DNA of 33,704 nt from a virus, in UHGV virus genome UHGV-0014912; one strand, written 5' to 3'. The translations under genes and the position numbers were made by a program. How positions within the stretch are numbered: position 1 is the first letter of the stretch; the number at the start of each line of letters is the position of its first letter. This document shows, in pieces, positions 1-33,704 of this stretch. The notes below the pieces were generated by a model. That model saw only the letters and a program-made list of their open reading frames with translations, was not told the DNA's origin and did no database searches.

Positions 1-270
1 GTTAAGCGAGATTTTGTGCCTGGCAGGCCATTGGGTTGAGAATATTAGAGTATTGGAAGCGCATTATAAGTTCATTCCAGCTCACAGTGAAATCAGATGT
101 GTACGAAATCACATTTTTTGCCTTTGGCTTGAGTGTAGACCTTAAGCGAGGAGCAGGATCTTCTTTCAGACTTATGGCATAATGCGCGGTTTGTCATATC
201 TCTTTTCAGGATACGCCTGTGTTAGTTTCCAGTAACGTCACAATATAGTTTCAAAGCGACAAAATCAAGA

Positions 271-295
271 CATCAAAAGGGAGCACGAGGCTCCC
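271..295 (-). terminator. Intrinsic terminator downstream of the tape measure gene
   Basis: Hairpin GGGAGCACGAGGCTCCC (279..295) preceded on the plus strand by AAAA, giving a U-run after the stem on the minus-strand RNA. Confidence 0.55.
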
Positions 296-300
296 ATTAG

Positions 301-2700
301 TTACATCTTGCGTCTGTTGCTGTCTTGAACAATAGCCGCGATGTTCTGTTGCTGACGTTTTAATTGTTCAGCAAACCAACGCTGATCAGTAACATTTCCA
401 TTTACGTGAATACTCGCGTCGATTTTTGTTGCTTCTCCTGTTTTGTTATTATCCAAGAATTCTTTTAAGTCGCCGTTTGTGCGTTCATCAACAACACGTT
501 CGCCACCATCAAGCAACCATGTCCCTTCTCTTGGCACTTCTGAAATACCATCGTGAGCCATACCAGTAATATTCACTGATTTCATCTGCAAGACTTGTCC
601 GATAACTCGCGCATAGCTTGAAGCAGCCATAGCGTAACCCATTGGACCAGGATATTTAGCCATTGCAGCAGTTGCGGATTCATAAGCGTTTAACATACCG
701 CTTGCGATTGCTGTACCCTTTTGAATAGCAAATACAGCTTGAGCAGCGTCTGAACTTTCACCTGCGATGCCAGCTATTATTGAACCCATACCAGAAGCAA
801 ACCCGTTATACATTTGGAGTTTCGTCTGAGTTTCCAAGAAAGTAATTTGTTTCGACTTCGCGGCATACGCTTGGTCAAGACGTGCTTTCTGTTGCAGGAA
901 CTGCTCGTGACTGATTAACTGACCATCATATAATTTCTGGTTCTGTTCGCGCATTTTCTGAAATTGTTCATCTAATGCGGCTTGTTGAATAGCCATTTGT
1001 TCTTCGTCAGTTGCAAAACCCAACGCACTAAGATTTTTGATATTAGCCATATTACCATTGCCGCTCGTTGCTTTAATAGCTTCAAGACGTGCCTGATGGT
1101 CTTGCTGTAATGCTTCAATCTGTGTGTTGTATTCTTGCTGACTGATTAACGACTGTGCTTTCTTCGCTTCAAGTTGTTCAAGCTGTTGCTGATATACAAC
1201 TTCAAGACTTGTCGTGATTGCTCCAATTTCTTCAGGACTCGTCATAAGAGTCTGTTTAAATTCTTCGTTAGATGTTTTAAACAGCATGTTTCGGCGTTTC
1301 TTAGCCTGTTCAGCGGAGATAATTCCTTTTTTCTCAAGTTCTGAGATGGTTTTAATAGCCTGATGAACTTGACTAACCTGATTTGAAATCGTTCGACCTT
1401 CTTGACTCAGAATTGCAGCATCAAGACTGGAAAGATTCTGTAACGCAGCCTCCCTGTCTTGCATCATCTTATCGTAGGCAGCTTTAGATTCTCTTGCGGC
1501 TTGCTCCTGTAAGCGTTGCTTTTCTTTAGCAGCGCGTTCTTGTTCTCTTGCTACTCTATCAGCTTCGCGTTTAGCGTTATCAGCTTCTTTTTTCGCTTCC
1601 TCAGCGGCTTTCTCATTACGCTGTTTCTGCAACTTCGCTCGTGTTATTTCGTCTTGCTTACGTTTTTCATAAGCTTTATCACCTTGAGCTTTGGTCTTTT
1701 TCAGAAAACGTTCTGTCGTATCAAGATAATCTTTTTGCAGTTTACGTTGACCTGCGCCAGAAGTCGGGTTAGCGTCTGCATAAGCATCAACAACTGAATC
1801 CGCCATCCAATTAGCTAACATCTTATCAGGACGTAAGCTGTCGATTTCAGTAAAGAAGTCGAGAATACTAGTAGCTGTCCATTCTTTATTCGCGATGTCA
1901 TAAAGATTATTCATCTTAGTGACTAACGGGTCCATAACGTTAACAGCTAAATTATCCAAGTTCACAGAAAGAGTTTTCATCTTTTCATCGAATTCTTGGT
2001 ATTCCCTTGCTGTTTCGTTTGTAATACTAGCTGATTGGTTATTGATAGCGTTTAATGCTTCTTGAGTTGAGCCGTATTTTTCAAGAACAGTAATCAAGTG
2101 AGAACCGTCAGACGCCATAGACTCCATTCCGTTAACGATTTCGGCTTGACTTGCACCAGCTTTTTTCAAGTCATAATAAGTCTGAACAAGTGCTTTAATA
2201 CCGCCTTCGGCGTCGTTAATATATTGAGTGTATCGCTCAAGACCAATACCCCATTTATCAAGGTCATCACTAATACCGCCTGCACCTTCTCTGAATGAAT
2301 CACCGAGATGGTCGAGAGTATCTTTGTTAAGATCTCCGAAACGGTCAATTTCAATTCCTGTAGCGCGAAATTCTTTTTGAAGCTGTTGCAGATATTCAAC
2401 TGAAAGTCCAGTTGACGTAGAGATCTGATTAAGTTCTCTTGTTTTTTCTAAAGCGGTATTAAGAACAGCTACACCTGCGCCTGCTGCCATTCCTGCGATC
2501 CCCAGAGCTTGCATACCTGAGGACATTCCTGCAATAGTTGATATTCCACTGTTGAGATTATTCAACGGTCCTGTCATATTACTAAAAAGCCCATTAGCAA
2601 TCGAATCGAGTTCGTTCAGTTTCTCCATAGACTTATCAATAGATTTTGAAAGGCCTTTGTTATCTCCGTTAATCTCAACGTCATAACGTGATTTAGCCAT
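301..2700 (-). CDS. Tail tape measure protein
   Basis: 799 aa; long K/E/A/Q-rich coiled-coil centre, Gly/Ala-rich hydrophobic C-terminal segments (GFASGMGSIIAGIAG...), directly downstream of a G/T-like chaperone pair. Confidence 0.6.
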   Translation of the reverse strand: MAKSRYDVEINGDNKGLSKSIDKSMEKLNELDSIANGLFSNMTGPLNNLNSGISTIAGMSSGMQALGIAGMAAGAGVAVLNTALEKTRELNQISTSTGLSVEYLQQLQKEFRATGIEIDRFGDLNKDTLDHLGDSFREGAGGISDDLDKWGIGLERYTQYINDAEGGIKALVQTYYDLKKAGASQAEIVNGMESMASDGSHLITVLEKYGSTQEALNAINNQSASITNETAREYQEFDEKMKTLSVNLDNLAVNVMDPLVTKMNNLYDIANKEWTATSILDFFTEIDSLRPDKMLANWMADSVVDAYADANPTSGAGQRKLQKDYLDTTERFLKKTKAQGDKAYEKRKQDEITRAKLQKQRNEKAAEEAKKEADNAKREADRVAREQERAAKEKQRLQEQAARESKAAYDKMMQDREAALQNLSSLDAAILSQEGRTISNQVSQVHQAIKTISELEKKGIISAEQAKKRRNMLFKTSNEEFKQTLMTSPEEIGAITTSLEVVYQQQLEQLEAKKAQSLISQQEYNTQIEALQQDHQARLEAIKATSGNGNMANIKNLSALGFATDEEQMAIQQAALDEQFQKMREQNQKLYDGQLISHEQFLQQKARLDQAYAAKSKQITFLETQTKLQMYNGFASGMGSIIAGIAGESSDAAQAVFAIQKGTAIASGMLNAYESATAAMAKYPGPMGYAMAASSYARVIGQVLQMKSVNITGMAHDGISEVPREGTWLLDGGERVVDERTNGDLKEFLDNNKTGEATKIDASIHVNGNVTDQRWFAEQLKRQQQNIAAIVQDSNRRKM

Positions 2701-3055
2701 TATTCACCTTTTTTGTTTTTCTCAGTTTAACTTTATCCAACAGAGCTGGGTCGAACATCGATTCAATAGCTTTCTTACGTTTAAGCTCCTGTTGTTCTTT
2801 CTCTTTTTCGATTTCTTCTTGAGACTTAAACACAGAATCTTTAATAAGCTGATGGTCTTTCATGTTCAACTTTTTTCTGTACTCTTTGGTCAGATTCGGG
2901 TTATTTGCTTCGATAGTGTGAATCAATCGAGCTTGATAGAAATCGTTATAGACAGGACTTTGTGGTTCAATAAACGAGTCGAAAAACCATAATTCGTAAT
3001 ACATCATTACGGACATCTGTTGAATTTCTTCGTTTGATAATCCGCGACGTAACAT
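2693..3055 (-). CDS. Tail assembly chaperone, T-like frameshift extension (probably expressed as a G-T fusion)
   Basis: Reading frame stays open upstream of its first ATG and overlaps the 3' end of the 3091..3399 ORF in the -1 frame; sits immediately upstream of the tape measure gene. Confidence 0.4.
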   Translation of the reverse strand: MLRRGLSNEEIQQMSVMMYYELWFFDSFIEPQSPVYNDFYQARLIHTIEANNPNLTKEYRKKLNMKDHQLIKDSVFKSQEEIEKEKEQQELKRKKAIESMFDPALLDKVKLRKTKKVNNG

Positions 3056-3090
3056 TGTTCGATACTGAAATGATTTTGCCCAGTTCTGCC

Positions 3091-3399
3091 TTAGTTCTTT
3101 TCCAGAACGTCTGAATCCTTAGTCAGAATACTAGCGTTTGAAACAGCGCTTGCGAGTTGTGAACGAACAGTCGTATAAAGTTTCTGAACTTGAGCGATTT
3201 CTTTAAAAACGCTTGTTCCGTCTTCGTGCTGAATGCAATTTAGAATCATTCGGTCGTTACGTTCTTCTGTGTTTTCATTTTTGAAATAGAATTCACCAAA
3301 CTCGGATACAGTCATCGGACGTGCATAGAATTTATAACCGTTGATTTCAACAGGTTCGCGTTTTGGTGATAGTGATGCTAACATTTCATCGAAATTCAT
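3091..3399 (-). CDS. Tail assembly chaperone (G-like)
   Basis: 102 aa ORF directly before the T-like ORF and tape measure gene; 28-nt -1 overlap containing GGAAAAG. Confidence 0.45.
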   Translation of the reverse strand: MNFDEMLASLSPKREPVEINGYKFYARPMTVSEFGEFYFKNENTEERNDRMILNCIQHEDGTSVFKEIAQVQKLYTTVRSQLASAVSNASILTKDSDVLEKN

Positions 3400-3435
3400 T
3401 TTTGTTTCCCTTTGTTGAGTTTTCTTTTATTTATG

Positions 3436-3460
3436 AAAAAGGGAGCACGAGGCTCCCTTT
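3436..3460. terminator. Bidirectional intrinsic terminator; second copy of the GGGAGCACGAGGCTCCC hairpin
   Basis: Same 17-nt stem-loop as at 279..295, flanked by AAAAA upstream and TTT downstream. Confidence 0.55.
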
Positions 3461-3461
3461 G

Positions 3462-3779
3462 TTATTTCCATTGAAAGAAATATCCGTACATTCTGAAACC
3501 TTTGTGGATATATTCAATCATTCCTAAGTTCTTCGCTTCGGTCTCAAAAAATGGACCTTGCAGTCGAACTGTCTGTCCTAATTTGAAATGACAATTAGGT
3601 TTTTTCTTCTGCGTTGATACAATAAAAACGTTTTTATCGTTGAACAGATATTTTTTAATGCGCTTATCTTTGATGTGTTCACAACTGTAAGGAACAGTCA
3701 TTGACTCTGGATTAATCTCATTAACGTAGATGTCGGCAAGTTCTTCTAATCTGTAAGTATCAAAATCGTGAATGTTCAT
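3462..3779 (-). CDS. Hypothetical phage protein
   Basis: 105 aa ORF with GGAG-type RBS and CTAAATAAAG motif upstream; no motif recognised. Confidence 0.35.
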   Translation of the reverse strand: MNIHDFDTYRLEELADIYVNEINPESMTVPYSCEHIKDKRIKKYLFNDKNVFIVSTQKKKPNCHFKLGQTVRLQGPFFETEAKNLGMIEYIHKGFRMYGYFFQWK

Positions 3780-3794
3780 TTTCTCTCCTTTTGA

Positions 3795-3804
3795 CTTTAT
3801 TTAG
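3795..3804 (-). promoter_or_regulatory. CTAAATAAAG motif (late-promoter-like) upstream of the 3462..3779 gene
   Basis: Exact 10-mer (minus-strand sense) about 17 nt upstream of the ATG with an RBS in between; one of four exact copies, all upstream of minus-strand gene starts. Confidence 0.4.
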
Positions 3805-4339
3805 TACCCGCAACACGCTTAACTGTTTTTAAAATATCGTCAGAGATTTGATTCCATGAACCCAGAGTTTTTCTTCTGTGTTGATTTTTCTTGAATACAG
3901 CAATTAAACGACGGTCTTGCTTTTTAACGTTAGTTTTAATGAGGATCGTTCGAGTTACGCCATCTTTTTTCTGCTTGACAGCTTCAAGATTATTTCTTGA
4001 TTTCAAGTTAGGAATGTTACCGAATTTGTTTTTTGAACCTCTTACGCCAGTTGGAACAAACTTGTTAATTCCTTTGTTATCATCAATCAACGGAGCAAGA
4101 TAATCAGCCTGCTTGTCTTTGATGTATATCCTATTTCGTGACCCGTTCTGATCGTATCTGAAACTGAAACCTACAGCGTTCTTAGTGAAATTAACTGGTC
4201 CATCGACTCGTCTATTGATTTTTCTTTGCAACTCAACAGAAGCAAGTTTAGACGCTTTGGTCACTTTCTTACTGAACACGTCAGATTCTTTGATTCGCCA
4301 TTTTTCAAGGTCTTTCATGACATCTTTTGCTTTTGCCAT
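3797..4339 (-). CDS. Hypothetical basic phage protein
   Basis: 180 aa, Lys/Arg-rich; start overlaps the stop of the upstream ORF (ATGA). Confidence 0.35.
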   Translation of the reverse strand: MAKAKDVMKDLEKWRIKESDVFSKKVTKASKLASVELQRKINRRVDGPVNFTKNAVGFSFRYDQNGSRNRIYIKDKQADYLAPLIDDNKGINKFVPTGVRGSKNKFGNIPNLKSRNNLEAVKQKKDGVTRTILIKTNVKKQDRRLIAVFKKNQHRRKTLGSWNQISDDILKTVKRVAGTK

Positions 4340-4536
4340 TAGTTAGCTCCTGACATCAGAAGCGTCCCAAATGTTTTTATCTGTTCTTCGCTGATAAGAA
4401 TCATCTTAGGTGCATTAATATCGAAAGCTTGAAGAACAGGAACAGCAACAGTGTTATAAGTTATAGTAACGAGAAATAGAACAATAAGATAATCTTTAGC
4501 GTGTTTTGCCATTGCTTGGAGATATTTCATTTTCAT
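4339..4536 (-). CDS. Small membrane protein (possible holin-like); true start may be internal
   Basis: 65 aa with one hydrophobic helix (LIVLFLVTITYNTVAVPVL); overlaps the 3' end of the endonuclease VII gene. Confidence 0.25.
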   Translation of the reverse strand: MKMKYLQAMAKHAKDYLIVLFLVTITYNTVAVPVLQAFDINAPKMILISEEQIKTFGTLLMSGAN

Positions 4537-4972
4537 ATTTCACCTTTATTTGGTTTGAATAGACTTTTTCAAGCTCCTTTTTCGTTTTGAGATTTGAACC
4601 TGTGATAGCTTTCATCTCAGAAAGATTTTTTCGAGAGAACGCTTTCTTTAAATCAGAAATAAGTTGTGGATGAGTAGGATTGTCTGAGTAGTCTTTTTCA
4701 AGATACTTAACAAGATTCTTTAAAAACTCTATGTAGTCGATTTTCCCATCGAGACCTGAACGTTTAAACTGATGTTTTATTCTGCCCTCGAGGACGTTTG
4801 CTTGAGCGATTAATAATCCTCTGCATCTGCCTGCGTTAGAGCCGGTTAAAATATGGTCGTGGTCAAGATGGGCTTTATTAACTTCATGAATCTTTATGCC
4901 AGTTAAAGCACAAAGACCTTTTTGCTTTTGAAAGAGTTCTTGCTTATAAATCGGAATCTCTTTTCTTTTCAT
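4496..4972 (-). CDS. Endonuclease VII-like Holliday junction resolvase (T4 gp49 family)
   Basis: Motif block HLDHDHILTGSNAGRCRGLLIAQANVLEGRIKHQFKRSGLDGKIDYIEFL matches my recollection of T4 endonuclease VII (HLDHDH...VRGLL...EG..KH.F.RSGL). Confidence 0.7.
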   Translation of the reverse strand: MKRKEIPIYKQELFQKQKGLCALTGIKIHEVNKAHLDHDHILTGSNAGRCRGLLIAQANVLEGRIKHQFKRSGLDGKIDYIEFLKNLVKYLEKDYSDNPTHPQLISDLKKAFSRKNLSEMKAITGSNLKTKKELEKVYSNQIKVKYENEISPSNGKTR

Positions 4973-5253
4973 TTTCCTCTTAGAACTGCTAGGTCGATAT
5001 CTAGCTTTGCTGTCCTTCCTTCTAAATTCTTCAAATCAGATTTGACCTCTCGAACTTCATCCTGTTGTCGTGTTAAATCGCTTATAAGCGAAGCATCTTT
5101 GGCGTCATTAACTGCGATGCTTTTTTCGATGTCTGAGAAACGTTTTTCAAGGTCAAGTCGTTTTTCATTGTTTGATTTAATTTCGGTATAAACCCAAGCC
5201 AAGAAACCTCCTAGAGCACCCAAGATGGAAATGATCAGTGCTATATCGACCAT
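4969..5253 (-). CDS. Membrane-anchored coiled-coil protein (i-spanin-like or assembly protein)
   Basis: 94 aa; N-terminal TM helix (IALIISILGALGGFLAWVY) followed by a charged coiled coil. Confidence 0.3.
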   Translation of the reverse strand: MVDIALIISILGALGGFLAWVYTEIKSNNEKRLDLEKRFSDIEKSIAVNDAKDASLISDLTRQQDEVREVKSDLKNLEGRTAKLDIDLAVLRGK

Positions 5254-5283
5254 CTTGAATCTCCTTTTTAAAGACCTCCTTGT

Positions 5284-5293
5284 CTTTATTTAG
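5284..5293 (-). promoter_or_regulatory. CTAAATAAAG motif upstream of the 4969..5253 gene
   Basis: Exact 10-mer about 33 nt upstream of the ATG. Confidence 0.35.
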
Positions 5294-5295
5294 AA

Positions 5296-8200
5296 CTATA
5301 CTTTACTAATAAAGTAAACTGCTCTTGATGCTACCGCACGGTTCAACTCAGCCGTATATGTTAAGTCAACAGCTTGACCAGCTTCGATATAAGCGACACC
5401 ACCGTTTGAGCCGTTTAACGAACGGGATTCCGTGTAAACAACTTCCTGACCGTTTGATAATCTCAGCCACGCTTTACCACCGCCCCAACCAGTACCGCCT
5501 GAATATGTCCAACCTGAAATAGCAACGTTAGGAATAGCAATCATGCGTCTCCAGTTGACAGCAGGAAAATGAACTGTTCCCCACGGATCTATAAATCCCA
5601 TGTCAATAACGTCGCCTTCAATTCTGTCAGCGTATACAGTTCCTGTGAAATAACCTGAACCGCCTCTGATTTCTCCTGAGAAATAACCTGAGTCAGCTTG
5701 AATATTTCCTTTAACGTTAACGTTTTGGAAAGAAGCCCAACCGTCTTTTCTGATTGTCCAACCTTGAGTACCACCGGAAGAGAACCAGTTGTCAGAAGAT
5801 ATTTCATAAGCAATCTGAGCCGAACCGATCTGAGCATTACCAATTTTCGCTGATGTAATAGCACCGTTTTCAATCTTCGCGTTGTTAATAGCAGCATCGC
5901 GAATCTTTGCCGTATCAATTGAAGCGTTTGCAATCTTCGCATTACCGATTGAAGCATCACGAATCATAGCATCTTGGAGATAAGTCTTGTTATCTGCAAC
6001 CATGAACGGAGGAACAGCACCTTCAGGAGTGTTGTTATTCGTAATAGCGATTTTATCAGCGTTGAAAATAATGCTTGATGATTTCGAACCGTCAGCATTT
6101 TTATTAGCGAGCATACTGATACCAGCAACAACACCGTCGGCATTAGTCTGAACTGCCCATTTGCTGTTAATAGTTCCTGTCAGTTCGTCAACACTTGCTT
6201 TTGCTTCTGTTGAAACACTTGCAATTGCTGAGTCAGTTTCAGCTTTCAGTTGGCTAATTGCGCTTGCTGTTGCTTCTCTATCGTTAGCTTGAGTTTTTTC
6301 AACAGTCGTGATAGCAGCGTTTAATTTACCGTCAAACTCAGCCGATTGAATAGTAATAGCCTGATTGATAGCGCCATTCGTTCCATCAGTTATTTGAGTG
6401 TGTAACTCAGCGTTTTTGGTAATAATCGTCTGATTCAGTTCTGTTGTTACTTTTTGCTCCGACGCTATAACTTCTGTATCGGTATATTCCTTAGCAAGTT
6501 TCAAAGCGTCTTCAATAGCACCGTCAACGCGTTCGTTCAGGTCTAACAAGTCTTCTAATTGGTCTTTCATATCGTCGTTCCATGGAATATCCCATTTCAT
6601 ATCGATATAAGTCGCCTGTGACCAAGTAATCTGGTCTTGTCCGAAAACGTCATACCATGCTGCACGAACATAATATTGACCATCTTCTAACGGGAAGTTG
6701 TCTAAAAACGGACTTGAGCTTGAATAAACGTGAACAATTTCATTAAAGCTTTGGTCTTTCGCAATATGAACAATTGTGCCTTTGAAGTCAGGTACTTCAG
6801 GAATATTATCACGTGGGTCATTCCATGAACACATCAGCATTCCAGGACCATTCGAAGCTGTGAAACCTTGAATTGCAGGAGCTTGATTGTTCTTGACAGT
6901 AATAACACTCGGATCTGATTTCATACCAGCGTGACCGTATGCAGTAACAGAAACTTTCAGTTCGCGACTCAGACCATTACCCAAGTTCATATTAAAGTCG
7001 TATACAAAACCTAAATCTTTAGTCTTGTAAATTACAGGTCGTTGACCTTCGATTTTAATTTCGTAATACTGAAAAACTTCACCGAATGTCTGTAACGTGT
7101 CGTCAACATAGAATTTCTGTGCGCTCTGGTCGTCCCAGGCGAATTCAAATTGAGTCTTGTTAGTGGTGTACTGATCCTCAACCGCGTTCGTTAGGCGCAA
7201 TCCTGTAACGCTTGGTAAGTTATACGTAACATCAGGGTTAACGTTATTCACATATACCCATTCTGAACGATACACAACACCAGAAGCACAAACACGAATA
7301 TCAAATTTCTGATTAGGGTCAAGACTCATAATCAAGAAATAATCGCCTGATGTGAAACCTGCTTGAGTCCAAGAGTTCTGACCAGCAAGACTATACTGAA
7401 TATAATAACCTGCGCGGTTATAATCAGGTTCAGACGTCCATTGCACTTTCAAAGTTCTTCCTAAAGCGGTTTCAGCAACTGCTTTAACTGTCAGATTCTT
7501 CGGTGGAATAAGAACAGCTTTGTTAGGAATGTTACTTCCTGAGTTATCAGGGTCTTTCGCGTAGTCAAGATCGGTATAAACTTCTTCGATATATTCAGCA
7601 GCGGTAATAGTAACGATACCAGCAGCACCTTTTTCCATCGTGCGATCAACGTTAGTTACACGCCATAAGGAATCAGTCAGTTCCAGTTCTTCGAAATTAA
7701 CTCTGATAATATCCCAGACCTGAACGGTATAAGCATCAGCAGACGAAAAACTAATAACCTGTTGTAACAGTGATTTGTTTCGTTCTATTGAAGCAATTTT
7801 GTCCAACTGAGCTTTATCTTTAACGAATCTGTAACTAATATCTTTTGCGATAATACGTTTATCTTTTGCGATAGTTCCATCATTTGTTACGTCAGACGGA
7901 TAACGAAGAACTTGGTCAGAATAGTCAATCAAAGGATCTTGATATTTCACGTTCAGAGTGTTGTAGTAATTCTCTGTTCCACCATCGTTCAAGCTAACAG
8001 TTCCGGCGTTAATATTATCCTCGTTGAAATCATATTGAACAACACCAGGACCATCGATAACGCAAGTAACTAATCCGAAAGACTCTGTGATAATACCGTT
8101 AAAAGCACCTGCAATCTGAGTTAAGTTTTCTTTGAATGAACCATTCGGGTCAGTTGCACCGTTTGAAAACAGACTGTTCAGTTTTGCGTGTTCTGCACAT

Positions 8201-8985
8201 TGCTTGAAACTATCAAGATTGATTTTATCAAGTGGAATACCCAGACCGTAACGTTCGTTCGTTAGATAATCGACTGCTTGACTAGGACCATTGTTTGAAG
8301 GAGAGATGCCTCCTGTGTTCAGGTCAGTAATCAAACGTCCTCTAACGTCAACAGCTACTTGACTGTTAGGTTGCAGGATATCAGCTTGGTTTTCTAAGTC
8401 TTTGTTACGTTTACGCATAACGACACAAACAGAAGCGATACCATTACCAGTTGCAGAATCAGGCCAACCAGCTGGGTCATTTCCTAGATATTTCTGAGCA
8501 AGCGTGAAAACGTGACCGTATGGTTTACCAGTTGAGAATTCAACTTCAACGAAATTCTGATATTCAGCAGCGATAGAGCCTTTATCTAAAATGCCATCTC
8601 TGTAAGTTCCATCAAGTAAGATTTTCTGATTATCCATATACAGGTTTTTGAAGCTATCAACTTCACCTTCACAGATTGCAAAGACTTGCACCAGATAAGT
8701 CGTATCGACACCAACAGATTTCCAAACGTTAATAGTCCCTGTACGTTGTTCGCCGTAGATAATAGGAATTACGCTTGCAGGGTCAGACGTTGTTCCTAGT
8801 GTCGTTGCAGTGTCTGCGCTATTAAATCGAGGAACAGATTCTTTCATCGAATAGGACATTAATCCTGAAACAGCAGCAACAGCGACACCAATACCGATAG
8901 CAACAGCAAGAGCAGCACCAGCGGCATATGCCGCAGCAGCAGCGGAAGCACCCGCAATAATTGCACCAATAGCAGCAATAGCCAT
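5296..8985 (-). CDS. Tail tip / host-specificity protein (lambda J-like) with an I-like hydrophobic N-terminal segment
   Basis: 1229 aa; N-terminal region loosely resembles the start of lambda J; C-terminal tandem short repeats ([40 protein letters not shown]); N-terminal Ala/Gly-rich hydrophobic stretch. Confidence 0.55.
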
Positions 8986-9401
8986 TATTTTCTCCTGTTG
9001 AAAATTAATTCAAAATTAAAATCGTTAACGTTCACTAGTTTGTATTTGTTTTCGTGTTCAACCAATGCTTGATTATTGAAAACGATGGACGCAACGTAAT
9101 AGACACGGTTTTTATGTTTTTTCTTAATTAAGATAACCGAGCCAGTTTCTATCTTTTCTGATTTCGCAAGATGATTTTCACAAGCTTCGAGAACGTTGTT
9201 AAAACCAGTTAGCTCTTTGCAAATCTTGAGACCTTCGGGAATACTCTTGTATTTGTCTTTTAATTTGTCTGTGTATTCAGTAGCACAAACAAGGTCGATA
9301 TATTCAGCAACAAGGATATTACAGTCGTTTTGACCGAACTGATGTTCTTTGTTGATATATCGATTCAGTAATTTTGATAAGTCAGCTTGAAATTTAAACA
9401 T
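8985..9401 (-). CDS. Hypothetical tail-associated protein (possibly a K-like cysteine peptidase)
   Basis: 138 aa immediately upstream of and coupled to the J-like gene; Cys and His residues present ([11 protein letters not shown]) but no confident motif. Confidence 0.25.
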
Positions 9402-9414
9402 GTTTCACCTCTGA

Positions 9415-9424
9415 CTTTATTTAG
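9415..9424 (-). promoter_or_regulatory. CTAAATAAAG motif upstream of the 8985..9401 gene
   Basis: Exact 10-mer 17 nt upstream of the ATG, directly after the terminator of the preceding gene. Confidence 0.4.
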
Positions 9425-9426
9425 AG

Positions 9427-9452
9427 CCAAAAAAGGACTCATAAGGAGTCCT
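9427..9452 (-). terminator. Intrinsic terminator after the putative major tail gene
   Basis: Stem AGGACTC / GAGTCCT with loop ATAAG, preceded on the plus strand by an A-run (U-run on the minus RNA). Confidence 0.6.
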
Positions 9453-9467
9453 TCTTACTTCGTTCAA

Positions 9468-9947
9468 TTAAGCTTCTGGAGTAGTCGTATCGATAACGCC
9501 TGAAGCAACTGGACCACCGTCAACAGAAAGTGTCAGAGTCAGACCAGAAACTTCTGATTCTCCACCATTGTGAACAGCGCTTGACAAGAAACCGTTATAC
9601 ATTTTCGCAACGCCCAGATCTTTAGCAGCATCGACCCAATAAACGATTTTGAACTGACCACGTTTACCATCTTCCGCAAGCTTAATCAGAACATCATGAA
9701 CGCTTTCTGGAATATAGTTAACAGTCAAGTCGATATCAGGAACAGAACCACGACCAACAAGCTTACGAGAATACTTATGAGAGAAGTTCGGAGCTGTAAT
9801 AACTTCACGCTCAATACCAGTAGAAGGGAATGCACCAGTCTCTGGAATTTCAACGAATTTGTCGTTATTCAAGTCTGTGTTAGTGATATCAGAGTTATAG
9901 AACACACTGACGTAAGAGCCAGAGAAAATATCAAATTTATCAGCCAT
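9468..9947 (-). CDS. Putative major tail (tube-like) protein
   Basis: 159 aa; loose pattern resemblance to lambda V; TATAAATA element 30 nt upstream and a strong terminator downstream, consistent with a highly expressed structural gene. Confidence 0.35.
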   Translation of the reverse strand: MADKFDIFSGSYVSVFYNSDITNTDLNNDKFVEIPETGAFPSTGIEREVITAPNFSHKYSRKLVGRGSVPDIDLTVNYIPESVHDVLIKLAEDGKRGQFKIVYWVDAAKDLGVAKMYNGFLSSAVHNGGESEVSGLTLTLSVDGGPVASGVIDTTTPEA

Positions 9948-9976
9948 TTTGTTTTCCTATTTGAGTTAATATAGTT

Positions 9977-9984
9977 TATTTATA
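9977..9984 (-). promoter_or_regulatory. TATAAATA element (T4-late-promoter-like) upstream of the 9468..9947 gene
   Basis: Minus-strand TATAAATA about 30 nt upstream of the ATG. Confidence 0.3.
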
Positions 9985-10006
9985 AAGGGAATTCCTCCCC
10001 TTTTTG

Positions 10007-12829
10007 TTATTTAGCTTCAAGTTCTTTAACGCGAGCACTTAATTCCTTGATAGCGTTAACAAGCAATGCGTTTACAGCAGCAGGGTTAACACCAAGAATT
10101 TCATCTTCACCGAAAGAACTAACAGCTTCTGGAAGAACTTCTTTTAAGTCTTGAGCAATAATACCTGCTTCTCGAACTTCGAATGAATATTCAGTTTCGA
10201 CTAAATCGGATTTCTTATCGTATACGTAACCAGTAAGTTTCTCGACTTTATCAACTGCGTTTTCAATTTCTTCAAAGTTTGATTTCAGACGTTTATCGGA
10301 AGTGCTAACCCATTGTGGAGCACTTGCTGTTCCGTTACCATCGAAGTGATAGTTTGCACCACCCACGTGTAATTGAGCCGCTGGTGCTGCGCCTTCTGGA
10401 TTATAAACGTCCATCGCAGCGCCATATTCTGAACCCCAGTGAACATGTTTCCAGATATTGATACATTTATTACGCGCAGGAGCTTCAACAATCATTCCAG
10501 CAGGACGTATACGCCATGCACCCCAATCAGCCCATCCCTCAACTTGACCTTGAATCATCGCATTACCTTCTCCAGTTCTAGTATTTCCTACGTAAATACC
10601 GCGAGATTCATTAGGAGAATTAACTGCAATTTGACGAACAGTATTTAATCCTGAAGGATTAAACGTAGCAAGATGAATCGAATCTGTAATAATCTCTAAA
10701 TGTCCGTCAGTTCTTTGACGAATACCAGTATCATTATCCCCAAAGGTGATAGAGTTCCCGCCTATACTGTTATGAGTGTTAACACCGAAACTCGTAATTC
10801 TATTTGTTTCAACTTGTTGAGCGTTAACCTTATTCGTAAAGAAGCCACCATAAGCATCAAAAATATAATTTGCTGCAATATCTTTTCGACCTTCTTCGTT
10901 AATACTTGCAACTCTAAGAACACCTTTGCCATTATCAATTGCGTTGTCTCTGATCATACCCAGTTCAACACGAGTCGGCCAACCTTTACCAAGTGAAACA
11001 CTTTGTAAACCATATCCAGGATAATAATCGCTTGTACCGGCTTGGTCACCAAATTCAATTGTTACAGGAGGAAGTTGATTCCATTGGTCTGCCCAAGCGT
11101 GACTATTGTCAGCAGCCCATTTTCTTCCGTCGATTATAATGTTTTTTTCGTGAAATCTTGCAATTCTATTACCGCCTACATTAACACCGAAGTATTTGTT
11201 TCCTGAATCCAACTCCAAGTCAACAGTAGAACTTTCGTCTTGATTAATAGTAGAACGTGCAATTAATCTATTCTCACCAGGACTTAAACGACCAAATAAC
11301 CATGATGTTTTGTCACCGTCTGTGCCTCTAATATATGCAGCTTCGCGGTTTTTCGTTTTTAGATTAATCGCTTCATATTCAGCAGACGTATTAAAACGAG
11401 TTGCGTTAATTGTTCCGTCACCTTGCATCGAAGCAATAAAATTATCAGGTCCAACACCGTGAAACCAACTGATTGAGTTAGTAGCTCTAGGATCGTCGCT
11501 TTGACCAACAACAGCTTCATGAAAAATAGTTAGGTCATTTCTAGCTCTCAGTTTACGAAGATGGTTTGATTGTTGCTCCTGAGCATTCCAAACAGGCAAA
11601 GATTCGCTATCGTAGCTTCCGTAAGACTTGTAGTTATAAATCGTCTGATAGAAACTTGCAGGACCAGAAACACCAAGACCTTCTTTAGTATCAATAAAAG
11701 TTCTGCCTGAGCCTCTCAGATAATGATAATATTTTCCCGAGTTAACTAATCCGAAATAACTTGTTGCATCACCAACGTTATTTCCATCTGTTGTCGTATC
11801 TATTTGAATTAAGGCATTACCTTCAGGAGCTATCTCATTAACATTTCCATCGGCATCACTTCTGAATCGGAAATGAGTTTTTCTATTAAAGAAGTTCTCC
11901 GAACCTGCGATAGAAGCTGTTACAACGTTATTTGAATAGAAGTTTAACCATCCGTCTTCTCTCCATTTAAAGCCTGTATCAGAATCTCCCATCATAATAC
12001 TATTAGAACCTAAGGCATTAGGATTAGAACCAAGATTTATATAATTTGTTTTAATACCATCTGCATTTAACTTAGGAACAGTTAAGTCTCCTGTCATCGT
12101 ATCACCAGACTTACTGACTTTTTCGTTAATCATATTAGTCAGAGTCTGATTATCAACAGTCAGTCGGTCATTAACTGCTTTAATCTTTTCGTCGGCATCA
12201 GCTTTATTCGCATCAACTTTGGTATTAATAGCTGTATCGTTCTGGTCAACTTTTGAATTCAGATTATCAACGCGAGTGTTAATAGCCGCGTCGTTAGCAT
12301 CGACTTTCTGTTCGAGTTTCGTCAGGTCAGCACTTGAGCCTGTTTGGACTTTACTGATTTCAGAATCAACGTAATCTTTACGAGTAGCGCTTTCAGGAGC
12401 AGCAGGAGCAGAAGGTAAAGAAAACTGACCATTACCGTTAAGCACAAAGTCAGAACGCTCTCCTGTAGCTTTTCCTTTCTCTACCGTAATACGAAGTTCG
12501 CCTTTAGCGTCTGTCTGAGCAGGAGAACTAATACGCGCTTTTGCTTTACCGTGTTCATCAGCAAAAACAATATCGCTTTTATCAAGATTTTTTAAAGTCA
12601 GATTCGAATCGGATTCGATATAACTTGCTTTAATTTTGCCAGTAAAGGTCTGACCGCCTTCAACAACAGCGTCAGCACCATTACCGATGTTAATAACAGA
12701 GTCGCCTAGTTTAGTGAAAATCTTTCGATCGGCTAAGTTAATAGCGATTTCACCATCAAGCATGTTTTTTGCTTCTGGCTTTCTTCCGGCGACGTCTGTT
12801 CTATAATGTTTAACTTTGTTATTTGCCAT
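10007..12829 (-). CDS. Tail fibre protein with C-terminal intramolecular chaperone (S74-type autoproteolytic) domain
   Basis: 940 aa; periodic coiled-coil repeats (NTRVDNLNSKVDQNDTAINTKVDANKADADEKIKAVNDRL); C-terminal block (SDKRLKSNFEEI...GVNPAAVNALLVNAIKEL...ELEAK) typical of endosialidase-type chaperone domains. Confidence 0.65.
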   Translation of the reverse strand: MANNKVKHYRTDVAGRKPEAKNMLDGEIAINLADRKIFTKLGDSVINIGNGADAVVEGGQTFTGKIKASYIESDSNLTLKNLDKSDIVFADEHGKAKARISSPAQTDAKGELRITVEKGKATGERSDFVLNGNGQFSLPSAPAAPESATRKDYVDSEISKVQTGSSADLTKLEQKVDANDAAINTRVDNLNSKVDQNDTAINTKVDANKADADEKIKAVNDRLTVDNQTLTNMINEKVSKSGDTMTGDLTVPKLNADGIKTNYINLGSNPNALGSNSIMMGDSDTGFKWREDGWLNFYSNNVVTASIAGSENFFNRKTHFRFRSDADGNVNEIAPEGNALIQIDTTTDGNNVGDATSYFGLVNSGKYYHYLRGSGRTFIDTKEGLGVSGPASFYQTIYNYKSYGSYDSESLPVWNAQEQQSNHLRKLRARNDLTIFHEAVVGQSDDPRATNSISWFHGVGPDNFIASMQGDGTINATRFNTSAEYEAINLKTKNREAAYIRGTDGDKTSWLFGRLSPGENRLIARSTINQDESSTVDLELDSGNKYFGVNVGGNRIARFHEKNIIIDGRKWAADNSHAWADQWNQLPPVTIEFGDQAGTSDYYPGYGLQSVSLGKGWPTRVELGMIRDNAIDNGKGVLRVASINEEGRKDIAANYIFDAYGGFFTNKVNAQQVETNRITSFGVNTHNSIGGNSITFGDNDTGIRQRTDGHLEIITDSIHLATFNPSGLNTVRQIAVNSPNESRGIYVGNTRTGEGNAMIQGQVEGWADWGAWRIRPAGMIVEAPARNKCINIWKHVHWGSEYGAAMDVYNPEGAAPAAQLHVGGANYHFDGNGTASAPQWVSTSDKRLKSNFEEIENAVDKVEKLTGYVYDKKSDLVETEYSFEVREAGIIAQDLKEVLPEAVSSFGEDEILGVNPAAVNALLVNAIKELSARVKELEAK

Positions 12830-12841
12830 TTTCTTTATCCG

Positions 12842-13870
12842 TTAAAAAACTCCTGCATCTAAGGTTTCTCCTAACGCTACACAATTAATCTCTAATGGAG
12901 TTGGTTTATTACTTGGAGAATAGACTTCTGAGCCTTTGACCTTTACAGAAGTTGAGTTAATTTCATTACTATTTAGAGCCAGAATTTCACCTTGAGGAGC
13001 AGAAATCTTTTTACGTACTGTCAGATATTCCTCAATAACAAGTGAACCTTTCAGAGTTCCACCAGTAATTGGCAAAGCGTTAATATCTTCAGGAGTAGGA
13101 CGTTCAAGTTCTGTATAGACTTTCACCCACGGAGATTCTGTAACAGTTTCGTCGTGTGCAAGTTGCTTATTTCTGATTCTTATACTTGGATTACCGACTG
13201 ACGAACCAATAAGCTCCCAACCTTGACCATCAGGATGCTGAATAGCCATAGCAGACGTGCCAGAGTTATAAGGGTTATCGCTGTTCATTGCATCAACTGT
13301 TATCCATCTATTACCAGTTAATAGACCTAAGTCTTTGACACCCTCGATTTCTTCTGTACCAGCACCAACACCATAATCACCAACGTTTAACGGAGTTGTG
13401 AATTCAGCAAAGCCAGTAAAAATCTGACCATCAGGAGAAAGATTAAAAGTCGTAGTAACAACTGAGTTTTCGGAGCCTGTTGTTTCTTTCTTAGTTACCC
13501 AAGCGTTGAAAATATGATACAGACCGGATTCATTTTCTTTTTTCGATTCACCATCGATAACATAAAGGTTTCTGAATCTGATCAGTTTCTTTTCCATTAG
13601 CGCTTCGTCAAGCAACTGATAAACTGGGTCATCAGAAGTTTCAAAAAGACTTATAGAAGTGTCATTAACTGTTACATCACCAGATAATTTAACCGTAAAG
13701 TCATCGCGAAAGTCTTCCAGCGATTGGACATCTTTCTTGAAACCGATAACAGGAAAAGCAGCAAGATTCGCAGTTGAAATATATCCTGGGTCGTTATAAC
13801 CGGGGTGCTCAACGACTTCTGGGTTTACTGAAACTCTTACGTTATTTCCTACAAAAATATCATTTGTCAT
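12842..13870 (-). CDS. Tail structural protein (tube-like or fibre-associated)
   Basis: 342 aa between the head-tail genes and the tail fibre; C-terminal LPITGGTLKGSL resembles the GGTMTG motif of fibre shafts. Confidence 0.3.
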   Translation of the reverse strand: MTNDIFVGNNVRVSVNPEVVEHPGYNDPGYISTANLAAFPVIGFKKDVQSLEDFRDDFTVKLSGDVTVNDTSISLFETSDDPVYQLLDEALMEKKLIRFRNLYVIDGESKKENESGLYHIFNAWVTKKETTGSENSVVTTTFNLSPDGQIFTGFAEFTTPLNVGDYGVGAGTEEIEGVKDLGLLTGNRWITVDAMNSDNPYNSGTSAMAIQHPDGQGWELIGSSVGNPSIRIRNKQLAHDETVTESPWVKVYTELERPTPEDINALPITGGTLKGSLVIEEYLTVRKKISAPQGEILALNSNEINSTSVKVKGSEVYSPSNKPTPLEINCVALGETLDAGVF

Positions 13871-13877
13871 TTCTGCC

Positions 13878-14276
13878 TCACATTATGTATTCAAAAGTTA
13901 AAATTACTTGTGCGCTAACATGACCATTTGATGCTTCACCGTCGTAATCGGTAAAACTCGAACTCGGATAAATTTTATTGATTTTAAATTCACGAAGTTT
14001 CGGATCATCAGCTTTAATAGAAATCAGGTCGTAAACAGCTTTGTGAACGTCTGTTTCCTTTTTCTCAGAGAAAATATTAATCGTAATATTTAAAACGGCT
14101 GATAGCTTCGATTGAAGATTAATTCTTGTGTATTCTTCTGTCATTTCTGGAATCATCACTTGAACTGTTTCTGTAACTCCAGTTGTAAAAGCATTCTTTA
14201 CGTATTTCAGTTTTAGTTCTTTTACAATTATTTCTTCCAGTGCTCGTTTAATTCCTAAGCGTGGCATATTAATCAT
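13878..14276 (-). CDS. Hypothetical head-tail connector or completion protein
   Basis: ORF track extends to 14336, but GGAGAC RBS plus ATG at 14276 immediately after the upstream stop suggests the shorter start; position between capsid and tail genes. Confidence 0.3.
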   Translation of the reverse strand: MINMPRLGIKRALEEIIVKELKLKYVKNAFTTGVTETVQVMIPEMTEEYTRINLQSKLSAVLNITINIFSEKKETDVHKAVYDLISIKADDPKLREFKINKIYPSSSFTDYDGEASNGHVSAQVILTFEYIM

Positions 14277-14565
14277 AGAATGAGGTCTCCTGTTCATTTT
14301 TATAAGCAAGGTAGCAATTAACGAGTCCTGAACCATCGTTTGTCAGATAAGCGACGTTATACAAAATCTCGTTTAACAAAACAGAATCGTCTTGCTTAAT
14401 TGAGTTAATATCAGTGGTTATATAGATTGTCTCGCTTACTTGTCCGTTATCGTTATTAATTTCAATCTCAACAATACCAAGAGCGTCTTTATCGTTGATT
14501 TTAATTTTTTGACCGAAACGAGTTAAGAAAGACTGTTTTTGTTTTTCTGTATATGGGAAAATCAT
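14269..14565 (-). CDS. Hypothetical head completion or adaptor protein
   Basis: 98 aa directly downstream of the capsid gene terminator; RBS AAGGAGA. Confidence 0.3.
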   Translation of the reverse strand: MIFPYTEKQKQSFLTRFGQKIKINDKDALGIVEIEINNDNGQVSETIYITTDINSIKQDDSVLLNEILYNVAYLTNDGSGLVNCYLAYKNEQETSFYD

Positions 14566-14580
14566 GTTGTCTCCTTTTTA

Positions 14581-14590
14581 TTTTATTTAG
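14581..14590 (-). promoter_or_regulatory. CTAAATAAAA motif upstream of the 14269..14565 gene
   Basis: Near-exact copy (9 of 10) of the CTAAATAAAG motif between the capsid terminator and the RBS. Confidence 0.3.
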
Positions 14591-14600
14591 TCCAGAAACG

Positions 14601-14625
14601 AAAAAGGGACCCCTTTCGGAGTCCC
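14601..14625 (-). terminator. Intrinsic terminator after the major capsid gene
   Basis: GGGAC...GTCCC stem-loop with flanking A/T runs, immediately 3' of the capsid stop. Confidence 0.55.
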
Positions 14626-14644
14626 TTTGATTAATCAATTAAGA

Positions 14645-16615
14645 TTATTTTGCAGCTTTAGAACCAGCAGCTTCTGCTTTTTCATACAGATACAGACGGT
14701 CGTCAGCACAAACTTTCCAATCGATGTCAGCCCAAACACGTGGAACGATAGCACCGCGTGATTTGTAAGTTGTATCGTCCAGGTCAAGTGCAAGACCTTC
14801 CCATTCAGCAACAGTAACAGCAGAGAAATCACCAGCGATAACATTACCATCTTTCACCAGACCGGATCCGATAACGTCCTGTCCGCCGATTTTGTTCATG
14901 TCGTCGATGATATAACCAGCAACGTTCTGATCACGCAGGGTGGTTTTCAGATCACCTTCAAGAGCAGCAGCCATCAGATATTTGAACTTAGCCATTTCAA
15001 CGCCGTTACCTTTAGCTTTTGCAGCTTCAACGATGAACTCTTTGTAGGACATTCCCATTTTCTGAGCTACTAACTGTGCAACGATACTTTCTGGAGCTTT
15101 AGCATCGGTAATAGAACCGAACATCAGACCTTCCAGTTTAGCGCGAGACTGTTTTACGATGTGATCAGAAATGAAGCTTCCCAGATTAGGCATAGTCAAC
15201 AGAGCCTGACGAGAGATTGGGTTACCACCAGTAAATGTCTTAGGCATGAACTGAATGTTGGTAAATGCGCTTTCACCTTCTGGAGATTCACCGTTTTCGT
15301 CAACGAAACCGAATGCATCAACTGAGGATTTAGTCTGCTTAGGAACAGAAATTGGAGTTGTCAGACCGGTCAGGAAGTTCATTCCCAGTTGATCAGCAAC
15401 AGTGCCTTTCAGAAGCATTTCAACGAATGAATCGTAACGCTGAACTTCTTGCTGTACGCTTGATACAGTAGAAACGGTGTTGATTGCGCGGGCGTTCTGA
15501 GCAAGAGTATTAACAGGCAAGAAAATACCAGTCGAAACGTTCTGACCACGTTGTAGACGCTTACGAGTCATTTCCTGAGTATATTCAGCAGCAGCACCGC
15601 GAACAGCTTTACCAGCCATCATAGAGCGAACAGCATCACCAAGGTCGAATTTATTTTCCAGATTTACTTTAGTATCTTTAGTCATTTTACGAATTACCGC
15701 CGGAGCTTTGTTAGGTTTAATAGAGCGTTTGAATGCACGAGCTGTCATGCCTTTTGCAATTGCGTTCGCAACTTCTTTCTGCGGAACTTTATAACGTTCT
15801 GCGACTTCCAGAATTTCTTCTGTTTCTTCTGCGCGTTCTTCTTCTGTCAGTTCGTCATCAGCATGGGATTTATCAGTTTCGGTAACAGCAACGTCACCAG
15901 CTTGTTCTGCGTTTGCTTTATCTTCTGCAAGAATTTCTTCGCGTTTTGCGCGAGCTTCTTCTGGCATTGATTCAATTTCATCGATAGACATATCGGTCAA
16001 TTCTTCAATCGCCATTTCAACGATTTCGTCAACGGTAATATCTTCAAAACGTTTCATCTTATTTCCTCTATTTGTTGAATTTAATTTTTCGCGCAATTTC
16101 GTAGCGCTTTTGTTATCTGTATTTAGAAGTCTTCCCAGCCCAACAAAATCGTCAGCAGGAACAGTTACGAAACTAATTTCGTATGGTGCCCATTTTGTAA
16201 CTAACAGATTATCGCCTTGAAGTTCATATTCATTGATGTCGTATCCGAAGGAGATTTTACTAATAGTTCCTTCTTTAACTTTTTCATAAACTTCTTTAGC
16301 TAATGCACCGTGTTTACTAAATTGGACTTTTGCGCGACCAAATCGGTCACTATCGATTCGAACAGAACCAGGAATTACTTTTCCCAGATGATTATCGAAA
16401 TTATGATTGAACAGCAGAGCCGCACCATTATTAATTCGAGTCAAGTCGGCATTATCTGGACCATCGTGAACAAGAATTTCATTAACAGTAACAGGGTGAC
16501 CATATTCGTTTTCAATCTGACGCTCGACAGGAGTTTCAGAGCTAAACGCAATTTCAAAAATACCATCGGATTCAGTAATATCTTGAACTGTATACTCGCG
16601 TTTTAATTTAAGCAT
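14645..16615 (-). CDS. Prohead protease - scaffold - major capsid protein fusion (HK97-fold capsid), with an in-frame internal start for a capsid-only product
   Basis: Single ORF; N-terminal ~165 aa protease-like, acidic scaffold-like linker, C-terminal capsid-like region; ORF track start at 16627 is TTG, ATG at 16615 has a GAGGA RBS; internal in-frame ATG at 16057 with AGAGGAAATAAG RBS. Confidence 0.65.
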   Translation of the reverse strand: MLKLKREYTVQDITESDGIFEIAFSSETPVERQIENEYGHPVTVNEILVHDGPDNADLTRINNGAALLFNHNFDNHLGKVIPGSVRIDSDRFGRAKVQFSKHGALAKEVYEKVKEGTISKISFGYDINEYELQGDNLLVTKWAPYEISFVTVPADDFVGLGRLLNTDNKSATKLREKLNSTNRGNKMKRFEDITVDEIVEMAIEELTDMSIDEIESMPEEARAKREEILAEDKANAEQAGDVAVTETDKSHADDELTEEERAEETEEILEVAERYKVPQKEVANAIAKGMTARAFKRSIKPNKAPAVIRKMTKDTKVNLENKFDLGDAVRSMMAGKAVRGAAAEYTQEMTRKRLQRGQNVSTGIFLPVNTLAQNARAINTVSTVSSVQQEVQRYDSFVEMLLKGTVADQLGMNFLTGLTTPISVPKQTKSSVDAFGFVDENGESPEGESAFTNIQFMPKTFTGGNPISRQALLTMPNLGSFISDHIVKQSRAKLEGLMFGSITDAKAPESIVAQLVAQKMGMSYKEFIVEAAKAKGNGVEMAKFKYLMAAALEGDLKTTLRDQNVAGYIIDDMNKIGGQDVIGSGLVKDGNVIAGDFSAVTVAEWEGLALDLDDTTYKSRGAIVPRVWADIDWKVCADDRLYLYEKAEAAGSKAAK

Positions 16616-16668
16616 TTTAGTCCTCAAGATTGAGCGTCTTTCGACGCTCTTTTGTTTTCTGAATATAT

Positions 16669-18225
16669 TTAGATGTCCTTCCCAGAGTTGTCCGAATTAA
16701 TTTCTGCAACCTCAACTTGTGCACCAGCAGCAAGTTGAGCAGGAGCCGCAGCAACTTTAATTTGATTATCGTACTTAGGAATATAACGATTTCGTTCCTG
16801 TTCAATCTGAGCAAACACCATGTCTGGATCTTCACCACGACTAATAATAACGTCAGCAGCAGATTTAAAACCGTTTTCAACATCAATAGAGTCTTTCTGA
16901 GAATCTTTAATTGGGTCAATTGATTCCCACGCTGGATAAGTCCAAGAGATTTTGCTTAGAACCAGAGGAATAGCAGTCATCTTAATGTCAACTTGCTCTT
17001 TAAGAATTGCCCATCCTAACCATTTCTCGAAAATAACCTCGAAAACTTGCTCTTTAAGGTCACGCTGAACAGATTTAAACATCACTCTTTGAGCTTGATC
17101 ACCGAAGCGAGCCGCGGAGTAGTTAATATTTGCAGTGTCACCTTTCCAGCCTTGCTTATAAAAGCCATAACCCATTGCAAGGTGGTCTTCCAAACGATCG
17201 GTAAAGCTAATGAAATCATCACCGCCTTGAGTGCTTGTAAATTGCTTAATATCATGACCTGCAGGCAATTGATGAATCGTACCAGCTTCGAATTCTTGAA
17301 TAATATCAGGAGCAGCATATTCTTTGTCTTCGTCGTCTTCTGCCAGATCGATACTTTCTTGACCATCTTTATCCTGAGTGATGAAGCCCATAGAACTTGC
17401 GGCAGCACGTTTTTGAACCAGAGTTGCAAAAGCAAAAGCGTTATATTGATTCATAGTGTCGATATTCGCCACAGCTTCTGGAATACCTCTGCGTTGATCA
17501 GGAAATAATTCTCTGTAATAGTGAATAATCTCGTTAGCAGGAACACCGTAACAATCACCGCCTTCTGTTTGTGTCGATTGATTCATTTCTTTAAACCAAT
17601 AACGAACAGGAGCGTCGTCGTTGTCGTATTCGATACCATCTAGAATATAACCGTCGTCTGTTTGCTGTCTGTCACCGTATTTACAGCGGGCAGCTTCGAT
17701 AATCTCCAGTTTGAATTCATCATCTTCGTGAATTCTGATAAAAACTTCACCGTCGATAAATCGTGAACGTTCTACGAGTTGTTGAAAACGACGCCAGTTA
17801 ATACGTCTGTTTTTGCTAAAGCGTTTAGCGTTTTTTGACCAGAATTCAAACTGAGTCATAATTTCATTGTTTAGCTGAACATTAGGACGTCCGTCAGTTC
17901 CTAGAATTCGAACCTGAGGATTAATTCCTTCACCAATAACGTTATCAACTTGATACTGAACAGCGCGTTTACCCAAAGGAGTATTAATGCTGATAGTTCT
18001 GGACATCGCTCGTACGTTGTCAGCAGATGAACGAATTTCGTTATTGATTGTTGCAGTTCTGATTAACGATTCTTGAAAATCGTCATCAAGTCGATCTGTT
18101 CTTGGACCAATCTGACGTTTTAATTCATTACCAAAAGCTGTATCGTTGTTAATAACAAGTTTCGGACTTTTTTGTTTTCGCTGTTTTGATTCAGGACGTT
18201 TTCTGAACCAATCTAGAATATTCAT
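16669..18225 (-). CDS. Portal protein (lambda B-like)
   Basis: 518 aa; block NYSAARFGDQAQRVMFKSVQRDLKEQVFEVIFEKWL resembles the lambda B region SYSSARASANESWRYFMGRRKFIAARLATQMF; follows the large terminase. Confidence 0.65.
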   Translation of the reverse strand: MNILDWFRKRPESKQRKQKSPKLVINNDTAFGNELKRQIGPRTDRLDDDFQESLIRTATINNEIRSSADNVRAMSRTISINTPLGKRAVQYQVDNVIGEGINPQVRILGTDGRPNVQLNNEIMTQFEFWSKNAKRFSKNRRINWRRFQQLVERSRFIDGEVFIRIHEDDEFKLEIIEAARCKYGDRQQTDDGYILDGIEYDNDDAPVRYWFKEMNQSTQTEGGDCYGVPANEIIHYYRELFPDQRRGIPEAVANIDTMNQYNAFAFATLVQKRAAASSMGFITQDKDGQESIDLAEDDEDKEYAAPDIIQEFEAGTIHQLPAGHDIKQFTSTQGGDDFISFTDRLEDHLAMGYGFYKQGWKGDTANINYSAARFGDQAQRVMFKSVQRDLKEQVFEVIFEKWLGWAILKEQVDIKMTAIPLVLSKISWTYPAWESIDPIKDSQKDSIDVENGFKSAADVIISRGEDPDMVFAQIEQERNRYIPKYDNQIKVAAAPAQLAAGAQVEVAEINSDNSGKDI

Positions 18226-18704
18226 GGATTTTTAAACCTCACTTTGATGGTCGTAACAGGTGATTCACCGTTTGCCATTTTTTCGGATCTAATAAGACTT
18301 GCCAGATTCGAAACAAGACGTTTTCTGGCTAATAGCAACGAATCAAGAGTTTCATAAACGAAAGATTTTCCGTTGATGCTCATTTGTTGAATAGCTTCTT
18401 CGTTGTTTGTAAGTCTGTATTCAATAACTTTGTCCAAGTCGTTTATTAATTCTCGAAGTTGTTGTTTCTTCGATTTTTCATTAAACGGTGACTTAACTTT
18501 AATTAATTCATTTGAAATCAAAGCGCCGTTACTAAAGATAACAACCGAGAAAGTTCCTTCGATAAAATCAGAAGTATCCACCCCGATATCAGCGGGGCAG
18601 TTTTCTTGCTTGAACAAAACAGTTTCTTTTGAACCGATTTGAACGTTAGCGCCTTGAGCATTAGTTAATTGAAGTTTTTCACCGATGAAAATTTCTTTTG
18701 TCAT
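18222..18704 (-). CDS. Hypothetical protein between terminase and portal (possibly head-tail joining, W-like)
   Basis: 160 aa; stop overlaps the portal start; no confident motif. Confidence 0.3.
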   Translation of the reverse strand: MTKEIFIGEKLQLTNAQGANVQIGSKETVLFKQENCPADIGVDTSDFIEGTFSVVIFSNGALISNELIKVKSPFNEKSKKQQLRELINDLDKVIEYRLTNNEEAIQQMSINGKSFVYETLDSLLLARKRLVSNLASLIRSEKMANGESPVTTIKVRFKNP

Positions 18705-18728
18705 TCTGGTATCCTCATCAGTAATATT

Positions 18729-18738
18729 CTTTATTTAG
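18729..18738 (-). promoter_or_regulatory. CTAAATAAAG motif overlapping the large terminase stop, upstream of the 18222..18704 gene
   Basis: Exact 10-mer 27 nt upstream of the ATG. Confidence 0.35.
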
Positions 18739-20630
18739 TTAAGCCATCCACGTTTCTTTTGATTGCTTCGTTGTATACGATGCACAGAACGAGCCTGAAC
18801 GCGTTTAGGTTCTTGCTTAACTGGTTCTATTAGCTCTTGCTCTAAGTCTTCAGGAATTTCGACCTCTGCTTTGGAAGCTAGCTTTCTCCACTCGTGAAAT
18901 TTGATTTTCTCTAGAACTTGCAGACGCGCACAATAACCGTAGTTAAAGCAGTCAAGACCTTCGTTTCTGACTCCACCTTGCTTAATAACCCATCTGACAG
19001 TATTACCAGAGCGTTTAAGTTCTTCCGACATTAGCTGTTCGGTATAATCATCTGGAACATCATCAGAGATTTCGACTCTTACAGGCGTATTCTGAACATT
19101 CTTTATGCTTCTGTTTAGTAGCTCGCGAACCATGTCTTTGCCTTTGTTAACTCCAATCATGAACAGTTCATAACCGCCTGTTTTCGTGATTTTCGTTGGC
19201 ACATATGGAGCATCAACTGATGAAGCACCCTTAATAGCGTGTAAGTTTCTCCATTGAGAACAGAAACGATATATTGTTTTTGTTGCTCGACCATTTGAAC
19301 TATCGACGTTCGCCCATGCAAGAGTTAATTTTCTTCCTGAGTCAGTTCTGAAAGTCGCTTTCAGATAAGCAAGAAGGTCTTTATAAGCAGGCGAGTCGAT
19401 AACTTCGGCGTTCATCGTCATGAAAGAGCGATGGTCGAGGATATAAACTGTTTTCTCGTTGTGACCCATCAGTGTTACTTCCAAACGGTCTTGCTGTTGG
19501 TCAACACCCGCAGTTAAAAACAATGTGTCATCTGGAATATTTCTAATACCGATATCAGTTTTTAATTCATCAAGCTTTGAGGACTCCAGTTCTTCGTTTA
19601 AATCGTCAAACGGAATACCGAGAACAGTGTTATAAAACGTTGACAAACTGAAAGTCTGAAAAGCGTCTTTGAAGTCTGCAACGACTGATTTAATACTGGA
19701 CATCGGACTGTACAAACGATTTATATGGAATCCTGCAACATTCGATTCTGGATTAGTCTGAATCCATTCACCTTGTTTTACCGCTCTTGCTCTTTCTCCT
19801 TCTGTGAAATGATGTTCACAAACAGGACATTGAATATAAGCACTGTCGGGATCTGGTAGAGATTTACCGTCTTGTTTCAACCATTCGAATTTAATATTTT
19901 CCCAAATAAGTTCATGCATATGTCCACATTCAGGACATGGCACATGATATTTGCGCTTATCGGAGTTTTCATACTGCGTGTTAATAGCACCGTATTTGCC
20001 AGTAGGAGTTGAACAGATAAAGACACGAGCATCCTCGCCGAAAGTCGTAGCACGTTGCTCGGCTATCATTATCGGGTTGCCTTCTTCGGTGTCTGTTTCT
20101 ACTGCGTCAACTTCGTCTAACAGGAGCAACGGTAATGTCTTGCCTCGTAAGTGAGAAGGGGAGTTCAAACTCATGAAGTACCAAAAGCCACCGTTGCGGA
20201 GCTGAATCTGTGATGTGTTATTAACTGCGTTTCTGTCGTTCTTATCCGTGACTATTCGTTGCATCTCTTCGGATGCGTCAATCATTGGCTTAATCTTGCC
20301 TGATAACCACTGAGTTGTTTCTTTTGCTGTTGACTGTAAAACACCTGCGTTGCCTGGTTCTGTCGCAGACTTATAGAACAACACACCGTTCAGAATCGTT
20401 GTCTTGCCGATCTGTGCAGACGTCATCAGAACGATTTTTTTCTTTCTCTCTTTTATTACATCTATCATCCCGCGCTGGAACTCGAATAATTTCATCGGTT
20501 GTCCTGAGTGCGGACCATCTGGGAATTTCAAGTTAGCTTCGACCCACTCTGATGGTGTGTAGTCCGGTGGTGGAAGCAAGAAACGTTTTGCACGTTTTAG
20601 AATCAATTCTAGTTTTTGTTTGTTTTTCAT
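18735..20630 (-). CDS. Terminase large subunit (lambda GpA family)
   Basis: 631 aa; Walker A-like LMTSAQIGKTT, Walker B-like LLLLDEVD, zinc-ribbon-like CPECGH...CPVCEH, C-terminal nuclease-like region; AGGTGA RBS. Confidence 0.85.
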   Translation of the reverse strand: MKNKQKLELILKRAKRFLLPPPDYTPSEWVEANLKFPDGPHSGQPMKLFEFQRGMIDVIKERKKKIVLMTSAQIGKTTILNGVLFYKSATEPGNAGVLQSTAKETTQWLSGKIKPMIDASEEMQRIVTDKNDRNAVNNTSQIQLRNGGFWYFMSLNSPSHLRGKTLPLLLLDEVDAVETDTEEGNPIMIAEQRATTFGEDARVFICSTPTGKYGAINTQYENSDKRKYHVPCPECGHMHELIWENIKFEWLKQDGKSLPDPDSAYIQCPVCEHHFTEGERARAVKQGEWIQTNPESNVAGFHINRLYSPMSSIKSVVADFKDAFQTFSLSTFYNTVLGIPFDDLNEELESSKLDELKTDIGIRNIPDDTLFLTAGVDQQQDRLEVTLMGHNEKTVYILDHRSFMTMNAEVIDSPAYKDLLAYLKATFRTDSGRKLTLAWANVDSSNGRATKTIYRFCSQWRNLHAIKGASSVDAPYVPTKITKTGGYELFMIGVNKGKDMVRELLNRSIKNVQNTPVRVEISDDVPDDYTEQLMSEELKRSGNTVRWVIKQGGVRNEGLDCFNYGYCARLQVLEKIKFHEWRKLASKAEVEIPEDLEQELIEPVKQEPKRVQARSVHRIQRSNQKKRGWLN

Positions 20631-20775
20631 AAGTCACCTAAGCTAATGAATCCTTTATGGATTCCATCTCTCATGACTCTATTTATGAAAATATCCACAA
20701 TTATTTTCGGAGGTCGCTTGCACCTGGATTTTCGCCTGTTAAAGTTCAATCCATCGAAACACGGGGAATAACGAA

Positions 20776-21216
20776 ATGAAAAACGCATTAACTGTTGAAA
20801 ATAAAATTGCTTCTGAGTTAAACGCTGGTACTGAATTATCAGAACGTAAGCTTGCAGAGAAATTTGAAACAACTCGTTCCGTTGTTTGTCGTGTTAAAGC
20901 GAACATCGAGAAATACACAGTTGTTGAAGCTGTACAGGAAGAAAAACCTGAAGTTAAAAAACTTAATACAGCAGAAGTTATCGACACTGTAAAAGCTGAG
21001 GAGATTACTCACAAAGCTGTAGGACTCGATAATATTGAAAAGCTTCTCGCTAGTAAGTCAGCGAATAAAAAGCCCGCTGAAATTAGCTTGTTAATTTTTA
21101 AATCGGTAAAAGGAGATTTTGAGTTATTCAGTAAGCAAATGAAGGGAAAATCATCGCAGTATATTAAAGACCAATTTTTACGCTCTAAAAATAAACTTGA
21201 TAAGGATTCAAAATGA
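20776..21216 (+). CDS. Putative DNA-binding (HTH) protein, first gene of a three-gene coupled operon
   Basis: 146 aa; N-terminal HTH-like segment (TELSERKLAEKFETTRSVVCRVKAN); transcribed divergently from the large terminase gene. Confidence 0.35.
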   Translation: MKNALTVENKIASELNAGTELSERKLAEKFETTRSVVCRVKANIEKYTVVEAVQEEKPEVKKLNTAEVIDTVKAEEITHKAVGLDNIEKLLASKSANKKPAEISLLIFKSVKGDFELFSKQMKGKSSQYIKDQFLRSKNKLDKDSK

Positions 21217-21311
21217 AAGCTGTTAAAACTGTAATCGCTGTTATCGTTGCTGTTTCTTCTATGTCTGCTAATGGTATCGCGATAGACTTTGATTATTGCG
21301 TTAAGATATGA
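21213..21311 (+). CDS. Small hydrophobic peptide (32 aa), translationally coupled on both sides
   Basis: MKAVKTVIAVIVAVSSMSANGIAIDFDYCVKI; ATGA overlaps with both the upstream stop and the downstream start; below the ORF-track size cutoff. Confidence 0.25.
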   Translation: MKAVKTVIAVIVAVSSMSANGIAIDFDYCVKI

Positions 21312-21556
21312 AATTAGATATCCCACCGACATGGAGACACGATTTTAAGATTTCATCATGTGGCAAGTACATAACGTTAGAACTCTTTATACCGAGTGTC
21401 TCCGCGATGGTGGGATATCGTGCAAAGAGGATTACAATTCGTGCTATGTTTGATGCTTTTCAGTTTAATGATCGCAAGACGCAACAAACGTTAATTCGCT
21501 TGCTTGAAGAACTGAACAAAAAATATTATTCAATAATTGAGATATTTCCAAAATGA
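21308..21556 (+). CDS. Hypothetical protein
   Basis: 82 aa, ATGA-coupled to the small peptide ORF and followed by a terminator. Confidence 0.3.
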   Translation: MKLDIPPTWRHDFKISSCGKYITLELFIPSVSAMVGYRAKRITIRAMFDAFQFNDRKTQQTLIRLLEELNKKYYSIIEIFPK

Positions 21557-21561
21557 CAAAA

Positions 21562-21585
21562 GGGAGCTTAGTGCTTCCTTTTTTA
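21562..21585. terminator. Bidirectional terminator between convergent genes
   Basis: GGGAGC / GCTTCC stem (one G-U pair) followed by TTTTTT on the plus strand and preceded by AAAA. Confidence 0.5.
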
Positions 21586-21882
21586 GATATCACCCGTCAT
21601 AACATCATTAAAGAATTTTCTCGCCTGAGCATTAGTACCCATAAAAGCGATGAACTCACCATCCAGAACAATCTGTATAGCGCGTTTGATAAAATCATCT
21701 TGAACACGTTTCGATAATATTATATCAACCGGTCTTGGATCCATATCAGTTAAATCTGGATGTTCCTGAATCGGCCTGATAATAGATTCTGACTGACGAA
21801 CAATTATCGGCATTTCGTGTCTGTGTTTTTCCAGAAATTCAATATCGAATTCTGTTTTACCGTCTAGCAAAAGTTGTTTCAT
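21583..21882 (-). CDS. Hypothetical protein (last gene of the HEG-lipoprotein operon)
   Basis: 99 aa; start overlaps the lipoprotein stop (ATGA). Confidence 0.3.
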   Translation of the reverse strand: MKQLLLDGKTEFDIEFLEKHRHEMPIIVRQSESIIRPIQEHPDLTDMDPRPVDIILSKRVQDDFIKRAIQIVLDGEFIAFMGTNAQARKFFNDVMTGDI

Positions 21883-22091
21883 AGTTTTCCTTCATTTAAT
21901 TTTCTGCAACTGTCAATATCGAGTTTAGCTGTTTCTGGATTATACTCTGTGAGATTACAGATAACACCTTGCTGTTTGAATGTTTCAACGTTGATATTAC
22001 TGTTAATACATCCTATCAGAGAAAAAGCTCCGACAATCGTCAGAGCCATGATAATAGGTTTAAAAAGTTGTTTTGCTTGTTCGTTATTCAT
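21879..22091 (-). CDS. Small outer-membrane-type lipoprotein (candidate superinfection-exclusion, Cor/Llp-like)
   Basis: 70 aa; signal peptide with lipobox LIGC (PIIMALTIVGAFSLIGC); mature part about 45 aa; TAATG-coupled to the upstream HEG. Confidence 0.4.
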   Translation of the reverse strand: MNNEQAKQLFKPIIMALTIVGAFSLIGCINSNINVETFKQQGVICNLTEYNPETAKLDIDSCRKLNEGKL

Positions 22092-22699
22092 TACGCTGCC
22101 TCTCTTAAACGACGTGCTTGTTGTGCTAGTTTCATTTTCTCGATAGTTTCAGCAGAACGAGTTCCGATAACACGACCTTTATTTGCTTTGCCGATTTTCT
22201 TTTTTGTTTCTTCTGACTGAACAGAACCGGTTTTTGCTTTTGAGATTTTTCTACGTGTCTCTAGTGAAACAACATGACCAGTCATGCTATCAGAGATTTT
22301 CTTGTTTCTTTCTTTAATTTGTTGTTCTGTCATGGATTTAAAAACGTTGCCTCCCGCTTGTCCTGATGAAATATTTAATAAGTTAGCTTGCTGTTGTCTT
22401 GCGTGTTTAATGCAAGCAGTTTCGAAGTCATACGCTTCCTGTTCGTCTGTGAAAGTCTTTAGAACAACTTTAAACACAACGTCTGTCGGTTTCATTTCTG
22501 CTAGTTTCTCACGAACTAAACGACCGCTGCCTATATAAAGCATGTCAGGCTGTTCATTGTAAGATTGTTTGCCGTAATAAACGTAACTGACATCATTGAT
22601 GCGAAAAACGGTTTTATAAACTGCGTAAGCTTTGATTTCAGCGTTACGGATATCAGAACGGGTTTTGTAAGTTACGTTGTTAATAGTGCGCTTGTGCAT
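22091..22699 (-). CDS. GIY-YIG homing endonuclease with NUMOD3 repeats (Seg / I-TevI-like)
   Basis: 202 aa; N-terminal GIY-YIG-like AVYKTVFRINDVSYVYYGKQ; three C-terminal NUMOD3-like repeats (GHVVSLETRRKISKAKTG, SVQSEETKKKIGKANKG, RVIGTRSAETIEKMKLAQ). Confidence 0.7.
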   Translation of the reverse strand: MHKRTINNVTYKTRSDIRNAEIKAYAVYKTVFRINDVSYVYYGKQSYNEQPDMLYIGSGRLVREKLAEMKPTDVVFKVVLKTFTDEQEAYDFETACIKHARQQQANLLNISSGQAGGNVFKSMTEQQIKERNKKISDSMTGHVVSLETRRKISKAKTGSVQSEETKKKIGKANKGRVIGTRSAETIEKMKLAQQARRLREAA

Positions 22700-23117
22700 T
22701 TGAGTTTCCTTAAAGTTAAAAATAAAAGTGAAAGAGATTTACATTCAGTTGTTTTTCTGAATTACACTTGTATTTAGTAACTAGGTTTATCTATAACCTG
22801 ATAAAAACAGGGAATAGCACTAAATGATCAAGGAACACTCCTATTAAATTAACGTTTGTTAATAAATCCTAGGACGCATCAGGTTGAAACCAGATAGCAA
22901 TATGAACAGGAGTAACATCAAGGTCGGTTAATGCAGCAGGATAGATCCTAGAAAGAACCTGATAACAGCTTGAACATAACGAGAAAGGGCGCTAGCCCGT
23001 CGAAAGCTCGCTTGCGAGATTGAGACTAACTAACGAATTCAGATTTAATTAGCGATCATTAAGTTTATTAGATATCCAGTGATCAGTATAATGCAGTTAA
23101 CCAGTAATCAATATTAT

Positions 23118-23337
23118 CCAGATCTGAAAACAAGATAGGCGCAGCCGCGCGAAGCGCTAATAATATTATCTAGAAAAAACATTATTAACTTAGTCAAACT
23201 TGATTATCTGGATTACTGAGTGATCATAACAATGTTGACTTAGTGTTATCTGTCGCGCTTACGCGCTAATGTTATTAATTGGGGCTAACGCCCTCTCGTC
23301 GAGCAAGCTCTCCTCGCTATCTGGTTTTCAGATCTGG
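23118..23337. repeat. 21-bp imperfect inverted repeat pair (23118..23138 and 23317..23337) bracketing a ~180 bp segment with iteron-like TATC(C/T)(A/T)G copies
   Basis: CCAGATCTGAAAACAAGATAG versus CTATCTGGTTTTCAGATCTGG (two mismatches); six TATCCAG / TATCTGG / TATCTAG / TATCTGT motifs between 23073 and 23324. Confidence 0.5.
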
Positions 23338-23429
23338 TTCTTTCCTTGTTTTTAAAACCTTCCATATCATCTTTATCCAATTGTTCTTATAGGGAGATTT
23401 TTCTCAGTATCCATGCGCTTCTCCGACTT

Positions 23430-23471
23430 GCATCGATGCGCTATCGATGCGTTTTGCTGTACATCGATGCA
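23430..23471. promoter_or_regulatory. Three tandem operator-like palindromes (GCATCGATGC core)
   Basis: GCATCGATGC at 23430..23439 (perfect 10-bp palindrome) with related copies ending at 23450 and 23470, about 90-130 bp upstream of the 23562 gene. Confidence 0.45.
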
Positions 23472-23529
23472 CTTTGTTCCGATTGTTTTTGATCATTTTG
23501 TGCTGAGATAAGTTTACGACTTCTCTCCT

Positions 23530-23537
23530 TATAAATA
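23530..23537 (+). promoter_or_regulatory. TATAAATA element (T4-late-promoter-like) upstream of the 23562..24008 gene
   Basis: Exact TATAAATA 25 nt upstream of the ATG, followed by AAGGAG RBS. Confidence 0.35.
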
Positions 23538-23561
23538 TTCTTTGAACAAAGGAGAATCCTA

Positions 23562-24008
23562 ATGAGCTACTATTTTTGTAACGTCGGTGAAGTTTTCGAC
23601 GGAGAAATTTCTATTCTTCGAAAGCGTGATATTTTCACAAACACGATTATCGGAGATGTATCAACCCAAAAAGAAAAAATGAAAAAATGTTCACCTAGTA
23701 TTCAGAGACATTTAGAAAAAAGTCAGAATCTTGATATCGGTTGCGTCTATGTTTTAAAGCTTGAGAACGAAAAATGGTATGTTGGATATACTAAAAACAT
23801 ATTAGGAAGAATTAAAGAACATGCTATGGGTATTGGTGCTGAATGGACAAAAACTAACAAACCTATTCAACTTGTTAATTTTTTCATCGGAGATCATAAA
23901 ATTGAGAGAAGATTTACTGAAGAATTAATGATTAAGTTCGGCTGGCAAAATGTTAGAGGTGCAAGATGGACTGCTAACGAGATTCTTTGTCCTATGATGT
24001 TCAGATAA
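23562..24008 (+). CDS. GIY-YIG nuclease-domain protein with a ~60 aa N-terminal extension
   Basis: 148 aa; GCVYVLKLENEKWYVGYTKNILGRIKEH fits the GIY-(~10)-YVG pattern of small GIY-YIG proteins. Confidence 0.55.
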   Translation: MSYYFCNVGEVFDGEISILRKRDIFTNTIIGDVSTQKEKMKKCSPSIQRHLEKSQNLDIGCVYVLKLENEKWYVGYTKNILGRIKEHAMGIGAEWTKTNKPIQLVNFFIGDHKIERRFTEELMIKFGWQNVRGARWTANEILCPMMFR

Positions 24009-24182
24009 TTTTTCGAGAGTTTGTTTACTATCCCGGTGATGGGTATAAATACTAGTATAAGTTAAAGATTCGCACTGATTGAGAGATTTCTTCCTCGTTT
24101 GTTTACTCTCAGTCATTACGATTATAAAATAACTATGAAAGCAAGTTCATTTAGAAAATCCAAATAAAATTCCTTAAAGTTT

Positions 24183-24208
24183 GAAGCACTCTTCGGAGTG
24201 CTCTTTTT
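24183..24208 (+). terminator. Strong intrinsic terminator
   Basis: AGCACTC-TTCG-GAGTGCT stem-loop followed by CTTTTTTC. Confidence 0.7.
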
Positions 24209-24394
24209 TCAACATTACAAAAAAGGCAACCCATGAAATTTATTCCAAATAAGTTCGAAATTGAATCTCGATTAGATGCTGGTGAAACTTTTCAGCAGAT
24301 TGCAGAATCAAAGAAAATGAATAAAGCAACGCTGTATAACGCTTGCAAAAAACGCAACATCAGAACGACTAAACAGAAATAAAAGGAAAACAAA

Positions 24395-25312
24395 ATGAAA
24401 TTTTCAGTATTTGATAACTTAAACGGAACCACTAACGTTAGCTTGAATAAAAAAATTGTTAAGACTAACGAAATGACCAACAACAGAAACAAACTGAAAG
24501 CATTTGTCGGAAGTTTTACCGATATTCATCGCAACGTTAGAGCAAAAATGCTAACTAAAATTGAAAATGCTTTGACTGTAAAAGATATGCGTAACTTTGA
24601 AATCGGTATGTCCGAACTGAATGATAAACCTGCTATCGTTGCTTATACAACTGATAAAGCTGTTATCGTTTGTTCAGAAGCAAATCGTTGGAAAGCTCTT
24701 GGTTCAGACCTGACTTTAGTTCATGCGAAAGAATCCCAAAACTTTGTTCAGCAATATATTGGTGATTTTATCGAGATTAAAGAAGAAATTGAATTTCCGA
24801 CTGAACAGAAAGTTGACGTTATTTCTAACGAGTTGGAAGAATTGAGAAAAGAAATTGAGAAAATGAAAAAAGAAAAGGCAGAACATAAAAAACTTATCTC
24901 TGCCTATGCGAAAAATTATAAGGGTGATGAATTATCTTTTGATGAAGACCTGACGATTATCAAACATCAGAACAGTATTAAATCAGAAGTTGGCGCTTCC
25001 GAAATTTCTAACGAATCAACTGTATTTAGTGTAACAGAAACAGCAGAAAATTTAAACGACGACCTGATCGTTTCTATCGATCAATCAAACAAGGAAAATA
25101 AAATGCCTTTATATGATTATTCCTGCGAATGCGGAAACTATTTCGAAAAAACAAGAAAAATCTCTGAACGTTCTAGCGCTGAATGTCCTGAATGCCATAA
25201 AGAAGCAAAACAGCAACTGACAGCACCAGCCGGAATTCAAAACGGTTATTACGAACAAGGCAGAATGTTCATTAACAGAAACAAACAAACGTTTAAAACT
25301 GCTACACGATAA
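24395..25312 (+). CDS. Coiled-coil protein with a C-terminal FmdB-type zinc-ribbon domain
   Basis: 305 aa; C-terminal MPLYDYSCECGNYFEKTRKISERSSAECPECHK (CxC...CxxC); internal AAGGAAA RBS before that Met suggests possible separate expression of the zinc-ribbon part. Confidence 0.4.
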   Translation: MKFSVFDNLNGTTNVSLNKKIVKTNEMTNNRNKLKAFVGSFTDIHRNVRAKMLTKIENALTVKDMRNFEIGMSELNDKPAIVAYTTDKAVIVCSEANRWKALGSDLTLVHAKESQNFVQQYIGDFIEIKEEIEFPTEQKVDVISNELEELRKEIEKMKKEKAEHKKLISAYAKNYKGDELSFDEDLTIIKHQNSIKSEVGASEISNESTVFSVTETAENLNDDLIVSIDQSNKENKMPLYDYSCECGNYFEKTRKISERSSAECPECHKEAKQQLTAPAGIQNGYYEQGRMFINRNKQTFKTATR

Positions 25313-25330
25313 AGGAGCATCGCGCTCCTT
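25312..25330. terminator. Bidirectional terminator between convergent genes
   Basis: GGAGC-ATCGC-GCTCC stem-loop flanked by AAA and TTAATTAATTT. Confidence 0.45.
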
Positions 25331-25877
25331 AATTAATTTCTATCATGTCTTGTGATTGTTCAGATTCTTTTTCGTCTTCTGATTCGTCCTGTTCGTTCGG
25401 ATCTTCGTTTAGTTCCTGTTCGAACAGTTCAACACCGTTTAGAGTATCGTCGATAATTCTTTTCAGTGTTTCTTTCACCGTCTGAACATCAGAAGCTGAT
25501 TCCAAAATTTCGATAGCATGTTTATTCGGTATTAATCGCATAACAGATTTTAAGTCAGCACAAAAACGGTTCAACTCAGATTGAACATATTCAACTGGAA
25601 TTAATTGCTCCGATTTTTCTTGCGCTGTGTATTGAGCCAAGTCTGCTTTTGCTTTCTGCTCGCGGAGTTTTTCTTTCTCCATTTCATCGCGAACGGACAT
25701 ATTACGCATCGGGTTAATTTTGTTCTCAATTATCCAACGAGTGCCTTCGTCTTCTGGAATACCAGAGGGATTATCTGAATACGGAAGTCCTTCTGCACGC
25801 CAGCTCTTGATAGCGTTCAGGGTATAACCATAACGACGCGCCATATCAGTCATTGAAATATATGTTTTTCTTGCCAT
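25329..25877 (-). CDS. Putative terminase small subunit (lambda Nu1-like winged HTH)
   Basis: 182 aa (lambda Nu1 is 181 aa); N-terminal block SMTDMARRYGYTLNAIKSWRAEGLPY resembles Nu1 QLADIFGASIRTIQNWQEQGMPV; acidic C-terminus; a MerR-like regulator is the alternative. Confidence 0.45.
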   Translation of the reverse strand: MARKTYISMTDMARRYGYTLNAIKSWRAEGLPYSDNPSGIPEDEGTRWIIENKINPMRNMSVRDEMEKEKLREQKAKADLAQYTAQEKSEQLIPVEYVQSELNRFCADLKSVMRLIPNKHAIEILESASDVQTVKETLKRIIDDTLNGVELFEQELNEDPNEQDESEDEKESEQSQDMIEIN

Positions 25878-26213
25878 TGTTTTTCTCCAATCGTAGAGGG
25901 AATAAGGGTTTAACTGTATTTATCAGTCAGCGTCAGGGAATCCTCCGGGATATTTATGTCAACTGGAATGAACTGCACTGTAAATAATCCCTCACAGGTG
26001 AAATTTAAATCGAGCGCTTGAAACATCTCGGTGTTTCAGAAGTCCCAGAGTAACTATTATTTTTTGTTAGAGGGGGGCAGAAGATGAGTCGTTAAAACTT
26101 ATTTAAGCAATATCATTAATGATTTATATTTGGCTGCGTTTTAGGCTAATCAGCAGCCAAATTTTTAATTGTCGATGAAACGCCAGTATCGCTAAAAATA
26201 GAGCTATATAAAA

Positions 26214-33704: not shown

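Follow-up and report, generated by a model that had tools for sequence, protein, structure and literature searches.

A swappable GIY-YIG nuclease gene and a predicted antisense small RNA module in an Enterobacteriaceae prophage family

In the 33,704-nt stretch of viral DNA analyzed here (UHGV-0014912; hereafter, the window), the gene for a small GIY-YIG protein is followed by 176 nt of noncoding sequence (24009..24184; about 175 nt in an earlier note on this DNA) that leads into a strong terminator. This arrangement raises the question of whether the tail serves the nuclease gene, as a regulatory 3' untranslated region would, or is a feature in its own right. We addressed it by comparing the locus across related lineages (Table 1).

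The window is an enterobacterial prophage and belongs to an Enterobacteriaceae prophage family whose recorded hosts are Escherichia, Citrobacter, Enterobacter, and Serratia (names from source records). A DNA-level search of INPHARED returned no close phage relatives, the nearest terminase (Escherichia phage DCP80) is only 51% identical, and searches for tRNA, tmRNA, and known RNA families found none. The lineages compared include three from E. coli (L005, L006, and L007) and others from IMG/VR and metagenomes; they have common ancestry and are not independent samples. The L007 prophage is disrupted by IS elements, and its NUMOD3 gene is gone. A lineage of the L053 type with more upstream sequence was absent by DNA pattern and from E. 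coli and phage collections, and L057 (L053/L057 type) came from a protein search instead. A match in L045 (Melioribacteraceae) was discarded as a chance pattern within coding DNA.

Table 1 Coordinates of features at the GIY-YIG locus and its surroundings.
Feature	Position	Strand	Description
NUMOD3 / GIY-YIG-like homing-endonuclease-like gene	22091..22699	-	202 aa; NUMOD3 by Pfam
Predicted target TIR (translation-initiation region)	22685..22720	-	AACUUUAAGGAAACUCAAAUG of NUMOD3 gene
Direct-repeat array	23430..23473	.	(C/T)ATCGATGC(G/A), three copies, spaced 11 and 20 nt
Backbone left of cargo slot	23473..23529	+	Includes -35 part of left P1 copy, GTTTAC 23512..23517
Cargo cassette	~23530..24005	+	TATAAATA box 23530..23537, SD AGGAG, GIY-YIG ORF
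GIY-YIG nuclease gene	23562..24008	+	148 aa; extension 1–59, UPF0213/viral-clade core 60–145
P1 unit, right copy	24019..24051	+	Repeat copy 1 GTTTGTTTACTATC (-35-like TTTACT) and TATAAATA
Predicted P2 promoter	24097..24130	+	Repeat copy 2 GTTTGTTTACTCTC; -35 TTTACT 24102..24107; 17-nt spacer; -10 TAAAAT 24125..24130
Predicted small RNA	24137..24209	+	~73 nt; weak 5' stem, single-stranded A/U-rich linker, terminator hairpin and U-tail
Anti-TIR segment	24145..24183	+	GTTCATTTA (anti-AUG) ... AAAATTCCTTAAAGTTTG (anti-SD and upstream)
Intrinsic terminator	24185..24209	+	AGCACUC-UUCG-GAGUGCU, then C-U6
Downstream operon	24233..25312	+	49-aa putative HTH protein; 305-aa coiled-coil and FmdB zinc-ribbon protein

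The GIY-YIG gene and its slot

The GIY-YIG ORF has an AGGAG SD (23550..23554) 7 nt 5' of its ATG. Because the Pfam GIY-YIG match (PF01541; 32 bits, cut-off 22.6) begins at residue 60 and ends at 108, the N-terminal extension described in the earlier note is real, with a length of ~59 aa, and Pfam, NCBIfam, and PHROG searches were indeed blank throughout it, as they were everywhere outside the core. That the extension is unusual does not hold: among 149 representative relatives, the domain starts at residue 40 or later in 42, tandem domains occur in 49, and just 23 do not exceed 120 aa. The extension is variable rather than conserved in the alignment, and residues 1–36 have pLDDT below 50 in the AF2 model. 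The core is modeled at a pLDDT of ~95 with strands at 61–67, 71–77, and 101–109, giving the GIY-YIG alpha/beta fold with its three-stranded sheet.

The protein has 4394 relatives at E ≤ 1e-3, and beyond its own cluster none of them exceeds 45% identity. Its best PDB sequence match is 1zg2 (profile E 2e-10), and Foldseek superposed its model on viral GIY-YIG models (rmsd ~1 Å across 85–90 residues) and also on I-TevI/UPF0213. Domain and catalytic residues are like those of UPF0213/YhbQ-like proteins (BH0048, PDB 1zg2; EF2693, 1ywl) and of the phage/giant-virus GIY-YIG clade; ours differs in adding a non-conserved N-terminal extension of 59 aa and has the C-terminal GW-NVRG motif typical of the clade. 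Catalytic positions Y63, Y73, R83, H87, E115, and N130 all fall in invariant or nearly invariant alignment columns, which argues against an inactive domain remnant, and this member of the UPF0213/viral GIY-YIG clade is probably a small, active nuclease. Searches of Pfam, NCBIfam, and PHROG found no sequence-specific DNA-binding domain joined to the nuclease.

The distribution of the gene differs from that of the sequence behind it. The cassette (33% GC, against 39% for the window) is present in one lineage only and missing in at least eight related lineages, with ~14 nt in place of ~530 bp at the slot in L007. Lineages without the ORF (L005, L006, L007, and those from IMG/VR and metagenomes) nevertheless keep 24010..24232. 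In the sister lineage L059, the left flank is near-identical through 23529, beyond which the cargos diverge, and the slot holds a different, nuclease-like ORF of 222 aa with the tail conserved behind it. Pfam and PHROG searches of this ORF were blank, and hhalign aligned its N-terminus to the NUMOD3 endonuclease family (92%, E 5e-7). The P1 unit is single in GIY-YIG-less relatives and both flanks of the ORF align to it; the cargo slot lies between two copies of this promoter-like backbone unit. Because the gene-less relatives retain the tail and the L059 slot is differently filled, the GIY-YIG gene is cargo: by these comparisons the ORF, its SD, and its TATAAATA box are a lineage-specific, swappable unit, and the tail is backbone.

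The same comparison bears on the repeats upstream, which the earlier note had taken for an operator triplet controlling the nuclease gene. Copies of ATCGATGC lie at 23432, 23443, and 23463, with a fourth, degenerate copy at 23408 (4 matches on both strands versus 1.2 expected). The array is conserved in L006, L007, L027, L043, L057, and L062, all GIY-YIG-less, and backbone DNA lies between it and the ORF; as far as conservation indicates, the triplet is a set of backbone DNA sites and is not specific to GIY-YIG. A terminator hairpin formed by the first two copies was also considered and ruled out, since L005 and L044 carry a GCGATGC variant of the array whose direct repeats cannot pair.

Phage morons and promoter-flanked cassettes, for example the PeSL cassettes of T4-type phages, are bordered by repeated promoter-containing flanks. 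The cassette here is similarly a single ORF among backbone genes, in a slot that takes different cargos and with flanks that could mediate exchange; unlike those systems, it brings no terminator along, and no -35 stands at the proper distance from its TATAAATA box. It would use the next backbone terminator, and the GIY-YIG mRNA would here also end, at its 3' side, in the small-RNA sequence described below.

Rather than a host-benefit "moron" or defence gene, the cargo could be a mobile, free-standing gene for a homing endonuclease whose target is the unoccupied slot in related phages, a reading that we regard as plausible but on balance doubtful. Free-standing GIY-YIG homing endonucleases of T-even phages (Seg proteins, I-TevI) are intergenic and sporadic and have a GIY-YIG core. 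Our gene resembles them in being intergenic, with a GIY-YIG core, intact catalytic residues, a minimal footprint, and duplicated flanks, and in occurring sporadically (one lineage) at a single site among syntenic genomes; the NUMOD3-family N-terminus of the nuclease-like gene in the L059 slot points the same way. Unlike them, however, the protein carries no C-terminal DNA-binding module (NUMOD, IENR1, or HTH), its residues 1–36 are unmodelled, and the nearest relatives with solved structures, UPF0213 proteins, have no known function. Defence-type cargo in the neighborhood (a TIR/PDC-S35 protein in the window, retron Ec67 in L007) also counts against homing. The neighboring NUMOD3 gene, in contrast to the sporadic Seg and I-TevI genes, is fixed across lineages.

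Promoter units, terminator, and a predicted small RNA in the tail

The direct repeat reported in the tail is present, with GTTTGTTTACTNTC at 24019 and 24097 (1–2 nt from the positions given earlier) and GTTTGTTTACT[A/C]TC exact at 24019..24032 and 24097..24110. On its own, this 14-nt repeat is only suggestive: when the 224-nt tail was simulated with a first-order Markov model, 39 of 3000 runs produced an equally good one. It becomes convincing because relatives conserve both copies. The TATAAATA box at 24044..24051 is likewise where it had been placed, with further copies at 23530, just 5' of the ORF, and at 9977 (minus strand). Three copies in the window against 1.65 expected is no enrichment, and a T4-late-type promoter signal is unsupported. 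A role for TTTGTTTAC as a genome-wide regulator site was also rejected (19 matches with at most one mismatch, 19 expected); no -10 box accompanies its third exact copy, at 27606.

The repeats and boxes would make up two tandem promoter units, with the 14-nt repeat as -35 and the TATAAATA/TATAAAAT boxes as -10. P2 is, by prediction, a canonical sigma-70 promoter: a promoter scan matched TTTACT-17-TAAAAT to 9 of 12 consensus positions, and all 10 lineages measured have TTTAC(T/G)-17-TA(A/T)A(A/T)T with a spacer of exactly 17 nt. The -10 varies among TAAAAT, TATATT, and TAAATT with T1, A2, and T6 constant, and hexamers and spacing are alike in L059, L061, and L062 (by eye or regex). Pairwise identity is 0.95 for the -35 block and 0.83 for the -10, compared with 0.64 for the spacer. 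P1 is a paralog of P2 and is kept in relatives as TATAAATA, ACTAAATA, and TATAAACA variants; its spacing is variable and non-canonical (14–16 nt from TTTAC to TATAAA), and its promoter activity is uncertain.

The strong terminator recognized earlier is well supported: its 7-bp stem (24185..24202) is capped by a UUCG loop and followed by C plus T6 to 24209 (hairpin, -10.1 kcal/mol). Relatives have six sequence types of it, in which 41 of 42 stem cells are paired (counted directly, MAFFT having put the hairpin out of register); both sides have changed in 5 of the 7 pairs, and the tetraloop and U-tract are always present. It would end the GIY-YIG mRNA and transcripts from P1 and P2 alike.

The segment we predict to be a small RNA starts behind P2 and includes the terminator; it is 63–73 nt long in relatives. 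Its 5' end is placed from the position of the -10, and it would be made from P2. The suggestion that the tail harbors a small RNA thus stands insofar as P2, the ~70-nt segment, and the terminator are conserved, and falls insofar as the tail was attributed to the GIY-YIG gene, to which it is not specific. Rfam 15 returned nothing at gathering score in the window and nothing at E ≤ 1 in 22650..24260, and neither strand of the predicted RNA contains a conserved ORF. Candidate ORFs were rejected individually: for the 10-codon plus-strand ORF at 24135, relatives have M-stop or no ATG; the 63-aa minus-strand ORF (23925..24116) runs into the cargo gene and lacks a counterpart; and the minus-strand mini-ORF after AAGGAA-N7-ATG is variable (2–8 codons). 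A conserved 5' stem-loop was likewise set aside, being formed by differing sequences in most lineages and missing in L005 and L044.

The downstream operon begins 23 nt past the terminator and therefore has to rely on read-through, so that read-through transcripts would express its two small genes. Because the lineages place at least three different ORFs directly behind the terminator, the module is independent of the downstream gene.

Complementarity to the NUMOD3 start region

The single-stranded part of the predicted RNA would copy, in antisense, the stretch from SD to start codon of the NUMOD3 gene, 1.4 kb off on the opposite strand; on the same strand, the 12-mer 24170..24181 is identical to 22706..22717. 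By duplex energy with the RNA linker, the NUMOD3 TIR ranks first among 105 ORF start regions and first in five of six gene-containing loci (fourth in L019). This ranking was restricted to TIRs because a whole-window RNAduplex scan was swamped by self-antisense and loose A/U-rich duplexes. The duplex in the window comprises just 12 bp (-14 to -17 kcal/mol); those of L006 and L027 are stronger.

Complementarity between RNA and TIR co-varies over four TIR types. In the window, L006, L019, L027, and L032, the RNA reproduces exactly, on the same strand, 11–16 nt of the NUMOD3 TIR antisense, and in L005, L044, L051, and L061 the version is one base shorter at RNA and TIR alike. Both partners are of another type in L057, where they match each other at -18.7 kcal/mol (rank 1 of 31), versus -6.3 to -8.6 kcal/mol for foreign TIRs; in L060 the TIR is of a fourth type, which its RNA matches over 7 + 9 nt. 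The RNA of the Serratia locus L056 matches its own TIR weakly. Pairwise identity reaches 0.89 in the linker, compared with 0.64–0.68 in the spacer and the 5' part; the block hardly varies, whereas the NUMOD3 proteins share only 59–63% identity with the window's copy.

Most probably, this would be a trans-antisense RNA that pairs with the NUMOD3 mRNA and blocks its translation, and we infer that pairing represses NUMOD3. The comparisons demonstrate the division of cargo from backbone, the conserved promoter geometry and hairpin, and the co-varying complementarity at the level of sequence; we think it moderately probable that the locus combines a GIY-YIG cargo in a slot with a backbone P2–small RNA–terminator module, whose RNA represses NUMOD3 and whose read-through feeds the operon.

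It is unlikely, in our judgment, that the module is instead only a promoter–leader–terminator (an attenuator or insulator) for the operon, with the similarity to the NUMOD3 TIR a functionless relic left by an ancient gene-start duplication. The 23-nt gap after the terminator leaves no promoter space, making read-through necessary, and the block looks like a gene start on its minus strand (AAGGAA-N7-ATGAAC), where it is identical at 19 of 19 positions to a real NUMOD3 start of the L053/L057 type; the L007 module, moreover, persists after loss of the NUMOD3 gene. Decay would be expected of a relic, whereas the block is one of the best-conserved parts of the module and changes along with the TIR in all four types, and the homology is confined to the ribosome-binding window, ending at codon 2. 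Against an attenuator, no alternative antiterminator pairing is visible in the module.

We consider it distinctly improbable that both blocks are DNA operators of one protein with lineage-specific specificity, such as the small putative HTH protein encoded after the module in most lineages. The blocks do share an orientation and both lie in regulatory regions, and operator/repressor pairs show lineage-specific co-variation as well. However, what they have in common is exactly SD, spacer, and start codon, which is sensible at the RNA level; the common part slides along the TIR (from -20 to the SD in L006, from the SD to +6 in L057), unlike a fixed protein site; and dyad symmetry is absent.

Very improbable is the explanation in the earlier note, in which the 176 nt would be a regulatory 3' UTR belonging to the GIY-YIG gene and having evolved with it and for it: its mRNA, with no other terminator here, must cross the tail to 24209, but the full tail is conserved in every gene-less relative examined and behind the other ORF of L059.

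Known systems and implications for the prophage family

Antisense control of the NUMOD3 gene would resemble several known phage systems. P22 sar, P1/P7 c4, and P4 CI are ~70-nt antisense immunity RNAs that pair with a ribosome-binding site or leader to silence a phage gene, acting in cis or inside one transcript or operon. The RNA predicted here similarly has a single-stranded segment copying a ribosome-binding region; unlike theirs, its gene is separated from the target by 0.9–1.5 kb and lies on the other strand, the two pair only in part (12–20 nt), and the target is endonuclease-like rather than an antirepressor. Tight control of translation at the ribosome-binding site is also known for an endonuclease, I-TevI.

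A second parallel concerns the layout of the module. StxS and the lambda 6S RNA are short transcripts from the late promoter PR' that end at tR', and in lysogens this by-product of termination serves as a regulatory sRNA (PMC7547250). As in that case, a strong terminator comes directly after a predicted promoter, and the genes beyond it depend on read-through. The operon here differs in being two small genes instead of a late region, and the proposed target in being the TIR of a phage gene, not host mRNAs. The window yielded neither a Q/qut-type antitermination element nor an antiterminator gene.

A broader proposal, which we regard as improbable, is that these RNAs form an "anti-homing" family, kept as antisense copies of homing-endonuclease TIRs, that silences the resident NUMOD3 gene in lysogens and could silence the endonucleases of superinfecting relatives, with the neighboring slot as a landing site for the exchange of nuclease genes of GIY-YIG type. 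Such cross-silencing is possible because the RNA of the L006/L007 type matches the endonuclease TIR of the L053/L057 type at 19 of 19 positions.

If the RNA is real, it would represent an undescribed sRNA family, without an Rfam match, in a poorly studied prophage group. We know of no earlier antisense RNA that is encoded in trans and devoted to a homing-endonuclease-like gene's ribosome-binding site, and this would be the first; it would provide a simple answer to how a temperate phage silences such a nuclease. The locus also marks a cargo slot at which different nuclease genes are exchanged between near-identical flanks. For annotation, the lesson is that what reads here as a long 3' UTR is a separate, gene-sized feature.

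GIY-YIG cargo on a prophage backbone

The window is an AT-rich prophage whose integrase adjoins a host ABC-F gene and whose minus strand codes for a GpA-type large terminase, a portal and a protease-capsid fusion. Its DNA is also present on contigs of up to 401 kb, and in a source record the GIY-YIG protein carries the label 'Escherichia coli'. The GIY-YIG ORF is absent from three E. coli prophages with common flanking genes (L005, PSS-15; L006, L3Cip3; L007, 2021CK-01361). In L007, homology covers window 23045-23472 and begins again at 24005, and ~14 nt stand where the window has ~530. All three keep the tail 3' of the gene, complete with the two copies of TTTGTTTAC, the boxes TATAAATA and TATAAAATA and the hairpin, as do further gene-less lineages among IMG/VR and metagenome contigs. 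These comparisons mark the GIY-YIG gene as cargo and assign the tail to the backbone. Since the single P1 unit (the first of two promoter-like units in the tail) of gene-less relatives aligns to both flanks of the ORF, a bare RBS and ORF lie between two P1 copies.

In a Citrobacter relative (L059), the neighbouring NUMOD3 gene is 96% identical to the window's and the left flank stays nearly identical as far as window 23529, after which a different ORF occupies the slot. This ORF has no Pfam or PHROG match; over its N-terminal ~105 residues it shows homology with the nuclease half of the endonuclease-like NUMOD3 family (hhalign 92%, E 5e-7). The upstream ATCGATGC triplet, which an earlier note took for an operator of the GIY-YIG gene, also occurs in gene-less relatives (as a non-palindromic GCGATGC variant in L005 and L044) and is therefore a backbone array of DNA sites, which rules out the reading as that gene's operator.

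Pfam places the GIY-YIG domain at residues 60-108 of the protein. An exhaustive HMMER scan with the core (residues ~58-145) found 4394 relatives, none above 45% identity outside the protein's own cluster. The catalytic residues (Y63, Y73, R83, H87, E115 and N130) occupy invariant or nearly invariant columns, among solved sequences the UPF0213 proteins BH0048 and EF2693 come closest, and the AlphaFold core (pLDDT ~95) agrees to ~1 Å with GIY-YIG models from phages and giant viruses. The domain had been described as normally a stand-alone protein of ~90 aa, which is not true of this clade: only 23 of 149 representatives are 120 aa or shorter, the domain starts at residue 40 or later in 42, and 49 carry tandem domains. 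The N-terminal extension does lack a recognisable motif: it has no family match, one relative aligns weakly, and residues 1-36 are unmodelled. The extension is idiosyncratic, and the protein, which looks active, fits into the GIY-YIG superfamily as an ordinary member. It has no recognisable DNA-binding domain of the kind that marks classical free-standing homing endonucleases, but its gene shares their sporadic, slot-specific distribution.

Coordinates of features in the window and in related prophage loci
Feature	Position	Strand	Remarks
Large terminase subunit	18735..20630	-	
Small regulator ORF	20776..21216	+	counterparts: L005 1611..2039, L006 4175..4576
NUMOD3 homing-endonuclease-like gene	22091..22699	-	202 aa
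Non-coding block	22700..23429		~730 nt (about 860 nt to ORF)
GIY-YIG ORF	23562..24008	+	148 aa; AGGAG 7 nt 5' of ATG
ORF past terminator	24233..24382	+	49 aa
Small terminase subunit	25329..25877	-	phrog_57, E 1e-20
TIR-domain protein, defence-type cargo	26214..27409	-	PADLOC PDC-S35, E 9e-71
AAGGAAACTCGAAAATG RBS-like string	27525..27550	-	followed by 7-codon ORF only
Third exact TTTGTTTAC	27606..27614	+	without -10 box
Serine-recombinase integrase	30417..31922		
L059 slot ORF	window-orientation 896..1564; locus 2458..3126	- (locus)	222 aa
Retron Ec67 reverse transcriptase	L007 7740..9509		

A predicted promoter-terminator module in the tail

The non-coding stretch after the ORF stop is 176 nt long and, as first noticed, contains a 14-nt direct repeat (GTTTGTTTACT[A/C]TC, exact at 24019 and 24097) and a TATAAATA box at 24044; a terminator follows it (a UUCG-capped 7-bp hairpin, then T6 up to 24209). 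A repeat of such quality arose in 1.3% of simulated tails, and TATAAATA shows no enrichment across the window (3 versus 1.65 expected); both being weak alone, the observation is confirmed but called for comparative data. Each repeat copy supplies the -35 region of one of two paralogous units (TTTGTTTAC ... TATAAA(A)TA ... CTATG). In the second, P2 (TTTACT-17-TAAAAT), the spacer is exactly 17 nt in all ten lineages measured, and the -10 variants (TAAAAT, TATATT and TAAATT) always keep T1, A2 and T6 while the spacer sequence drifts (mean pairwise identity 0.95 in the -35 block, 0.83 in the -10 and 0.64 in the spacer). P1 has variable spacing and is doubtful as a promoter. The terminator hairpin occurs in six sequence versions, all with a tetraloop and U-tract; 41 of 42 stem cells are paired, and five of seven pairs show changes on both sides.

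The RNA predicted from P2 is 63-73 nt among relatives, often with a 5' stem, then an unpaired A/U-rich linker and the terminator. The tail has no Rfam match and no conserved ORF, and the module is a member of no described family. Because the first ORF beyond the terminator is of at least three unrelated kinds across lineages, the module is not simply one gene's leader; these ORFs begin ~23 nt past the U-tract and must be read-through products. In the window, this 49-aa ORF has by eye a minimal helix-turn-helix look and no family match; L056, L057 and L060 carry ORFs similar in size and sequence after the module. In two Serratia-type loci (L056 and L060), the small HTH ORF is preceded by two RNA-like units in tandem. 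Both units contain a TTCAT...ATTCC block, and the hairpin is GAAUACUC-GCAA-GGGUAUUC in the first and GCGCUUC-CGCA-GAGGCGC + U7 in the second, which suggests possible duplication of the module.

Neighbouring genes and non-coding DNA

The two terminase subunit genes are ~4.7 kb apart; between them lie the cargo slot, an operon on the opposite strand and the long block of non-coding DNA. This block is 69-75% identical in relatives, where it is unannotated, and has no Rfam match. It is rich in TGATCA and in GATC (8 versus 3.9 +/- 1.9 expected; 9.3 per kb versus the window's 2.1) and contains many short GC hairpins and palindromic CAGATCTG sites. Since the orientation of these sites changes between lineages, the block has the appearance of an element that acts as DNA (packaging site or origin) and not as a structured RNA. 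The NUMOD3 (GIY-YIG-like) gene is fixed in position across all lineages, unusually for a selfish endonuclease; its place between block and terminase genes may reflect domestication, perhaps, speculatively, into a packaging-associated role analogous to that of HNH proteins of cos phages.

The small regulator ORF lies just upstream of and opposite to the large terminase gene. It has no PHROG or NCBIfam match, its counterparts are GntR-family per RefSeq, and it may be a regulator of this region. The TIR-domain gene has a YuaX-like partner, and the L007 retron, likewise defence-type cargo, lies in the equivalent region. The intergenic DNA separating the YuaX-like gene from the lysozyme gene contains the RBS-like string and the third TTTGTTTAC, which may represent decayed module motifs.

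Complementarity to the NUMOD3 gene start

The linker block at 24170..24181 (TTCCTTAAAGTT) has an exact same-strand copy at 22706..22717, the antisense of the NUMOD3 SD region. Exact identity between linker and antisense translation-initiation region (TIR) spans 11-16 nt in L006, L019, L027 and L032. When all ORF starts of a locus are ranked by their duplex with the linker, the NUMOD3 TIR comes first in the window, L005, L006, L027 and L044, and fourth in L019. The window's own duplex is only 12 bp, the match in L056 is weak, and L007, an IS-damaged prophage, has retained the module but not the target gene.

RNA and TIR co-vary over four TIR types, in lineages that share ancestry and are thus non-independent samples. 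A one-base-shorter version occurs at both RNA and TIR sites in L005, L044, L051 and L061; its RNA prefers its own TIR type over others, the 30-nt linker pairing at -14.0/-14.3 versus -8.5 to -11.4 kcal/mol, and the full RNA body at -14.8/-19.0 versus -9.0 to -15.7, ranges that overlap. In L057, whose NUMOD3 protein is 47% identical and whose TIR is of another type (AAAGGAAUUUUUAAAUGAAC), the RNA (GUUCAUUCAAAAAUUCCUCUUU) is complementary from SD through codon 2, with -18.7 kcal/mol for its own TIR versus -6.3 to -8.6 for foreign ones (first of 31). L060 has the fourth type, with a match of 7 + 9 nt.

The RNA of L006 and L007 matches the TIR of the L053/L057-type gene at 19 of 19 positions, so the block clearly derives from an endonuclease gene start; this homology stops at codon 2. 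The main rival reading is that the module is only a leader or attenuator and the block a relic. Against this, the block is conserved (identity 0.89, near-invariant, when NUMOD3 proteins share only 59-63% identity with the window's copy) and co-varies with the TIR. That both blocks are DNA operators is possible but fits poorly with the shifting register.

Under the antisense reading, which is favoured here, the module would yield a short RNA whose pairing with SD and AUG prevents translation of the NUMOD3 mRNA, and terminator read-through would supply the downstream operon; in the window's lineage, the GIY-YIG mRNA would have the same 3' end as this RNA. We consider production of the short RNA probable, and its action by pairing about evenly balanced. 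The phage antisense RNAs sar, c4 and CI offer parallels for such a module. It would likewise resemble the short PR'-tR' transcript that yields StxS (PMC7547250).

Of the proposal that the tail is a small RNA or regulatory 3' UTR, the small RNA survives as a candidate, and the link to the GIY-YIG gene gives way to a backbone tail kept without it. The features first highlighted are mundane; the tail itself is an sRNA candidate that is conserved, can be tested and has a specific predicted target.
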